64,000 nucleotides of DNA from Candidatus Woesearchaeota archaeon (GTDB lineage: Archaea > Nanobdellota > Nanobdellia > Woesearchaeales > UBA10216), in contig JACPBX010000003.1 in NCBI GenBank assembly GCA_016180085.1, forward strand, positions 64,001-128,000, in the 5' to 3' direction. The number at the start of each line of letters is the position of its first letter. The stretch's first letter is position 1. The notes under the pieces were generated by a model. The model saw only the letters and a list, made by a program, of their open reading frames with translations, had not been told where the DNA came from and did not search any database. A program made the position numbers and the translations under genes. Below are positions 1 to 64,000 of this stretch, piece after piece.

Positions 1-179
1 TGTATTATTCCCGGCGTCAGTAGCACATTCAGCACCGAAGCAACAGCGTAAACGATTCCGAATCTTCCGTAAAGCTCGGGCCCCAGGAACCTTCCCATGC
101 CAAGGTTTATCAGCGTTCCTGAGAGAAGCAGGATAACCTGCGATGAGAGAACGTATGCGGCATTCTTTGTTGTGGACAT
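1..179 (-). CDS. Polysaccharide/oligosaccharide flippase (Wzx/MATE-like), 5' part only, runs off the window
   Basis: Not in the ORF track. Manual translation from ATG at 179 gives MSTTKNAAYVLSSQVILLLSGTLINLGMGRFLGPELYGRFGIVYAVASVLNVLLTPGII, the typical flippase N-terminus (xRxLGPxxYG). Confidence 0.8.
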   Translation of the reverse strand, partial: MSTTKNAAYVLSSQVILLLSGTLINLGMGRFLGPELYGRFGIVYAVASVLNVLLTPGII

Positions 180-215
180 TTTTCCGTCTCGGCTTTTAGC
201 TTTAGCTTTCAACCT

Positions 216-2255
216 TCAGCTTTTCGTAGCATTGATGTGTCTGCTTACTTCGTCAGTTATCTGTGCAAATGTCTTATTCGTAATTTCCAGCACGTAAACC
301 GCAGTTGTCAGGTTTGGTGCGTTTACGTAGTTTTCGCCAGCCGTTACGTAGTTAAGTAGCCATCTTTGGCTTCCTAAGCTGGCTACCCAGTCGAACCTGC
401 CTGTGGTTTGGTTGTTGCTGAGGTTTCGTACATAAACTTGTTGTTCTTTGTATTTTGTTGCTGTTGGTATTGAGCTGTTGATGCCAAGCTCTATTGCTGT
501 GTCGCCTTCTGCTTCGTTAGCGTTTCCTCCGCCACCGGCAGCAAGCGTCCAGCTCAGTGTTGTAGAGTTCAGCACGAAATAAGTGTCTGGTCTGTTGACT
601 CCTGTGAAGCTGCAATTGTATCCTATTCCCGTTATTGAAGTTGCCAGCGTGTTTTTGACGGGGTTTGTTCTGTTGCCTATCGTGACGTTCTGAGTGTTTT
701 GGTGGTTGGCGTCGAACACTTGGCACGTCGGCACAGAAACGGAACTGTATCTTTGGTGGAAGTCCAAGCTGAGATTAACAAAGCCGACGCTTGCTGTACT
801 GTTCAAAACCTTACTCTCAAGAGTAACGTTATTGTATTTCATCGGGCTTGTTGTGTTGCTTACTGAAAAGTTTGTGACGTTCCATCTCGTAGCAGCACCG
901 CCTCGCTGGAACATGAAAATTGGCTTTCCGCTATCAAGATTAGACAGGTCATGAGCCACCCAGCCAGTATCTTCATTTCCGGCAGCAGTTCCATCTCCCA
1001 TTGTGCACTTCGCGTGTGTCTTGTTAAAGGTGAAAGTGAGGTTATACCACGTGCCAGTTGACCCGCTCCAAGTTGGATTTGCCTTTGCTGTGCCTGCGCC
1101 GTTGTCGTATTGGAGAAAGTAGAGGACGCCGTCGCCAGCGGCTCCTAAACACAACAAGCTGTCTCCGCTTGAACTGCTGTAAGGGTTGTTGTCTGTTGCT
1201 CCTATCGCGTCCCAGTTTATTCTTATTCCTACCCCCATCGTTACAGCCCCTTCCAGCTGCATCATGTGCGTGCTAATCATGGTTCCAACTTCGTTCTGCT
1301 GCACAGAAATGTTGTCAGCCCTGAAAGTTGAGCAGGAGAAAGTGTTTGTACCGTCGCAGGTTGCAGAGTAAGAGAAAGCGTACCCTTTATCGCCTGCTGG
1401 GGCGAATTTTATGGTAACTCCTGTTGTTCCGCTTGTTGTGGTATTCACCCACTGCGGGTTGGTAGCGTATTCCTGGTCGTCCCAGGTGTCCCAAATGGAA
1501 GCGTTCAGAGGAACAAACACTCCATTGACTACTCCGCCGGTAGTTCTTGACTGGTTTATGTCGTTTGCGTTGTTGAAGTCGTCCACTGCTGTTGTCGCGT
1601 CGATTATGGGGTCAATTTCTATCCTTGTGGTTTGTGTTGGGCTTAGCGTTGATGGATGCAGTATCGTATCGTATTTAATCATGCCGCCGTAGGTTTTGGC
1701 TTTCGGTTTAAACCTTACCTGCTCTCCTACGAAGAATTGTGCTGTGTAGTAGTAATCGCTGCCATTAACGCTTTTTGCTGCCGGGACGTTTACCCATTCC
1801 CTTACAGTTATGGCTGTTGTGCTGGTATTTACTGTTGTCTGATTGTAAAATGATGAGTTCTCAGGGTTGAAGAGCTGTTCTACAGAGATGTTGTATATTG
1901 TAACGGTTTTTTGCACAGCCCTCAGTACTTCCACTGCATTGATGTAGCCTTGGTCGTTCTTGAATCTTAGCGTGATGTTCAGTCCTTGGTCAAAAGCGGT
2001 GTAGTTTGCGTACTGATAAAGTACTGTTTCTCCTACTTTGGCTATTTCTGGTGTTATGTTAAGGCGTCCTACTCCGCCTACTTCGTGCCATATGCTGGTT
2101 CCGCTTTTGGTTCCTCCTATCTGGAGTTCTGCAGAGCTCACGCTACCGGCTTGGAGCAACAGTAGTGAAAGGGTCATTACAGCAATAATTAACAGAACTT
2201 TTAGTCCTAACAATTGCCTTACCGTATTTTCTGCCATTTCCCAAATCTTCTTCAT
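216..2255 (-). CDS. Secreted surface glycoprotein, Thr/Asn-rich beta-sandwich protein with a discrete C-terminal domain
   Basis: Hydrophobic signal peptide (LLGLKVLLIIAVMTLSLLLLQAGSVSSA), many N-x-S/T sequons, and an AAGGGG linker before a ~100-aa C-terminal domain. Start moved to ATG 2255, which has GAGGTG upstream and a TATA box at ~2281-2290. No recognisable catalytic motif. Confidence 0.75.
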   Translation of the reverse strand: MKKIWEMAENTVRQLLGLKVLLIIAVMTLSLLLLQAGSVSSAELQIGGTKSGTSIWHEVGGVGRLNITPEIAKVGETVLYQYANYTAFDQGLNITLRFKNDQGYINAVEVLRAVQKTVTIYNISVEQLFNPENSSFYNQTTVNTSTTAITVREWVNVPAAKSVNGSDYYYTAQFFVGEQVRFKPKAKTYGGMIKYDTILHPSTLSPTQTTRIEIDPIIDATTAVDDFNNANDINQSRTTGGVVNGVFVPLNASIWDTWDDQEYATNPQWVNTTTSGTTGVTIKFAPAGDKGYAFSYSATCDGTNTFSCSTFRADNISVQQNEVGTMISTHMMQLEGAVTMGVGIRINWDAIGATDNNPYSSSSGDSLLCLGAAGDGVLYFLQYDNGAGTAKANPTWSGSTGTWYNLTFTFNKTHAKCTMGDGTAAGNEDTGWVAHDLSNLDSGKPIFMFQRGGAATRWNVTNFSVSNTTSPMKYNNVTLESKVLNSTASVGFVNLSLDFHQRYSSVSVPTCQVFDANHQNTQNVTIGNRTNPVKNTLATSITGIGYNCSFTGVNRPDTYFVLNSTTLSWTLAAGGGGNANEAEGDTAIELGINSSIPTATKYKEQQVYVRNLSNNQTTGRFDWVASLGSQRWLLNYVTAGENYVNAPNLTTAVYVLEITNKTFAQITDEVSRHINATKS

Positions 2256-2280
2256 TCCAAACCACCTCATAAACGTTGAG

Positions 2281-2298
2281 TTTTTATATAATTTTTAC
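2281..2298 (-). promoter_or_regulatory. Archaeal BRE/TATA promoter for the 216-2255 gene
   Basis: Minus strand reads GTAAAAATTATATAAAAA about 26-40 nt upstream of ATG 2255. Confidence 0.55.
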
Positions 2299-4616
2299 GT
2301 GATTGTAACGTTCAAAGCCTCCAAGTCATTCCATAAGCTGTTGACAGCAGTGAAATTGGCAGCGAAAGTGCCAGTTGCTGTGTAGTTATAAGTCACAAAA
2401 ACTATGGCATTCTCCTGCGGTTGCAACGTGATTGGGCTGCTGCTGCTGACTATTCCGTTGCCGGTGTTCAGGCTCCAGCTCACATTTGTCATATCAACAG
2501 TCATGTAGTTCTTAACGTAAGCCTCAAAAGTCCTCAAAGAGCCGCTGCTGTTAAGAACGGAAAAGTTGCCCACGCCAAGATATTCGACCTCAACAGGAAT
2601 GCTGGAGGAGGCTGTAAGACCGCCGCCCTGTGCCGTAGCCGTAACCGAGTAGTCGCCTTGAGCTGAGTAGTTGTGCTGAACATACACTAACAAAGATTTG
2701 CTGGAGTTAAGGTTAGTATTTTGAACGTTGCTTACAACATTCCCATCACCAAAGTCAAGAGTCCAATTAACGCTGACGTTAGTGACATCATTGTTAGTAA
2801 TGGAAAACTCAAACACCTTTTCTGATAAGTTGGAATAAAGAATTTTTAAGCCGCTTACGGAAAGGGCGCCGGCTGAGCTGACAGACAACGTCTTAGTGGC
2901 TGTCACGCCTTCCGCAATTGCGGTAGCGTTAGCTGTAACGGTGTAGTCGCCTTCGGAACTGTAATTGTATTCGAAATGTACGCGTATTGTTTCATTTATG
3001 ACCAGACTTGCGTTCCGGGTGCTGTTTATAACGGTGCCATCCCCAAGATTGAGCCACCAAGTGACATTATTAACCACGGATGAACCATTATTCTCAATAA
3101 CAAATTCAAATACTTTGTGGGTTGCCAAGGAGTAAAGCTGAGATAAGCTGGCAATTTTGAGCGAAACTACAGGAGGCAGTGGTGGGGGTGTGTTGTCGAC
3201 AAAATTGTTCGACTCATTGCTCTCATCAACCAAATTATCTAAATCAACAATCGCTACAAATAAGGAATCATTTGTAGTGTTTGAAGCTGAAAAATTAAAG
3301 ACAGCTGATGCATTCGCTGCCAAATAAGCAAGTGCAGATGAATTTTCATAAGTCCTGTTGTCAAACACGTCCAGAACAATGTTAAAAGCTGGTGCCTCCC
3401 CCAGGTTTGTGATGTTGATTGTGATGTTTGTAAGGTTATCCCCTAAAAATGAAGCATTCAGTGAAACAGCCAAATCCGGCAATGGCGGTCTTTCAAAATC
3501 TGTGTAATAAGTAAAGTTTACCTCATGCGCGTCATACAAGATATCCTTGGTAACATTTTCAACAGACAACTTTGTGAAAGAAAGCTTGAACGCGCCATTG
3601 AAGTACGTTGAGTAGATAACTTTGCCTAGAACTTCGGTTGTCACTGTTTGCGTGCCTGTACTCAATGTGGAATTTTTTGCCACTGTAGTTACGTATTCGC
3701 CTGAGGAATCATAAAGGGCAGTCTCTAAACTGTAATTGCCTGCTTCTGTGATGTTCAATGTAAAGTTAAACTGCAGCGCCTCTGAAAGATTGTTTGAGTT
3801 ATTGTCAAAAGCTCCGCTTGCGATGCTCTTTATGTAAGAACTCTTGGCAAAATCGGCATAGTTATACGATGATGTATTGTAATTAACAGTGAGTAACTTC
3901 TCACCAATCTTTACTTCTCCTATGCTATAATTGCCAACGTAGTGAGTTGATTTAATCGTTTCATTGTCAAAATCAACATCAACTGTTTGCGATGGCGTTG
4001 TTAAAGTAACTTCCTTTGTGGAAGAAATACTCTTATTATTGTACTTCAAATAAACCGTAATGCTGGTGGTTTTATTTTCTGTGACGCTTAAGTTCAATGT
4101 AACTCTGAGAAGGCTATTGCTTACAGGAGCATCCGATATTGAAGTTACGTTGACTCCTTTCTCGTAACTCAGATAATTGTTTGTCTGGACCTTGTACTTT
4201 GTGAAAACCAGTCCATAATCTTGCCCTCGCACTTCAACTGAATAATTATATTGGTTAAGGTTCAATAGTCTGGTGTCAAAAAGCACTAGTGCACTCTGGC
4301 TGGTTGAATTAACAGTGGCATTTGTATAATTTTTCAGTAAACCTGTTTTCTCATTCAGACCCACTATGAATAGGTACGTCGAACTGTTCAAGGCATTAGT
4401 AGTCAAGTTGATTATTAGCGTATCGTTCAACCCATTACCGTTCTGGTCAGTCATATAATCGCTAAAAGTGGTTACGTTAATAACGCCCGTATCGAAATCA
4501 TAATCATAAGAATCAATAAGTTTGTCAACAGTCATATTTGCAGCTAACACGGCAGATGAGCCTGCAATTAATAAAATGAAATACACTAACAACTGCCCGA
4601 CCAGTTTGCTATTCAT
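2295..4616 (-). CDS. Secreted cell-surface protein with CARDB and three PKD-like Ig-fold domains
   Basis: Signal peptide MNSKLVGQLLVYFILLIAGSSAVLA. CARDB motif PDLAVS...TNLG...VDLDNLVDESNESNN. Three repeats of W-x-L-x-x-G-D/N-G...Y-N-Y-S/T-x-x-G-x-Y/F. Very dense N-x-S/T sequons. Start moved to ATG 4616 after GGGGGGAGA. Confidence 0.85.
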   Translation of the reverse strand: MNSKLVGQLLVYFILLIAGSSAVLAANMTVDKLIDSYDYDFDTGVINVTTFSDYMTDQNGNGLNDTLIINLTTNALNSSTYLFIVGLNEKTGLLKNYTNATVNSTSQSALVLFDTRLLNLNQYNYSVEVRGQDYGLVFTKYKVQTNNYLSYEKGVNVTSISDAPVSNSLLRVTLNLSVTENKTTSITVYLKYNNKSISSTKEVTLTTPSQTVDVDFDNETIKSTHYVGNYSIGEVKIGEKLLTVNYNTSSYNYADFAKSSYIKSIASGAFDNNSNNLSEALQFNFTLNITEAGNYSLETALYDSSGEYVTTVAKNSTLSTGTQTVTTEVLGKVIYSTYFNGAFKLSFTKLSVENVTKDILYDAHEVNFTYYTDFERPPLPDLAVSLNASFLGDNLTNITINITNLGEAPAFNIVLDVFDNRTYENSSALAYLAANASAVFNFSASNTTNDSLFVAIVDLDNLVDESNESNNFVDNTPPPLPPVVSLKIASLSQLYSLATHKVFEFVIENNGSSVVNNVTWWLNLGDGTVINSTRNASLVINETIRVHFEYNYSSEGDYTVTANATAIAEGVTATKTLSVSSAGALSVSGLKILYSNLSEKVFEFSITNNDVTNVSVNWTLDFGDGNVVSNVQNTNLNSSKSLLVYVQHNYSAQGDYSVTATAQGGGLTASSSIPVEVEYLGVGNFSVLNSSGSLRTFEAYVKNYMTVDMTNVSWSLNTGNGIVSSSSPITLQPQENAIVFVTYNYTATGTFAANFTAVNSLWNDLEALNVTIT

Positions 4617-5019
4617 TCTCCCCCCAACTAGTATAATCACCATAAGACGTATTGCTCAGCGTCTTCACAGGCTTGACCGCAACCTCAAAATTGTTATCAA
4701 ACAAAATCTTCCTGACAGCGTTGGCTAAAGAAATATTGTTGTTCCTAAGGTGAATTTTAGTTTCATTTCGGCTCATTAAATCCATCATGGAAATACCAAG
4801 AGTGTCAAAATCGTCTATGTAAACCGTGCGGGAAGCGCTATTTGTCCCCTTATCCAAAAATATGCTTCTGGCGCTGATTAAGCGCTTCACAGCAGCGATA
4901 TCGCCCTGGATTTGGTTGCCATACGCCAAAATTTCCGGCTTGTTAGGGAGATTGATATTACCTTCATAGCTTAAGTTAGAAAAAAGTGATGCATTTTTAA
5001 CAAACGCTCTTTTTCGCAT
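4609..5019 (-). pseudogene. Truncated third copy (orphan cassette remnant) of the pre-hydrolase module of the 1150-aa protein
   Basis: Residues KPEILAYGNQ...KTLSNTSYG align closely with the same segment in 5575-7092 and 7685-11128. The homology stops before the hydrolase domain and the ORF runs into the RBS of the next gene. Confidence 0.75.
4639..4941 (-). repeat. Homologous segment, copy 3 (~100 codons)
   Basis: Begins at the K codon of KPEILAYGN (4941) and ends at the G of TSYG (4639). Confidence 0.85.
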
Positions 5020-5020
5020 G

Positions 5021-5578
5021 TTACGCTCCTCCGCTTAATCCAATTATTAACATAATCAAACCAGATATGCCGAATGTGATGTAGGCCAATATGAGAAGAA
5101 TGACTAAATAAGTCAAATAAAAGACCACTGACTTTATCAGACCTATTAAGGGCTCAGATTTGATGTTTTTGTACGTATAAAAAGTTAAAAAAATAGAAGA
5201 GACTATGTGGCTTAGTGCGAGGCCACTAATCAAAATAGTATCCCGCGCAGTTGCATTCTTTGAAAACAGAAATAATGGCAAGTTGATAAGTAACAATGTG
5301 ATTGCTGATGGAATATAAACAAAGAGCGTATTTTCTTTTGGAAAGCTGTGAAAAAGTTTCATTAAAAAATGCGAAAAGATTTTATTAATGAGGTAAACCT
5401 GCCCATAAAAGATGAGTGTGAGAAGTGATAAGTATACAACTATGGTTGTCTGGATTGAGGCCGCATATAGAAATGACCAGAAAACAAAAAATGCCAATGA
5501 TAACGCAAGTAAAAAATTAACAATTATTTGGAGTAATTTACTCTTTCCTAGTTTAGTTTTTGCCATCTTTTGCCTCAT
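5021..5578 (-). CDS. Small multi-pass membrane protein (5-6 TM), putative immunity/partner protein of the upstream hydrolase cassette
   Basis: Almost entirely hydrophobic helices and very AT-rich. ATG 5578 overlaps the TGA of the upstream hydrolase ORF (ATGA); 5566 is an alternative start. The function is inferred from context only. Confidence 0.7.
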   Translation of the reverse strand: MRQKMAKTKLGKSKLLQIIVNFLLALSLAFFVFWSFLYAASIQTTIVVYLSLLTLIFYGQVYLINKIFSHFLMKLFHSFPKENTLFVYIPSAITLLLINLPLFLFSKNATARDTILISGLALSHIVSSIFLTFYTYKNIKSEPLIGLIKSVVFYLTYLVILLILAYITFGISGLIMLIIGLSGGA

Positions 5579-7002
5579 ATTAAATTGCAATCATTTTTAC
5601 TGTTTGAAACGTAGTTTCCATTACTACTCAACTCTTTATTCTTTAAAAACCCTTTAATAATGGAAAGTACAGGTTCGTACTCCGGTAGAGTATTGACTAT
5701 TTTCTTTGGGCCAATATGCATTACATTGCTGAAACTCACATAGTATTTGTTGCTTGAATTTATGTTGCCGCATGCTTCAGAAATATCCGCATTTGCCACT
5801 ATTCCATCTGTGCCTTGGCCAAGTGGATGAGGTATAACTTTCAGTACCTTATCAAGTTTACCTTGAATGAACAGGGTATTATTCAAATTAACATTTTGCC
5901 CTACCTTTGGTTCATTTGGGTCATTTATCCAACTTTGAAACTCACTGTAAATTTCAATAGACATCTTGTCTGGTAAACTGCTGGCACCTTGACCAACGAG
6001 ATACCATAAAAGTTCTTTCGGCTTCGTGTAGGGGAAGTAGGAAGGGGGAGAAGCAGTCAATTTGTCAATGTTTTTGCCTAATTCCACCACTAAATTCGCC
6101 ATAGTAACATGCTGTTTGCCTTGGTCTTTCAAATCCTGGATAATACCGAAAGAATCTTCTGATTCTTTTAGTAACCATATTAGACTAGCTAACTTTGTGA
6201 AGTTTCCCGGGCACCCAATCCCCACAAAAGTATCAACAGGATAAGGTGATAGATTAGTATAAAGGTACTGCCCCGTATTATAATCAAAGTAGTAACCGCT
6301 GTTATTCTTGCCTGTCTGGTGTGCTTCCAGGCTTTCCAGAGCAGCTGAGCAACCCAAGCTGAAGCCTACATAGTCAAGCTTGTTTTTGCCGCTGTACTTC
6401 TGAATTCCCGCTATAGAAGCAGGCCAGTAAAAGTCCTTCAAATCAGCAAAGGTGTAGTTTGGGCAGTTGCTGCCGCAGCCATTAGTGGAGGTGTCGTCGG
6501 TGTAAGGTCCGCCAACCATCTCAATAAGCCAAGCGTCAAAACCCTCGCCGGTCAATTCCCTGGCGAAGTCTTGCCATGAGAACAAGTTGCTGTGAATGCC
6601 TCTTGACAATACCACTGGCTTGTCACTGATGCCTGTCGCATTTCTATAGTCTGAAGAAAAATCAGAATTAACGTTCTTCACTCTTAGAACTGTTGAGTTA
6701 CCATATGAAGTGTTGCTGAGAGTTTTCACAGGCTTGACGGCTACCTCAAAGTTATTGTCGTATAAGATTTTCCTCACAGCGTTAGCCAAAGAAATATTGT
6801 TATTCCTCATGTGCAGCTTAGTCTCATTCCTACTCATCAAGTCCATCACGGAAATACCTAACGAGTCGTAGTCATCAATAAAAACAGTATACGATTTGCT
6901 GTTAGTGCCCTTATCCAAAAAGATATTTCGAGCACTGATTAAACGCTTAACAGCTGCAATGTCCCCTTGAATTCCATTGCCGTAAGCCAAAATCTCAGGC
7001 TT
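5575..7002 (-). repeat. Homologous segment, copy 2 (full hydrolase cassette)
   Basis: Starts at KPEILAYGN (7002) and is colinear with 7685-9127 to the stop codon. Confidence 0.9.
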
Positions 7003-7092
7003 CCTTGAGCAACTATCTGAAAAGGAAAAGTATAAACTAATAACGCTGCTTGTTTTCTTGCCTTTTCCAAATTTTCTGTGTAGTTTAGTCAT
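5575..7092 (-). CDS. Alpha/beta-hydrolase (lipase-like, GxSxG) orphan C-terminal cassette without signal peptide
   Basis: Nucleophile elbow DYVGFSLGCS, candidate acid in TDGIV and His in VMHIG. Paralogue of the C-terminal ~480 aa of 7685-11128. In-frame ATG at 7092 lies 1 nt after the upstream stop; the ORF-track start at 7128 overlaps the upstream gene. Confidence 0.8.
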   Translation of the reverse strand: MTKLHRKFGKGKKTSSVISLYFSFSDSCSRKPEILAYGNGIQGDIAAVKRLISARNIFLDKGTNSKSYTVFIDDYDSLGISVMDLMSRNETKLHMRNNNISLANAVRKILYDNNFEVAVKPVKTLSNTSYGNSTVLRVKNVNSDFSSDYRNATGISDKPVVLSRGIHSNLFSWQDFARELTGEGFDAWLIEMVGGPYTDDTSTNGCGSNCPNYTFADLKDFYWPASIAGIQKYSGKNKLDYVGFSLGCSAALESLEAHQTGKNNSGYYFDYNTGQYLYTNLSPYPVDTFVGIGCPGNFTKLASLIWLLKESEDSFGIIQDLKDQGKQHVTMANLVVELGKNIDKLTASPPSYFPYTKPKELLWYLVGQGASSLPDKMSIEIYSEFQSWINDPNEPKVGQNVNLNNTLFIQGKLDKVLKVIPHPLGQGTDGIVANADISEACGNINSSNKYYVSFSNVMHIGPKKIVNTLPEYEPVLSIIKGFLKNKELSSNGNYVSNSKNDCNLI

Positions 7093-7093
7093 T

Positions 7094-7672
7094 TTAAAAA
7101 CCATGAAGCAGTGTGCGAATAATTCCAAAACTTAATACTATAGTAAACCCCGTTATCTTACTGATGAATATCAAAGAAAACCAGAAAACTGATTGTGGTA
7201 TTAATACGGATTTTAAAAATGAATTACGGATTTTGTGCTCCTTAAAGAAAAAGTATTGAGTTAAGGTTGTAACTGATATTATCAATGAAAGAAATAACAA
7301 TATTACTACTTCATTAAATAAGATTGGATCGATGGAATATCTTTGTTCAATAAATTTAATATAAATAGCCTTTGATTTGAAAAAAAGAGCTGTTACTAAA
7401 AATGCAAAGGACAAAGAGCTAAAGGATAAAACTTTAATAAAGATGTTTTTAAATTCTAAATTCTTTCTCATTAGTGAGTTTTTAATATAACCGAGCAAGG
7501 TCAAGAATATTAGGCCGGAATAAATAAAAGATAGGATAATGAGGACTTTTAAGCTAAAACCTCCCTCAAAATTAATGCCTGTGTCTGTGCTAAATAACAT
7601 TCTGAAACTAGTTAAATAAGAAGCAAAAAAACCAATTAATAATGCATTAATAGCAACCAAGGTCTTATTCAT
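7094..7672 (-). CDS. Small multi-pass membrane protein (~5 TM), putative immunity/partner protein of the 1150-aa hydrolase
   Basis: 192 aa, about 5 hydrophobic helices, extremely AT-rich. Strong archaeal RBS GGGTGA between the upstream stop (7685) and ATG 7672. Confidence 0.75.
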   Translation of the reverse strand: MNKTLVAINALLIGFFASYLTSFRMLFSTDTGINFEGGFSLKVLIILSFIYSGLIFLTLLGYIKNSLMRKNLEFKNIFIKVLSFSSLSFAFLVTALFFKSKAIYIKFIEQRYSIDPILFNEVVILLFLSLIISVTTLTQYFFFKEHKIRNSFLKSVLIPQSVFWFSLIFISKITGFTIVLSFGIIRTLLHGF

Positions 7673-7684
7673 GCTTAATCACCC

Positions 7685-9127
7685 TCAAATCATATTACAA
7701 TTATTTTTCCCGTTAGTCCCGAATAAACCATTTTCTGAAACTGTCTGACTCTTTAAAAACGATTTGATAAGGTTTTTAACCACCCGGTCATCAGGTAAAA
7801 CTGGCGGTATAAACGTGTGATATCTGTTATCGAAACTTGCGTACCACTTATTGCTTGAGTTTATGTTACTGCACGCTTCTGCTATGTCTGCGTTCGCTAC
7901 AATGCCATCAGTGTTTTGCCCTAATGGGTGTGGTGCTTTTAAATAAAAAGGATACTGCAGCGGGATCAAAATTGTGTCAAGTTTACCTTGGATAAGCAAA
8001 GTGTTATTCAAAACAACATTGTGTCCTAACTTTGGTTTGTTCGGGTCATTTATCCAACTAAGAAATTCCTCATAAACGTGTATTGACATTTTAGGGCCTA
8101 ATGAATCAGCGCCTTGCCCTGCCAAGTAAAGCAGCAGTTCTTTAGGTTTTGTGAAAGGGAAATACGAAGGGGGAGAAGCCGTTAATTTATCAACGTTTTT
8201 GCCTAACTCAACAACTAAATTTGCCATAGTAACGTGCTTTTTGCCTTGGTCCTTTAAATCTTGAATAATGCCAAAAGAGCTTTCAGACTCCTTTAAAAGC
8301 CAAGTCAAAGAGGCCAACTTGGTAAAGTTTCCCGGGCATCCTATCCCTACGAACGTGTCCACTGGATAAGGTGACAAATTTGTAAACTTGTACTGTCCTG
8401 TGTCGTAGTCAAAGTAGTATCCTGTATTGTTTTTGCCCGTCTGGTGCGCTTCCAAGCTCTCAAGAGCTGCTGAGCAGCCCAAGCTGAAGCCTACGTAGTC
8501 AATCTTGTTTTTGCCGCTGTATTTCTGAATTCCTGCTATTGATGCAGGCCAATAAAAGTCCCTTAAGTCATTAAATGTGTAATTAGGGCAGTTGCTGCCA
8601 CAGCCATCGGCACTGGTGTCATCAGTGTAAGGACCTCCAACCATCTCAATAAGCCACGCATCAAAACCCTCACCAGTAAGCTCACGAGCGAAGTCCTGCC
8701 ATGAAAAGAGATTACTATGAATACCCCTGCTTAAGACCACTGGCTTGTCACTGATGCCGGTTGCGTTCCGGTAGTTAGCAGAGAAATCGCTGTTAACATT
8801 TTTTACCCTCAGAATCGTTGAGTTGCCGTAAGATGTGCTGCTCAAAGTTTTCACTGGCTTTACGGCTACTTCAAAATTGTTGTCAAAAAGAATCTTCCTA
8901 ACGTCATTCGCGAGCGTGATATTATTATTCCTCATGTGCAGCTTAGTCTCATTCCTCGTCATTAAGTCCATTACTGATATTCCAAGAGTGTCATAATCAT
9001 CAACGTATACTGTGAAATATTTGCTATAAGCGCCTTTATTCAAAAAGATGTTCCTGGCATTAATAAGGCGCTTAACAGCGGCAACATCGCCCTGTATTTT
9101 ATTACCGTAGGCCAAAATCTCAGGTTT
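7685..9127 (-). repeat. Homologous segment, copy 1 (C-terminal part of the full-length gene)
   Basis: From KPEILAYGN (9127) to the stop codon. Confidence 0.9.
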
Positions 9128-11128
9128 GCCGCTATAGCTATTGACAAAGTCAGGACCGCTCTTAACGACTCCTGCATAGTCTTTTTGCATGGACTTAGCA
9201 CTACCCAATATCGTACTGGTTATATTAAACGGCTCGGAATTTGACACTCTCGGATGGCCCACAATAATTACGACATCCGCGTCCGAACTGCTTGCCGGCT
9301 CAACAAAAGTGCTGATGTATTCCTTTATAAGCTCGTTCAGGATGGAGAAAGAGGGGTCCAGCCGGACATCAACGTATGCCTTGATTGGCTTTACAGCAGC
9401 CCTGAAAACGTAGTTGTTTGTCTCGTCATCCTCCTTAACTGCGTCGTTAGAGTCCACGTATATGTGCAGGAAATCAGTTGATGCTATACTGCTTAAAGTG
9501 AATGAGGCGTTTTTTTCAGAACCTGCAGTTAACGAAATAGTTGTTGATTTGCTTTCCTTTGTGACGCCTTCTTCGTCCAGTCTATAAACCGTAACTTGCA
9601 CATTAGACGTTACGCTGGAAGAATGAACTGTAACGTTCACCCCCTTACTTGTTATGTTAACACAAACATCACTCTGCGTAATGTAAAGATCATTTTTGGG
9701 GCTGCACTTGGTGCATTCGAAGTATAGAAAATCAACGTCTCCATTACTGTCTATTTGTGTTGTTTTGGCGTCACAAACAGTGCTGTTATCAGAACACTTT
9801 ACAGTAACGTTCTGGTCAGAGCTACATGTGACATTAAGGTTCAGTATCCTTTGGCCGAGGCTGTCAGTAGTGCCGTTATAGGTGGCATTCCAGTAAACGT
9901 TAAGGCCTGAAAGTGGAGCCCCGCTGCTGTCCTCGGTAAGCATTTCTATTGAGCCTGTGCAGTAGGTGGGTGGTCCTTTGCAGTAGCCGGAAGTACACAG
10001 GATGCCGCCATCATCATTCCAGCAGTCGCTGTCTTGGGAGCAAGGCTGGCCAACTGCTTTTTTGCATGGTAAAGCTGGAGTAGTGGGGTTCGTTGTGACA
10101 TTTTCATCATGGTCTGAGTCACAAACATAGCTTGGTCCTGCCTTTACAGCGCACGAAAGCATAGCATTGGTATAAAACACGCTATCCGTATATCCTCCAC
10201 CGCCGCAAGTCCTGTTGGTATACTTAAACTGCTGATAGTAATTGTTGCTGCCATCATTTACGCAAACGTGCTTCTCATCAGTCGCCCAGCCGCCGCAATT
10301 GCCAGAATAGCAATCTGCGTTTTGAGTGCAGATATGGTTTACCGTAGAGCCATCTTGGAGTGTGCACGGCACCGGGATACTTCCCGTTCTCGTAGTTACT
10401 TCCTGGTCGTCATGAGGTGTATGCGCGGTATTTGGGTCGCAAACAGTATTCTGTTTAAAATTCAGGCAGCTTAAGTCACTCTTAATGTTTTTCCAGTCAG
10501 TAGCACCTGAACCGTTTTTTCCCTCTAAATCGTAATTATCTGTGCCTGCCTTGTTGTTGTCAGCCTCCTCAGTAGCACTTGCATCACAATCATACTTTTG
10601 AGGATTAACAACCCAAAAGCTAACTTTAACCAACGAATCTGAATGCATATCACTTTCTGAATTGTCGCAATCGTAATAGACCGTTGCGTTCACGTCACTT
10701 TTCTGAATATTTGACGTATCAACTCCACTACAGCCGTCACATACTCTTTGCGGGACATCAACTCCTTCCTTGCAATTCGCTTCGATATCGCAACTGGCTT
10801 TATTGGCATCGTTCATGTTTTGGGGAATTGAGAAAGAATCACAATCATTTACCCCACAACTCGAACCACAGCCATTCGAATCGTAATAGCAGTTGTCGAA
10901 TGTTCCGTCATTGTTCCAGTCTAGGCAAACAAAGTCGGCAGAGGCACCAGCAATACCGTTCACTTCAAAGGCTATGTCATCATCAGTCCAAATAACACCA
11001 TCATCTAACCCTGCCCCATTCACAGCCCAATCATCATAATAGTCAATTATAGGTAAAGCCACTGCAAAAAGTGGCAATAGTAACATAAGCAAAGAAAAGT
11101 TCAAAATACTAAAGGCTGCCTTGTTCAT
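7685..11128 (-). CDS. Large secreted multidomain protein: Cys/Asp-rich N-terminus, CARDB domain, C-terminal alpha/beta-hydrolase (lipase-like)
   Basis: Signal peptide MNKAAFSILNFSLLMLLLPLFAVA. Many Cys modules (e.g. PCSQDSDCW...CTSGYC). CARDB end VDSNDAVKEDDETNN. DYVGFSLGCS nucleophile, TDGIV acid and RYH His. Start moved to ATG 11128, 1 nt after the upstream TGA. Confidence 0.85.
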   Translation of the reverse strand: MNKAAFSILNFSLLMLLLPLFAVALPIIDYYDDWAVNGAGLDDGVIWTDDDIAFEVNGIAGASADFVCLDWNNDGTFDNCYYDSNGCGSSCGVNDCDSFSIPQNMNDANKASCDIEANCKEGVDVPQRVCDGCSGVDTSNIQKSDVNATVYYDCDNSESDMHSDSLVKVSFWVVNPQKYDCDASATEEADNNKAGTDNYDLEGKNGSGATDWKNIKSDLSCLNFKQNTVCDPNTAHTPHDDQEVTTRTGSIPVPCTLQDGSTVNHICTQNADCYSGNCGGWATDEKHVCVNDGSNNYYQQFKYTNRTCGGGGYTDSVFYTNAMLSCAVKAGPSYVCDSDHDENVTTNPTTPALPCKKAVGQPCSQDSDCWNDDGGILCTSGYCKGPPTYCTGSIEMLTEDSSGAPLSGLNVYWNATYNGTTDSLGQRILNLNVTCSSDQNVTVKCSDNSTVCDAKTTQIDSNGDVDFLYFECTKCSPKNDLYITQSDVCVNITSKGVNVTVHSSSVTSNVQVTVYRLDEEGVTKESKSTTISLTAGSEKNASFTLSSIASTDFLHIYVDSNDAVKEDDETNNYVFRAAVKPIKAYVDVRLDPSFSILNELIKEYISTFVEPASSSDADVVIIVGHPRVSNSEPFNITSTILGSAKSMQKDYAGVVKSGPDFVNSYSGKPEILAYGNKIQGDVAAVKRLINARNIFLNKGAYSKYFTVYVDDYDTLGISVMDLMTRNETKLHMRNNNITLANDVRKILFDNNFEVAVKPVKTLSSTSYGNSTILRVKNVNSDFSANYRNATGISDKPVVLSRGIHSNLFSWQDFARELTGEGFDAWLIEMVGGPYTDDTSADGCGSNCPNYTFNDLRDFYWPASIAGIQKYSGKNKIDYVGFSLGCSAALESLEAHQTGKNNTGYYFDYDTGQYKFTNLSPYPVDTFVGIGCPGNFTKLASLTWLLKESESSFGIIQDLKDQGKKHVTMANLVVELGKNVDKLTASPPSYFPFTKPKELLLYLAGQGADSLGPKMSIHVYEEFLSWINDPNKPKLGHNVVLNNTLLIQGKLDTILIPLQYPFYLKAPHPLGQNTDGIVANADIAEACSNINSSNKWYASFDNRYHTFIPPVLPDDRVVKNLIKSFLKSQTVSENGLFGTNGKNNCNMI

Positions 11129-11129
11129 T

Positions 11130-11786
11130 TCATTCACTTGTGCGGTTAATGCTTTCTCTATGGACTTTCATCCTTTCCCACCGAGCAAACGTCCCTTTTT
11201 TGATGCACTCATTAGCTGAGCAGGAATCACATTCTTCAACCTGGCCGTAATCTGTGCCGTTACAATAAAGCCAATGCAGGTTTCCATCAACGCATTCGTA
11301 ATGGTCGGCAAGGCTGCATTCATGATCAGAGCCTACGTAGAATGTATCTATGTTGGAATTAATAACGCCATCTAAGTCTTTGAAATTTCCTCTATGCCTA
11401 GTAAGCCATCCAGAAACGTAACTCGTTCCACCAGAAGCAAGGTAAACATCCTCCCCATTTACCTTTAAATGGGTGCCTTGCTGAGTTACAGGTTCAATAA
11501 GCTCTACTGAAAGCTCATGTTTTTCAGGTCCCGTCAATTTTTCAAAAACCTGTGATGTTCTGTTCATTGACAGAAGAACACCGGTAACGTGTTTAACTCT
11601 CTCTTCATAAGCGATATGTGATAAGCTCTTTTCTCCCGTCGCTAACCTGTTCACGATTTCTTGGATTTCAGTAGCATTCGCAAAAACAAGATAGCTGAGA
11701 AAAGTCAAGCTAACTACAAGCGCAATCAAAAGAACAAATAATTGTTTTTTAACTTTAACCGCCCCATTTAAATATGGCTGCTTCAA
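11130..11786 (-). CDS. Secreted or membrane-anchored hypothetical protein with a Cys-rich C-terminal module
   Basis: N-terminal hydrophobic helix (LFVLLIALVVSLTFLSYLVFA) and C-terminal C-x7-C...C...C-x2-C-x4-C. The start is uncertain (TTG at 11786). Confidence 0.7.
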   Translation of the reverse strand: MKQPYLNGAVKVKKQLFVLLIALVVSLTFLSYLVFANATEIQEIVNRLATGEKSLSHIAYEERVKHVTGVLLSMNRTSQVFEKLTGPEKHELSVELIEPVTQQGTHLKVNGEDVYLASGGTSYVSGWLTRHRGNFKDLDGVINSNIDTFYVGSDHECSLADHYECVDGNLHWLYCNGTDYGQVEECDSCSANECIKKGTFARWERMKVHRESINRTSE

Positions 11787-11824
11787 CAGCCAAATCCCAA
11801 CTTCAAGCTAACCGACAATGTTGA

Positions 11825-11840
11825 CTATTTAAACCTTTGC
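11825..11840 (-). promoter_or_regulatory. Archaeal BRE/TATA promoter driving the surface-protein/hydrolase block
   Basis: Minus strand GCAAAGGTTTAAATAG upstream of 11786. Confidence 0.65.
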
Positions 11841-11849
11841 GTGGCTTCC

Positions 11850-11900
11850 GGAAGTTTTCCGACGAGAAATGGAAGTTTTTCAAAGCATTTCCGTAGTTTT
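11850..11900. repeat. Three phased 9-bp direct repeats with an exact 21-bp period
   Basis: GGAAGTTTT at 11850, GGAAGTTTT at 11871 and CGTAGTTTT at 11892. The first overlaps the palindrome CTTCCGGAAG (11845-11854). Confidence 0.55.
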
Positions 11901-11924
11901 TTGGCTGCTGGTGATTCGTCTTAG

Positions 11925-13034
11925 CTACGGCTTAAAGCTGCGCACCGCAGCTGCAACAGCCTCAATCTCTTCGTTTGTGAGTTCAGGGAACATTGGGAGC
12001 GATAGCACCTCTGCGGCTGCTTTTTCCGCAACAGGGTATCTTTGGCTGTTGTATTCTGAGTAGGCCTTTTGCTTGTGTATGGGTATCGGATAGTGTATCA
12101 GCGTGTCTATTCCTTTTGCCTTCAAATGCTGCTGGAGCCTGTCCCTCTGTTTGCTCCTTATTACGTAAAGGTAATATGCGTGTTTTCCGTATTTGGCCTC
12201 CATTGGCATTATCACATCAGCCTTGGAAAGTGCGCTGTTGTATTCAGTTGCTATTTGCCTTTTTTTCTCCACCCACCTGTCAAGGTGCTTCAGCTTTACG
12301 AGCAGGATGGCTGCCTGCAGCTCGTCGAGCCTGCTGTTGAAGCCTTTGGTTATGTGCTCGTATTTCTTCTTCTCCCCGTAGTTCCTTAACAGGAAAGAGT
12401 TCTCGGCAATCTCGCCGTTGTTCGTGACTATAGCCCCGGCGTCTCCATATGCCCCAAGGTTTTTCGTCGGGTAGAAGCTGTAGCAGGCAACATCGCCAAG
12501 AACTTCCCTTTTGCCCTTGTATTCTGCGCCGTGGCTCTGGGCAGCGTCTTCCACAACTATTATGTTGCGTTTCTCGGCTATCTCCATTATGGGGCCCATA
12601 TCTGCGTATTGGCCATACATGTGCACCGGAATAACGGCTTTTGTTTTTGCAGTTATTGCTGCCTCTATTTTCTCAGGGTCTATGCAGTAAGTGTCTTCCC
12701 TGGCGTCCACAAATACCGGCTTTGCGCCGCAGTAGCTTGCTGCGAGGGCGGTTGCTATGAATGTGTGCGCAGGCACTATCACCTCATCACCTGGACCTAC
12801 GCCTGCTGCCCTGAGCGCTATGTGCAGTGCCTCTGTGCCTGAGCCCACGCTTATGCACTGTTTCGCTTTGGCATACTTTGCGAAGGCTTTTTCGAATTCC
12901 TCAACCTTCTCTCCTAGTATGAACCTGCCTTTTTCCAGCACTTCGCTTATTGCAGCGTCTATCTCGCGCTTTATGCTGTGGTATTGCCTTTTCAGGTCCA
13001 GAAACGGCACAAATACAGACTCATGTTTTCTCAT
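11925..13034 (-). CDS. DegT/DnrJ/EryC1/StrS family PLP-dependent sugar aminotransferase (FdtB/WbpE-like)
   Basis: VPFLDLKRQY, SGTEALHIAL, EDAAQSHGA, SFYPTKNLGAYGDAG (PLP Lys), NSRLDELQAA. Confidence 0.95.
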   Translation of the reverse strand: MRKHESVFVPFLDLKRQYHSIKREIDAAISEVLEKGRFILGEKVEEFEKAFAKYAKAKQCISVGSGTEALHIALRAAGVGPGDEVIVPAHTFIATALAASYCGAKPVFVDAREDTYCIDPEKIEAAITAKTKAVIPVHMYGQYADMGPIMEIAEKRNIIVVEDAAQSHGAEYKGKREVLGDVACYSFYPTKNLGAYGDAGAIVTNNGEIAENSFLLRNYGEKKKYEHITKGFNSRLDELQAAILLVKLKHLDRWVEKKRQIATEYNSALSKADVIMPMEAKYGKHAYYLYVIRSKQRDRLQQHLKAKGIDTLIHYPIPIHKQKAYSEYNSQRYPVAEKAAAEVLSLPMFPELTNEEIEAVAAAVRSFKP

Positions 13035-13660
13035 TTGCTTTTGCCGTTTTTGTGTTTTTCGTACACCGGCTTTCCATATTCGTCTTTTAGGCCGTATATG
13101 CTGCAGACAGGCTTTGCCGGGTTTCCGAAGGCTACGGTCTCCTTTGGTATGTCTTTTGTGACCACGCTTCCGCTGCCAACAAGCGCCCTTTCGCCAATTG
13201 TCACGCCAGGCAAAATCGTCACGTTGGCCCCTATTTGCGCCCCTTTTTTTATCCTGGGTCCGTCCTTTCCGGCAATTTCAGGCGTGCTTAGCCTGCTGCC
13301 TGGGTATTTGTCGTTGGTTGTCACTGTGCCTGGCCCTATGAACACGCCATCCTCTATGGCTGTGCCCTGGGCTATGTAGCAGTTGCAGTGCACCTTTACG
13401 TTATCCCCGATTTTGCAGCCATAATCCACAACAGAGTTGTTCCACAGCCTGAAATTTTTTCCTATGGCGTTCTCTTCCCTTATTACAGAGTTGTGGCCTA
13501 TTATCAGCCCATCGCCTATCTTCACGCCCTCATACACGATGCTGCTGCTTAGAAATTTTGCGTTCTTCCCTATCCGGGCTGTTTTGTCTTTTACGCTTCT
13601 CAGGCTTTTTTCACCTATGGCTGCGTTGCTGCCGATTTTCCATGTAGGGTCAGTTTTCAT
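13031..13660 (-). CDS. Hexapeptide-repeat sugar N-/O-acyltransferase (WbpD-like)
   Basis: Left-handed beta-helix repeats; IGPGTVTTND, IGANVTILPGVTIGERALVGSGSVVTKDIP. Confidence 0.9.
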   Translation of the reverse strand: MKTDPTWKIGSNAAIGEKSLRSVKDKTARIGKNAKFLSSSIVYEGVKIGDGLIIGHNSVIREENAIGKNFRLWNNSVVDYGCKIGDNVKVHCNCYIAQGTAIEDGVFIGPGTVTTNDKYPGSRLSTPEIAGKDGPRIKKGAQIGANVTILPGVTIGERALVGSGSVVTKDIPKETVAFGNPAKPVCSIYGLKDEYGKPVYEKHKNGKSK

Positions 13661-13676
13661 TTCCTTGCTACCAAGG

Positions 13677-14669
13677 CTACCAGTAATGGTGCCTGTTTTG
13701 CCTATAAAAAGTGATTGTTGCCTTTATGCCCTGTGCCAGGGCTGTTTTTGGCTTCCATTGCAGCAGCTTTTTTATTTTAGTGATGTCTGCAACAAAGTTT
13801 CCCGGCTCAAGTTGTTTTGTTTCGTTTGGGTATGGGATGAATTTGTAGCTTCCGCTTCCATTTGCTTTTATCACTTCCTTTGCAAGCTCGGCAAAGCTTG
13901 TGCCTTTTCCTGTTGCCACGTTGAGCACTTCGCCAGCCGATTTCCCGTTCTCGGCTGCTGCCATGGTTGCTATGAAAGCGTCGCAGCAGTCTTCAACGTA
14001 AAGGTAATCCCTCAGCGTTTTCCCGTCGCCCATGACTGTTATGGGCATGCCTTCCATGGCAAGCCTTATGAACCAGTTTACCACGCCGTACGGCTTCCGC
14101 ATCTGGTGCCTTGGGCCGTATGTGTTCGTTATCCTGAGGCAGCAGGTTTTTATGCCGTGAAGCCTGTTGTACATGAGCATCATCTGCTCTGCCGCCAGGC
14201 TTGTTATGGCGTACATCCCAAGCGGCTTTGTGGGGAATTCCTCTGTTACAGGAAGCCCTCCAGCAGCCCCGTACTGCGCCCTTGTGCCTGAGTAAATAAT
14301 CGTTGCTGTGTCGTTGTTTTTCCTGCATTCCTCGAGTAGCGTCAGTGTCCCGTTGCACCTTATGTCCAGGTCCTCAAAAGGCAGCTCCACGCTCCTGTGG
14401 TGGTCCACTTGCCCTGCAAGGTGGAAGATGACGTCCTTCCCTTTAACAGCCTCTGCAACTATTTTCTTATCCCTGACATCACCGGTTATGACCTTTATTT
14501 TATCCTTGACTTTCTGGATGTTGAATTCGTTGCCTCCCAAGCCGGGTATCAGCGCGTCAATTACTGTTACATCTGCGCCGAGCTTTGCCAGCTGCATTGC
14601 CAGGCTGCTTCCTATGAAGCCCAGGCCGCCTGTTATCAGGGCCTTTTTGCCTTTGAGGCTTTTTTGCAT
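13677..14669 (-). CDS. NAD-dependent nucleotide-sugar epimerase/dehydratase
   Basis: ITGGLGFIGS Rossmann motif, HLAGQ, YAITS at the usual YxxxK position (Lys is replaced), RITNTYGP. Confidence 0.9.
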   Translation of the reverse strand: MQKSLKGKKALITGGLGFIGSSLAMQLAKLGADVTVIDALIPGLGGNEFNIQKVKDKIKVITGDVRDKKIVAEAVKGKDVIFHLAGQVDHHRSVELPFEDLDIRCNGTLTLLEECRKNNDTATIIYSGTRAQYGAAGGLPVTEEFPTKPLGMYAITSLAAEQMMLMYNRLHGIKTCCLRITNTYGPRHQMRKPYGVVNWFIRLAMEGMPITVMGDGKTLRDYLYVEDCCDAFIATMAAAENGKSAGEVLNVATGKGTSFAELAKEVIKANGSGSYKFIPYPNETKQLEPGNFVADITKIKKLLQWKPKTALAQGIKATITFYRQNRHHYW

Positions 14670-14672
14670 GCC

Positions 14673-15818
14673 CTATTGCACCCTTGCAGGATTTTTAAAC
14701 GTTGCCCTGATTGCAGTGTTCAGCTTTTTCCCAAGGCTTTGCCATGTGAAGTCTGCCAGCATTTTCCTGTAATTCACCTTTTCCATGCCCAACGCAGCTT
14801 CAATCTTTGTTGCCATGTCGCCAGCGTCATTCGGCCTGCAAATAAGCTGCTCATAGCCCTTCAGCACCTTGCGCATCTCTCCCACGTCTGTGCACACGAT
14901 TGGCTTGTCAAGCGCCATGTAGTCCATGAGCTTGTATGGCGTGTACATGACCCTTGTGAATTCGTTGTCTTCATAAGCAACAACCAGCACGTCTGAGGCG
15001 TTGAGGTAATATAGCAGCGCTTTGTATGGCACAGAGGCAACTGTGATTATCCTTCCGCCCGAGGCATCCGCGGCCCTTGAGTATTTGTTTTTCACTTCAT
15101 TCCCGATGAGCATCAGCATGGCATTTTTGTTTCTCTCCCTGACGGTGTTGAATGCCTTTATGAGCGTGTCTATTCCTGCGCCCCTTACCCCTCCGCTGTA
15201 TGTTATTATCTTGTCATTCAGTGGCAGGTCGGTTAGTTTCCTGCATTCTTCCTGAGGCAGCGGCTTGTACAGCTGCAGGTCTATCCCGTTTGGTATTGTA
15301 ACTACAGGCCCTCGCCCTTTCCTTGCCTTAAGCGCCGCATGCGCAAGGATATTGCTCGCGCACGTCACCATGCTGCTTTTCCTCATTACGTGGTTATTTA
15401 CAAGCCTGCTGGCAAGCTTCTGGATAATGCCTGTTTTCAGCAGCGGGAAATTGCCGAACTCGTATGTTTCGTAGTTGTCCCTCACGTCATAGACAACCGG
15501 CCTTTTTTTCGCTGCAGCAATTGCAACCAGCCCCAAAAGCGGGTGCGAGGTTGCAACTATAATCTCGTTTTCAGCCGCCATCCTTTTTGCGGCAGCAAGG
15601 AAATTTGTTATGCTCGCTATGGCGAAAGGGCATATCTCGACCTTCATTCCGTTGAGTTTCTTTGTAGCCTTTTCTTTCTTGGCTTGGTCGGCGCACAGGA
15701 TTGTTACCTGGTGGCCGAGCCTTTGCAGCTCTGACGCCAGCCTGACTTCCCTCCCGAAGTTCTCCTCTATCTGGTCCTTGCCGGAGGAGAACCTTTTCAT
15801 CACGACGAGTATTTTCAT
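14673..15818 (-). CDS. Glycosyltransferase family 4 (GT-B)
   Basis: TIPNGID, YLNASDVLV, PYKLMDYMALDKPIVCTDVG. Confidence 0.9.
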   Translation of the reverse strand: MKILVVMKRFSSGKDQIEENFGREVRLASELQRLGHQVTILCADQAKKEKATKKLNGMKVEICPFAIASITNFLAAAKRMAAENEIIVATSHPLLGLVAIAAAKKRPVVYDVRDNYETYEFGNFPLLKTGIIQKLASRLVNNHVMRKSSMVTCASNILAHAALKARKGRGPVVTIPNGIDLQLYKPLPQEECRKLTDLPLNDKIITYSGGVRGAGIDTLIKAFNTVRERNKNAMLMLIGNEVKNKYSRAADASGGRIITVASVPYKALLYYLNASDVLVVAYEDNEFTRVMYTPYKLMDYMALDKPIVCTDVGEMRKVLKGYEQLICRPNDAGDMATKIEAALGMEKVNYRKMLADFTWQSLGKKLNTAIRATFKNPARVQ

Positions 15819-15856
15819 ATTCTCACATTCTCATGTGGCGGTTGTGTGCCAGAATC

Positions 15857-15872
15857 GTATTTAAAGGTTTGG
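15857..15872 (-). promoter_or_regulatory. Archaeal BRE/TATA promoter
   Basis: Minus strand CCAAACCTTTAAATAC upstream of 15818. Confidence 0.6.
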
Positions 15873-15882
15873 TAGAACGGGT

Positions 15883-16164
15883 CTAATGGTTCTTTTCTGC
15901 CTTCCCTGTTGTTTTGCCGTAATGGTACTTCATAAGTATCAGAGTGATATTTAACGCAATGCCTGCTATGTTTGCGGCTATTATGACTATATCTTTCTTG
16001 CTGATGCCGTAACTAAGCCAAAGGCTCATTCCCAAAGTAAGCGATGCGTTCATCAGGTATGATAAGTCCCCGAGGTGTTTTGTTTTGTAGCCCTTTATTA
16101 TCTGCGGCACAAAGCCGAATGTCGTTAGTATTCCGGCTGCAAACCCGACGATTTCCCAGTTCAT
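15883..16164 (-). CDS. SemiSWEET (PQ-loop/MtN3) sugar transporter
   Basis: 93 aa with 3 TM helices; IVGFAAGILTTFGFVPQIIK, WLSYG and AANI motifs. Confidence 0.9.
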   Translation of the reverse strand: MNWEIVGFAAGILTTFGFVPQIIKGYKTKHLGDLSYLMNASLTLGMSLWLSYGISKKDIVIIAANIAGIALNITLILMKYHYGKTTGKAEKNH

Positions 16165-17147
16165 TCTTCTTCCAGCTTTTTAATAAAATCTCTGTACCAC
16201 TGCACCGTTTCCTTCAACCCTTCGTCAAGCTTAAACCTTGGTTTCCATCCAAGCACTTTTCCGGCCTTTGTCCAGTCAAGGTATTGCTCCTGAAGCTCGT
16301 TTTTCGCCTCGTTGAGTATTTGTGGCTCCAGGTTTTTCCCGGCAGCAGCAATAATTTTTTTTACCAGTTCCAACACACTAACCGGCTGCTCAGTCCCGAA
16401 GTTGAATGCCTCGCCAGCCACTTCTTCCTTGTCAAGCTGCTCTGCAAGCGTAATGTAGGCGGCCACAACGTCAAGGACGTAAATGTAATCCCGTATTGGA
16501 GTGCCATCGCTGCGGATTATCGGGCTTTCATTGTTCAGCACGGCCTTTATCGTGCCGGGGATTATCCTGCTCCAGTTCAAATCCCCCCCGCCATAGATGT
16601 TGCCGCATCTTGTAACGGCAACCGGCAGGCCGTAAGTCTTTGCGTATGCCCTTGCAAGCATGTCTGTGCAGCTCTTCGACACTTCGTAAGGGGTTAATCC
16701 GTTCAGGCAGAAGTCTTCCATGTACGGCAGCTTTTCATGCTTCCCATATGCCTTGTCGCTTGACGCAACCACGGTTCTTTTTACGCCGAGCTGCCTGCAT
16801 GCCTCGAGCACGTTCCATGTTCCTTTTATGTTTGTCTCGAAAGTTTGCAGCGGGGATTTGTTTGCCACTCCAACTATAGCCTGGGCAGCCAGGTGGAAGC
16901 AAACCTCTGCGCCGGTCTCTTTCATCGCCTTCTCAACAGCATTGTAGTCCTCTATGGTTCCCTTGACCGTGTTAACCTGGTCAGCTACTCCAATGAACTC
17001 AAGGCTTGAGCCCTTGACTGGGTCACGGATTATGCATGTGACGTTTGCTTCCTTTTTCACGAGGTCGCTGACAAGCCAGCTTCCCACAAAGCCATTCCCG
17101 CCTGTTACGAACACGTTCCTGTCTTTCCAGTCAAAAGTCATTTTCAT
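16161..17147 (-). CDS. rfbG: CDP-glucose 4,6-dehydratase-like NAD-dependent dehydratase
   Basis: VTGGNGFVGSW, HLAAQAIV, SSDKAYG, PYEVSK, RCGNIYGGGD; directly downstream of the RfbF homolog. Start moved to ATG 17147. Confidence 0.7.
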   Translation of the reverse strand: MKMTFDWKDRNVFVTGGNGFVGSWLVSDLVKKEANVTCIIRDPVKGSSLEFIGVADQVNTVKGTIEDYNAVEKAMKETGAEVCFHLAAQAIVGVANKSPLQTFETNIKGTWNVLEACRQLGVKRTVVASSDKAYGKHEKLPYMEDFCLNGLTPYEVSKSCTDMLARAYAKTYGLPVAVTRCGNIYGGGDLNWSRIIPGTIKAVLNNESPIIRSDGTPIRDYIYVLDVVAAYITLAEQLDKEEVAGEAFNFGTEQPVSVLELVKKIIAAAGKNLEPQILNEAKNELQEQYLDWTKAGKVLGWKPRFKLDEGLKETVQWYRDFIKKLEEE

Positions 17148-17154
17148 CTTGTTT

Positions 17155-17919
17155 TTATTTCCACACCTTCCACGGCGCCCCTTTTTCCCACAGCTCGTTG
17201 AAGCTCTGGTAATCCTTGAACGTGTCCATGCACTGCCAGAAGCCGTCAAACTGGTAAGCCGCTATTTCTTTTTTTGCAGCCAGTGTTTCAAACGGCTTCT
17301 GCTCGAGGATGTCATTCTCTCCAAGGCAGCTGAAAATCTCTTTCTTGAAAACAAAAAAACCGCCGTTTATCCAGTAGTCGAGCTTCGGCTTCTCCTTGAA
17401 GCTCGTTACCGAGCTGTCGTCAATTTCGACTATGCCGAACTGGGAGTATGGCCTAAGGCAGGTTATCGTGGCTATTTTTCCTTTCTTCTTATGGAATTCC
17501 AGAAGCTCCGGTATGTTTATGTCCGCCAAGCCATCGCCGTATGTTGCGAAGAAGTCCTCGCCTGCAGGTATGTATTTTTCTATTTTCTTAAGCCTGCCGC
17601 CTGTGTTTGTTTCAGTTCCCGTATCTGCGAATGTGATGTTCCAGTCCTCTTCGTCGCTTGCGTGGGTTACCCTTTTCTTCTCTTTCAGGTTCATTGTAAA
17701 GTCTGCTGCCTTCCACTCTTCTTCGATGAAGTATTTTTTTATCATGTCGCCCTTATAGCCGAGGCAGAGGATAAAGTCCTTATAGCCGTAATGAGCATAA
17801 GTCTTCATTATGTGCCACAGTATCGGCTTGTCACCGATTGGAGCCAGCGGCTTTGGTATCTCTTCAGGGTATTCCCTGAACCTTGTCCCCTTCCCTCCGC
17901 ACAATATGACGACTTTCAT
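17155..17919 (-). CDS. rfbF: Glucose-1-phosphate cytidylyltransferase
   Basis: ILCGGKGTR, IGDKPILWHIMK, DTGTETNTGGRLK, TYGDGLADINI, WQCMDT, WKVWK. Confidence 0.92.
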   Translation of the reverse strand: MKVVILCGGKGTRFREYPEEIPKPLAPIGDKPILWHIMKTYAHYGYKDFILCLGYKGDMIKKYFIEEEWKAADFTMNLKEKKRVTHASDEEDWNITFADTGTETNTGGRLKKIEKYIPAGEDFFATYGDGLADINIPELLEFHKKKGKIATITCLRPYSQFGIVEIDDSSVTSFKEKPKLDYWINGGFFVFKKEIFSCLGENDILEQKPFETLAAKKEIAAYQFDGFWQCMDTFKDYQSFNELWEKGAPWKVWK

Positions 17920-17931
17920 CTTTTTGATTTT

Positions 17932-18822
17932 TTATTTCTTAATCATGTCCGCTATGAAGCCGAACGTTACAATCTGGACTCCCACGCTCATGAGCAGCAC
18001 GCTCAGTATCAAGCTCGGTATGTGGCCAACGATGCCTGTTGTGAAGTAGAAGTAGAGCAGCCTCAGCCCCAGGGCAAAGCCAGCAGCAAAGACCAGCCCT
18101 CCAATCATGCCAAAAAACCTTATTGGTTCATAATCGCGGTAGATGCGCAGGATGTTTATCCACGCCCTTGCAGCGTATTCGAACGGGTTTCGTATGAGCC
18201 TGCTTTTCCCTTTTCTCTCTGAAAAATAAACGGGCACCTCAGCAATCCTGAATTTGTTCTTTACTGCCTTGATTACCTGCTCCTGCGTGTAGGTGTGGTT
18301 TGAGATTATGTCTATCTTTTCGGCAACTTCCCTGGTGAATGCCCTGAACCCTGTCTGGGCGTCTGATATCCTTGCCTTGGCTATCTGGGAAACCACTTTT
18401 GAGAACGCCTTGTTCCCGAGCTTTTTTATGAGCGGCATCTTTTCTATTGTGCCCTTGAACCTTGAGCCAAGCACGAAGTCGTTCCCTTCCTCGATTTTCT
18501 TCAGAAGCAATGGTATTTCCTCTGCCTTGTACTGGCCGTCAGCGTCAATGTGCACAATGGCTTCTGCCTCGGGCTTTAGCTTCAGGAACTGCTGTATCTC
18601 TGTCCTGAATGTTTCAGCAAGGCCGTAGTTTTTCGGGTGGGAGTAAACAACAGCGCCCTCGCCTTTTGCAGCCTCGGCTGTTTTGTCTGTTGAGCCATCG
18701 TCCACAACCAGCACCCTGTAGACGTAGCTGCGGTGCTTTCCTAGGACTTCCTTTATGTTCCTTATTACATGGGCTATTGTTGCCTCTTCATTGTATGCTG
18801 GTATGCTGACAACTACGTTCAT
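17932..18822 (-). CDS. GT2 polyprenol-phosphate glycosyltransferase with two C-terminal TM helices
   Basis: IPAYNEE, VDDGSTD, IDADGQY, DAQTGFRAF, C-terminal hydrophobic hairpin. Start moved to ATG 18822. Confidence 0.9.
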   Translation of the reverse strand: MNVVVSIPAYNEEATIAHVIRNIKEVLGKHRSYVYRVLVVDDGSTDKTAEAAKGEGAVVYSHPKNYGLAETFRTEIQQFLKLKPEAEAIVHIDADGQYKAEEIPLLLKKIEEGNDFVLGSRFKGTIEKMPLIKKLGNKAFSKVVSQIAKARISDAQTGFRAFTREVAEKIDIISNHTYTQEQVIKAVKNKFRIAEVPVYFSERKGKSRLIRNPFEYAARAWINILRIYRDYEPIRFFGMIGGLVFAAGFALGLRLLYFYFTTGIVGHIPSLILSVLLMSVGVQIVTFGFIADMIKK

Positions 18823-18939
18823 TTGTTTTTTCCCCCTGCTTCCCCCTCGGTTTCCACTCCCGGCGGTCTTGATTTTGGCTTTAAATATGTTTCCATCCCT
18901 CAAAACTTTTTTATATGGGCTTTTTCCGTGTCTGCAATC

Positions 18940-19644
18940 ATGGTTTCGGTTTCGGTCATTGTCCCGCTTTATAACGAGGAGCGCCGTTCTACGGGCTTCC
19001 TTGCAAGCCTGCTGGCGTTTTGCAGGAAAGGGCTGAAGGATTATGAGATCATTCTTGTCAATGATGGCTCAGTGGACAATACGCTGGCTATTTTGAGCAA
19101 CTTGGCGAAGCTGGATAAGCGTGTCAGGGTCGTGAGCTATGTCCAGAACAGGGGCAAGGGCCATGCCGTGAGGGAGGGCGTTTTTGCCTCCAAAGGAGAA
19201 AAGGTTCTTTTCATTGATGCTGACGGCTCCATTGTGCCTGATGAAATCCCTGCGATGCTGAAGAACCTTGACGATTATGATGTTGTTGTCGGCACCAGGG
19301 CAAGCGCGCAGTCCAATGTTACCCAGCCTTTTCTGAGGAAGTTTATTGGCACCAGCTTCAACCGCTACGTCAACCTGCTTTACAGGATTAATGTCAGGGA
19401 CACACTGTGCGGCTTTAAGGGCTTCAGGAGGAATGCTGCTATGGCGTTGTTCAGGAACCTGATTTCTGAGCGCTGGGTGTTTGATGTTGAGCTTTTTTTC
19501 AGGATAAGGAAGATGAATCTGCGCCTCTGCCAGCAGCCAATTACCTGGGTGCACAAGGCCGGCAGCAGGTTCAAGGTTTACGACCCTGCCAAGATGGCCC
19601 TGGAGCTTCTCAAACTCAGGATTCAGCTCATGTTTTCTTCCTAG
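18940..19644 (+). CDS. GT2 dolichyl-phosphate glycosyltransferase (ALG5/DPM1-like)
   Basis: IVPLYNEE, VNDGSVD, NRGKGHAVREG, FIDADGS, DTLCGFKGF, WVFDVE. Start moved to ATG 18940 with a TTTTTTATAT box ~25 nt upstream. Confidence 0.9.
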   Translation: MVSVSVIVPLYNEERRSTGFLASLLAFCRKGLKDYEIILVNDGSVDNTLAILSNLAKLDKRVRVVSYVQNRGKGHAVREGVFASKGEKVLFIDADGSIVPDEIPAMLKNLDDYDVVVGTRASAQSNVTQPFLRKFIGTSFNRYVNLLYRINVRDTLCGFKGFRRNAAMALFRNLISERWVFDVELFFRIRKMNLRLCQQPITWVHKAGSRFKVYDPAKMALELLKLRIQLMFSS

Positions 19645-19664
19645 GCCGGCAGAGCATTCCTGAC

Positions 19665-19680
19665 CGCAACCTTTATAAAA
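19665..19680 (+). promoter_or_regulatory. Archaeal BRE/TATA promoter
   Basis: CGCAACCTTTATAAAA upstream of 19724. Confidence 0.55.
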
Positions 19681-19723
19681 TTCCGCAAGGTAGCTTTTTT
19701 TATGAATTGCGTGGCTGGTTTTT

Positions 19724-20377
19724 ATGGCTGAGATTGACCTTCTTGACCGCTATCCGAGGACTAAGCGCAATCCTGACGAGAGGGCAGCCTCCCTCACTGA
19801 TGAGGACAGGAGGGTTGCGAAGCAGTTCGGCAGCGAGTATTTTGACGGGCCCAGGAACAGGGGCTATGGCGGCTACAGGTACGATGGGAGGTGGGTTCCT
19901 GTTGTCAAGCGCTTTGCGGAGCACTACAACCTGACCGGCAGCAGCAGGGTGCTTGATGTTGGCTGTGCCAAGGGATTCATGCTTCACGACTTCAGGCAGG
20001 TTATTCCTGGCATCACGGTTGCAGGCATTGACATTTCGCAATACGCCATTGACAATTCCATGGAGGACGTCAGGCCTTTCCTAAAGGTTGGAAATGCAAA
20101 AGACCTCTCAATGTTTGGCGACAAGTCGTTTGACCTTGTCATCTCAATTAACACAATCCACAACCTGAAGCTTGAGGAGTGCAAGAAGGCTTTGAAAGAG
20201 ATTCAGCGTGTTGGAAAGCGTGCCTTCATTACCATGGATGCCTGGCGCACTCCCGAAGAGGAAGTCAGGATGAAGAAGTGGAACATTACAGCAGAGACTT
20301 TCATGCACGTTGACGACTGGAAGAGGCTTTTCAATGAAGTCGGGTATACTGGCGACTACTACTGGTTTATTCCTTAG
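19724..20377 (+). CDS. Class I SAM-dependent methyltransferase
   Basis: VLDVGCAKG motif I, AGIDIS, FDLVISINTIHNL. Confidence 0.9.
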   Translation: MAEIDLLDRYPRTKRNPDERAASLTDEDRRVAKQFGSEYFDGPRNRGYGGYRYDGRWVPVVKRFAEHYNLTGSSRVLDVGCAKGFMLHDFRQVIPGITVAGIDISQYAIDNSMEDVRPFLKVGNAKDLSMFGDKSFDLVISINTIHNLKLEECKKALKEIQRVGKRAFITMDAWRTPEEEVRMKKWNITAETFMHVDDWKRLFNEVGYTGDYYWFIP

Positions 20378-21430
20378 ATGAGGTTAAGCAAGAAAATGAG
20401 AATCAGGGCAGCAGTTCTTTACGGGCAGCACAAGCCTATGGTGGTAGAGGAGCTTGAAACTCCGGAGCTTGGCAGGGGCCAGGTTCTGGTGAAGGTCCTT
20501 TACAGCGGAATCTGCCAGACCCAGCTTAACGAGCTTAAGGGCGTCAAGGGCCCTGACAGCTTCCTGCCCCACCTGCTTGGCCATGAGGCATCTGGCATCG
20601 TTCAGGACATTGGCGGGGGCGTTACCAAGGTTAAGCCTGGTGATTATGTGGTGCTTTCATGGATGAAAGGGTCAGGGCTTGAAGTTCCTTCTTCGCAATA
20701 CTCGCTTGGCGGGAAAAAGATAAATGCCGGAGCAGTCACGACTTTTCAAACGCATTCTGTTGTTTCAGAAAACCGCATCACAAAAATTCCTGAAAAAGTG
20801 CCTGCCGACGTTGCCGCCCTTCTGGGCTGTGCAGTTCCTACAGGTGCGGGGATGGTCAGGAACACTCTTAAGGCCCAGCCCGGCAGCACTCTTGCGGTCT
20901 TTGGCTTGGGAGGAGTGGGCCTCAGTGCAGTGCTTTATGCCGCTTCGGTTGGCTGCGGAAAGATTATTGGCATTGACATCAGGAAGCAAAAGCTCGGCCT
21001 GGCGATGAAGCTGGGCGCAACCCACGCAATAGACGGCTCCGAAGGCAATGTGCTTGAGAAGATTCGGGAACTCACGCAGGGGCAGGGCGTTGATTTTGCA
21101 ATAGAGTCCTCAGGCGTAAGGGAGGTCATGGAGCTTTCATTTGAGGCCATAAGGAATGGTGGCACTGCGGTCCTTGCAGGCAACATCAGGAAGGGAGAGA
21201 AAGTGGGCATTGACCCTTACGGCCTGATTTTTGGGAAGAAAATACTTGGGACGCATGGAGGAGAAACCCATACTGACGAGGACATCCCGTTCTATGCCGG
21301 GCAGTACCTTGCCGGGAAGCTTAAGCTCGAAAAGCTCATCACCCACGTTTTCACCCTTGACAAGGTCAATGACGCCTTTGCAGAGCTTGGCAAGGGAAAC
21401 GTCGGCAGGGCTTTGCTAAGGCTGCACTGA
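20378..21430 (+). CDS. Zinc-dependent medium-chain alcohol dehydrogenase (MDR)
   Basis: SGICQT, LLGHEASG, ALLGCAVPTGAG, VFGLGGVGL. The structural Zn Cys cluster appears to be absent. Confidence 0.9.
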   Translation: MRLSKKMRIRAAVLYGQHKPMVVEELETPELGRGQVLVKVLYSGICQTQLNELKGVKGPDSFLPHLLGHEASGIVQDIGGGVTKVKPGDYVVLSWMKGSGLEVPSSQYSLGGKKINAGAVTTFQTHSVVSENRITKIPEKVPADVAALLGCAVPTGAGMVRNTLKAQPGSTLAVFGLGGVGLSAVLYAASVGCGKIIGIDIRKQKLGLAMKLGATHAIDGSEGNVLEKIRELTQGQGVDFAIESSGVREVMELSFEAIRNGGTAVLAGNIRKGEKVGIDPYGLIFGKKILGTHGGETHTDEDIPFYAGQYLAGKLKLEKLITHVFTLDKVNDAFAELGKGNVGRALLRLH

Positions 21431-22069
21431 GAAGTCGCTGATGCTTATGCCTGTGAAGCTGTCAACGGTTTTGTCTGCGATTGAAATGTTCTGGTCTTTT
21501 GTGTGCTCTGTGAGCAGGGCTATGCACATCATGCCTGCATTTTTTGCTGCCAGGATGCCTGATTCAGAGTCTTCTATGACAGCGCACTCGCCCGGCTTCA
21601 GCCTGAGCCTTCCCGCAGTCTCGAGGTAAATGTCCGGCGCAGGCTTGGTTTTTGCCACGTCTGAGCCCGTGACCACTATTGCGAATGTTTTTTCCAGCTT
21701 TAGGAAGCTCAGGACATTCTGGACCTTTGTTTTTGAGCTGCTTGATGCAAGTGCAATCGCGTAATTGCTTGCCTTGAGTTTTGCCACGAGCTCGTGGAAG
21801 CCGGGATTTGGCTGAAGGTTGAGCTCCGCCATGGCGCTTTTCAGGTGCTCTTCGCGCTTTGCCACGAGTTCTTCAAGATTTGCTGTAATCCCGTGCTGCT
21901 TCAGGATTTCGTCGTAAATCTGCTTTCCGGGCTTGCCCGTGTGCCTCAGGTATTCCTCTTTGCCGATGTTCAGCCCAACGCTGCCCAGCACCTTTGAGTC
22001 GGCAACGAAGTTGAGCTGTGCAGTGTCTACAACCACTCCGTCCATGTCAAAGATTACAGCTTTTATCAT
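21416..22069 (-). CDS. HAD-superfamily phosphatase (beta-phosphoglucomutase-like)
   Basis: IFDMDGVVVD, ALASSS, KPAPDIY, IEDSESG. Confidence 0.92.
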   Translation of the reverse strand: MIKAVIFDMDGVVVDTAQLNFVADSKVLGSVGLNIGKEEYLRHTGKPGKQIYDEILKQHGITANLEELVAKREEHLKSAMAELNLQPNPGFHELVAKLKASNYAIALASSSSKTKVQNVLSFLKLEKTFAIVVTGSDVAKTKPAPDIYLETAGRLRLKPGECAVIEDSESGILAAKNAGMMCIALLTEHTKDQNISIADKTVDSFTGISISDFSVQP

Positions 22070-22125
22070 GTTAATCCCCTCTTTCCTTTCCTCTCAGGTT
22101 TCTGCGGCAATAAAGGGCAATATAT

Positions 22126-22259
22126 AGAGGACTTTGAATAACCGCTCATATTTAATTTTTGTTTAAAGTCCTCTCAGCGTATCGCTGAGGGATGTCAGCT
22201 CTAAGCTGACATTCTCTTAGACAACTTTGCTATACGACGGGGTTAATCAAAGTTGTCTA
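22126..22259 (+). other. Intergenic chain of four inverted repeats (structured RNA or ssDNA element)
   Basis: AGAGGACTTT/AAAGTCCTCT (22126-35/22165-74), CTCAGCG-TAT-CGCTGAG (22173-89), ATGTCAGCT-CTA-AGCTGACAT (22192-212), TAGACAACTTTG/CAAAGTTGTCTA (22218-29/22248-59). Confidence 0.7.
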
Positions 22260-22305
22260 TAAATCTTATTTTGCATGCTTGCAACCTGTTTCACTCCCTA
22301 ACTAT

Positions 22306-22320
22306 CGAAAACTTTAAGTA
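22306..22320 (+). promoter_or_regulatory. Archaeal BRE/TATA promoter
   Basis: CGAAAACTTTAAGTA about 30 nt upstream of ATG 22351. Confidence 0.55.
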
Positions 22321-22350
22321 AGGCTGCTCTGGATGCTTTTGCTATTCACT

Positions 22351-23454
22351 ATGGCAAACATGAAAAAACTCTTTATTCCCGGGCCGGTTCAGGTGGACAG
22401 GCGGGTTCTCGAGGAAATGGCCCGCCCTATGATGCATCACCGTTCTGCTGAATGCGTTGCTCTAATCAGGGAAATAAACGGGCTGCTGTCAGAGCTCCTT
22501 GGGACAAAGGACAGCATATTTCTCCTCACAAGCTCTGCTACCGGCGCCATGGAGGCCTGCATAAGGAGCTGCGTCATAAGCAGGGTGCTGTGCATTGCCA
22601 ACGGCGAGTTCGGAAGGCGATGGCATTCTGTGGCAGTTTCAAACGGTAAGGATGCCAGGCTGCTGGACTTTGGCGATGGCGCGCTGGTTGACTACGGCGC
22701 TGTGGCTGATGAGCTGAGGAAAGGCGATTTTGATGCTGTGACCTTCATAATTAATGAGACGTCAACAGGCATGGAGAACGACTCAAAGGCGCTGAAAGCA
22801 GCTGTCCAGGCTGCTTCAGGGGATGCCGCAAAGGACATTATAATATTGGCAGATGGAGTTTCTGCTGTCTTTGGGACAAAGGTTGACATGGCTGACTATG
22901 ATGCGCTGCTTTTTGCAACGCAGAAATCCCTTGCGCTGCCTCCGGGCATGTCCATAATAATTGCGAACAGCCGGGCAATTGGCCGTGCCAAGCTGGTCAA
23001 GGGCAGGGGCTACTACTTCGACTTCCTTCTCCTCAAGAAGAGGAGCGATGAGAACATGACAACAACAACGCCTGCCCTGCCGATTCTTTATGCCCTGAGG
23101 TACAGGCTGCAGGAGATTGGGAAGCAGGGGATTGGCAGCTACATTAACAGGCATAAAGCCATGGCCGAGCTTGTCCGCAGCAGAATCAGGGGCATGGGCT
23201 TCAGGCTTTTCGTGCCAAGCAGCTACTCAAATACTGTTACTGTCATTTCAAATAACCTTGGCGTTGATACTGAAGGGCTGATAAGGCTTCTTTCTGAAAA
23301 GGGCTATGTCATTGAAAACGGCTACGGCCCATTGAAGAACAAGACTTTCAGGATAAGCCACATGGGCGATATAACCCCTGCTGATACAGGGGAGCTGCTT
23401 GCCGAGATGGAGAAAATCGTGAAATCGCAGCTGTCAGCCAGCAGCTTGCCGTGA
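22351..23454 (+). CDS. Class V PLP-dependent aminotransferase (serine-pyruvate/aspartate/phosphoserine aminotransferase-like)
   Basis: FIPGPVQV, SSATGAME, NETSTG, DGVS, TQKSLALPPG (PLP Lys), FRISHMG. The start could be 22333, 22351 or 22360. Confidence 0.9.
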   Translation: MANMKKLFIPGPVQVDRRVLEEMARPMMHHRSAECVALIREINGLLSELLGTKDSIFLLTSSATGAMEACIRSCVISRVLCIANGEFGRRWHSVAVSNGKDARLLDFGDGALVDYGAVADELRKGDFDAVTFIINETSTGMENDSKALKAAVQAASGDAAKDIIILADGVSAVFGTKVDMADYDALLFATQKSLALPPGMSIIIANSRAIGRAKLVKGRGYYFDFLLLKKRSDENMTTTTPALPILYALRYRLQEIGKQGIGSYINRHKAMAELVRSRIRGMGFRLFVPSSYSNTVTVISNNLGVDTEGLIRLLSEKGYVIENGYGPLKNKTFRISHMGDITPADTGELLAEMEKIVKSQLSASSLP

Positions 23455-24542
23455 ACGGGAATGATGGAAAAGTGGGAAAGGCCAGGGTTTTTGCACCGGC
23501 AACAACAGCCAATGTCGGCCCGGGCTTTGACATCTTTGGCGTTGCACTTGATGGCGTAGGCGATATTGTCGAAGCTGACTTGTCTGATTCTTTCAGTGGT
23601 GTAAGGCTGGCGGAGGTTGCTGTCGGTTCAGACAGCGAAAGCTTAAAGGACCTTCCAATGGATGAGGCAAATCTCGTTTTTCCCGTTGCAAAGGCAGTGT
23701 ATGATGCGGCTTGCAAAGCTGGCCGCAAAGACACCGGCGTTGAGGTAAGGCTGATTAAGAGGATGGGAATAGGCACAGGGCTCGGCAGCAGCGGCTCAAG
23801 CTCTGTTGCTGCTGCCGTTGCAGTTAATGAGGCTTTGGGCGGGGTTTTTGCCCGTGACAGCCCCGAGATGCTTGCTGCTGTCCTGGAAGGCGAATTTGTT
23901 GCCTGCGGCTCCAGGCACGCTGATAATGTTTTCCCTGGCCTTCTTGGCGGCTTTGTCTTCATCGAGGACCCAGCCTCATTCAGGTTCAGGAAGTTTGACG
24001 TTGGCAGAGACGTGTTTTTTGTAGTTGTTACGCCTGAAATTGTCGTCAGCACAAAGGAAGCAAGGGATGCATTAAGGGCTTCGCCATACAACATCGGTGA
24101 GCTTGTAAGCCTTTCCAGCTCAGTGGTTAGGCAATACCTTGACTCGGGCAGCCGCAGCTCAGGCAGTATTCCTGCTTCAGTTGTTGGCACTGGCTCGGCT
24201 GATGTTGTTTCAGCTTACCTGGAGGGAACGGTTGAGGTTCTAACAGGCCTGATTGGCAATGATGCTGAGCTGCTTGGCAGGGGCACGCTGAAAGATGGCA
24301 TTGTTACCCCAATAAGGGCAGGGCTTATTCCGGGCTATTACGATGTCAAGAAGGCCGCCCTTGAGGCTGGCGCAAAGGGGTTTTCAATTTCTGGCTCAGG
24401 CCCTTCTGTTTTTGCAGTGGCTTATGAGGAAGATGCTGAGGCTGTAAAGAAAGCCATGATTGGCAGGTTTGAGGGCCTGGGCAAAAGGGCGAGCGGCATC
24501 ATCTCAGCCGTAAACAACAAAGGCGCCTGCCCGGTTGAGTGA
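23451..24542 (+). CDS. thrB: Homoserine kinase-like GHMP kinase with an internal insertion
   Basis: APATTANVGPGFD, GTGLGSSGSS, HADNV, ISGSGPSVFA. There is an extra Ser/Gly-rich stretch of roughly 35 aa relative to typical ThrB. Confidence 0.75.
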   Translation: MNGNDGKVGKARVFAPATTANVGPGFDIFGVALDGVGDIVEADLSDSFSGVRLAEVAVGSDSESLKDLPMDEANLVFPVAKAVYDAACKAGRKDTGVEVRLIKRMGIGTGLGSSGSSSVAAAVAVNEALGGVFARDSPEMLAAVLEGEFVACGSRHADNVFPGLLGGFVFIEDPASFRFRKFDVGRDVFFVVVTPEIVVSTKEARDALRASPYNIGELVSLSSSVVRQYLDSGSRSSGSIPASVVGTGSADVVSAYLEGTVEVLTGLIGNDAELLGRGTLKDGIVTPIRAGLIPGYYDVKKAALEAGAKGFSISGSGPSVFAVAYEEDAEAVKKAMIGRFEGLGKRASGIISAVNNKGACPVE

Positions 24543-24608
24543 TTTTATTTTGGAGAAATTATTTAAAGGAGCGTTTCAGGCAGCCTTTCCTTGTTGGAAG
24601 TGGAATGC

Positions 24609-25838
24609 ATGATTGATGTTGGCAGGTTCAGGAACATACAATATGGGAAAAGGACAAGGTGCATGGCTTGCGGGGCAGCTGTTGGCAAGCCGCTGATAAG
24701 CCTGCCTGATTTTCCTTTGAGCGAGATTTACACGGACCGCCCTGTTAAGGAGAAAGCAGGATTTGTTGACCAGGAGTTCTGCCTTTGCAAAAGCTGCGGC
24801 CATGGCCAGCTGCTTAACATAATCCCGCCGGAGCTCCTTTACTTTGGCAGCAGCTACTTTTTCAGGACTTCGCAGAGCAGGACTGCTGTGCCAGCTGTTG
24901 ACTTCTTTCTCGACTTTGTCGAGGGCGTTCTTAAAAGCAGGGCTTACGATACCATTGCTGACATTGGCTGCAACGACTTGTACATGCTGAAGAAGCTTGA
25001 CGCTAAGGCAAAAAGGCTTTTGGGGATTGACCCTGTCCTCGCAGGAAGGGAGAAGGAGCTTTCTGAGGGGAAGACCGTTGTCATTGGGGACTTGTTTGAG
25101 AATGCTGTTGCCAATCACAACGTATCTTTCGATAAGGACCTTGTGCTTAGCAGCCACACCCTGGAGCACGTGAAGGACCCTAAGTGGCTTGTCAAGACTG
25201 TGCTTGACAGTTCAACAGATAACACGCTGTTCGGTTTCCAGTTCCCGGGTTTCGAGAGCCTGGTGAGGGATGCAAGGTTTGATCAGGTGTTCCACCAGCA
25301 CTATAACTATTTCACTTTGAAGTCAGTCGTCCGCATGCTTACGGACCTGGGCGCAGAGCTTGTTGCTTACAAGGTGAACCCTTACCACTGGGGTGCGCTG
25401 ATGATAGTGTTCAGGAAAAACCCCTCAGGCTCAACAGCCTGGCACAAGAGGTTTGAGCATGATGCTGTGCAGCTCACTGATGAGGCAGTCCTCTCGCAGT
25501 ACCGGGTTTTTCAGGATGCCATGAAGCTGGCAGGTGAGCGCCTTTCAGCGTGGAAGGGCAGCACGGTTTACGGCTACGGCGCAGCAAACATGCTTCCCGT
25601 CCTGAGCTACCACATGAAGAACGACCTTTCCTGCCTTCAGGCTGTATTGGATGATGATGAGCGCAAGCAGGGCATGCACTACATCAACCTTCCTGTTGCC
25701 ATAAAGTCCCCTTCTGTTGTTAAGGACTTCAAGGATGTTGTGCTGTTCCTTACAGCCATTGACAATTCCAGGATACTTGTGCCAAAGCTTATCTCGCTCG
25801 CACCAAAGAAAATTATCCTTCCCCTTAACATTGTGTAG
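24609..25838 (+). CDS. NDP-hexose C-methyltransferase-like SAM methyltransferase (N-terminal Zn site)
   Basis: CMACG...CKSCG, DIGCNDL, HTLEH, FDQVFHQHYNYF, YGYGAA, C-terminal Rossmann-like domain. Start moved to ATG 24609. Confidence 0.8.
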   Translation: MIDVGRFRNIQYGKRTRCMACGAAVGKPLISLPDFPLSEIYTDRPVKEKAGFVDQEFCLCKSCGHGQLLNIIPPELLYFGSSYFFRTSQSRTAVPAVDFFLDFVEGVLKSRAYDTIADIGCNDLYMLKKLDAKAKRLLGIDPVLAGREKELSEGKTVVIGDLFENAVANHNVSFDKDLVLSSHTLEHVKDPKWLVKTVLDSSTDNTLFGFQFPGFESLVRDARFDQVFHQHYNYFTLKSVVRMLTDLGAELVAYKVNPYHWGALMIVFRKNPSGSTAWHKRFEHDAVQLTDEAVLSQYRVFQDAMKLAGERLSAWKGSTVYGYGAANMLPVLSYHMKNDLSCLQAVLDDDERKQGMHYINLPVAIKSPSVVKDFKDVVLFLTAIDNSRILVPKLISLAPKKIILPLNIV

Positions 25839-25985
25839 CCATTATGCAGCGCTATGTGATTCTCCTCCATAAAATTTCGGGCTATGACGGTAAGAGGGGG
25901 TAAAATTTATATACTCTCACGGATTCGGGACAGCTTCCGGAAAACAGCTGCGTGTTTGCAGCAGTCTTGAAGGGGGTTGTTTTTT

Positions 25986-26771
25986 ATGGATTTTGGTCTG
26001 ACTGGCAAGAAAGCCTTGGTTACTGCAGCGAGCCGCGGCATTGGCGCGTCCATTGCAATAAACCTGGCAAAGGAAGGCGCGCTGGTTGCTATTACAGCGA
26101 GGAGCGAGCCTGACCTTAAGGAAGTCATTGCAAAGATGGGCGGCGAAGGTAAAGGCCATTACATGGTTGTTGCTGACCTGACTGCCGAGGACGGCCCGAA
26201 GAAAGTTTTTGACAAGGTTCTGAAGGATTTTGGCTCCCCTGACATTCTTGTCAACAACCTTGGCGATACGCTTGAGCTCCGAGACCCTTTTATCCCAATC
26301 AGTGACTGGAGAAAAATCATAAGGCTCAACCTTGAGGTCGCCATTGAGCTGAACAATCTTGTTATTCCGCATATGGAGCAGAGGAAATGGGGCAGGATAG
26401 TTAATGTTTTGTCAACAGCATCTTACGAGAACAACGGGCCTGTCCCTTACTGCACTGCCAAGGCTGCCTTCTCGGCTTATACGAGAAGCATGGCCAGGGT
26501 TTTGGCAAAGACAGGCATTGTTATGTCCGGCATTGTGCCTGGCGCTATTTTCACAGAGGGCGGTGCCTGGGACATTGCCATGAAGACAAGGCCTGAGCAC
26601 ATCCGCAAATACCTGGAGGAAAGGCTCCCCCTGGGCAGGTTTGGCGAGCCTGATGACATAGGTACCATGGCTGTTGTGCTGTGCTCAGAGCAGGCAAAGT
26701 TCTGCCAGGGCTCCATTTTCCCTGTTGATGGCGGCCAGAGCAGGCACTATTTTCGGGCTGCCACTGATTAA
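25986..26771 (+). CDS. SDR family oxidoreductase
   Basis: VTAASRGIG, DILVNNLG, YCTAK, PLGRFGEPDDIG, FPVDGG. Confidence 0.92.
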   Translation: MDFGLTGKKALVTAASRGIGASIAINLAKEGALVAITARSEPDLKEVIAKMGGEGKGHYMVVADLTAEDGPKKVFDKVLKDFGSPDILVNNLGDTLELRDPFIPISDWRKIIRLNLEVAIELNNLVIPHMEQRKWGRIVNVLSTASYENNGPVPYCTAKAAFSAYTRSMARVLAKTGIVMSGIVPGAIFTEGGAWDIAMKTRPEHIRKYLEERLPLGRFGEPDDIGTMAVVLCSEQAKFCQGSIFPVDGGQSRHYFRAATD

Positions 26772-26772
26772 A

Positions 26773-28572
26773 ATGAAGCTGTCTGACTATGTTGTGGAGT
26801 TTTTGGTTGAGCAGGGCATAAGGCACGTTTTTCTAGTTTCAGGAGGGGCGGTTGCGCACCTTGTTGATTCAGCAGCAAGAAACCCCAGAATGACTTACGT
26901 GTGCCCTGAGCATGAGCAGAACGCAGGCTCTGCTGCTGATGCCTATGCGAGGATAACGGGGAAGATGGGTGCCGTGTTCACGACGAGCGGGCCTGGCGCC
27001 ACCAACCTTGTGACGAGCGTTTGCAACTCATATTTTGACTCAATCCCTGTTATTTTCATCACAGGCCAGGTTGCGACATTCCGCATAAGGCCCAGCGAGA
27101 GGCTTCGCCAGAAGGGCTTTCAGGAAACCGATGTTATTTCCATATTTAAGTCAATCACCAAATACTCGATACAGCTCAGGAAAGCAGAGGACATCAAGTT
27201 CGTCCTTCAGGAAGCTGTCCATGCAGCCACGTCAGGGAGGATGGGTCCTGTCCTTGTTGATATTCCTGATGATTTGCAAAGGGTCGAGATTGACCCTGAA
27301 AAGCTTCGGGATTTTAAGCCTTTGGCTGCCCAGGCAGGTGCAGTAAACCCGGCAAATGACCTGTCAGCTGTTAAGGATGTCTTTGCAGCCATAAGGTCTG
27401 CGAAAAGGCCTGTGCTTATCCTCGGCGCGGGCATCAGGCTTTCAGGCACAGTTCCTGAAGCCCTGAAGTTTGCCGAGCATTTCCGCATTCCGTTCCTTTT
27501 GACGTGGGGCGCTATGGACATGGTTGAGCACGGCTATGAGCTTAACATGGGCGGTGTTGGCGTTTGCGGCCCAAGAGGAGGTAATTTTGCAGCCCAGACG
27601 TCAGACCTTGTTGTTGCGCTTGGCACAAGGCTTTCCCAGATGATTACAGGCGGCAAGCAAAACCTTTTCGCTCCCTATGCGAAAAAAATCATGGTTGACG
27701 TTGATGCTGAGGAGCTTAACAAGTTCTCGCCAAGCGATGTTGTCCTTGACGTGAAAATCAGCTGTGGCCTCAGGGATTTTTTTGCAGAATGCGAAAGGCT
27801 TTACAGCGGCACCGGCCCTGCCGAAAAGGGCAGGCTGAAGGAGTGGAGGCAGCAAATCAATGAGTGGAGAATGAAATACCCAATCTGTCCCGGGTCAAAC
27901 TACGGCAGGAAGGAAAGGGTTGATGCATACGTTTTTATCAGGGAGCTGTCAAAGGCAGCCAAGGAAGGTGATGTCATTTTCACCGATGCAGGCGGCAACC
28001 TGAGCCAGACCATGCAGGCCTTCGAAGTGAAAAAAGGCCAGCGCCTCATCTCAGCCTGGAACCACTCGCCCATGGGCTATGCGCTTCCTGCAGCCATTGG
28101 CGCTGCGTTTGCAATCGGCCAAGGCAGCGGCAAGGACATCCTGTGCATCATCGGCGATGGCGGCATTATGATGTGCCTTGAGGAGCTTGCGGTTATTGCC
28201 AAGCACAACCTTCCAATAAAAATTTTCGTTTTTAACAACCATGGCCATGCAATCCAGAAGCAGACCATCGATACCTGGCTTAACTCGCATTACGTGGCTG
28301 TTGACGAGTCTTCCGGCCTTGCTTTCGCTGATTTTGACAAAATCGGCCCGGCCTTCGGGCTTCCGGCTGTTGCCATAAGAAACCACGAAGAGCTTAAGGC
28401 AAAGCTTGGCAAGGTCCTTGGCGCCAAGGGCCCTGTGCTGTGCAATGTTGAGATTGCTGTAGACCAGAGGATTGTTCCGATGCTCAGGTTTGGCGCAGGC
28501 ATTGAGGACCTGGACCCAAAACTGCCTAAGGAAGAGGTTGAGGCAATCATGGCTGTTGGCAGGAAAAGGTAA
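26773..28572 (+). CDS. Thiamine-pyrophosphate enzyme, acetolactate-synthase-large-subunit-like (YerE-like)
   Basis: HEQNAGSAADAYAR, TSGPGATN, ITGQV, FQETD, GDGG...FNN TPP motif. Start moved to ATG 26773. Confidence 0.9.
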   Translation: MKLSDYVVEFLVEQGIRHVFLVSGGAVAHLVDSAARNPRMTYVCPEHEQNAGSAADAYARITGKMGAVFTTSGPGATNLVTSVCNSYFDSIPVIFITGQVATFRIRPSERLRQKGFQETDVISIFKSITKYSIQLRKAEDIKFVLQEAVHAATSGRMGPVLVDIPDDLQRVEIDPEKLRDFKPLAAQAGAVNPANDLSAVKDVFAAIRSAKRPVLILGAGIRLSGTVPEALKFAEHFRIPFLLTWGAMDMVEHGYELNMGGVGVCGPRGGNFAAQTSDLVVALGTRLSQMITGGKQNLFAPYAKKIMVDVDAEELNKFSPSDVVLDVKISCGLRDFFAECERLYSGTGPAEKGRLKEWRQQINEWRMKYPICPGSNYGRKERVDAYVFIRELSKAAKEGDVIFTDAGGNLSQTMQAFEVKKGQRLISAWNHSPMGYALPAAIGAAFAIGQGSGKDILCIIGDGGIMMCLEELAVIAKHNLPIKIFVFNNHGHAIQKQTIDTWLNSHYVAVDESSGLAFADFDKIGPAFGLPAVAIRNHEELKAKLGKVLGAKGPVLCNVEIAVDQRIVPMLRFGAGIEDLDPKLPKEEVEAIMAVGRKR

Positions 28573-28577
28573 GAAAA

Positions 28578-29621
28578 ATGGGAAATGAAGACGTTATTTC
28601 AGCAGTGAAATCAAAGTATCCGCTTTCCAGGCTCAAGGAGATGCTTGAGGGCCTTGGAAGTGTTAAGGCGATGGTGGTGGGCGATACCATAATTGACGAG
28701 TATCACTTCACAATCCCGAAGGGCAGGGCCACGAAGGACCCTATTTTGTCCGTTGACTACATCAACCACGAGGTTTATGCCGGCGGCATTTTGGCAATTG
28801 CCAACCATGTCAGCAACTTTGTTGGCAGCGTTACGTGCGTAACGCTTCTGGGTAATAAGGACGACAGGAAGGGCTTTGTTGAAGGCTCGCTTAACAGGAA
28901 CGTTACCCTGAAATCCTTTATGAAGGAGAACTCACCTACAACTGTTAAAAAGCGCTATCTGAACTATCTTCGCAACGAAAAGCTGTTTAAGGTTGAGTAC
29001 ATTAACGACAGGCCCATATCTGAAAAGCTTGAGGCTGAACTGATAGCTTTCCTTAATGTTGAGCTGCCCAGGCACGACCTTGTCCTGGTCGGTGACTTTG
29101 GCCACGGCATGATAACCCCGGCAATTATTGAGGTATTGGAGAAAAAGGCGAAATACCTTTGTGTCAATGCGCAGAGCAACAGCTCAAACCTGGGCTTCAA
29201 CTTTGTGACAAGGTATCATTTGCCCGCTTTTGTGACAATGGACGTCCAGGAGCTCCAGTACGCTGTTGGCGACAGGTTCAGCCCCATGCCTGTCCTTATT
29301 CAGAAGCTGCACGAAAAGGCAGGCTTTAACAAGTTCCTCGTGACTATGGGCAAGGATGGCGCTGGCTTCTTCAGCAGCGGCAGGCTTTCTTTTTTCCCTG
29401 CCTTTGTGACAAGGCCTCAGGACACTGTCGGGGCTGGCGACGCTGTCTTTTCCATCGCATCCCTTTTCTCCTACAGCAGCCATGATGAGCTGATTCCCTT
29501 CATTGCCAACTGCGTGGGAGGGATTGCTGTTTCGTACATGGGCAACAAGGAGTTCATAACCAGGAACGCGCTTGTCAGCTTTGTTGAAGAAGTGTATAAT
29601 GGCAATACGAAGGTGCGGTGA
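28578..29621 (+). CDS. PfkB-family sugar kinase, HldE/RfaE kinase-domain-like
   Basis: VVGDTIIDEY, GDFGHGMI, VTMGKDG, DTVGAGDAV. Confidence 0.85.
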   Translation: MGNEDVISAVKSKYPLSRLKEMLEGLGSVKAMVVGDTIIDEYHFTIPKGRATKDPILSVDYINHEVYAGGILAIANHVSNFVGSVTCVTLLGNKDDRKGFVEGSLNRNVTLKSFMKENSPTTVKKRYLNYLRNEKLFKVEYINDRPISEKLEAELIAFLNVELPRHDLVLVGDFGHGMITPAIIEVLEKKAKYLCVNAQSNSSNLGFNFVTRYHLPAFVTMDVQELQYAVGDRFSPMPVLIQKLHEKAGFNKFLVTMGKDGAGFFSSGRLSFFPAFVTRPQDTVGAGDAVFSIASLFSYSSHDELIPFIANCVGGIAVSYMGNKEFITRNALVSFVEEVYNGNTKVR

Positions 29622-29645
29622 TTATAGCGCTTATCGCTTACTTCG

Positions 29646-30725
29646 TCATCTTTCCATTACCTTGTCAAACTCGTTCTTCAGCTCTTCATAGCTTTTGTCT
29701 GTGACGTCGATGAATGCAGCATTGGCGTTCCGTGCCATGCCGGCGTCGTCTTCGCTGTTGCCGATAACGGCTGCCTTGTCAAACTCCTTTATGTTCTTGC
29801 CCAGCTGCTGTAAGGCCTGCAGCAGCATCTCGGGGCTCGGCTTCCTTTTTGTTTTCTTTTTTACAAAATCCGGGTTGAAATTAGCTTCTTTCTGTAAGGC
29901 GGCATAGTCCGCATCAGCGTCTGGGCAGTATTGCCAGTTGTTTATTATAACACCTTTTCTTCTCAATAATTCATGAATGTGCTTGTTTACAGCTTCAACT
30001 TTTTCCGCATCAAAATAGCCCCTGGCAACTCCCTGCTGATTTGAAATAACGACCCTGACAGTGTCGTACTTTGTCTGTATGTAGATGAGCAAGTCAACAA
30101 CTTCTTTCTTTAGCTTTATCTGATCTCTCCAGTTAGAGTCTTTGCCCAGAAAATTAACCTTCTCCACCAATGTGCCGTCCCTGTCAATCACCAGCAGCAC
30201 TTTTTCGCTCTTTGCATTTTCCTGTATGTGCCTGATGATGGCCGTTGTTGACATTTTCTGGTCTGTGGTATACTTTATTTCGCCGCCAACAGCCTTTATC
30301 GCTTCTCTCTCGGAAGTGATTCCTGGTGTTGTCTTTTCAGCAAAATCGGGCCCTTTTATGTAATAGGCAGGTTTTAGCATTTTAATCAGGTCGGTTGCTT
30401 TCTCAAAGTCGCTGACAATCACGTAGTCAACATACCGGATGCTTGCAACTGAATAAGCCCTTAATGCCTCTGAGAAGATTGGCCTGCCGCTGCCTTTCCT
30501 GGCTGCCACAAACCTGTCTGCGGTTACTGCAACAAAAAGGCAGTCGCAAAGCTTTTTTGCTGATTCCAGGTGCTTTATGTGACCTGGATGAAGAAGGTCA
30601 AAGCCGCCGTTGCAAAGCCCGGCTTTCCTTCCCTGCTTCCTCAGCTCCTCGCTTTTTTCCACAGCCTCGGCAAGGCTTATGACCTTGTCGGACCTGTAGT
30701 TTTTGGGTGAGTCTTCCTTTATCAT
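29646..30725 (-). CDS. Fusion of a sugar-phosphate nucleotidyltransferase (HldC/RfaE domain II-like) and a GmhB-like HAD phosphatase
   Basis: N-terminal CNGGFDLLHPGH, KGPDF, STT; C-terminal IDRDGTLV, ISNQQGVARG, RKPSPEML, IGNSEDD. Start moved to ATG 30725. Confidence 0.85.
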   Translation of the reverse strand: MIKEDSPKNYRSDKVISLAEAVEKSEELRKQGRKAGLCNGGFDLLHPGHIKHLESAKKLCDCLFVAVTADRFVAARKGSGRPIFSEALRAYSVASIRYVDYVIVSDFEKATDLIKMLKPAYYIKGPDFAEKTTPGITSEREAIKAVGGEIKYTTDQKMSTTAIIRHIQENAKSEKVLLVIDRDGTLVEKVNFLGKDSNWRDQIKLKKEVVDLLIYIQTKYDTVRVVISNQQGVARGYFDAEKVEAVNKHIHELLRRKGVIINNWQYCPDADADYAALQKEANFNPDFVKKKTKRKPSPEMLLQALQQLGKNIKEFDKAAVIGNSEDDAGMARNANAAFIDVTDKSYEELKNEFDKVMER

Positions 30726-30738
30726 CTGCAATGCAGCC

Positions 30739-31494
30739 CTATTTGCCGCCTCCGCCTCCTGCAAGCTTTTTAACCTTCCTGATAATTGCTTCAAGCCAGA
30801 CTTCGGCGAATAGTTTGGGTATGAAGGCCGTTACCCCTAATATGTTTTTCGCCCTGAACATCTTTGAGCTGGGCTTCGGCGCTATGTTGACTGGTATTTC
30901 CTCATAGCTGTGGCCCCGGCGGAGCAGCCTTACAAGTATTTCCGCCTGGAAGGCGTAGCTGTTGGTTGTTATCCTTGCCTGCCTTGCGAGGCTTGTTTCA
31001 TAGCACACCATCCCGAGATAATATTTCAGCCTCAGCCCGAAGAGCACGTTGAGTGTTGTTGTGAACATTGTTGATATCAGCCTTCTGTCTACTGGCCTTG
31101 TTTCCCTGTTGGCAACATATGCTACGATGATGTCTTTTTCGCCAACGTGCTGCAGGAATGCCTTCACTGATTCGGGTGGTATGCCGCCGCTGCCAGGCAG
31201 AATCATGATGTACTTTTTGGCTGCAGCTGTAAGCCCTGCGCGGTAGCTGTAGCCGACGTTCATGTTTTTCCTGTTGTGGATGACCCTTATCCTGTGGTTT
31301 TCCCTTGCAAGCCGGTCTGCCATCTCTGGCGTTTTGTCAGTGCTTCCGTCATCAAGGATTATTAGTTCGTAGTCGTTGAACACGCTGCCGACAGCTTCAA
31401 TGATGTTCCTGACCGCTGCTGAAAGGTTTCTTTCCTCGTTATATGCAGAGATTAGGATGGTTATTGACCTTTCCATGCTGTCATGCTCCCACAT
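30739..31494 (-). CDS. GT2 glycosyltransferase (polyprenol-phosphate type, atypical DxD region)
   Basis: ISAYNEE, LDDGSTD, YAFQAEIL. ILPGSGG stands where DxD normally occurs. Confidence 0.85.
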   Translation of the reverse strand: MWEHDSMERSITILISAYNEERNLSAAVRNIIEAVGSVFNDYELIILDDGSTDKTPEMADRLARENHRIRVIHNRKNMNVGYSYRAGLTAAAKKYIMILPGSGGIPPESVKAFLQHVGEKDIIVAYVANRETRPVDRRLISTMFTTTLNVLFGLRLKYYLGMVCYETSLARQARITTNSYAFQAEILVRLLRRGHSYEEIPVNIAPKPSSKMFRAKNILGVTAFIPKLFAEVWLEAIIRKVKKLAGGGGGK

Positions 31495-31516
31495 AGCTAT
31501 GTTATTAATTAAGCTG

Positions 31517-32647
31517 TTAGAATGGCCCCGTGAAGCTCGGGTCTGGCACGTCGGGCTTGGCAGGCAGCTTCTGCCTCTCTGACTCGGCTATGGCTTTCGC
31601 CTGCCCTTCCGGCACATTTGCCAGCTCGCACACCTCTTTTATTATGTCGATGTGCGATGGATAATAATGCTTGCTCAACGCATGGCTCGTTGGTGTCGGG
31701 ATGTCCGGCAGCGTCACCCTTTTTGGCGCTGCTTTCAGCCTGCCAAACAAGGATTTGTTTTCGCTGACCCTCGCTATGATATCGCCTGCAAGCCCGCCTG
31801 AGTAGTAGCCTGAGTCGATGACAAGGAGCTTGCCTGTTTTTTCAACGCTCTGCCTGATTGTTTCGAAGTCCAGAGGCTTTATCGTCCTTAAGTCTATGAT
31901 TTCAGGGCTTACTTTCCCGGCCAGTGCATTTGCCGCTTTCATAGCCTGAACAGTCATGTAAGAGCTTGTTACGATTGTCACGTCTTTTCCTTCCCTGAGC
32001 ACCTTTGCCTTTCCAATGGGCACTGTGTATGGCTTTTCAGGCACATACCCTGTTATGTTGTGCAGCCACCTGTGCTCTATGAATATGACTGGGTTGTTGT
32101 CCTTTACGCTTGCGATGAGAAGCCCTTTTGCATCATAGGCGTTGCTTGGCATCACGACTTTCAGCCCAGGCGCATGTGCCAGAATGGCTTGCAGGTTTTG
32201 CGAATGCTGGGCTCCCTGCCCCCAGCCCTGCCCTATTATTGCCCTTATGACCATTGGCACGCTCAGCCTGCCTCCAAACATGTAGTGCCATTTCGCTGCA
32301 TTGTTTACAATCTGGTCCATGGCAAGGAGGATGAAGTCGAGCCTTTGGTGCACCATAATCGGCCTTAGGCCTTTCAGTGCTGCCCCTATGCACACCCCTG
32401 TGAGGCCGTTTTCCGATACCGGCATGTCAAGCACCCTGTTTTTGCCGTGCTTTTCCCGGAGCCCTGTTGTTGTGCCAAAGATGTGCTTCGGGTCAGGCAC
32501 GCCTTCGCCTATTACGAACACAGAGCTGTCCATCTGCATGCACTGGTCTGTTGCTTCCAGCACTGCCTCTGCGTAGGTTATCTTTCTCTTCCTTTCATCT
32601 TTAGCAGCTTCAGCCGTTGTTTCCATTTTTTCCATTTCCATCAGCAT
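31517..32647 (-). CDS. 2-oxoacid dehydrogenase E1 beta subunit-like (transketolase C-terminal) protein
   Basis: DMPVSENG, QGAQHSQ, DAKGLL, PVIFIEHRWL, IDLRTIKPLD. Confidence 0.92.
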   Translation of the reverse strand: MLMEMEKMETTAEAAKDERKRKITYAEAVLEATDQCMQMDSSVFVIGEGVPDPKHIFGTTTGLREKHGKNRVLDMPVSENGLTGVCIGAALKGLRPIMVHQRLDFILLAMDQIVNNAAKWHYMFGGRLSVPMVIRAIIGQGWGQGAQHSQNLQAILAHAPGLKVVMPSNAYDAKGLLIASVKDNNPVIFIEHRWLHNITGYVPEKPYTVPIGKAKVLREGKDVTIVTSSYMTVQAMKAANALAGKVSPEIIDLRTIKPLDFETIRQSVEKTGKLLVIDSGYYSGGLAGDIIARVSENKSLFGRLKAAPKRVTLPDIPTPTSHALSKHYYPSHIDIIKEVCELANVPEGQAKAIAESERQKLPAKPDVPDPSFTGPF

Positions 32648-33648
32648 TAGTCAGCGTAAAGGTTGTCTGCCAGGGTTTCCTTTGCAGGGAAAGGGCTCTC
32701 CTTTGCGAACCTGAATGCCTCGTTCACTTCTTTCTTTACAGTTTCGTCAATTGCCTCAAGCTCCTTTTCCGTTGAAACCCTTTTGCCGAGCAGGGTTTCC
32801 CTGAGTTTTTTGATTGGGTCTTTTTCCTTCCATTCTGCTATTTCCTGTGCTGTCCTGTAGCCGAGCTTTGAGTCATCGTTTGGGCCGACGTGCTCAAGCC
32901 ACCTGTATGTTGCAAACTCAAGGAACGCCGGTCCGGCTCCTGACCGCGCATGCTCAACCGCTTTTTTCGCTGCTGTGTAGACTGCAATGGCGTCGTTGCC
33001 ATCCGCTTTGAAAACTGCTATGCCCTGTGCTTTTGCGAGCTGCGTTATTTCGCGCTCAGGCTGCCTTTCCCTTATGTGCGTCTGGCTTGCGTAGAGGTTG
33101 TTTTCGCAGGCAAACAGCACAGGCAGCCTGTGCAGTGCTGCGAAGTTCGTTGCCTCGTGGAACGCCCCCCCCTCAACAGCCGAATCGCCAAAGAAAGCAA
33201 CCGAAATTGCGTTCTTCTTTTGCATCCTCGCTGCGAGCGCAGCTCCTACAGCAACTGGTATCGTCCCTCCAACCAATGGAGTTGAGGCAACAAAATTTGC
33301 TGCCAGGTCAATCAGGTGCATTGAGCCTCCCCTGCCTTTTGCGCAGCCGGTTTCCTTTCCGTATAGTTCTGCAATCATGGCTTTCAGGCTGCCTCCCTTT
33401 GCAAGGTAATGGCCATGAGCCCTGTGGTTGGAGAATGCGCTGTCTTCACTCGTCAGGTTTTGGCACACGCCCGCAGGCACTGCCTCCTGGCCTATGCAGA
33501 GGTGCACCGGGCATCTCATTTCCTGCTCTGGGTAAAGCTCGGCTATCCTTTCCTCTGTTCTCCTTATCAGGAGCATCGAGCTGTAAAGTCCAAGAAGTAT
33601 GTTATTGTCAGGCAGATTTTCCATTTTTTCATCATCAGCGTTTTCCAT
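32647..33648 (-). CDS. 2-oxoacid dehydrogenase E1 alpha subunit-like TPP-dependent protein
   Basis: HLCIGQEA, HRAHGH, GRGGSMH, FGDSA...ENNLYA, TYRWLEHVG. Confidence 0.92.
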   Translation of the reverse strand: MENADDEKMENLPDNNILLGLYSSMLLIRRTEERIAELYPEQEMRCPVHLCIGQEAVPAGVCQNLTSEDSAFSNHRAHGHYLAKGGSLKAMIAELYGKETGCAKGRGGSMHLIDLAANFVASTPLVGGTIPVAVGAALAARMQKKNAISVAFFGDSAVEGGAFHEATNFAALHRLPVLFACENNLYASQTHIRERQPEREITQLAKAQGIAVFKADGNDAIAVYTAAKKAVEHARSGAGPAFLEFATYRWLEHVGPNDDSKLGYRTAQEIAEWKEKDPIKKLRETLLGKRVSTEKELEAIDETVKKEVNEAFRFAKESPFPAKETLADNLYAD

Positions 33649-33677
33649 CGTTTTTCGGGGTTTCGTGGCAGCCGTTG

Positions 33678-33734
33678 CCTTTAAAAACTTTTTTGAGGTT
33701 TGGGGTTTTTGGAATATGGAATAAATTTAAATAA
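33678..33734. promoter_or_regulatory. Divergent archaeal promoters
   Basis: Minus strand CAAAAAAGTTTTTAAAGG (33678-95) upstream of 33648; plus strand ATAAATTTAAATAA (33721-34) about 23 nt upstream of ATG 33757. Confidence 0.55.
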
Positions 33735-33756
33735 TGCATGAGCCGCGCTGCAGCCA

Positions 33757-36060
33757 ATGGGGTTTGTTCCGGTTTTCGTGTTTTTGGCATGCACCTGGGG
33801 CCTTGGGTTCTCTGTCCTGAGGCTCGCCAGGGCTGGGGAGCAGGATAGCTTTCTTGAGCGCAACGTCATGAGGATAGGCATAGGCCTGTCATCCTTTGTC
33901 GTGCTTGGAGTGATATTTAACGCTCTTGGAATCCCCCTGGACTACAGGGTTTTCCTTGTTTTTTCCGGGTTGATGCCCGCCTACGAGCTTCTGGTAAGGA
34001 AGGGCTTCAGGAAAACAAAGGCAACGCCATCAGCAAACTCGCAGGAAAAAACAGGCGGAAAGGCAGGCATGAAGCTGAAGCTATCTGACATCAACGCTGT
34101 TGTTGTCCTGGTGATATTTGCCGCAACACTCATCATGTATCTGTCAGGAGCGTTCAGGTACCCATATCTTGAGGATGACGACCCGTGGGGGCACGCGTCT
34201 GCTGTAAAGTACGTGTCTGTGGAGAAGACAGCCAATGACCCGGCTACGCTTGATTTCCATTACATGGACCCGTATCCTCCGGGCTATGACATGGTATTGG
34301 GCATTCTGAATCAGGTTTCGTCATCAACAGCATGGACACTGAAGTTCTTCAATGCGCTTTTCATCTCCCTTAGCATCATGTTCTTTTATTTCTTCACAAA
34401 GGAGTTCTTTGGCAACAGGAACAAGGCGCTCTTCGCGGCCTTTGTGCTTGCGTCAGTGCCTGCCTACCTGAGTCATTTCATATGGGCGCCTGCGCTTGCA
34501 ATGGCTGTTTTTTCCCAGGCAATGTATTCGTTGGAGATGTTAAAGCATGACAGGAAGTGGTGGGCTGTTGCAGGCGTCTGCTTTGCAGCAATATTGCTCT
34601 CGCATCCAACCCATGCAGTCAAGCTGACAGGGCTTGTGCTGATATATGTTGGCGTGAAGGCTGTTGCCAACCTTACGTTCAGCACAAAATCTCTGCCTTT
34701 GCTGCTGCGTCAGCTGCAGCCGAGCCTCGGCAATTTTGCCGCAGTTGCTTTTGGTGTTTTCCTGTCCTTGTTCTGGTGGGCAGCCAAGTGGAAAGGCTTT
34801 TTCGGCGTGGCAAGGGGAAGCTTCAGGGCAGGGAGCGAGGCTGTAACAGGGGCTGTTGGAAGCTCAGGCAGCATGCTTGCAAAGCTCCTTTCGCTGCCGG
34901 CAAGAATCTTCAACGCAGAAAGCGGCACAGCAACAAGGGTCTATCTGCTGAGGGATTTCGCGGTTGTCCAGGGCAACAACATGATAAACAATCCCGTGGG
35001 GCTGGGCTTTTTTGCCTTCGTGCTGATGGTTGCAGGGATTGTTTCTGCTGCTTCAAAAATTGTAATGCATTTGCCAAAGAGGAAAGCCGCAATAGCTGCG
35101 GCAGCTGCGGCGGTTATAGTCCTGGCTGTGATTATAGCTTCAAACACTTATGAATACCAGACAAACCTGTACGAGACCGGGTCTAGGTTTGCACAGTTTC
35201 TGCAGTCGCCGCCAAGCTATGCAAGCGTGTTTCTCATGTCGCTGATGTTAAGCTCATTGGCGGTCGCTTTTGTTCTTTCAATTGCTGCCATAATTATTTT
35301 GAGGCGGAAATCCCACAGCCAAGGCGACCAAGGCGACCAGGAGAATCAGCAAAACTGGCAAAGCAGCCTTGTTATAGCAGCGATACTGCTGGGTTGGCTG
35401 CTTTTTACATTTTTGGGCGTGAACAGCCGGACGTTCAACCTGCCTGTGGGGCTTTTTGCATTCAGGTTCTGGATGATTTTTGCCATACCTGCTGCAATGC
35501 TGGCTGCCGAGGGGCTTTTTTCCATGCTGGGGCTGGTTAAGGCGCTGAAGCTTGATGCCGCAACAGCAACAACAGTGAAACTGGCAATAATAGCTGTTGT
35601 TGTCGCGGGAGTGCTTTTCACTTCTGCGAAGCAGAAGTATGACACAAACACTAGCTGCTGGCCATCCGGTGCGTTCTGGAGCGGGGAGTTTGTGCTTGAG
35701 CCAGGCTCTAACTGCCCGGTCCAGGCAGAGCTGCTGTCCTACCAGTGGCTGAAGACCCTGCCTGCAGGGACAAAGGTGTTTACTTTTTCCAACCCTGACC
35801 AGGTGATAGGGTTTGACAAGTACTCGTGCGGGTGGTGTGCGCCGGAATATGGCATGCGGCAGAGGTTCTACAATGTCACAGCATCAGAACTAAACAGCTT
35901 CATGGCCGAGAACAGTTACGAATACCTTATTCTGGGAGGAATTGAAGCCAGGAACTACGGTCTGAACAGGACAGTCCAGCTCATAAACGAGTTTGCTGAG
36001 TCAAGGCTCTTTACTGTTGCCTACAACGGCCAGTCAGCGGTGGTGTTCAGGACAGCATGA
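33757..36060 (+). CDS. GT-C-fold (PMT/ArnT-like) polytopic membrane glycosyltransferase
   Basis: More than 12 TM helices, extracellular acidic loop EDDDPWGH, YPPGY motif, soluble C-terminal domain. Confidence 0.7.
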   Translation: MGFVPVFVFLACTWGLGFSVLRLARAGEQDSFLERNVMRIGIGLSSFVVLGVIFNALGIPLDYRVFLVFSGLMPAYELLVRKGFRKTKATPSANSQEKTGGKAGMKLKLSDINAVVVLVIFAATLIMYLSGAFRYPYLEDDDPWGHASAVKYVSVEKTANDPATLDFHYMDPYPPGYDMVLGILNQVSSSTAWTLKFFNALFISLSIMFFYFFTKEFFGNRNKALFAAFVLASVPAYLSHFIWAPALAMAVFSQAMYSLEMLKHDRKWWAVAGVCFAAILLSHPTHAVKLTGLVLIYVGVKAVANLTFSTKSLPLLLRQLQPSLGNFAAVAFGVFLSLFWWAAKWKGFFGVARGSFRAGSEAVTGAVGSSGSMLAKLLSLPARIFNAESGTATRVYLLRDFAVVQGNNMINNPVGLGFFAFVLMVAGIVSAASKIVMHLPKRKAAIAAAAAAVIVLAVIIASNTYEYQTNLYETGSRFAQFLQSPPSYASVFLMSLMLSSLAVAFVLSIAAIIILRRKSHSQGDQGDQENQQNWQSSLVIAAILLGWLLFTFLGVNSRTFNLPVGLFAFRFWMIFAIPAAMLAAEGLFSMLGLVKALKLDAATATTVKLAIIAVVVAGVLFTSAKQKYDTNTSCWPSGAFWSGEFVLEPGSNCPVQAELLSYQWLKTLPAGTKVFTFSNPDQVIGFDKYSCGWCAPEYGMRQRFYNVTASELNSFMAENSYEYLILGGIEARNYGLNRTVQLINEFAESRLFTVAYNGQSAVVFRTA

Positions 36061-37604
36061 ATAAGCTGTATAAGTTATCAAGATTGTTTGGAAACGACAG
36101 CTATGCAAAGCTGGCCCTGGCAGTTATAATAATAGGGGCTATAGTGAGGTTCTCTCTTGCAGCGCTTAGCCATCCTGCCGGTGACAGCTGCTGGCACCTT
36201 TCGGTTGCGAGGTTTATCGCCGAAAACGGCAGGATACCGCTTCTTGAGCCGTTCGGCATAACAGACAGGCAGGTGTTTACAGCCCCTCCCCTGTTTCACC
36301 TGATTGCTGCAGCTGTTTACAAGGTTTTCAGCCTGGTAAGCATACCTGCTGCCGAGCTAGCATACAAGCTCGTCTCTCCGCTATTCGGCGCATTAACGCT
36401 GCCTGTGGTTTTCCTGCTTGGCAGGAAGCTGTACAATCCAAAAATTGCGTTCTGGGCCACGTTCTTCCTGGCGTTCCTGCCGCTGCACATGAACTCCAGC
36501 GTTGTGTCGTTTGTTGATTCGCTCACCACTTTGCTTGCTGCTCTGGCTGTTTATTTCCTTGTTTCAAGAAGGGTGCTGGCCGCAGCCGTTTTCCTGGGCC
36601 TCGGCCTGGCTGCAAAGCAGACCATGATAGCCCTGGTGCCTGTGTTTTTCCTGGCCCTGGCAGTTTTTTACAGGAAAAACCTGAAAGCCCTCATAGCAAA
36701 GTCATTGGCCTCAGCGCTCATAGCCGCAGTGATAGGGCTGCCGTGGCTTATCAGGAATTACGTGCTGCTCAAAAATCCTGTCTGGCCTTTCCTTTACAAG
36801 CTGATAGGAGGCACAGTAGCTCCGGAAGTGGCGGAAGGGTTTTCAGCAGCCTACCTGTTCTCAGCTGGCCATGCCCTGAGGTTTTTCCTTGAGCTTATGG
36901 GAGCTCCTCTTGGAAGCCTCGGTGCTGTGGCATTTTTGAAGCTGCCGTTTGCTGGCGCAGTCAGTGTAATGCTTGCAGTATGGCTTGCGCTGGTGATTAT
37001 TTTTTCCGTGCCTGTTATTGCCGGAGTCCTTGCCAGGGGTGTAAAGCACCGCTGGCTGCTTTATGCATGGATGGCGGCATTCCTGCTGGTAACCATGGTT
37101 TACATAATCAACGTAGGCATGGGGTCTGCAAGGTTTTTCCTTGCATCAGCGCCGGCACTCGCGATTATATGGGCAGTCGGGATTGACAGGATACTCGGCA
37201 AGGCAGGCAGCATTCAAGGCATTGAAGGGATGCGCAGGCTTAGTGTAACAGCACTTGTAATTATGGTGGTTGTAGGCAGTGTTGTTGCATTTGCTGCTGT
37301 TGAGGCTGCAAAAACAATTACCGGTGCCAATGAGTGGGCAAAGTACGAAGAGGACTTCAGCTGGATAAGGCAGAACACGCCCCAAAAAGCGCTCATAGGA
37401 TACAGGGGGCAGTGCATGAGCTACAACGTGCACCGCTTCTCGAACTTCAAGCTCGACAAGGTTGACTACCTATGGGTAAACCAGGGCTTCAGGCTTGAGC
37501 CTATAAGCATTTTGGAGCCGCAACTGCTTGGGCAGGTTCAGGGTAATTTCACCAAGGTCTACGATAACAGCGCAACAGGGACCGTGATTTACAAGAGAAA
37601 ATAG
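36057..37604 (+). CDS. GT-C-fold glycosyltransferase family 39-like (ArnT/PMT)
   Basis: GDSCWH first loop, PPLFH, DSL, AKQT, PWLIRNY...NPVWP. Confidence 0.8.
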   Translation: MNKLYKLSRLFGNDSYAKLALAVIIIGAIVRFSLAALSHPAGDSCWHLSVARFIAENGRIPLLEPFGITDRQVFTAPPLFHLIAAAVYKVFSLVSIPAAELAYKLVSPLFGALTLPVVFLLGRKLYNPKIAFWATFFLAFLPLHMNSSVVSFVDSLTTLLAALAVYFLVSRRVLAAAVFLGLGLAAKQTMIALVPVFFLALAVFYRKNLKALIAKSLASALIAAVIGLPWLIRNYVLLKNPVWPFLYKLIGGTVAPEVAEGFSAAYLFSAGHALRFFLELMGAPLGSLGAVAFLKLPFAGAVSVMLAVWLALVIIFSVPVIAGVLARGVKHRWLLYAWMAAFLLVTMVYIINVGMGSARFFLASAPALAIIWAVGIDRILGKAGSIQGIEGMRRLSVTALVIMVVVGSVVAFAAVEAAKTITGANEWAKYEEDFSWIRQNTPQKALIGYRGQCMSYNVHRFSNFKLDKVDYLWVNQGFRLEPISILEPQLLGQVQGNFTKVYDNSATGTVIYKRK

Positions 37605-37606
37605 GC

Positions 37607-38563
37607 CTAATCTTTCCCGCCTTTCACGCTTCTCGCTATCCTGTCAAGCCATTCAATGATTTCGTAGCCGCTGTCAATGCCTGTGAGAGGCTTATTCCCG
37701 TTTCTGATGCAGCTGATGAAGTGCTCAACCTCGTTCCTCAAGGGCTCTTTGGCTGTGACTGGAGGCAAATGTTGGGATGGAAAGAGCCTTAGCTTCTCTT
37801 TCTCTTCAACATCGTCAAAGACAGCTACGGCCTTGTCACCGACTACGGTCATGAGCCGCGTCTTTTTGGCTCCAAACCACGTTGTTATCAGCGTTGCTGA
37901 AAGGCCGCTCTCAAACCTTACAGTGGCTGCTGTGAAATCGTCAAAGCCGCTTTTTGCGTCAGATTTCGCACCAGAAACAGCTATGCTTTTCCCGCCAGCC
38001 TCCACAATTTTTCCCGGGCTGAGCAGGAATTGGATTAGGGAAAGCTGGTGGGGTGCAGCATCCCAGAAGCTGCCAATGTCTTTCCTTACAGGGAAGCACA
38101 TGTGCTCGCCAACAACGTATCTGGCCTTCCCCAGGCCTCCATCGCCTATCAGCTTTTTCAGGAAGCGGACATAGTCGTTGTAGACGTACTGGTGCCCAAC
38201 CATAAAAGTTGAGCTGCCCTTCCTGACAATTGCCCTGAGCTGTTTTGCTTCCGCAAGGCTTGTGGCCATGGGCTTCTCGACAAGGACGTGCTTGCCATGC
38301 TCCAGCGCCTCAGCCACAAAAGCGAGGTGGGTTGATGGGGGGGTTGCGATGACAACGCAGTCAACATCCCTGTTCCTGAGTACAAGCGAGGCATTTGTGG
38401 TGGCAACTGCGGATTTGGGAATCGCATCCTTAATCCCGGCAAGCGACTCATTAGTCCTTGTGGCAACAGCTGAAAGAACAGCGTCAGGAATGCTTTGGAG
38501 AAGTTTGACATAGTTCCTGCCAAAATAGCCAACGCCAATCAAGCCAAAGCGCAGAGGTTTCAT
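37607..38563 (-). CDS. Gfo/Idh/MocA family oxidoreductase (WbpB-like)
   Basis: IGVGYFG, IATPPSTH, GKHVLVEKPMA, GHQY. Confidence 0.92.
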   Translation of the reverse strand: MKPLRFGLIGVGYFGRNYVKLLQSIPDAVLSAVATRTNESLAGIKDAIPKSAVATTNASLVLRNRDVDCVVIATPPSTHLAFVAEALEHGKHVLVEKPMATSLAEAKQLRAIVRKGSSTFMVGHQYVYNDYVRFLKKLIGDGGLGKARYVVGEHMCFPVRKDIGSFWDAAPHQLSLIQFLLSPGKIVEAGGKSIAVSGAKSDAKSGFDDFTAATVRFESGLSATLITTWFGAKKTRLMTVVGDKAVAVFDDVEEKEKLRLFPSQHLPPVTAKEPLRNEVEHFISCIRNGNKPLTGIDSGYEIIEWLDRIARSVKGGKD

Positions 38564-38569
38564 TTTGAG

Positions 38570-40864
38570 TCAGCCGGCGTTATCCCGCAGCCAGGCGGCT
38601 GTCCTCAGCAGCCCTGCTTTGAGGCTGACCTTGGGTGAATAGCCAACCTCATTCTTAATCTTGGAAAGGTCAGGGCATCTTCTCCTTGGCTCGTCCTGCG
38701 GATAGTTTGCAGGGTAGCTTATCAGCTTTACGTGGACTTTGTTGCTGAAGACCTCTCCGGCTATTGTTTCTGCAAGGGCAAGCATGTTGATTTCCTCAGC
38801 GTCATTGCCAACATTGTAGACCTGGCCAGCCCTCCCGAGGAGCAGGACCTTGAAAAAGCCTGTGACTGCATCTGTTATGTAGCAGAATGCCCTTGTCTGG
38901 TTGCCCTTGTCATAAACAGTCAGCTCCCTGCCCTGAAGTCCCAGGCTCAGCATTGTTGGTATTACCCTGTAATCCGTGCTTTTCATGCCGGGGCCGTAAA
39001 CGTTAAACGGCCTGACAATCCTTGCCGGGGTTTTGTGGACGCTGTAATGGGCCATGCACATTGTTTCCCCCATGCGCTTTGATTCGTCATAGCAGGACCT
39101 CTCGCCGATTGAGGAAACATTGCCTTTGTACGTTTCCGGAGTTGGGATAAAGTTCGGGTCAGGGTCTCCGTAAATCTCGCTTGAGCTGAAGTACAGGAGG
39201 GCATTCACTTTTTTCTGCCCGGCCAGCTCAAGCGCGTTTTTAACCCCAAATATGGTTCCTTCTATTGTTTCTATGGGGTAGCGCTTGTAATATATGGGTG
39301 AGGCGACTCCTGCAGCACTGATTATGTAGTCTATGGGCTCCTCAATGGCAGCAGGAAATCTGACATCGTGCTTTACAAACTTTATGTGCTTGCTGTTGAT
39401 TTCCTTCAGCATGTTGTTCCTGGAGTTCTGGCCTGTGATGTGGATGTCCAGGGAGATGACTTTGCACGGCTTCGCAAGAAACTTTCTGTTGAGGAGGTCA
39501 ATTGTGGCAACAATGCAGCTGCCTATAAAGCCAGAGCCCCCTGTAATCAGGACAGTGCTTCCTTCGAGCATGCCAAGCATCCTGGCATCTTCCTTTATTG
39601 CCCCTGCAATTGTATCCAGGTCCTGCTCGACAATGCCATTGATAACCTGCGGCTCCGGAACAGGAATGATAAAGTTGCTGAAATCAGCGCACTTCTTCAT
39701 TATCGGCTCGGCAAAGTTCCAGGCAAGTATGAGGATGTAGTCCGGCCTGTGCTTGTAAAGCTCGTCGAACGCAACAACAGGAATGTGCGTGCCCGGGGTG
39801 TGCATGCCCTGTTTCCACGGGCTGTCGTCAACAATGTAGTCAAGCACTTCGGGGCCAATCTGGAAATAATTGAGAAGCGTGTTGCCTTTTGCAGGTGCCC
39901 CATAGCCTACAATCTTCTTGCTCCTGGACTTCAGCTCTTTCAGCAGCTCTTTCAGTTTTACCTTGTTCTGCTCAATCTTCTTCGCGAACTCAGCGTACGT
40001 TGCCGCTTTTGAAAGGTGCCTGGCATCTTCCATTTCCGTGAACTTTCCCACAGATTCCTCAATCTTGTATGGGCCGCCGGATTTCTGGGCGAACACCCTG
40101 AGAGAGCCGCCATGGGTGTCTGTTTCAGAAACATCAAACACCTCCATGCCAAGGCGGTGCAGCAATTTTGAGGCTGTCTTTGCAGTGAAATACGAGAGGT
40201 GCTCATGATAGATTAGGTCAAACAGGTTTTTTTCCAGCAGCTCGTAAAGGTAGTAGACCTCAATGATAAAAACGCCGTCGTCAGCAAGAAGCTCCTTTAC
40301 GCCGCTGACAAAGCCATCAAGGTCATCAACGTGGGAGAAGACGCTCGTTGCTGTTATGGCTTTTGCCTTGCCATACTTTCTGGCAATGTCCTTGGCAATT
40401 ATGGGTGTGAAAAAAACAGGCAATGTCTCGATGCCGCTTTTGGTTGCCATTGCAGCTATCTTCTCTGCCGGGTCAATGCCCAGAACCTTCATTCCCTTCT
40501 CTTTGAACGGGCGAAGCAATACCCCGTCGTTGCTGCCAACATCAACTACAAGGGAACTTGGCTTCAGCTTGAAGCGCTTAATAACCGTGTCTGCGAGGTC
40601 CCTGAAATGCTGCACAAAGACCGGGGAGGTTGAGGAAACGTAAACATAATCCCTGAAGAGGAGCTCTGGGGAAACAACGCTGGTAAGCTGGACAAAGCCG
40701 CAGTCGCTGCAGAAGGAAAGCCCAAGGGGGAAAAACTGCTCACTATCAGTCGGGCTCTTGATGAAGGCGTTGGCAGGCGGGGTGGAGCCCAAAGACAGCA
40801 CATTAGCCAGCTTCCTGCCTGTGCATACCCTGCAGAATGTTTTTTCCTGTACAGATTCAGCCAT
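38570..40864 (-). CDS. Fusion: NDP-hexose 3-C-methyltransferase plus UDP-glucuronate decarboxylase (UXS)-like epimerase
   Basis: N-part CRVC...CSDC, DVGSNDG, HEHLSYF, YGAPAKGNTLL, LAWNFA, FIIPVP. C-part ITGGSGFIG, ASPIYY, SSSEIYGDP, RSCYDESKR, RPFNVYGP. One uninterrupted frame; start moved to ATG 40864. Confidence 0.88.
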   Translation of the reverse strand: MAESVQEKTFCRVCTGRKLANVLSLGSTPPANAFIKSPTDSEQFFPLGLSFCSDCGFVQLTSVVSPELLFRDYVYVSSTSPVFVQHFRDLADTVIKRFKLKPSSLVVDVGSNDGVLLRPFKEKGMKVLGIDPAEKIAAMATKSGIETLPVFFTPIIAKDIARKYGKAKAITATSVFSHVDDLDGFVSGVKELLADDGVFIIEVYYLYELLEKNLFDLIYHEHLSYFTAKTASKLLHRLGMEVFDVSETDTHGGSLRVFAQKSGGPYKIEESVGKFTEMEDARHLSKAATYAEFAKKIEQNKVKLKELLKELKSRSKKIVGYGAPAKGNTLLNYFQIGPEVLDYIVDDSPWKQGMHTPGTHIPVVAFDELYKHRPDYILILAWNFAEPIMKKCADFSNFIIPVPEPQVINGIVEQDLDTIAGAIKEDARMLGMLEGSTVLITGGSGFIGSCIVATIDLLNRKFLAKPCKVISLDIHITGQNSRNNMLKEINSKHIKFVKHDVRFPAAIEEPIDYIISAAGVASPIYYKRYPIETIEGTIFGVKNALELAGQKKVNALLYFSSSEIYGDPDPNFIPTPETYKGNVSSIGERSCYDESKRMGETMCMAHYSVHKTPARIVRPFNVYGPGMKSTDYRVIPTMLSLGLQGRELTVYDKGNQTRAFCYITDAVTGFFKVLLLGRAGQVYNVGNDAEEINMLALAETIAGEVFSNKVHVKLISYPANYPQDEPRRRCPDLSKIKNEVGYSPKVSLKAGLLRTAAWLRDNAG

Positions 40865-40910
40865 AAAAAACACCAGACCTTGCCAATTGCGTATTGCGCG
40901 TTATAGCGTG

Positions 40911-41303
40911 CTATATCAGCCTTACCCTGACAGTGTCTTCCTCATAAGCCCGCTGCGACCTTGACTCGGTGGCGAGAGCCAGAAAAACAGAGTCCTCAAC
41001 GAACCTCATGGCATGCACAGTCATGGGATGGCTTAGGACCATGTCGCCGGCCTCAATCACCACTGACTCCTTCTTGCCCTTGAGATTTCCATTGCTGTCA
41101 ACCGGCTGCTCGGTGTACTCCATTTTGCCTGACAGGAGGTATGCGTAATGCCAGTCCTTCTTGTGGTAGTGGTTTGCGCGGACAGAGCCTTTCCTGCAGG
41201 TTATGAGCAGCACGCTTCTTATCACGGTTTTGCCGTCATCCAGTATTTTGGAAATTTCCCCCCTTTCGTCAGCAAACTCAGGCCTGATTCTGAACACTTC
41301 CAA
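40911..41303 (-). CDS. Cupin-domain protein (sugar ketoisomerase/epimerase-like)
   Basis: RANHYH...HYAYLLSG...E and HAM metal-binding cupin motifs; DERG at the N-terminus. Confidence 0.85.
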   Translation of the reverse strand: MEVFRIRPEFADERGEISKILDDGKTVIRSVLLITCRKGSVRANHYHKKDWHYAYLLSGKMEYTEQPVDSNGNLKGKKESVVIEAGDMVLSHPMTVHAMRFVEDSVFLALATESRSQRAYEEDTVRVRLI

Positions 41304-41336
41304 CGCAGCTCACCGAATCTGGCAGAAAAGCAGGGC

Positions 41337-41352
41337 GTATTTAAAGTTTTGC
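41337..41352 (-). promoter_or_regulatory. Archaeal BRE/TATA promoter
   Basis: Minus strand GCAAAACTTTAAATAC upstream of 41303. Confidence 0.6.
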
Positions 41353-41360
41353 GAATTTAA

Positions 41361-41504
41361 GGCTCTGTCCTGAATCTTCAGTTTTGCGTGCTGCCGTGGT
41401 GTTTAGCAACACTCCCTTTCTCCCTCCTTCGCCTAAGCGTGGAGGGAGGAAAGTGACCTTGCGTAGCAAGGCACGGTAGCTAAAACGACTTTTAGGACAG
41501 AGTC
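41361..41504 (+). other. 144-nt intergenic element folding into a perfect four-way junction
   Basis: Long outer stem (41361-74/41491-504, 41381-86/41481-86, 41390-98/41472-80) closing three directly abutting hairpins (41399-412, 41413-456, 41457-471). Confidence 0.75.
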
Positions 41505-41509
41505 CGAAT

Positions 41510-42226
41510 CTAATCGAAGAATCTATATTTCAGCAGGTACCAGATGCTGATTAAGCCGTCCTTCATGCCGATTTTCTTTCCTGCGCCATACCCTCGGTGG
41601 CGGAAGTGGATGGGGACTTCAACAAACACCTTTCCCTTCTTTTTCAGCTTAATCATCATTTCAAGGTCAAAAACAAAGCGGTTGGCCTTCATGCTGACTT
41701 CTTTTAAGTCGCTGAGCCGCATGAGCTTGTAGCACGGGTAAATGTCGGTCAGGTTATGGCTGAAGAGGAAATTCCAAAGCCACTTTATGGCCATGTTGCC
41801 GACGTAGTTCATGAAAAGGACGTTCTTTCTTTTGCCGAAAAGGTGCTGCTTCCTGCCCAGGAAGCGGGAGCCTATGACGACATCGGCAAGGCCTGATTCC
41901 ATCAGTGGCAGCATATACCTGAAATCAGCAGGCTCGTATTCCAAATCGGCATCGTGGAAGACAATGTAATCGCCAGTGGCATGCTTTATGCCTTCTTTCA
42001 GGGCTGCGCCCTTGCCCGTGTTTCTTTGCAGAAAAACAGCCTTGACCCCATGAATTTTCCTTATCAGGTCAGAAGTCCCGTCACTGGAGCCATCGTCAAC
42101 GACAATTATTTCCCTGCCGTAATCGCCTATGTCAACCCCTTTGGTGTGCTCGACTGCCTCAACAATGGTGTTCCTTTCATTGTATGCGGGAATGACTATG
42201 GACAATTTTTTTTGCGATTCTGCCAT
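41510..42226 (-). CDS. GT2 polyprenol-phosphate glycosyltransferase (DPM1-like)
   Basis: VIPAYNE, VDDGSSDG, NTGKGAAL, HDADLEY, GSRF. Confidence 0.92.
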   Translation of the reverse strand: MAESQKKLSIVIPAYNERNTIVEAVEHTKGVDIGDYGREIIVVDDGSSDGTSDLIRKIHGVKAVFLQRNTGKGAALKEGIKHATGDYIVFHDADLEYEPADFRYMLPLMESGLADVVIGSRFLGRKQHLFGKRKNVLFMNYVGNMAIKWLWNFLFSHNLTDIYPCYKLMRLSDLKEVSMKANRFVFDLEMMIKLKKKGKVFVEVPIHFRHRGYGAGKKIGMKDGLISIWYLLKYRFFD

Positions 42227-42247
42227 TGGAAGCCAGCCGCAGACCGA

Positions 42248-42263
42248 GATTTATAAAGTTTAC
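42248..42263 (-). promoter_or_regulatory. Archaeal BRE/TATA promoter
   Basis: Minus strand GTAAACTTTATAAATC about 22 nt upstream of 42226. Confidence 0.6.
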
Positions 42264-42433
42264 TTCAGCCTCAACATGTTCAAAGCATTAAGTTTATAAA
42301 AACTTCAGGCTGCACGTGCAGGAATGGGAAAAGTCAAACTGGCAGCTGCCCTGCTGTGGATGATAGCAATATTTCTGGCATACTACTGGCTGAAAACATC
42401 TGAAATAATAGCCTTTTATCTGGGGGGATAAGC

Positions 42434-44347
42434 GTGGCTCTGCTGGTTATGGCCCTAAGCCTTCTGATGCTTGCTGTCTTTCTCACGGTAGCTTTTGCCT
42501 CTGGCCGGAAGCTGCTTGCATTGTTCCGGGCCGATTTCAATTTTAGCAAGGCCGAGGAATTCTTAATCAGCGTTGCCCTGGGGGCAGGGCTCCTGATGAA
42601 CGCCACAATCCTGCTCGGAGTTTTTAAGGTTCTGTACAAGGAAGCCTACATCTTAATAGCTCTGGCAGTTTTGGTGCTGTGCTTCAGGGAGGTAAGGCGC
42701 CTCTGGCAGCTGGCAATGTCTTTTGCCATTCATTTGAGGCAGGTGCTGAAGCCAATGAAGCCAAGCGTTGCAGGGTTCCTGACATTGTCCTTCCTGTTCT
42801 TTGCGCTGATAAACTTCATACCTGCACTGACTCCTGCTTACGAGTTTGACTCGATGGGTTACCACATGGCGTTTGCAAAGGTGTATGCCGGCAGCCACAG
42901 CCTTGTTTACCAGCCAAGCCAGTTCTACAGCACCATGCCGCAGGGCATGACCATGCTTTATACGATATCAGAGCTTTTCTCAGCGCCAAACCTTTCCCCT
43001 CTCATAGCTTACTCGTTCGGCATCCTTGCAAGCCTTGCCATATATGCGCTTGTCAGGAAAAACCATTCGGAAACAGCGGCAACAGCAGGGGCGCTGCTGT
43101 TTTTCACAATGCCTGCCGTGATTGAAAGGCTGCCGCAAACAATGGTTGACATAAGCGTTGCATACTTCTTCCTGGCTGCAGTAATTGTCCTTTTCAAGTA
43201 TGCCAGCGAAACCGATAACCGGAAGAGAATTCTGCTGGTGCTGCTGTGCGGCGCGCTGGTGGGGTTAGCAGCATCCATAAAGCTTACAGGCTTTTTTGTG
43301 GCTGCTGCCTTTGTTATTGGAATGGTGCTGTCACGACTCCTGTACGGGAAGGAAGTCGGATTAAAAGAAAAATCAATCCGAACAGCTGTTGAAATTGCCG
43401 TATTCCTTGCTGTTGTGCTGCTGCTTGCAACCCCCTGGCTTGTAAGAAGCTATGCTTACACAGGCAACCCGGTTTACCCCCTGGCTTACGGCGTCTTCGG
43501 AGGGAAGTACCTTTTGCCCTCGCTTGGCACAGCGTATGAAACATATCACAGCAATGTCGGCCTTGATAAAAGCATTGCCAGCGTACTTCTTGTGCTTTGG
43601 AACATGACATTCAGAAGCGCGGCATTCGGCACAGTAATAGGCATCACGCCGTTTTTGATGATGCTCCTGCCTCTGGCAGCCCTGTTTTTCAAAGACATTG
43701 TGGACTTTAAGAAGTGGCTTGTGCTGTTTGCTATGGGTGCAGCCGTAATCATGATAACCTTTTTTGTTCACCCTGTGCTTAGGTACATGTTTGCCGGGCT
43801 TGCGCTTCTGAGCGCAGCGGCCGCATTAACGATGGAACCTATGCTGAGGCACAGGCTGCTAAAGGCAGCAATAGTCCTTATGCTTGCCTTCTCGCTTGCG
43901 TTCAGCGCAGCCATATGGTATGGCATAAACGCAAAAAGCGTTTTATACATCGTTTCTGGGGAGAGCGAAAGCCAGTACTACGGGAAGCTTACCGACCACA
44001 ACGCCTATGGCGCAGCAGCATGGATAGCTTCCAACACACAGCCGGATGCAGTGGTGCTCCTGTTCAACGAGCCAAGAGGATACTTCCTTGACAGGGCGTA
44101 TGTGGTCAGCTCGCCCTTCCAAAACTATATAGACTATTGGAGCATGAATGGCAGCGAAGGGCTGCTGGCAAGGCTGGAGGAGCTCAGGATAAGCCACATA
44201 CTAATAAACGATGCGCTGCCTGACACGTACGGCAAGGCAGCCAACGGCACTCACGCCATTGAGCTCATGCGCAATCTCACAGAGGATGCTGGCAAGTCAG
44301 TGCAGGTTTACAATAAAAGCAATGTCAGGGTGTACGAGCTGAAATAA
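42434..44347 (+). CDS. GT-C-fold polytopic membrane glycosyltransferase-like protein
   Basis: Many TM helices, FDSMGYH loop, VDI, PWLVRSYAYTGNPVYP, soluble C-terminal domain. GTG start. Confidence 0.75.
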   Translation: MALLVMALSLLMLAVFLTVAFASGRKLLALFRADFNFSKAEEFLISVALGAGLLMNATILLGVFKVLYKEAYILIALAVLVLCFREVRRLWQLAMSFAIHLRQVLKPMKPSVAGFLTLSFLFFALINFIPALTPAYEFDSMGYHMAFAKVYAGSHSLVYQPSQFYSTMPQGMTMLYTISELFSAPNLSPLIAYSFGILASLAIYALVRKNHSETAATAGALLFFTMPAVIERLPQTMVDISVAYFFLAAVIVLFKYASETDNRKRILLVLLCGALVGLAASIKLTGFFVAAAFVIGMVLSRLLYGKEVGLKEKSIRTAVEIAVFLAVVLLLATPWLVRSYAYTGNPVYPLAYGVFGGKYLLPSLGTAYETYHSNVGLDKSIASVLLVLWNMTFRSAAFGTVIGITPFLMMLLPLAALFFKDIVDFKKWLVLFAMGAAVIMITFFVHPVLRYMFAGLALLSAAAALTMEPMLRHRLLKAAIVLMLAFSLAFSAAIWYGINAKSVLYIVSGESESQYYGKLTDHNAYGAAAWIASNTQPDAVVLLFNEPRGYFLDRAYVVSSPFQNYIDYWSMNGSEGLLARLEELRISHILINDALPDTYGKAANGTHAIELMRNLTEDAGKSVQVYNKSNVRVYELK

Positions 44348-44348
44348 A

Positions 44349-44702
44349 ATGAACGCAATAGCCATTTTCCTCATGCTTCTGTTCACTGTGTTCTCAACAG
44401 CTGGCCAGTACTTCTACAAGCTTGGCGCAAGCTCACTGAGCCTTGAGCCTCTGGCTCTTATCACGAACTACCCTGTCATTATTGGCTTGTTTTTTTACTT
44501 TGTTGCGGCAGTGCTGCTCACGTATGCTTTGAAGAAGGCCGAGCTTTCAGTGGTTTATCCTTTTATAGGCATGGGCTATGTCTGGGTTGCTTTGCTGGCG
44601 TTCTTCTTTTTCGGCGAGCAGCTCATGCTGGTTAACTGGCTGGGCATCGGCCTTATAGTGGCTGGCGTCAGCTTTGTCGGTTATGGTGCTGAGCATGGTT
44701 AG
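44349..44702 (+). CDS. EamA/DMT (SMR-sized) 4-TM transporter, ArnE/ArnF-like flippase subunit
   Basis: 117 aa; GQYFYKLG, ELSVVYP, GEQL...WLGIGLIVAGV. Confidence 0.8.
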   Translation: MNAIAIFLMLLFTVFSTAGQYFYKLGASSLSLEPLALITNYPVIIGLFFYFVAAVLLTYALKKAELSVVYPFIGMGYVWVALLAFFFFGEQLMLVNWLGIGLIVAGVSFVGYGAEHG

Positions 44703-45066
44703 CGAGCTTATCGTTGCAGGGATTGTGGCTGGCTTTACAGTTGTTGCGGCTTTTGGCGCCCTCTTTTTCAAGAGGGGCTCTGCAAAATTTGCATTGTCGC
44801 TTAATCCCCTGAAGCTTGCAGCCGGCATCCTGGGTAACACAAACCTCCTCATTGGCGTTTTTCTTTACGCAGCGCCCACCCCCGTTTACCTCTGGGCGCT
44901 GAAGAATGCAGACCTCTCGTTGATTTACCCTGTCAACTCGCTTACCTACATCTGGGTTTCCCTGCTTTCTGTCAGGTTTCTTGGCGAGAGGATGAACAGG
45001 TTCAAGTGGCTCGGCGTTGCCTGCATAGTCCTTGGCGTAAGCATTCTGGCTTATTCGGCTGTTTGA
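44695..45066 (+). CDS. EamA/DMT (SMR-sized) 4-TM transporter, second subunit
   Basis: DLSLIYP, LGERM...WLGVACIVLGV; paralogous to the upstream gene. Start moved to ATG 44695. Confidence 0.8.
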   Translation: MVSELIVAGIVAGFTVVAAFGALFFKRGSAKFALSLNPLKLAAGILGNTNLLIGVFLYAAPTPVYLWALKNADLSLIYPVNSLTYIWVSLLSVRFLGERMNRFKWLGVACIVLGVSILAYSAV

Positions 45067-45073
45067 ATCAGAA

Positions 45074-46090
45074 CTACTTCAGCCTTAATTCATGCATTCT
45101 TTTTATGTTGTGGTACATTGGGTTGTTCAGCGGGTCCTTGAGCAGACCTTTCCTGAATGCATCCGTGAGGGTTTCGATGGCATCCTCAACAGTGTATCGG
45201 GCAGTGAAGCCGAGAGCCTTCAGTATCTTGTCTGAGTTTATGTGGTAGGACCTGTTGTCGTTGGTTGGCACAACTTCAAGCTCTACCTCTTTGCCGAGCG
45301 CCTTCTCAACAACCTTCTTTGCAAGCATCGCTATCTCTGTTACCTTCATGTTCTGGTAGCCCACGTTAAAGGTCTGGTGCCTCAGTTTTTCCCATGGAGC
45401 TGCAAGCAAAAGCTCGTATGCCCTTACCATGTCTTTGATGTTTATGTTGGGCCTTAGCTGGCTTCCGCCAAATATCTTTATCTTTCTGTTAACAAGGGCG
45501 TTTATCGTAAGTATGTTGACCACAAGGTCCAGCCTGAGCCTTGGCGCATACCCGCACACTGTTGCCGGCCTTATCGTTACCCACTCAATGTCTTCCCCTT
45601 CCTCTTTCAGCACCTTCTCGCAGTCTGCCTTGTATTTTGAGTAGTCGGTCAGGGGCTCCAGCATGGCTTCTTCAACCACGTTCTTCTCTGATTTCAGTCC
45701 GTAAACGCTGGAAGTGCTTGCATAAATCAGCCTTTTGGCTCTGTTAACCCTTGCTGCCTCAACTACGTTATAGAATGCGTCGAAGTTGATTGACTTTCCA
45801 AGTTCAGGATTGAGCTCGAAGCTTGGGTCGTTGGAGATGCACGCGAGGTGGATTATTGCATCACAATCTTTTGCTGCCGCCACTATTTTTTCTTTTTCCC
45901 TTATGTCGCCTTTTATCTCGGTCAGCTTTTTGTCTTTAATGCCCTTAAACACATCGCCGTAGATGTAGAGGTCGTAAACAACAACCTCATAGCCTTTTGC
46001 CAGGAGGCTTGGCACGAGCGCTGAGCCGACGTAGCCGGCACCGCCAGTGATGAATACTTTTTTTATGCCAGCATGGTTAATGTTTACCAC
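45074..46090 (-). CDS. NAD-dependent epimerase/dehydratase (extended SDR)
   Basis: ITGGAGYVGS, HLACISNDP, STSSVYG, YSKYK. Probable GTG start at 46090 with GGAG upstream. Confidence 0.9.
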   Translation of the reverse strand: MVNINHAGIKKVFITGGAGYVGSALVPSLLAKGYEVVVYDLYIYGDVFKGIKDKKLTEIKGDIREKEKIVAAAKDCDAIIHLACISNDPSFELNPELGKSINFDAFYNVVEAARVNRAKRLIYASTSSVYGLKSEKNVVEEAMLEPLTDYSKYKADCEKVLKEEGEDIEWVTIRPATVCGYAPRLRLDLVVNILTINALVNRKIKIFGGSQLRPNINIKDMVRAYELLLAAPWEKLRHQTFNVGYQNMKVTEIAMLAKKVVEKALGKEVELEVVPTNDNRSYHINSDKILKALGFTARYTVEDAIETLTDAFRKGLLKDPLNNPMYHNIKRMHELRLK

Positions 46091-47102
46091 CTTTCTCCTT
46101 TCCCAGGTACTCGAACCATTTTTCGGTTGCCTGCCCGATTGATTTTTCGTCCCAAAGCGGAGCAGCTTTCCAGTAATCAATGTTGTCAATCATAATCTTC
46201 ACCCCTTCTTCAAATGAAACCTCAGGCTTCCACTTGAGCAGCTTTGTTGCCTTTGCTATGTCCGCGTGGGTGCTTTCAGGCTCACCCGGCCGTTTTGGAA
46301 TGTGCATAGTCTTCCCGTCTTTTCCGCCTATGAGCTTTGCCAGGTAGTTCACTGACTGGGGTTTGCCTGTGCCTATGTTGATTATCTCCCCAACCACATC
46401 GGATTCTGCAGCAATCAGCGTGGCTTTTGCAACGTCAGTTACGAATGTGAAGTCCCTTGTCTGGGTTCCGTCTCCGACTATTGTCAGGGGCTTGCCGTGA
46501 AGCTTTTGCGCGAGGAACACTTTGAACACTGCCCCGTATGTGTCGTTTGTCCTCGCCCTTGTCCCATACACGTTAAAGTACCTCAATGATATTACGGGGA
46601 GGCCGTAGAGCCTGTGCCAGAACATCGTGCAAAGCTCTCCAACGTACTTTGTGAACGCGTAAGGGTATTGCGGCCTTATCTCAGCAGTCTCGGGCGTAGG
46701 GTACTGGTCCGGTATGCCGTAGCATGACGACGACGCGGCATATATGAATTTTCTGGCGCCGTATTTTCTTGAAGCTTCCAGCGCCCGTATTGTGCCTGTG
46801 ACGTTTGCCTCGTGGTACTTCAGGGGCTGTTCAATGGAAGGCACTATGTCTGCGAGCGCTGCCATGTGGAAGACGTAGGTTGCGTCCTTGAATGTTGAGT
46901 CGTTAAACTCCTTTGCGAGGTCTATCCTGTGGAACTCGTAGTCCGGATTGCCTTTGAACAGGTCGATGTTGTCCTGCTGGCCGTTGGACATGTCGTCTAT
47001 GGCAATGACGTGGAAGCCCTTGCTGAGCAGCAGCTCCACCATGTGTGAGCCGATAAAGCCTGCGCCTCCTGTGACAACAGCTCTCTTTTTGTCCTTCTTC
47101 AT
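46077..47102 (-). CDS. NAD-dependent epimerase (GalE/WcaG-like)
   Basis: VTGGAGFIGSH, HMAA, SSSCYG, PYAFTK, RYFNVYG. Start moved to ATG 47102. Confidence 0.92.
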   Translation of the reverse strand: MKKDKKRAVVTGGAGFIGSHMVELLLSKGFHVIAIDDMSNGQQDNIDLFKGNPDYEFHRIDLAKEFNDSTFKDATYVFHMAALADIVPSIEQPLKYHEANVTGTIRALEASRKYGARKFIYAASSSCYGIPDQYPTPETAEIRPQYPYAFTKYVGELCTMFWHRLYGLPVISLRYFNVYGTRARTNDTYGAVFKVFLAQKLHGKPLTIVGDGTQTRDFTFVTDVAKATLIAAESDVVGEIINIGTGKPQSVNYLAKLIGGKDGKTMHIPKRPGEPESTHADIAKATKLLKWKPEVSFEEGVKIMIDNIDYWKAAPLWDEKSIGQATEKWFEYLGKEKGGKH

Positions 47103-47140
47103 AGGATTAGGATAACTGCGGGCTTTCTTAAAATTTTCCA

Positions 47141-47746
47141 TTACTGTCTGCCGTGCTGGGAAGATTCAGAATGTTCCTGTATCTTCTTCTGGAGGTAGTA
47201 AGTTACCAGGTGGTGCAGCATGTCGTGGCAGTCTTCAACCCTGCCGTAGTTGTTTGATCTGACGTGGACATGGTGGTCAACTATGTTTTTCAGTTTCCCG
47301 CCGTCAAAGCCGAGGAAGGCTATTGTTTTTGCCTTGAATTTTTTTGCCAGCTCGACTGCCTTAATGACGTTTGGCGAGTTGCCGCTGCCGGTCAGCGCAA
47401 TAACAACATCCCCTTCATTCACGTAGTGGTTGAGCTGCTGCGAGAAAACGTCGTCGTAGGAAAGGTCGTTTGCGAATGCCGTCATAGTTGCAACGTTGTC
47501 TGTCAGGGACATGACCCTGAAGCGCTTTTCCAGGTGGTCGTAGACCCTCTGGAGCGTGCCTTTTGCTATGTCGCAGGCGAAATGCGATGCTGTTGCCGCG
47601 CTTCCTCCATTTCCGAATATGAATATCTGCTTGTCGTTCTTCCACGCATCGAAAAGCACGTCAACTACCTTCGTCACGTCTTCGGGCTTTATTGTGTCTA
47701 TTTCTTTTTTCAGCTGTTCGATGTATGCTTTGACGAATTCAACCAT
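47141..47746 (-). CDS. gmhA: SIS-domain phosphoheptose isomerase
   Basis: GNGGSAATASH, AFANDLSYDDVFSQQ, LTGSGNSPNV, GFDGG, EDCH. Confidence 0.88.
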   Translation of the reverse strand: MVEFVKAYIEQLKKEIDTIKPEDVTKVVDVLFDAWKNDKQIFIFGNGGSAATASHFACDIAKGTLQRVYDHLEKRFRVMSLTDNVATMTAFANDLSYDDVFSQQLNHYVNEGDVVIALTGSGNSPNVIKAVELAKKFKAKTIAFLGFDGGKLKNIVDHHVHVRSNNYGRVEDCHDMLHHLVTYYLQKKIQEHSESSQHGRQ

Positions 47747-47790
47747 TTTTTGTCAGGCAGCCGGCAGAAAAGGTGCATATAAAAATTTTG

Positions 47791-48615
47791 TCATAGCCTT
47801 AGCCGCTGCGCTTTTCTGCTCGTTTCTTCCCAGTTTACCAGTGGTGCCATGAAGTCAGAGTGGCAGTGTGTTGCCAGTGAAGGCATGCTTCCAACCAGCT
47901 TCCTTTTTGGGGTGGCGAACCAGAATTGCTTTATTCCCTGCACAAAATGCCAGGCGTTCTGCTCCCAGTTTGGGTAGAGGTAGCCTAAGAAAAGCACAGC
48001 ATTGACCAGTTTCCTGAAAGTGCCATCCCGCTTTTCAACCCCCAAGCTGAAGAGCCAGAACTTCCACCAGTCCTTCATGAATGCCTCTGTCCTTCCTCCC
48101 CAGGTCATTGTTGCTGAGGAGACTGTGCGCCAGTGGTTGTATTTGCCAACATAAACCCGTGCCTCTTTCATGCCTTCTGTGCGTATGTTCGCATACCTGT
48201 CCGGGTGGTCGTAAAGGGTTGCGTAGTCTGCATTTTTCATGGTGTTTAAGGCGTCAAGCATTGAGACGAAGGCGTTGTCAAGGTAAAGGTAGTCGTCCTC
48301 CCCGAAGTAGATATAGCCTGTGTCCTGCTTCCTTGCAAGCCCGTATATGAACCTGCATGACTCGATGTTTCCCTTGCCTCCTGTGTCGAAAATCTTGCCG
48401 TATTTTTTCATTAGCGCGAGCCTGTCTTGCGGAATGGGTGAGTCGTTGCAGAAATAGAACGTTTTTTTGCACTCATTGCTGCTTAGCCTGTTTGCGGCGT
48501 TAAGGAAGCTTTTGAGGCAGGCAAGCTTCGAGAAGTATGGCGGCCTTTTCTTCCTCAGCATCTGCTCCCTGCTTTCATCTCCTACTGAGCGGTAAATGAA
48601 TGTTATCGATTGCAT
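47791..48615 (-). CDS. Putative GT-A-fold glycosyltransferase
   Basis: YIYFGEDDYLY acidic motif, HPDRY, TMTW, PSLATH. Start moved to ATG 48615. Confidence 0.65.
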   Translation of the reverse strand: MQSITFIYRSVGDESREQMLRKKRPPYFSKLACLKSFLNAANRLSSNECKKTFYFCNDSPIPQDRLALMKKYGKIFDTGGKGNIESCRFIYGLARKQDTGYIYFGEDDYLYLDNAFVSMLDALNTMKNADYATLYDHPDRYANIRTEGMKEARVYVGKYNHWRTVSSATMTWGGRTEAFMKDWWKFWLFSLGVEKRDGTFRKLVNAVLFLGYLYPNWEQNAWHFVQGIKQFWFATPKRKLVGSMPSLATHCHSDFMAPLVNWEETSRKAQRLRL

Positions 48616-48675
48616 CCAGGCATGCAAGCTGGCTGCTGTTAAATATCTTTCGTTGCCATGCGATAGCACGCGACA

Positions 48676-48694
48676 GAAACATTTAAAAACCTTC
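48676..48694. promoter_or_regulatory. Overlapping bidirectional TATA element
   Basis: Plus strand GAAACATTTAAAAAC about 26 nt before ATG 48716; minus strand GAAGGTTTTTAAATG towards 48615. Confidence 0.5.
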
Positions 48695-48715
48695 TGCCAG
48701 CAGCTCCTTTCCTGT

Positions 48716-49705
48716 ATGGCGAAGTTTAGGGTTCTGATTACGGGGGGAGCGGGCTTTATAGGCCATCATCTGGTTGAGGGAGTTCTGAAGGAAACAGATT
48801 GGGAAATCGTAATCATGGACCGGCTGGATGTTTCCGGAAGCCTGGAAAGGTTAAGGGATATATCCATCTGGGAAAGGGAAAAGCACCGGGTCAAGTTTAT
48901 CTGGTGGGACTTAAAAGCGCCTGTTAACCAGATTGCAGCAAACCAGATAGGCAAGCTGGATTATATCTGGCATCTTGCTGCTTCAAGCCATGTAGATCGC
49001 AGCATTCAGGACCCATTGTCATTTGTAATGGACAACGTTGTTGGAACGTGCAATATCCTGAACTTTGCCAGGGAAATTAAGGGCTTAAAGCTGTTCATTT
49101 ACTTCTCCACTGATGAAGTTTTCGGGCCTGCTCCGGAAGGGGTTCTCTATAAGGAATGGGACAGGTACAAGTCAGGAAACCCTTATGCTGCCACCAAGGC
49201 AGGGGCAGAGGAATTATGCGTGGCATTTGAAAACACCTATAAGCTTCCGATTATTGTGACCCATACTATGAATTGTTTTGGAGAGCGCCAGCATCCCGAA
49301 AAGTTTATCCCGATGTGCATCAGGAAAATCCTGAATGGCGAAACCGTGACAATCCATTCGGATAAAACCAAAACAAAGTCCGGCTCAAGGTTCTATATAC
49401 ATGCCAGAAATGTTGGCGAGGCATTGCTGTTCCTTACCAAAAAATGCCAAATCGGGGAGAAATACAACCTGGTTGGGGAAAGGGAAGTTTCAAATCTTGA
49501 TTTGGCGAAGTTTATAGCCAAGGTAGTCGGGAAAGAGCTGAAGTATGAGATGGTGGATTTTCATTCTTCCAGGCCCGGGCATGATTTAAGGTATGCGTTG
49601 GATGGCACAAAATTAAAGGAACTGGGCTTTGAATATCCTAAAACGTTTGAAGAATCCATGGCAAAAACAGTTAAGTGGACCTTGGAACACAAGGAATGGC
49701 TTTAA
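48716..49705 (+). CDS. rmlB: dTDP-glucose 4,6-dehydratase-like
   Basis: ITGGAGFIG, HLAASSHVDRSI, STDEVFG, NPYAATK, QHPEKFIP, RPGHDLRY. Start moved to ATG 48716. Confidence 0.9.
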   Translation: MAKFRVLITGGAGFIGHHLVEGVLKETDWEIVIMDRLDVSGSLERLRDISIWEREKHRVKFIWWDLKAPVNQIAANQIGKLDYIWHLAASSHVDRSIQDPLSFVMDNVVGTCNILNFAREIKGLKLFIYFSTDEVFGPAPEGVLYKEWDRYKSGNPYAATKAGAEELCVAFENTYKLPIIVTHTMNCFGERQHPEKFIPMCIRKILNGETVTIHSDKTKTKSGSRFYIHARNVGEALLFLTKKCQIGEKYNLVGEREVSNLDLAKFIAKVVGKELKYEMVDFHSSRPGHDLRYALDGTKLKELGFEYPKTFEESMAKTVKWTLEHKEWL

Positions 49706-49729
49706 ACAAGTGTGCAATTCTCTGATGTA

Positions 49730-51196
49730 TTACTTTCTTCCCGTTATTCTTCCAAGCATAGTTTTTGTAAGGTTCAGCTCATCCTTCCCTATGCCTTTCA
49801 GCATTGCGAGCACTGAGAAGTAGGCTGCCGCTGCGATTGGCACAACCATCAGGAGATGAAGCTGCTTAAGCGAGGTTATCACAGCTGCCATTGCTGCGGC
49901 AGCTATTAGCGGCTTGTACAGGAGCCTTGGAAGGCTGAGGCCGTAGCCGTTTTTCGTGCAGTAATAGTAAAGCATCACTACAGCAATAAGCTGTGTTGCG
50001 ACTGCTGCTGCCGCTGCTCCGATGTAGCTGTACTTCGGTATCAGGAAAAGGTTTAGCGCGATGTTCACGCCAGCATACGCTGCTGTGACTCCTGTGAATA
50101 TGTGCTGTTTGTTGATTGCGTTCATCAGGAAGCCCATGAGGTAGTGCAGGAATATGAGAGCCTCAGCCCAGATAAGGAGCCTCAGGACAGTAATTGATGC
50201 CGTGAAGCCGGGGCCGTAAAAAAGAAGTATGACCCTGTCCGCAATGAGGGTGAGGCCTATGGCAGAGGGTATTGCTGCAACAAGTAAGTAGTAGAATGTT
50301 TTTTCATACAGCGCCTTAACAGACCCTTTTGCCTGGGCGTGCAGCCTGCTCATCGTGGGAAATGATGCAGTGACTATGACCAGGGGTATGAGCCTCAGCG
50401 CTTCTGTTATCTTGTAGGCTGCGCCATACCACCCTGTTGCGGCGAATCCCTGCATGGCGCTGAGCATTATCGTGTCTGCCCTTTGGTAAACCATTCTCAG
50501 GAAGCCCGCTGCCCAGAACTGCATTGAGTTTCTGACTATGTGCAGCACAACTGCCTTGTCAAACCTTGGCGCGAAGCTGAAGAACTTTTTCCTGACAATG
50601 TATGCGTTCGTGGCGAATGCCGCAAGCTGTGAAACTATGTATGCGAGTATAACGTACTTGAGGCCGTATCCTGAAACCAGCAGCCAGAGTCCTGCGCCTG
50701 TGAACAGCAGCCTTTCGAAAATCAGCAGCCCGGAATAGTACGAGCCTTTCTCATGTGACATGAAAACGCTCCTGAACGGCTCTGTCGCGAAGTTCAGCGC
50801 CATGCCCACTGTTGCCATGACTGTTATTAGGAGTGTTTCAGGCGTTATGAAATTCAGGAAGAACGCCGCTGTTGCCGCTAATGTGCCTATGGCGAGTGCA
50901 AGCGGCGCCATCATGAGGCGCAGCCCCAGCACGTTGCTCAGGTAAGAGCTTGCCAGTGCCCTGTTCTTGGCCATCTCCCTGTTGATGTACATCGGTATGC
51001 CAAGGTCGATAAAGTTCAGTATGAGGTCTATGAATGCAAATGCGAAGGCGTAGGCGCCCAGCCCGATATTGCCAAGGTATCGCGCTATTGCAAATACTAA
51101 CAGAAGAGAAAGGGCTCTGGTTGTTACCTCTCCCACGAACAGGAAGCCGGTATTGCCAATTACTATTTCGGAGTCTGTCCTGTGTTGCTCAGCCAT
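49730..51196 (-). CDS. Polysaccharide flippase (Wzx/MurJ-like)
   Basis: About 14 TM helices, ARYLGNIGLGAY, DTIML...GWYGAAY, LIPKYSYIGAA. Start moved to ATG 51196, which overlaps the upstream stop. Confidence 0.92.
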   Translation of the reverse strand: MAEQHRTDSEIVIGNTGFLFVGEVTTRALSLLLVFAIARYLGNIGLGAYAFAFAFIDLILNFIDLGIPMYINREMAKNRALASSYLSNVLGLRLMMAPLALAIGTLAATAAFFLNFITPETLLITVMATVGMALNFATEPFRSVFMSHEKGSYYSGLLIFERLLFTGAGLWLLVSGYGLKYVILAYIVSQLAAFATNAYIVRKKFFSFAPRFDKAVVLHIVRNSMQFWAAGFLRMVYQRADTIMLSAMQGFAATGWYGAAYKITEALRLIPLVIVTASFPTMSRLHAQAKGSVKALYEKTFYYLLVAAIPSAIGLTLIADRVILLFYGPGFTASITVLRLLIWAEALIFLHYLMGFLMNAINKQHIFTGVTAAYAGVNIALNLFLIPKYSYIGAAAAAVATQLIAVVMLYYYCTKNGYGLSLPRLLYKPLIAAAAMAAVITSLKQLHLLMVVPIAAAAYFSVLAMLKGIGKDELNLTKTMLGRITGRK

Positions 51197-51956
51197 TTTT
51201 ATCGCTGTTTTCCGTTTTCTTTTTCCTGCCATTCAGCTTTATTTCCTTTTTTGCATTTTTGGCCAATGTTTCTTTTACGCACAGCAGCTGGAAGGCGTAT
51301 TCCGGATGGTTTCCTGTGAACAGCTGCGTTAAGTCTGAAAGCAGGCTCCAGGCAAATTTAGGCTTTAGCCTTATCGCAGCATAAGCCCCCCTTAGGGGTT
51401 TCCAGCCGTTGATGCCTGTGACTTTGTAGCCAAGCCTTTTCATCTCTTCTGCGTTCCATCCTGACTTGTGAAGCTGCCACGGGTTGCTCTCAAACTCGCC
51501 TTGCGGCAGGAAGCCGTTTGGCGTGAACACAATCACTTTTTCCCTTGCAATTTTTTCCATCATTGCCAAAAGCCTTAGTCCCTCCTCTTTGGTTAGGTGC
51601 TCTATGGCGTCTGAGGCAAGCACGCAGTCGAAAGAGTTCGGCTTGAATTTTCTTCCTATTTCGAGTATGTCCATCTTATAATACCTGTCGTGTATGCCTT
51701 CTGCCTTGCTTTTCCTGATGCTTGGCTCAAACGCGTCCACGCCAACGCAGTATGGTTTATTGGAGAAATGCCTGACTGGTGAGTTCTCCCCGCAGCCAAC
51801 ATCAAGCAGTGTATAGGCGGCATTCGGCCGCCTATACGCATCGGCTTTTGCCGATGCTGTTTTGCAGCCTCCAACTGCTTTTTCAAGCTCTTTTGGGTAG
51901 TCCGGGAATATTTTCCTGTATATCGACTTAGCGATGCTGTTGTGCAGGTTTACCAT
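51189..51956 (-). CDS. Class I SAM-dependent methyltransferase carrying a 16-aa in-frame insertion
   Basis: LLDVGCG, GVDAF, FDCVLASDAIEHL, FTPNG. Start moved to ATG 51956. Confidence 0.88.
   Translation of the reverse strand: MVNLHNSIAKSIYRKIFPDYPKELEKAVGGCKTASAKADAYRRPNAAYTLLDVGCGENSPVRHFSNKPYCVGVDAFEPSIRKSKAEGIHDRYYKMDILEIGRKFKPNSFDCVLASDAIEHLTKEEGLRLLAMMEKIAREKVIVFTPNGFLPQGEFESNPWQLHKSGWNAEEMKRLGYKVTGINGWKPLRGAYAAIRLKPKFAWSLLSDLTQLFTGNHPEYAFQLLCVKETLAKNAKKEIKLNGRKKKTENSDKNG
51810..51857. repeat. 48-bp double-hairpin palindromic insertion inside the methyltransferase CDS
   Basis: GTATAGGCGGC-ATTCG-GCCGCCTATAC (51811-37) followed directly by GCATCGGC-TTTT-GCCGATGC (51838-57); TGT direct repeat at 51810-12 and 51858-60. 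Confidence 0.8.
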
Positions 51957-52870
51957 GGCATCTTTCCGGAAAGGCTTTTCCTGTACATAATGCCTTGAAT
52001 AAAGCCCAAAATTGCGGCTTTCGCGGCTGCGCTGTCCCTCTTCAGCAGCTTGTACGCTACAAGGGCTGCCAGCTCTGCAAGGTAAAAGGCGGCGAAGCTT
52101 GGCCAATGGCACCATCTTGCATTCTTCCGCATGAATATTAGCCTGTTTCTCATATTTTGCCTTATCATGAGCGGGCTCCCCTTCCTGATTGATGCGGACA
52201 CCTTATGCCATATTTTTGAGGCTGGCACGACTTTTATGCCGTAGCCCTGCCTTTTTGCCCTTGTGCAGAAGTCAGCCTCTTCATAGTAGAGGAAGAAGTA
52301 TGCGTCCAGGACTCCGATTTTTTCAAATACTTCCCTTCTCACAAGCATTGCGCATCCTGAGCCGTAATCTGTATCTGTGACTTCTTTGAACTGGCCTTTG
52401 TCAATCTCGTTGAGGTGCTGGTGCCTTGCATCCCCATGCCAGAAGTTGAACGAAGCTCCGGCATACCAGACCCTTTTTGGCTCGTCATAATAGTATATTA
52501 GCGGCGACACTATGCCTGCCCGCTTGTCCCTTTCAGCTTCGGCAACGAGGTGGCCGAGGAACTCCTGATGGACTACAGTGTCATTGTTCAGCAGCAGGAT
52601 ATAGTCTGCCTTATCCTCAAGCGCGCGCCTTATCCCGACGTTGTTGCCTTCTGCGAAGCCGAGGTTTTTGCTGTTCTCTATCAGCGTGAAGCTAAAGCCT
52701 TTTTTCCTGAGCGCCTTCAGCTTTGGCGCATCATTTGCCGAGCCGTTGTCAACCACAACAATTTTGAAATTTTGGTAGCTTATCTTTTCCAGCGACTCAA
52801 GGCAGTCTTTTGTCAGATCGTAGTTGTTCCAGTTCAGCAGAATTATGCTGACAAGCGGCTTTCGCATCAT
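51950..52870 (-). CDS. GT2 glycosyltransferase (rhamnosyltransferase/WbbL-like)
   Basis: ILLNWN, NLGFAEGNNVG, LLNNDT, SGCAMLV, FFLYYEEADFC. Confidence 0.92.
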   Translation of the reverse strand: MMRKPLVSIILLNWNNYDLTKDCLESLEKISYQNFKIVVVDNGSANDAPKLKALRKKGFSFTLIENSKNLGFAEGNNVGIRRALEDKADYILLLNNDTVVHQEFLGHLVAEAERDKRAGIVSPLIYYYDEPKRVWYAGASFNFWHGDARHQHLNEIDKGQFKEVTDTDYGSGCAMLVRREVFEKIGVLDAYFFLYYEEADFCTRAKRQGYGIKVVPASKIWHKVSASIRKGSPLMIRQNMRNRLIFMRKNARWCHWPSFAAFYLAELAALVAYKLLKRDSAAAKAAILGFIQGIMYRKSLSGKMPW

Positions 52871-52915
52871 GCCAATAAAAATTTCGGCTTGTTTTTAATG
52901 CTTTCCTTGATACTG

Positions 52916-54247
52916 TCAAGACCCGATTAGGGCCCTGATGAGGGTTCCCGGTATCTCTGAAAGGGGCACTTTTGATGTGACCTCCTTCAGCATTACAGCG
53001 AGCATGTTCACGAAGTTAGCAGCCACAAGTATGGCTACTGCCGCATAGACCGGCTTCATCCCGGCTTTTATCCTTGCAATCCTGATGAGCTCTGCTGTTC
53101 CAAGGGCGAAGAAGACACTCATCCCAAGCAAAAATCTCAGCCCGTAGCCGTTTAGCCATGCCGACCAGCTCGTGGTCAGCAACAGCTGTGCTGCAACAGG
53201 CACGAGGAAGTACCATGCCGCTCCCTTTATCCTTTTTGCAAACAGGAACAGCCCCACCATTGAGAGCGGCAGGAGAGGCACCCTCCACAGGCCTGCCTCT
53301 GTCGAAAGCAACAGTGGCAGCAGCTGCGGAGCTGTCCACTGGTAGAAATTGTATTTGACTGAGCTGGCGTAGGTGTTCACAATGTAGCTTCCGTACATTT
53401 CTTTCCACAGGAGCATCTGCGGGAAGATCATTCCAAGGAAGCCAATGCCAAGCAGGCCAGAGTTAATGACGGTTTTCCTTAAGTTGGCAAAGCTGAGTTT
53501 TCCCGCCAGGCTTTTGAGCAGCTCGAGTCCGGGCAAAAACCCTATCAGCGCGTCCTGCTGCCTGATAAGGTAAACAAGCCCAAGGAGCACTCCAAGAAGC
53601 AGCCATTGCAGCTTTGTCCTTTTCCCCAGCCCCAGCGTGGTGTACCAGATGTACACAAACAATGTGACTGTAAGCATTGAGTTGATGTGTGACATGCTTG
53701 GCTCAATGCTCTGGTACCAGAAAAAGGCTGTTCCGTACCAAACCGCGACAGTGGCAAGCAGGGCTGTTTTTTTCTCGAACCATTTTCTGCATAGCTTGTA
53801 AATCAGCAATGCCCCCAGAAGCCCGTAAACAAGGCTTGCAATGCCAATGCCCGCCTCATACAGGAAGCCAAAGCCATCTGCCCTTACATGGAGTCCGGCA
53901 ATGTTCAAAAGCAGCGCAAGCGCATGCGCGGCCAAAAAGAAGGGGGCCCACATTATGGCATTTCCTATCAGGTAAATATTCTCCAGGTAACCTTTTTTTG
54001 TTTTCACTGATGGAATATTCTCAACCCTCTGGATGGCTGAGAACTTGCTGTAAGTGGTGTTATAATAAGTCCATTCGTTAGTGAAATTGATGTCCTTGTC
54101 AATTACCATTGACCTCAGGTATGAGTAATAGCCCCTGCCGTCATTATATACGACAAACCCCGTTACCATATAATGAAGAATCATTATCACAGCAACAGGC
54201 ACCAAAAACACCAGCATAAGCTTGGTTTCAGCGCTTATTCTCCCCAT
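52916..54247 (-). CDS. GT-C-like polytopic membrane protein
   Basis: NDGRGYYSYLRSMVIDKD first loop, EPSMSH, IRQQD, many TM helices. Start at 54247 or 54253 after GGAGGTG. Confidence 0.7.
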   Translation of the reverse strand: MGRISAETKLMLVFLVPVAVIMILHYMVTGFVVYNDGRGYYSYLRSMVIDKDINFTNEWTYYNTTYSKFSAIQRVENIPSVKTKKGYLENIYLIGNAIMWAPFFLAAHALALLLNIAGLHVRADGFGFLYEAGIGIASLVYGLLGALLIYKLCRKWFEKKTALLATVAVWYGTAFFWYQSIEPSMSHINSMLTVTLFVYIWYTTLGLGKRTKLQWLLLGVLLGLVYLIRQQDALIGFLPGLELLKSLAGKLSFANLRKTVINSGLLGIGFLGMIFPQMLLWKEMYGSYIVNTYASSVKYNFYQWTAPQLLPLLLSTEAGLWRVPLLPLSMVGLFLFAKRIKGAAWYFLVPVAAQLLLTTSWSAWLNGYGLRFLLGMSVFFALGTAELIRIARIKAGMKPVYAAVAILVAANFVNMLAVMLKEVTSKVPLSEIPGTLIRALIGS

Positions 54248-54266
54248 GCGCATGAACACCTCCGGA

Positions 54267-54305
54267 TTATTTAAAAAGTTTTTTCTCACAGAAAGATATT
54301 TAAAC
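54267..54305. promoter_or_regulatory. Divergent archaeal promoters
   Basis: Minus strand GAAAAAACTTTTTAAATAA (54267-85); plus strand GAAAGATATTTAAAC (54291-305). Confidence 0.6.
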
Positions 54306-54328
54306 AATCTGTCAGAGGCTTTTTTATC

Positions 54329-55033
54329 ATGAAGCTGTCAATTATTATGCCGGTTTATAACGAAGCCCGCTATATAGATAAAATCCTTGCCAAGATTTTT
54401 TCAGTGGAGCTCGGTAATGTGGAAAAGGAAATAATAGTTGTTGACGATTTTTCAACTGATGGCAGCCGCGAAAAGCTTGCAGAACTTGCCAAAGCCAAGC
54501 ATGAGGACGTGAGGGTTGTTCTTCATGACAGGAACAAAGGCAAGGGCAGTGCCCTGAGGACAGGGCTGGCTTATTCTACCGGCGATATTGTGCTTTTTCA
54601 GGATGCTGACCTTGAATATGACCCCCAGGATTATGAAAAGCTCATTCAGCCCATTATTGAAAACCGCGCTGATGTTGTTTACGGCTCGCGTTTCCTTGGC
54701 TCGACATGGCGCAATAAGCTTGCGTTGCCAACCCACTTTTTGGGAAACAAGATTTTAAGCCTTCTCACAACCCTCTTTTACCGGAAGTGGATCAGTGACA
54801 TGGAAACAGGGTATAAGGTTTTCAGGAGCAGCGTTATAAAGGGCCTTAGCCTGACTGCCCGGCGTTTTGAGATTGAGCCGGAGATAACTGCAAAGCTTTT
54901 AAAAAAGAACGTCAGGCTGTGTGAAGTGCCGGTTAGCTATTCTGCCCGCAAGTTTAGCGAGGGAAAGAAGATTACGTGGAAGGATGGCGTTAAGGCTGCA
55001 TGGTGGCTGGTGAAGTGCAGGTTTAAGGGTTGA
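54329..55033 (+). CDS. GT2 polyprenol-phosphate glycosyltransferase (DPM1-like)
   Basis: IMPVYNE, VDDFSTDG, NKGKGSAL, QDADLEYDP, DMETGYK, FEIEPEIT. Confidence 0.92.
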   Translation: MKLSIIMPVYNEARYIDKILAKIFSVELGNVEKEIIVVDDFSTDGSREKLAELAKAKHEDVRVVLHDRNKGKGSALRTGLAYSTGDIVLFQDADLEYDPQDYEKLIQPIIENRADVVYGSRFLGSTWRNKLALPTHFLGNKILSLLTTLFYRKWISDMETGYKVFRSSVIKGLSLTARRFEIEPEITAKLLKKNVRLCEVPVSYSARKFSEGKKITWKDGVKAAWWLVKCRFKG

Positions 55034-55053
55034 GGTGCTGGGGTCTTCTGCAA

Positions 55054-55782
55054 ATGGCAACGCGTTACTCTGACGCAGGGTATGAAATCATTGACTGCAT
55101 ACACGTGGCTCAGCGCTTTGTCAGCTGGATGTACGCCGTGGTAAGGCCCCATCTTTACGGGAACATCCTGGAAATAGGTTCGGGAAGAGGCACATACTCT
55201 GAGAGGCTTACAAGGGATTTTCCCGGCAGTAAGCTGATTTTTTCCGACATAGATCCCGATTATGTCAGGCAGTTAAGGCAAAAGTTCCGGTCAAACAAGG
55301 ATGTGACTGTGCTTCTGCTTGACATGGGGAAGCCCGCTGATTACGGGAAAATCCGCCAGAGGGTCGACTCTGTTTTCGCTTTAAACGTCCTTGAGCATAT
55401 TAAAGACGATGTCGCAGCTTTGAAGCACATTTATGGCATTCTGCCAAAAAACGGCAGATGCGTTATCTTAGTCCCAGCCCATAAGATGCTTTACAACACA
55501 ATTGATGTTGCACTCCGCCACTACCGCCGTTATTCGAAAAGAGAGGTCGTGGAAAAGGCGAAGCTGGCGAATTTCCGTATCAGGCACTTGTCCTATTTCA
55601 ATTTCGTGGCAGTGCTTGGCTGGTTTGTTAATGGCAATCTGATGAGGAAAAAAGTTTTCAGCTATACCGGCATGCAAACGCTTAATGCCCTGGTCCCTGT
55701 GCTGCAGTTCATTGAAAAGCACATTTTGAGGAATAGCTTCGGGATTTCCATACTTGCCGTGCTTGAAAAGCCTGGCGATTAA
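55054..55782 (+). CDS. Class I SAM-dependent methyltransferase
   Basis: ILEIGSGRG, ALNVLEHI, LVPAH, HYRRY. Start moved to ATG 55054. Confidence 0.88.
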   Translation: MATRYSDAGYEIIDCIHVAQRFVSWMYAVVRPHLYGNILEIGSGRGTYSERLTRDFPGSKLIFSDIDPDYVRQLRQKFRSNKDVTVLLLDMGKPADYGKIRQRVDSVFALNVLEHIKDDVAALKHIYGILPKNGRCVILVPAHKMLYNTIDVALRHYRRYSKREVVEKAKLANFRIRHLSYFNFVAVLGWFVNGNLMRKKVFSYTGMQTLNALVPVLQFIEKHILRNSFGISILAVLEKPGD

Positions 55783-56924
55783 GTTGGGGAGGATTCTTCT
55801 GCAAGATCATCTGCAATTTTCTCTGCCAGTTCCGCCTTCCTTCTTTTTTCCTCTTCAATCACGCCATGGGTCTCGTAATATTCCTGCAGCGTTTCATCGT
55901 AAATTTCAGCATGCCTTTTTGCGATTTTTTCAAGGTTGGCATCCTGCCGGTATTTTTCCACTCCTCTCTGGTAAATGCCGTAGCTGCTGTGCACCTTCCT
56001 TATCCCGGCTGCTATCGCTTTTGGGCTGCGTGGCTCAACAACAACCCCGCATCTGAACTCTTTCACTATTTCTGCAAGTGCGCCTACGTCACTAACCACA
56101 ACCGGTATTCCATAGGCAAACGCATTATGCAGTGTTCCTGACTGGTAAGGCGCCCAGATATAGGGGAAAACCATTATGTCTGCCTTATCAAGGTATTTCA
56201 GTTTCTCATTTTCAGGCACCCACCTTATGTCGAGCCTTACATTGCCCAGCTTGTTCTCTGAAGCGCTTTCCCTCAGCAGATTTTCGTAGTCTGCCGTTAC
56301 TGCCTTTCCTGCAATAGTAAGGTTGAAGCCTGGCAGCTCATTCATCGCCCTTATGAGGTATTCAGCTCCCTTGCCGTGGCTGAGCATTCCGAATAGCAGA
56401 ATGTTTTTGCCTTTGGTGATGTGCATTGGCATAAGCTTTGTGATGAGGTGGTGGTAAACTGCATATGCCTGCTTTTTCTTGTACTTTAGCTGCAGGAACT
56501 CCTTCTGCTGCCTTGTGTGCGCTATGGCTGCAGACGCTTTTTTTGTTATCCACTTCTGCAGGAAGGACAGCGCTTTTTCCTTTAGCGTTTCTGTTGCTGT
56601 ATGCACCTCATGGAACGTCACCACAACCGGGACTTTTTGGCTTAGCGCCACGAGGAGGTTGAGGTTCAGCGTCAGCTTTCCGAAATGGGGTGCTATGTAT
56701 TGTATGTGCAGCAGGTCAAGCTTCTCTTCTTCGGCTATCCGCTTCAGCTGCGATTTCAAGGAGAACGACTTGAAATCAATCCTGTGGTGCGCTGTTGTTG
56801 ACTCCCTGTCCCCAATCTTTACTACTGTGATGCCCGCCTCTTCAAGCCCCTCGCACAGGGCCGCAGAGTAAAGCGCTATGCCGTCCTGCTGCTCAGGGTA
56901 TTTGCTTACCATTCCGATTTTCAT
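55779..56924 (-). CDS. Glycosyltransferase family 4 (GT-B)
   Basis: DGIALYS, TFHEV, FGMLSHGKG, QSGTL, PVVVSDVG. Confidence 0.9.
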   Translation of the reverse strand: MKIGMVSKYPEQQDGIALYSAALCEGLEEAGITVVKIGDRESTTAHHRIDFKSFSLKSQLKRIAEEEKLDLLHIQYIAPHFGKLTLNLNLLVALSQKVPVVVTFHEVHTATETLKEKALSFLQKWITKKASAAIAHTRQQKEFLQLKYKKKQAYAVYHHLITKLMPMHITKGKNILLFGMLSHGKGAEYLIRAMNELPGFNLTIAGKAVTADYENLLRESASENKLGNVRLDIRWVPENEKLKYLDKADIMVFPYIWAPYQSGTLHNAFAYGIPVVVSDVGALAEIVKEFRCGVVVEPRSPKAIAAGIRKVHSSYGIYQRGVEKYRQDANLEKIAKRHAEIYDETLQEYYETHGVIEEEKRRKAELAEKIADDLAEESSPT

Positions 56925-56970
56925 TTTTGGTTTCCCTTGCTTTCCCCTTTTCCCCTGCCTTTTCCGCTTT

Positions 56971-59031
56971 CTAGCACTGCTTTAAAAGCGTTCTGCCTTT
57001 GTCGCCAAGTGCTTTGCCGAGGTCTACCCTCACAGCAGCAGCTGTTGATGTTTTGAAGTAGCTGTCCAGCCTGCACAGCCCTTCGCCGTAGCTGCTGCCT
57101 TTTTTGAACAGCGCATAAGAGTCTTCCAGCGCCACAAGGCCGTAGTTGCTGTTGTCTAAAAATTTGGCAACAAATGCCGTGTATTGTTCAGCGTTATAAG
57201 TCGGCCCTGCCATGCTTAAGTCCATTATCACGTATTCAACGTCGCCAGTGCCGCTGCCATAATCGCTGTTGTTTCCAGCGGTTCCATTCCCTTTCCCGAA
57301 CATCAGCCTGATAAACGGGTTAGGGAACATGTAAGCCTCTTTCCTGTGGGCCAGGTGCGGCAGCATCTGCGGGTCTGCTGATACAGAAGCAGCATCCGGA
57401 ATCTCTTTCAGCAGCTTGTTTCCAACTGCGGCGTGCTGGCTTGGCGCAAAGTCTTTTACGTCGTATAGCGTTGAAAATGGCCCGTATGCAAATGCTGCTG
57501 CAATCGTTGAAACCAGCACAAATGCCGAGACTGCAACCCTGCTGTTGTATAGCTTTAGCATTGCCGGTAGCTTTGCCAGGCGCTGTGCCCCTGCTATCGT
57601 TGCCATATATAAGAACGGTATCAGTTCCGCATTGTACTGGTAGATGAGTGCTGTGGTTATGTCCTGCCCCCTCAGGAAGTTTATGGTGAAAAATGGTGCC
57701 CCAAGCAGCAGGTAAGGAAAGCCAAGCAGTGCAACAGCCGCCCCTCCCAGGGGAAGCAGCAGCAGCGCAGCATAAGAGAATGTGTCAGCCGAGAGCAGCC
57801 TGCCTATCAGCAGCTGCGGGTGCAGTATGGCATTCCTTGCAGCCTCCGGCAGGCTGTTGCCCAGGTAGCTGTACCAGGACACATAGCCATACCCCTGGCC
57901 GCTCGAGAAGTGAGGCAGCAGCACTCCGAAGTTGAGCGCCAGCCAGGCAATCCCTGCAGCAGCCATTGCGCTTCCGATAAACTTTTTCTTCTGGAGCACG
58001 AAAATATAGGCCCCGAATGCAACCAGGGCAAGTGGAAGGTGCTCCTTGCTCATTCCGGTGAGAACCAGCATGGCAGCAGCAGGAAGATATTTCCTCGCTT
58101 CAACGAAATAAATCGCGAACAGCAGCAGCGGTGTTGCCAGAGCTTCAGGGTGGAAATCAAACAGGTTCATGTACTGCAGCGAAGGGTACAAGAGGTAAGA
58201 GAAAGCGATCACTGCAGCGGCTGCCGCATTTAGCCGCTTTTTAGCCAGCCAGTAAACAGGAAATGCCCCAAGGGCTAAAGCCAGTGATTGCAGCACAAGG
58301 AGGGCATCTGGCATTGGCAAAAGCTTGTAGAGTGGTGAGAAAATAAATAGTATGGGGTGCAGGTGGTCGCCGAGCAGCACGAGGCCTCTTACAGTGTTAA
58401 AAAAGCCAGGGCCATAGCCCTGTGAGTATCCCCACATGGTCTGGTCGAATATTGCAAGGTCGAAAGCAGTTGTGTTGAAGCTGTTGTGCTTCATAACCGA
58501 AACGATGGAGAAGAACAGGAAGTAAGAAACGACCGAAGCAACAACGGCAAGCCCGATTATTTTTTTAATGGTCTCGCTGTTAAGGGTTTCCTCAAGGCTT
58601 TTCGGGAATAAAACCGCCTTGCCTGCAATGTTTGCAGCTATCGCAATGCCGAATGCCATTGCTACAGGTATGTTTCCCAAATTGCCGTACCTTCCGGTGT
58701 CAATTCCTGCTGCAGCTGTGGCTATTTTCGCGATTAGCGGGAGAAGCATTGGCAGGTATGTGAGGGAGTCAAGGAAAAGGGTTTTGTGCAATGCCCCTCC
58801 GAATCCCCTTCCAAAACCATCCCTGCCAAAAAAAGCTGCGGCAGCAGCAGAATACGCCATCCATGATGCAAAAAATATTGCGGCAACAGCAAGAAAGCTG
58901 AAGGCCTTAAGTACGGACACCTGCACAGCTGCTGCCGCTGCCCCGATTACGAGAAGCGAGAAGGCCAGGTGCGCCATTCTCATTTCGCCCTTGGCAACAG
59001 CTCCGAGGTACTTAGCACTCAACATAGTCAA
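56971..59031 (-). CDS. DUF2079-like GT-C membrane protein with an extra N-terminal TM block
   Basis: DLAIFDQTMW, LGDHLHPI, FDFHPE, KE, YQY. The start is uncertain (59031, 59025 or 58983). Confidence 0.8.
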   Translation of the reverse strand: MTMLSAKYLGAVAKGEMRMAHLAFSLLVIGAAAAAVQVSVLKAFSFLAVAAIFFASWMAYSAAAAAFFGRDGFGRGFGGALHKTLFLDSLTYLPMLLPLIAKIATAAAGIDTGRYGNLGNIPVAMAFGIAIAANIAGKAVLFPKSLEETLNSETIKKIIGLAVVASVVSYFLFFSIVSVMKHNSFNTTAFDLAIFDQTMWGYSQGYGPGFFNTVRGLVLLGDHLHPILFIFSPLYKLLPMPDALLVLQSLALALGAFPVYWLAKKRLNAAAAAVIAFSYLLYPSLQYMNLFDFHPEALATPLLLFAIYFVEARKYLPAAAMLVLTGMSKEHLPLALVAFGAYIFVLQKKKFIGSAMAAAGIAWLALNFGVLLPHFSSGQGYGYVSWYSYLGNSLPEAARNAILHPQLLIGRLLSADTFSYAALLLLPLGGAAVALLGFPYLLLGAPFFTINFLRGQDITTALIYQYNAELIPFLYMATIAGAQRLAKLPAMLKLYNSRVAVSAFVLVSTIAAAFAYGPFSTLYDVKDFAPSQHAAVGNKLLKEIPDAASVSADPQMLPHLAHRKEAYMFPNPFIRLMFGKGNGTAGNNSDYGSGTGDVEYVIMDLSMAGPTYNAEQYTAFVAKFLDNSNYGLVALEDSYALFKKGSSYGEGLCRLDSYFKTSTAAAVRVDLGKALGDKGRTLLKQC

Positions 59032-59776
59032 CTTTTGCCCTTTTCCTGTTATGGGTTATTTTGTAAGCAGCGAATGCCAGCAGGTTTCTCAGGTAATTGA
59101 TGTATTCTGTGAATGTCAGCTTGCTTTTCCCGTAAAACCTGTTTCTGAACACGTAGGGCACTTCGCACACTTTGCGGTAATTTCCCTTCACAAGGACTTC
59201 CAGCCCGATTTTGTAGCCTTTGGCGTTCAGGCTTATTCCATCAATTACGCCTTTTCTGAGGAAGAACAGCCCGCTCATTGTGTCTTTCACTGGCGTTAAC
59301 GGCTTTGCCAGCAGGGTTGCAACCTTGCTCACTATCCTTCGGTGGAACGGCCATACCTCAACACCACCGCCCTTCACATACCTGCTTCCAACGGCAATGT
59401 CCGCCTTGCCGTTGAGCAGCGGCGTTATAAGCCTTGGCAGGACCTCTGCCGGATGGCTGCGGTCAGCGTCCATTGCTCCCAGGATTTTGCTTTTCGATTC
59501 CTCAAAGCCCTTTATTACTGCAGAAGCCAGCCCGAGTTTTCCAGTGCGGTGGATGACCTTTACGTTGTATTTTTTTGCCAGCCCCTCAGCTACGCCTCCT
59601 GTGCCGTCCGGGGAGTTGTCATCCACGATAACGACTTCAATATCCGCGTTCAGCCCGCTGCAGCTTCTGAAAATCTCCGGCACCAGTTTCTCGATGTTGC
59701 CGCGCTCGTTGAACGTCGGTATCACAATTGATACTTCTGTTTTCCTTGCTGTTTTTCTGCCCATTTTCCTGCCCAT
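59012..59776 (-). CDS. Polyprenol monophosphomannose synthase (DPM1-like GT2)
   Basis: VIPTFNE, VDDNSPDGTG, GLASAV, MDADRSHP, GSRY, DTMSG, GYKIGLE. Confidence 0.92.
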   Translation of the reverse strand: MGRKMGRKTARKTEVSIVIPTFNERGNIEKLVPEIFRSCSGLNADIEVVIVDDNSPDGTGGVAEGLAKKYNVKVIHRTGKLGLASAVIKGFEESKSKILGAMDADRSHPAEVLPRLITPLLNGKADIAVGSRYVKGGGVEVWPFHRRIVSKVATLLAKPLTPVKDTMSGLFFLRKGVIDGISLNAKGYKIGLEVLVKGNYRKVCEVPYVFRNRFYGKSKLTFTEYINYLRNLLAFAAYKITHNRKRAKVDYVEC

Positions 59777-59877
59777 CTATTGCGGGATTGAATGCGCAGC
59801 GTATTTAAAAATATGGTTGTTTTGCAGCCGGCACACCGCAGCATAGTTTTTTATAGTGCACGTGCTCCTTCCTTTTT

Positions 59878-60708
59878 ATGGATGGCAGTGTTCGTTACGT
59901 TTACAGGTCGGGCAGGCTGGAAGCGGAAGCAGAATCCATCTCTGGGCTGCGGCAGCGTCTTTCAAAAGCTCCAGCCACTGCATGGAAAAGGTCTGTTTCC
60001 ATTATAGTTCCAACCTACAACGAATCCGGCAACATAGGCAGATTGGTTGAGGCACTGGCTTCAAGCCTGAAAAGCACTGGCAGTTCTGATTTTGAAATAG
60101 TTGTTGTTGATGACGATTCAAGGGATAAGACGCCTGAGGTAATTGACCGGTATGCTGCTGCAGGGAAAGTTTCCGCCATCCACCGCTACGGCATAAGGGG
60201 AATATTCTCCGCCATAATGGACGGCGTAAAAATGGCAAGGAGCGGTACTGTTGTCATAATGGATGCTGATTTTTCCCATCCGCCATCAAAGGTCCCTGAG
60301 CTTCTTCGCAGGATGGGCGAAGGCGGCTTTGACATGGTTTCAGGCTCTCGGTTCAAGAAAGGCGGCGGGATTGAAGCGCCCTTTTTCAGGAAATCCGCAA
60401 CTGTCCTGTTTAATTTTATAATCCGCTTCGTTATGGGCAGCAGCATAACCGACTGGACCGGCGGGTTTCACGCTGCCAAAAGGGAAAAGCTTCTGGGCCT
60501 TGATTTCCGCTACCGCGCCAAGTGGGGTGAGTTTGACCTCGAGATGCTTTACAGGGCAAAGAGGGCAGGCCTTAAAATTGCCGAGGTCCCGTTCATTTAC
60601 AACTTCAGGGAAGAGGGCCAGTCAAAGTCTGCCGAGCGCTTCAGTTTCCTGCTTGGTTACGCTTGGCTTTATGGCAAAAGGGCATTCCAGCTTCGGTTTT
60701 TGGATTGA
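59878..60708 (+). CDS. Polyprenol monophosphomannose synthase-like GT2 with an unusual N-terminal extension
   Basis: IVPTYNE, VDDDSRD, MDADFSHPP, GSRF, DWTGGF. The start is uncertain; a TATA-like TTTTTTATAG lies 22 nt before ATG 59878. Confidence 0.85.
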   Translation: MDGSVRYVYRSGRLEAEAESISGLRQRLSKAPATAWKRSVSIIVPTYNESGNIGRLVEALASSLKSTGSSDFEIVVVDDDSRDKTPEVIDRYAAAGKVSAIHRYGIRGIFSAIMDGVKMARSGTVVIMDADFSHPPSKVPELLRRMGEGGFDMVSGSRFKKGGGIEAPFFRKSATVLFNFIIRFVMGSSITDWTGGFHAAKREKLLGLDFRYRAKWGEFDLEMLYRAKRAGLKIAEVPFIYNFREEGQSKSAERFSFLLGYAWLYGKRAFQLRFLD

Positions 60709-60796
60709 ACCTTTTTTCGAAAAAGGGTCATGCAGCTGCGGTTTTTGCCGTAAACCATCGTAAACTATTTAAGCCAAATGGTGAGCTTCTGCCGGA

Positions 60797-62014
60797 ATGG
60801 TGTCTGGGTTTGCCAAGAGGCTGCTGCTGTTCGTTGCCATTGTCCTTCTTTGTTTACTGGCTCTTGAGTTTGCCAGCAGGCTTCTCTTCCCCCAGTACAG
60901 CGAAACTGTAAGCTATGATGACCGCTACCTCTATAAGTACCTTCCCCACGCTGAGCGGGTCTTTGTAAACCCTCTTGAGAGCGATGGCAAGCACCACCTT
61001 CTTAAGGTTAACAGCTTTGGCTTCCGTGATGAGGAATTCAGTGCTGAGAAAAAGGGCAAGGTGAGGATTATTGTCTATGGCGACTCGTTCATTGCAGGCG
61101 ACTTCTTCGACCTGAATGCAACATTTGCCAAGGAGCTCGAGTCTGTGCTGAATAAGGCGAATAAAGACGTGGGCAGGGCTGGTGTTGAGGTGCTGAATGG
61201 CGGCGTTACAGGCTACGGCCCTGACCAGGTAAGCCTGCGCATGGAGGATGAGATTGGCTTGTTTAATCCGGATGCAGTCATAGTTTCCATTTTTGTTGGT
61301 AATGACTTTGGGGATAACATCCGCGATAAGATATACCGGCTGGATGCATCAGGCAACGCAGTTCTGAATAACTATTTCCTGAGCCCTTCAATGAAAGCCA
61401 AAAAAGCCATATACCAGCGTTCCCACCTTATCAGGGTTCTGCTTGCGTTGTCTGACACCCTAAGATGGTCTTCCGCGAGCAGCATGGAACTGTCTTACAG
61501 CCAGAACCTTGCCAAGAACAGGGAGGAGTGCACTGATTTTGTTGTGAACATGAGCAATGTTGTCACGAACCTGTTTGCTGACACGTTTGATGTGGACATT
61601 TCAGTGGAGCCTGAGAGCCCCTGTGTTGAGTATAAGATGAATCTGATGGCCGGCATCATCAGGCGGATGAAGGAAGTGGCTGATGCGAAAGGCGTCCACC
61701 TGCTTTTGCTGGTTATTCCTTCAAAATACGAAGTGGAAGAGCCTGACTTCAGCGAGGCTGTTGCTTCTTTGAATGCTTCACTGAATCTGAACAATGCTGG
61801 CTATGACAGGGAGTCCCGTTACCTGTTCCTTGACAATGTTGCCAGGGCAAGCAACATCTCTTACGTTGACCTCTTCCCCATTTTCCTTGAGCGCTCCAGA
61901 GCCGAGCAATTATTCTGGGAGAATGGAGGCCATTGGAACGTGGCTGGCCAGAGCCTTGCGGTTCAGCTGGTAAAAGAAGAGCTTATGCTGAGCAATTTAA
62001 GCTGGTTAAGCTGA
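60797..62014 (+). CDS. Membrane-anchored SGNH/GDSL hydrolase (AlgX/AlgJ-like O-acetyl esterase or transferase)
   Basis: N-terminal TM helix, NSFGFRD, YGDSF (block I), NGGVTGYG (II), GND (III), GGHWN (V). BRE/TATA at 60760-74. Confidence 0.85.
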   Translation: MVSGFAKRLLLFVAIVLLCLLALEFASRLLFPQYSETVSYDDRYLYKYLPHAERVFVNPLESDGKHHLLKVNSFGFRDEEFSAEKKGKVRIIVYGDSFIAGDFFDLNATFAKELESVLNKANKDVGRAGVEVLNGGVTGYGPDQVSLRMEDEIGLFNPDAVIVSIFVGNDFGDNIRDKIYRLDASGNAVLNNYFLSPSMKAKKAIYQRSHLIRVLLALSDTLRWSSASSMELSYSQNLAKNREECTDFVVNMSNVVTNLFADTFDVDISVEPESPCVEYKMNLMAGIIRRMKEVADAKGVHLLLLVIPSKYEVEEPDFSEAVASLNASLNLNNAGYDRESRYLFLDNVARASNISYVDLFPIFLERSRAEQLFWENGGHWNVAGQSLAVQLVKEELMLSNLSWLS

Positions 62015-62060
62015 TTGGGAAACTGAAAGATTTTTAAATCCGGGGGAGTGCGTTCTGCAT

Positions 62061-63206
62061 ATGGGTAATGGGCGTAGTGGGCAGAGTGGGCAGCCTGTCA
62101 GGCGAATTCCGGTCTCAGAGCCGTCCCTGTCAGGCAATGAGGAAAAGTATGTTCTTGAATGCATCAGTACTAACTGGATTAGCTCACTTGGGAAATTTAT
62201 CCCGGAATTTGAAGGAGGTTTTGCAGGGTTTTGCGGCAGCAAATACGGCGTTGCTGTGATGAACGGCACTGTGGCCCTGCAGCTTGCCCTTGCGGCATTG
62301 GGCATCAAAGAGGGCGATGAGGTAATCATTCCTGACTTAACCTTTGTTGCAACAGCCAATGCTGTCCGCTACCTGGGCGCAAAGCCGGTGTTTGTCGACT
62401 CAGAGCCTGCCACGTGGAATATTGATGCCGGCAAGATTGAGTCTGCTGTCACAAAAAAGACTAAAGCCATCATTCCAGTCCACCTTTATGGCCATCCATG
62501 TGACATGGATGTTATTATGGAAGTGGCCGAAAAGCATAGCCTGTCTGTTATTGAAGATGCTGCCGAAGCCCACGGGGCGGAGTACAAGGGCAAGAGGGTT
62601 GGCTCAATCGGCAGCATAGGGTGTTTCTCTTTTTACGGCAACAAGATAATTACCACAGGTGAAGGCGGAATGTGCGTAACCAGTGATGCCAAGCTGGCTG
62701 AGAGAATGCATTTTCTTAAAGACCACGCCATGGACAAGGTTAGGAAATACTGGCATCCCGAGCTTGGCTACAATTTCCGCATGACAAACATCCAGGCAGC
62801 TGTTGGCGTTGCGCAGCTTGAGCAGATTGACAAGTTCATTGCTGCAAAAATAAGAAATGCAAAGCTTTATCGCACCCTGCTGCAAAACGTTAAAGGCCTG
62901 GCATTTCAGCCACAGATGACCTGGGCAAAAAGCGTTTACTGGATGCATTCTGTTCTGGTTGATGAGAAGGAATTCGGCTGCAGCCGCGATGCCCTGATTT
63001 TGGGGCTGAAGGAAAAGGGTGTTGACTCAAGGCCGTTCTTTTGCCCGATGCACCAGCTTCCGCCTTACAAGGGCAGCGGCTCTGACAAGGATTTTCCTGT
63101 TGCCGCGCAGCTTTCCCGGGCAGGCATTAACCTTCCTTCCTCTGTAAGGCTTTCCGAGTCAGACATCAGGTTTGTCTGTGACGCTATCAGGAGCATCCAA
63201 AAATGA
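62061..63206 (+). CDS. DegT-family aminotransferase, perosamine-synthase-like
   Basis: WISSLGKFI, NGTVALQLAL, EDAAEAHG, SFYGNKIITTGEGG, GYNFRMTN. BRE/TATA at 62025-40. Confidence 0.92.
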   Translation: MGNGRSGQSGQPVRRIPVSEPSLSGNEEKYVLECISTNWISSLGKFIPEFEGGFAGFCGSKYGVAVMNGTVALQLALAALGIKEGDEVIIPDLTFVATANAVRYLGAKPVFVDSEPATWNIDAGKIESAVTKKTKAIIPVHLYGHPCDMDVIMEVAEKHSLSVIEDAAEAHGAEYKGKRVGSIGSIGCFSFYGNKIITTGEGGMCVTSDAKLAERMHFLKDHAMDKVRKYWHPELGYNFRMTNIQAAVGVAQLEQIDKFIAAKIRNAKLYRTLLQNVKGLAFQPQMTWAKSVYWMHSVLVDEKEFGCSRDALILGLKEKGVDSRPFFCPMHQLPPYKGSGSDKDFPVAAQLSRAGINLPSSVRLSESDIRFVCDAIRSIQK

Positions 63207-63646
63207 GAAAAGCGCTTGATTCTGTTGAGATGTTCTTTTCCTATTTTGTGCCCTCGCCCCTGAAGAGGTATTATTTCCTGGCTGCCAGTTACTTCATCTT
63301 TGTCTTTGGCGGCCTTATCGGCTGGCTTATTCTCATAGGCTCCGAGCAGTTCCTGCTTGGCTTTGGAATATGGAAAGGCATTGGATACGGCATTGGGCTT
63401 GTGCTGGCAATACTTTTCACGTTCGCCTATCACCGCCACGTTACTTTCGGGGTGAAGTCAGAAACCAAGGAACGCTTTGCAAAGTTTGCACCGCTCCAGG
63501 TTTTCATTGCAGCTGCCAACTGGCTGTTGTTTGTGGCAGCAACCCATTACTTCGGCTTTCCTGATGTGCAGGCAAGCTTTGTGATAACCTTTGTTTTGTC
63601 GCTTGTCAACTTCGCAGCGAATAAGCTGTTTATTTTCATCAAATGA
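63203..63646 (+). CDS. GtrA-family small flippase
   Basis: About 4 TM helices; FAYHRHVTF, NFAANKLFIF. Confidence 0.75.
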   Translation: MRKALDSVEMFFSYFVPSPLKRYYFLAASYFIFVFGGLIGWLILIGSEQFLLGFGIWKGIGYGIGLVLAILFTFAYHRHVTFGVKSETKERFAKFAPLQVFIAAANWLLFVAATHYFGFPDVQASFVITFVLSLVNFAANKLFIFIK

Positions 63647-63682
63647 ACAAAAAATGAGCGAAAGGTCCAGAACTGATTAAGA

Positions 63683-64000
63683 ATGAAGACTCTGCTGAAG
63701 GGATATTTCAAATACCTGTACAGTTCTGTAACAAGGCGTTACATGAAAGCCCTTTTTCTGCTTCTGGAAAAGAACCCCGAAGCTGTCCTCGTTGATGCAG
63801 GGTGCTGGAGTGGCGGCAATACTGCCGATTATGGAAAAGCGGTTGGCACAACAAGGCTGATAGGGCTGGAGCTTGTGCGTAGTGCTGCAAAAAAAGCGAT
63901 GGAAAAAGGCATTAGTGTCCTTATTGCCGACCTCAACAGGAAAATCCCTATGAAGCCTGCAACAGCTGACGTGGTTGTAGCCAATCACGTAATAGAGCAC
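63683..64000 (+). CDS. Class I SAM-dependent methyltransferase, 5' part, runs off the window
   Basis: Not in the ORF track. Manual translation gives MKTLLKG...VLVDAGCWSG...LIGLEL...IADLNRKIP...ADVVVANHVIEH with no stop to the window end. Confidence 0.85.
   Translation, partial: MKTLLKGYFKYLYSSVTRRYMKALFLLLEKNPEAVLVDAGCWSGGNTADYGKAVGTTRLIGLELVRSAAKKAMEKGISVLIADLNRKIPMKPATADVVVANHVIEH

Follow-up and report, generated by a model that had tools for sequence, protein, structure and literature searches.

A candidate polymorphic effector/immunity-like cassette locus with lipase-like hydrolase tips in a woesearchaeal DPANN genome

The T6SS effectors Tle1-4 of bacteria are GxSxG alpha/beta-hydrolases, with membranes as their presumed target, that are encoded adjacent to a self-protection gene; the corresponding Tli immunity proteins are soluble periplasmic proteins or lipoproteins. 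In the Rhs-CT/RhsI, CdiA-CT/CdiI, and MafB/MafI systems, the carrier is a large, exported protein whose body is conserved and whose C-terminal enzyme (the tip) varies, and a small, tightly coupled downstream gene varies with that tip. These systems also keep 5′-truncated spare tip-plus-partner modules downstream, undergo mosaic exchange between strains and between carriers, and have a sporadic, island-like distribution. The polymorphic toxin framework of Zhang et al. (2012; PMC3482391) includes lipase-like tips (Tox-ABhydrolase-1/2/3), Sec-exported toxins with subtilisin processing domains, and a 2-TM immunity protein, Imm-CdiI. In the archaeal VARTIG locus of Thermococcales, a large surface protein with a hypervariable, recombining C-terminal domain is accompanied by variable downstream genes, an organization that its authors likened to polymorphic toxin systems (PMC8416519).

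The locus described here lies in a window of 64,000 nt, the whole stretch of DNA analyzed, from contig JACPBX010000003.1 of Candidatus Woesearchaeota archaeon (GCA_016180085.1); all positions are those of the window. The five ORFs that the initial annotation had placed on the minus strand are all present where it placed them (Table 1). Like the carriers of the systems above, the 1150-aa main protein is large, exported, and multidomain and joins a conserved body to a polymorphic C-terminal domain, as indicated by its signal peptide, its length, and comparison with a syntenic locus, L010. The start of the L010 orthologue suggests that the main gene probably begins at the ATG at 11128. From a hydrophobic N-terminal signal or anchor, the protein passes through an N region rich in Cys (27 within residues 1 to 400), a CARDB-like domain, and a Rossmann-like stalk to a C-terminal alpha/beta hydrolase, with no C-terminal anchor. 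Pfam and NCBIfam scans of this protein returned only weak CARDB and Abhydrolase_1 matches and no RHS/YD, TPS/FHA, PAAR, LXG/WXG, MafB-N, or VENN-type demarcation modules. The KPEILAYGN module that the initial annotation had singled out is present at a corrected position, main residues 671 to 679 (nt 9101-9127), and forms an inner beta-strand of the stalk in the AF2 model of residues 576 to 1150. The stalk has a pLDDT of 85-91 in that model, versus 44-68 when the orphan-length part is folded alone, and is nearly always followed by a hydrolase of one family.

Table 1. Features of the hydrolase array and its flanking genes, in window coordinates
Feature	Position (nt)	Strand	Description
Upstream gene	11130-11786	-	218 aa; N-terminal TM or signal, Cys-rich C-terminus; stop overlaps main start
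Main gene	7685-11137	-	1150 aa; exported multidomain protein
Stalk domain	8813-9382	-	main residues ~586-775; single Rossmann-like alpha/beta domain (AF2 model)
Lipase-like alpha/beta hydrolase tip	7688-8797	-	main residues 781-1150
TM1	7094-7672	-	192 aa; polytopic, 5-6 predicted TM helices; GC 0.28
Orphan-1	5575-7128 (maximal ORF)	-	signal-less, 5′-truncated copy of main residues ~664-1150
TM2	5021-5590 (maximal ORF)	-	181-189 aa; 5 TM helices; GC 0.33
Orphan-2	4609-5019	-	136 aa; stalk part only, main residues ~658-774
Downstream partner gene	2295-4616	-	773-782 aa; signal peptide, CARDB and PKD domains (Pfam), 53 N-glycosylation sequons
Operon-closing gene	216-2270	-	684-aa surface protein with signal peptide

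Residues, profiles, and structural matches together predict that the tip is an intact lipase-like enzyme, a GxSxG Ser-Asp-His alpha/beta hydrolase of the type to which the Tle effectors belong. The GxSxG motif, GFSLGC, occupies main residues 883 to 888 and orphan-1 residues 255 to 260, and the putative triad of the main protein consists of Ser885 (nt 8483-8485), Asp1077 (nt 7907-7909), and His1107 (nt 7817-7819). An alignment of 26 family sequences shows no variation at the G/S/G positions, at the Asp of TDGIV, or at one His. The best PDB profile matches were to lysosomal and gastric acid lipases (1e-8 to 1e-6), the match at 1e-8 spanning just ~95 residues around the nucleophile, and to PhaZ7 (3.5e-4). 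The closest structure was dog gastric lipase (Z 24.8, rmsd 3.4 Å over 280 residues); generic alpha/beta hydrolases came close behind (Z about 20-22), so that the fold does not reveal the substrate. The tip shares the Ser-Asp-His triad and a cap domain with the mammalian acid lipases, namely dog and human gastric lipase (1k8q/1hlg) and lysosomal acid lipase (6v7n), and with the PHB depolymerase PhaZ7, at a sequence identity of just about 11-15%, and the hydrolase gave no Pfam match to the acid-lipase N-terminal domain. Its six Cys are compatible with an extracytoplasmic enzyme. Membership in the T6SS Tle families was rejected: the tip had no Tle-family Pfam match (e.g., DUF2235) at E ≤ 0.1, the operon contains no VgrG or PAAR gene, and the sole NCBIfam T6SS line was a chance-level 0.071, far under its cut-off. 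The resemblance to Tle/Tli pairs lies in a GxSxG effector-type gene beside a candidate protection gene, with a membrane as presumed target; the partners here are polytopic membrane proteins, and export is by signal peptide.

The genes downstream of the main gene are closely spaced. TM1 starts 12 nt past the main stop, behind a GGTGA-like ribosome-binding site; orphan-1 probably starts at the ATG at 7092, 1 nt past the TM1 stop; TM2 probably starts at the ATG at 5566, giving 181 aa; and the ATG of orphan-2 lies 1 nt past the TM2 stop with GGAGG in front. Because their start codons are coupled to the preceding gene, the orphans may be expressed and are not necessarily silent. As in the Rhs, Cdi, and Maf systems, orphan tip-plus-partner cassettes, here two, follow the main gene. 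Each orphan starts midway through the stalk domain, at about main residue 666, and lacks half of it. Orphan-1 retains an open frame of 517 codons with an intact triad and is about 80-82% identical to the main protein over ~485-490 aa (E = 0), the last ~100 aa having diverged most. Orphan-2 is 73% identical to main residues 658 to 774 (E = 7e-56), and its 3′ end is broken off at the point where the next gene's ribosome-binding site and start take over. Nucleotide identity between orphan-1 and the main gene is 72%, and four-fold sites are 39% identical, versus 27% expected. Since synonymous sites of the orphan copies are near saturation and the proteins are still 80-87% identical, the sequences point to purifying selection in the orphans' past and not to decaying junk. 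The copies within the window share 72-74% DNA identity, and no exact match exceeds 32 nt, from which it follows that exchange inside this genome must be rare.

TM1 and TM2 have no detectable sequence similarity to each other. Homologs of TM1 were found neither among 400 genomes of the same order nor in a collection of 5.8 billion proteins, and none of TM2 were found anywhere searched. Both are unlikely to be chance ORFs: the probability of a stop-free frame of such length, AT-rich composition considered, is ~7e-7 for TM1 and ~8e-6 for TM2. An assignment to the CPBP/Abi-type membrane immunity proteases was rejected, as neither protein has a Pfam match and the EExxxR and HxxxN/D motifs are absent from the translations. 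TM1 is a candidate cognate partner of the main tip, as either immunity protein or dock.

The same layout recurs in DPANN archaea, in MAGs of Woese-, Pace-, and Nanoarchaeota. A small multi-TM ORF (within 150 nt, 80-240 aa, and at least 2 TM helices) directly follows 57 of the 66 assessable hydrolase genes at 56 loci, often with a 4-nt overlap at the junction; the background is 15% of all ORFs. The exceptions include 3′-truncated terminal fragments in L010, L011, and L018. Two to four copies are present in 15/56 loci, and in 39/56 the fetched flanks contain no spare copy. The order of main gene, small gene, orphan, and small gene reported by the initial annotation is confirmed and is repeated in at least 15 related loci, each with 2-4 copies, and cassette number differs between loci, as the annotation's reading requires. 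In arrays, the first copy alone has a signal peptide and the long body; later copies are 5′-truncated and signal-less and mostly keep the GxSxG motif. The orphans of one locus share a single common left junction, which argues for tandem duplication over successive displacement by incoming tips. The partners are hypervariable, the 57 falling into 37 BLASTP clusters with 30 singletons. One conserved partner family of 14 members could be followed across the 400 genomes, where 9 of its 10 assessable confident matches lie in hydrolase arrays. This testable family is thus essentially confined to the arrays, and so does not show the occurrence of membrane genes apart from hydrolases that the initial annotation had named as counting against its reading. 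Carriers elsewhere are subtilase or FG-GAP proteins, with adhesion and protease domains present.

Comparison between loci revealed exchange of the tips. The bodies of the window and L010 proteins are 83-98% identical and the downstream genes 81%, whereas identity in the tip is ~50% from residue 781 and 20-30% after ~921, and the membrane partners are unrelated. Relative to another homolog, P0003, the window protein shows 90% identity to about residue 920 and ~25% beyond, and relative to the subtilase-borne P0002 the body is 50% identical and the tip 75-90%. The mosaic breakpoints fall near VKNVNSDFS (residues 778-786) and GIGCPGNFT (residues 931-939). Trees of body and tip are in strongly supported conflict, and an AU test on the tip data rejected the group {window, L010} (p = 3e-49), the groups having been named after the trees were seen. 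Breakpoints, tree conflict, and AU test agree on tip diversity through cassette recombination or exchange, as in polymorphic toxins. Tips and partners have been swapped both among genomes and among different carrier proteins, which bears out the tip swapping on which the initial annotation had staked its reading.

The small downstream gene co-varies with the tip. Partner type tracks the C-half of the hydrolase (similarity 0.88 versus 0.21 bits per residue): cassette pairs with similar C-halves have homologous partners in 40/51 cases, and pairs with similar N-halves and dissimilar C-halves have non-homologous partners in nearly all. The exception is the window's own two cassettes, whose partners are unrelated although the tips are 82% identical, with 1.40 bits per residue in the C-part. 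Such a combination is unusual for cognate toxin/immunity pairs unless specificity resides in the last ~100 aa.

The initial annotation had compared the locus with Rhs, CdiA, and MafB loci, and the likeness holds for the carrier, the partner, the orphans, and the exchange, to which the subtilisin domains on many carriers, as in Sec-exported polymorphic toxins, and the sporadic, island-like distribution can be added; local GC is 0.37-0.43 versus about 0.50. The likeness does not extend to the tips, which are one hydrolase family with a conserved N-half and a variable C-half instead of unrelated toxin folds, and this counts against a polymorphic effector. Other differences are the absence of RHS/YD, FHA/TPS, MafB-N, and LXG/WXG modules and of dedicated secretion genes, none of which were found at the locus; partners that are polytopic membrane ORFans; orphans with a shared left junction inside a folded stalk and coupled starts; a conserved surface-protein operon that supplies a conserved partner gene; and a DPANN host. 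VARTIG and the present locus are both archaeal, with a variable surface-protein C-terminus and variable downstream genes, but VARTIG varies an Ig domain rather than an enzyme, lacks hydrolase/polytopic-partner cassettes, and belongs to another lineage.

On this evidence, we give about an even chance to the locus being a DPANN-specific (Woesearchaeota-type) polymorphic effector/immunity-like cassette system. A Sec-exported carrier, N-terminally anchored or released, would display a lipase-like hydrolase at its C-terminal end. The unit of exchange would comprise the coupled membrane-partner gene and the 3′ portion of the hydrolase gene, which covers the cap and the region with the Asp and His or, in some cases, the whole hydrolase, and spare 5′-truncated units would be kept downstream, where the orphans might serve as recombination stock, as expressed proteins, or as both. 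The hydrolase would most likely act on ester-linked membrane or envelope components of neighboring cells, either hosts or competitors, and the membrane partner would most likely sit in the producer's membrane, bind its own hydrolase at the variable part that faces the membrane, and render the enzyme harmless. Toxicity, target, and protection are all inferred in this reading.

Possible, though with a less than even chance, is that the locus encodes no weapon but a surface enzyme and the membrane protein to which it docks, the TM protein serving as anchor or receptor at the producer's membrane. The large protein would then be an ordinary DPANN envelope or host-contact protein (an adhesin or protease), its enzyme might process host-derived material such as scavenged lipids or polymers, and the diversity would reflect the usual fast turnover of envelope islands under host or viral pressure. 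A dock makes sense for a main protein that lacks a C-terminal anchor, co-variation of partner and C-half is equally expected of a cognate dock, and the adhesion and protease domains on the carriers suit such a role. So does the setting, which would suit an island of variable cell-envelope genes just as well: the array lies within a conserved operon for surface proteins, adjoining a glycan operon, and has two other glycosylated surface proteins as its operon companions. Of the 25 other loci with a match, 22 encode a homolog of the downstream 773-782-aa protein directly after the array. Its N-terminal ~480 aa travel with hydrolase arrays, and in same-genus genomes without the hydrolase just its C-terminal 290 aa are conserved; at the same place those genomes carry FG-GAP and subtilase surface proteins. 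In Nanoarchaeota, surface proteins are reported to be the fastest to diversify (PMC6142677), which is in line with docking.

The membrane chemistry also bears on self-protection. The lipids of archaeal membranes are ether-linked, so an ester lipase should not endanger its producer, and the obvious need for immunity is removed; the immunity logic would survive if the membrane uses scavenged ester lipids or if the hydrolase acts on something other than lipid. A search of the genome, which is 83% complete, detected neither GGGP synthase nor CarS, a result compatible with reliance on foreign lipids. Against docking, signal-less, 5′-truncated copies that start within a folded domain have no obvious housekeeping role, and the extreme hypervariability of the partners and the exchange of cassettes among carriers point more to conflict systems. 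The locus type is moreover accessory, as it was not found in most relatives, among them 9 genomes of the same genus.

Silent-cassette variation is an unlikely alternative, in which the copies would be pilE/pilS-like gene-conversion donors for an exposed tip, without toxin or immunity, and would allow escape from recognition by hosts, viruses, or antibody-like binders. Orphans that lack a signal peptide and begin inside a domain would suit donors, tips are mosaic between genomes, and a history of purifying selection is expected if cassettes cycle through an expressed site. However, the low identity and short exact matches between the window copies make them poor substrates for frequent conversion, the strictly kept triad argues for selection on enzyme activity beyond surface shape, each cassette has its own membrane-protein gene, needless for pure antigenic variation, and the majority of loci have no spare copy in the flanks. 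Very unlikely is that the TM proteins are holin-like export helpers that release the adjacent hydrolases, signal-less copies included, as in holin/endolysin pairs or holin-dependent toxin release: they are small, hypervariable, 2-6 TM proteins beside a lytic-type enzyme, and one precedes each orphan with its coupled start, but the TM gene is tied to the preceding hydrolase 3′ end, follows single-copy genes with a signal peptide, and is missing after 3′-truncated fragments, the orphans lack half of the stalk, and the module was not found on viral contigs.

The 218-aa upstream protein has a 62% identical counterpart at the corresponding place in L010, was found in none of the other loci, and belongs to no Pfam family. 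In 7 other loci, the C-terminal ~100 aa of the operon-closing protein reappear immediately upstream of the main gene.

The window derives from a genome of ~1.0 Mb (45 contigs, 83% complete), and the loci closest to it all lie in Woesearchaeota, Pacearchaeota or Nanoarchaeota metagenome-assembled genomes (MAGs). A minus-strand operon at 216-11786 is densely packed: neighboring genes overlap by as much as 8 nt or lie up to 24 nt apart, with no gap above 12 nt at the five junctions that were read directly. The initial annotation had described a secreted, hydrolase-tipped protein (main) followed by small membrane genes (TM1 and TM2) alternating with 5′-truncated copies of main (orphan-1 and orphan-2), and every element of this arrangement was borne out by the open reading frames (ORFs) and paralogue comparisons: orphan-1 is 80% identical to main residues 664-1150 over 490 aa, and orphan-2 matches residues 658-774 at 73% identity. 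No similarity was detectable between TM1 and TM2. The GC content of the locus is 0.37-0.43, compared to ~0.50 in the remainder of the window, and falls to 0.28 and 0.33 in the TM1 and TM2 genes. The public gene call for main (P0001, 1125 aa) starts 25 codons too far downstream, with loss of the signal peptide; the ATG at 11128 is backed as the start by the orthologue in L010, a syntenic locus in a Woesearchaeota MAG.

Genes of the operon, in operon order, and sequence features within them
Feature	Position	Strand	Description
Gene 1		(-)	218-aa Cys-rich protein
Gene 2, main	7685-11137	(-)	1150 aa
Signal-peptide region lost in P0001	11062-11137	(-)	
CaaX-like tip ending	7688-7702	(-)	
Gene 3, TM1	7094-7672	(-)	192 aa
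Gene 4, orphan-1	5575-7128	(-)	
CaaX-like tip ending	5578-5592	(-)	
Gene 5, TM2	5021-5590	(-)	181-189 aa
Gene 6, orphan-2	4609-5019	(-)	136 aa
Gene 7	2295-4616	(-)	773-782-aa CARDB/PKD glycoprotein-like protein
Gene 8	216-2270	(-)	684-aa surface protein

An exhaustive HMMER search returned some 280 representatives of the module, clustered at 50% identity (282 at E ≤ 1e-3), and the matches that bear names are DPANN. The match is nearly always C-terminal in proteins of 1000-1900 aa, although many matches comprise the stalk and the N-terminal half of the hydrolase only; the carriers include S8 subtilases and FG-GAP, beta-helix, VWA and CARDB proteins. Relatives of the module were not found in viral contigs. 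Since the module was also not found in 9 genomes of the same genus and was found weakly in 1 of 24 genomes of the same family, it is accessory.

To survey the cassette arrays, 55 species-representative loci were analyzed together with the window, and a partner was defined as an ORF of 80-240 aa with at least two transmembrane (TM) helices. Such an ORF directly follows 57 of 66 assessable hydrolase genes, against a background of 15% of ORFs, most of which are the hydrolase partners themselves. Among the nine hydrolase genes that lack a partner are 3′-truncated fragments at the array terminus of three loci (L010, L011 and L018). Cassette number varies, as the initial annotation had anticipated, with two to four hydrolase copies in 15/56 loci. 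The first copy of an array has a signal peptide and a long body, while later copies are 5′ truncated and signal-less, with GxSxG mostly kept. The left ends of orphans are usually common within one locus and differ between loci, lying in CARDB, mid-stalk or at the hydrolase start, which suggests that orphans arise by local tandem duplication of a unit comprising the 3′ part of the hydrolase and the TM gene. In L017 (9364-14743 of the complete Woesearchaeota genome CP060218.1), small TM ORFs outnumber the hydrolases, with a tandem pair after the main gene and two more after the last orphan, a surplus reminiscent of the way extra immunity genes accumulate.

The hydrolase tip gave only weak Abhydrolase_1 matches in Pfam. 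A profile search against PDB sequences retrieved lysosomal and gastric acid lipases (1e-8 to 1e-6) and PhaZ7 (3.5e-4), and the AF2 model of the tip (pLDDT 79, pTM 0.82) best matched dog gastric lipase (Z 24.8, rmsd 3.4 Å over 280 residues), followed by PhaC (Z 22.4) and generic alpha/beta hydrolases (~20). The G-x-[S]-x-G motif, Asp and His are invariant in a 26-sequence family alignment, and the triad is kept in both full hydrolase copies of the window. By its modeled fold, the tip would be a lipase-like esterase, a fold that leaves the substrate unspecified. Membership of the locus proteins in the Tle, Rhs or CdiA families was rejected on the Pfam scan. In at least one family member, P0006 (648 aa), Asp replaces the nucleophile Ser (G-Y-D-L-G), so that this copy either uses Asp as its nucleophile or is inactive. 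Window-type tips, including those of P0002 and P0003, have a CaaX-like C-terminus (C-N-M-I, C-N-L-I, C-N-Q-I or C-A-Q-I) that could be a disulfide or modification site; other tip types end differently, e.g., in KEKLK.

Main residues ~586-775 form a single Rossmann-like alpha/beta domain in the model of residues 576-1150 (pLDDT 85-91), with the KPEILAYGN motif as an inner strand. When only an orphan-length piece was folded, the stalk residues were modeled poorly (pLDDT 44-68). The two orphans start near main residue 666, within this domain; because half a fold would be missing from the proteins, the orphans are true 5′-truncated gene pieces. They may nevertheless be translated: the ATG of each lies 1 nt past the stop codon of the TM gene before it, and that of orphan-2 is preceded by GGAGG. 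In 400 genomes of the same order, the stalk is nearly always followed by this hydrolase, and the proposal that the same stalk bears other toxin tips was not confirmed. Protein-atlas searches with the stalk domain and TM1 gave sub-threshold leads only.

The partners are hypervariable, with 57 of them falling into 37 BLASTP clusters, 30 of which are singletons. No TM1 homologue was found in 400 same-order genomes, where the unpublished G357 gave a chance-level match with stops, and no homologue of TM1 or TM2 was found in a collection of 5.8 billion proteins. A CPBP/Abi identity for TM1 and TM2 was rejected on the Pfam scan. Partner homology goes with the C-terminal half of the hydrolase (0.88 versus 0.21 bits per residue): of the 51 cassette pairs whose C-halves are similar, 40 have homologous partners, and partners are non-homologous in nearly all pairs in which the N-half is similar and the C-half is not. 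The clearest exception is the window, where TM1 and TM2 are unrelated although the two tips resemble each other (1.40 bits per residue); these two tips differ chiefly in the last ~100 aa (pN 0.30, versus 0.07 in the N-half). One partner family, of 14 members (80-113 aa), was conserved enough for a model, and 9 of its 10 assessable confident matches among 400 genomes lie in a hydrolase array. Its members (L032:14500-14754, L052:9190-9435 and 12 others; alignment A3) have three TM helices, with a short C-x5-C loop followed by IPLLPG between the first and second, a possible site of extracellular contact with the hydrolase.

Comparison of the window with L010 indicated that tips move between bodies. 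The upstream gene is 62% identical, the body of main 83-98%, the downstream 782-aa gene 81% and the last gene 45%, whereas identity within main drops to ~50% from residue 781 and to 20-30% past ~921, and the two loci have unrelated TM partners. The database protein P0003 is likewise ~90% identical to main up to residue ~920 and ~25% beyond. The opposite trend was observed for P0002, a subtilase-borne relative (body ~50%, tip 75-90%), and P0004 and P0005 share bodies at ~65% and tips at 90-98% identity. The body tree places the window with L010 (SH-aLRT 98), whereas the tip tree joins the window with P0002 (100) and L010 with P0005 (99). With groups picked after the trees had been seen, the AU test on the tip data rejected a window-L010 grouping (p = 3e-49), while on the body data the converse test gave no significant result (p = 0.285). 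The mosaic identities and conflicting trees, which accord with the tip swapping proposed initially, indicate that tip and partner are swapped together as one unit, with breakpoints near VKNVNSDFS (residues 778-786) and GIGCPGNFT (residues 931-939).

Four of the architectural features that define polymorphic toxin systems are present at the locus, and a polymorphic cassette system of the effector/immunity type has, on sequence grounds, about an even chance of being the correct reading. The published framework for such toxins already includes lipase-like alpha/beta-hydrolase tips, subtilisin processing domains on Sec-exported toxins and a TM immunity protein (PMC3482391). Some Woesearchaeota have been proposed as attackers of bacteria (PMC9723730), which would provide a target for an ester lipase. 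The resemblance claimed initially holds for the architecture. Against the immunity reading, the tips all belong to one family, and the similar tips of the window have dissimilar partners. The membrane of an archaeal producer consists of ether lipids, and such a cell should need no protection against an esterase.

The operon context also counts against immunity, suiting an envelope island instead, and a surface enzyme with a docking membrane partner is a possible, if less probable, explanation. A homologue of the 782-aa protein, chiefly of its N-terminal ~480 aa, directly follows the array in 22 of 25 other loci with a match. In same-genus genomes without the hydrolase, only the C-terminal PKD half of this protein is conserved (77-81%), and the genes upstream encode FG-GAP and subtilase surface proteins. 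Given this neighbor turnover and the accessory spread of the module, the locus is a variable surface-protein island adjoining a glycan-synthesis operon. The 782-aa protein is itself a mosaic: proteins of the same-genus loci L114 and L115 match its C-terminal ~290 aa (PKD repeats) at 77-81% identity but have N-terminal halves unrelated to its own, while its N-terminal ~480 aa accompany hydrolase arrays at many distant loci. In 7 other loci, a gene just upstream of main encodes a stretch 35-49% identical to the final ~100 aa of the 684-aa protein (residues ~586-683), possibly a domain that serves anchoring or assembly throughout this type of surface operon.

It is unlikely that the cassette is, instead of a weapon, a modular host-interface device of lipid-auxotrophic episymbionts, in which the partner would dock the tip at the membrane of the symbiont itself, the tip would harvest or remodel host lipids and exchange would tune host range. 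Models for GGGP synthase (PF01884) and the CDP-archaeol synthase CarS (PF01864) found nothing in the window's own genome (G000, 83% complete), which would agree with a membrane built of foreign lipids or with incomplete archaeal lipid synthesis and, the genome being incomplete, proves neither. Two UbiA-type prenyltransferases are present in this genome.

Main and orphan-1 are 82% identical in amino acids and 72% in nucleotides, with four-fold sites 39% identical versus 27% expected, and orphan-2 gave the same picture. Judged by silent sites, the copies are older than the window-L010 split of the body (48%) or downstream gene (61%). Protein identity maintained while silent sites approach expectation suggests that purifying selection acted while the copies diverged, whether they then belonged to functional genes elsewhere or are in use themselves. 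Together with a longest exact match between main and orphan-1 of 32 nt, the low silent-site identity indicates that recombination among copies inside this genome must be rare. Alleles in which the main gene bears the orphan-1 tip, suggested initially as a check, did not appear: a scan of metagenomes for the C-terminal 171 aa specific to orphan-1 turned up neither these nor a close relative. Assemblies from groundwater DNA sequencing runs were broken up at the locus repeats. One in-register contig joint, 6248->8385 (period 2125), falls at main residue ~918, ~15 residues ahead of the GIGCPGNFT breakpoint, and two others join 4713->6835 and 8963->6839. Each is a single contig with a shorter side of 21-95 nt at 90% likeness; the joints may represent other strains or assembly effects and were not counted as evidence of swapping. 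Summed contig depth, which cannot rank the parts, was higher over conserved parts than over TM1. Of the other readings, pure silent-cassette variation is improbable and a holin-like helper role of the TM proteins very improbable.

DPANN archaea account for much of the diversity of archaea, and to our knowledge their means of attacking, holding or competing for hosts are essentially undescribed. This locus type offers a concrete, widespread and cheaply testable module, an intact lipase-like enzyme with a tiny candidate cognate membrane protein, the pairs of which can be expressed in cognate and non-cognate combinations. If the pairs are effector and immunity, they would constitute a conflict system native to DPANN archaea, with immunity embedded in the membrane; if enzyme and dock, they would show how DPANN cells fasten and use surface enzymes. 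On either reading, an ester hydrolase in an ether-lipid organism is a paradox that bears on the targets (possibly bacteria) or on the membrane make-up of these archaea themselves. A literature search, the reach of which excluded the key 2019 paper on archaeal polymorphic toxins, found no description of the hydrolase-cassette family. Archaeal polymorphic toxin systems had been predicted, without experimental characterization, as of 2021 (PMC8416519). Several MAGs with a DPANN-type locus are recorded as "uncultured Methanosarcinales archaeon" (L011, L030, L042, L048, L054-L057, L062 and L063), a taxonomy that looks doubtful; one record so titled is a 0.77-Mb "chromosome" (OZ246410.1) of DPANN-like size.
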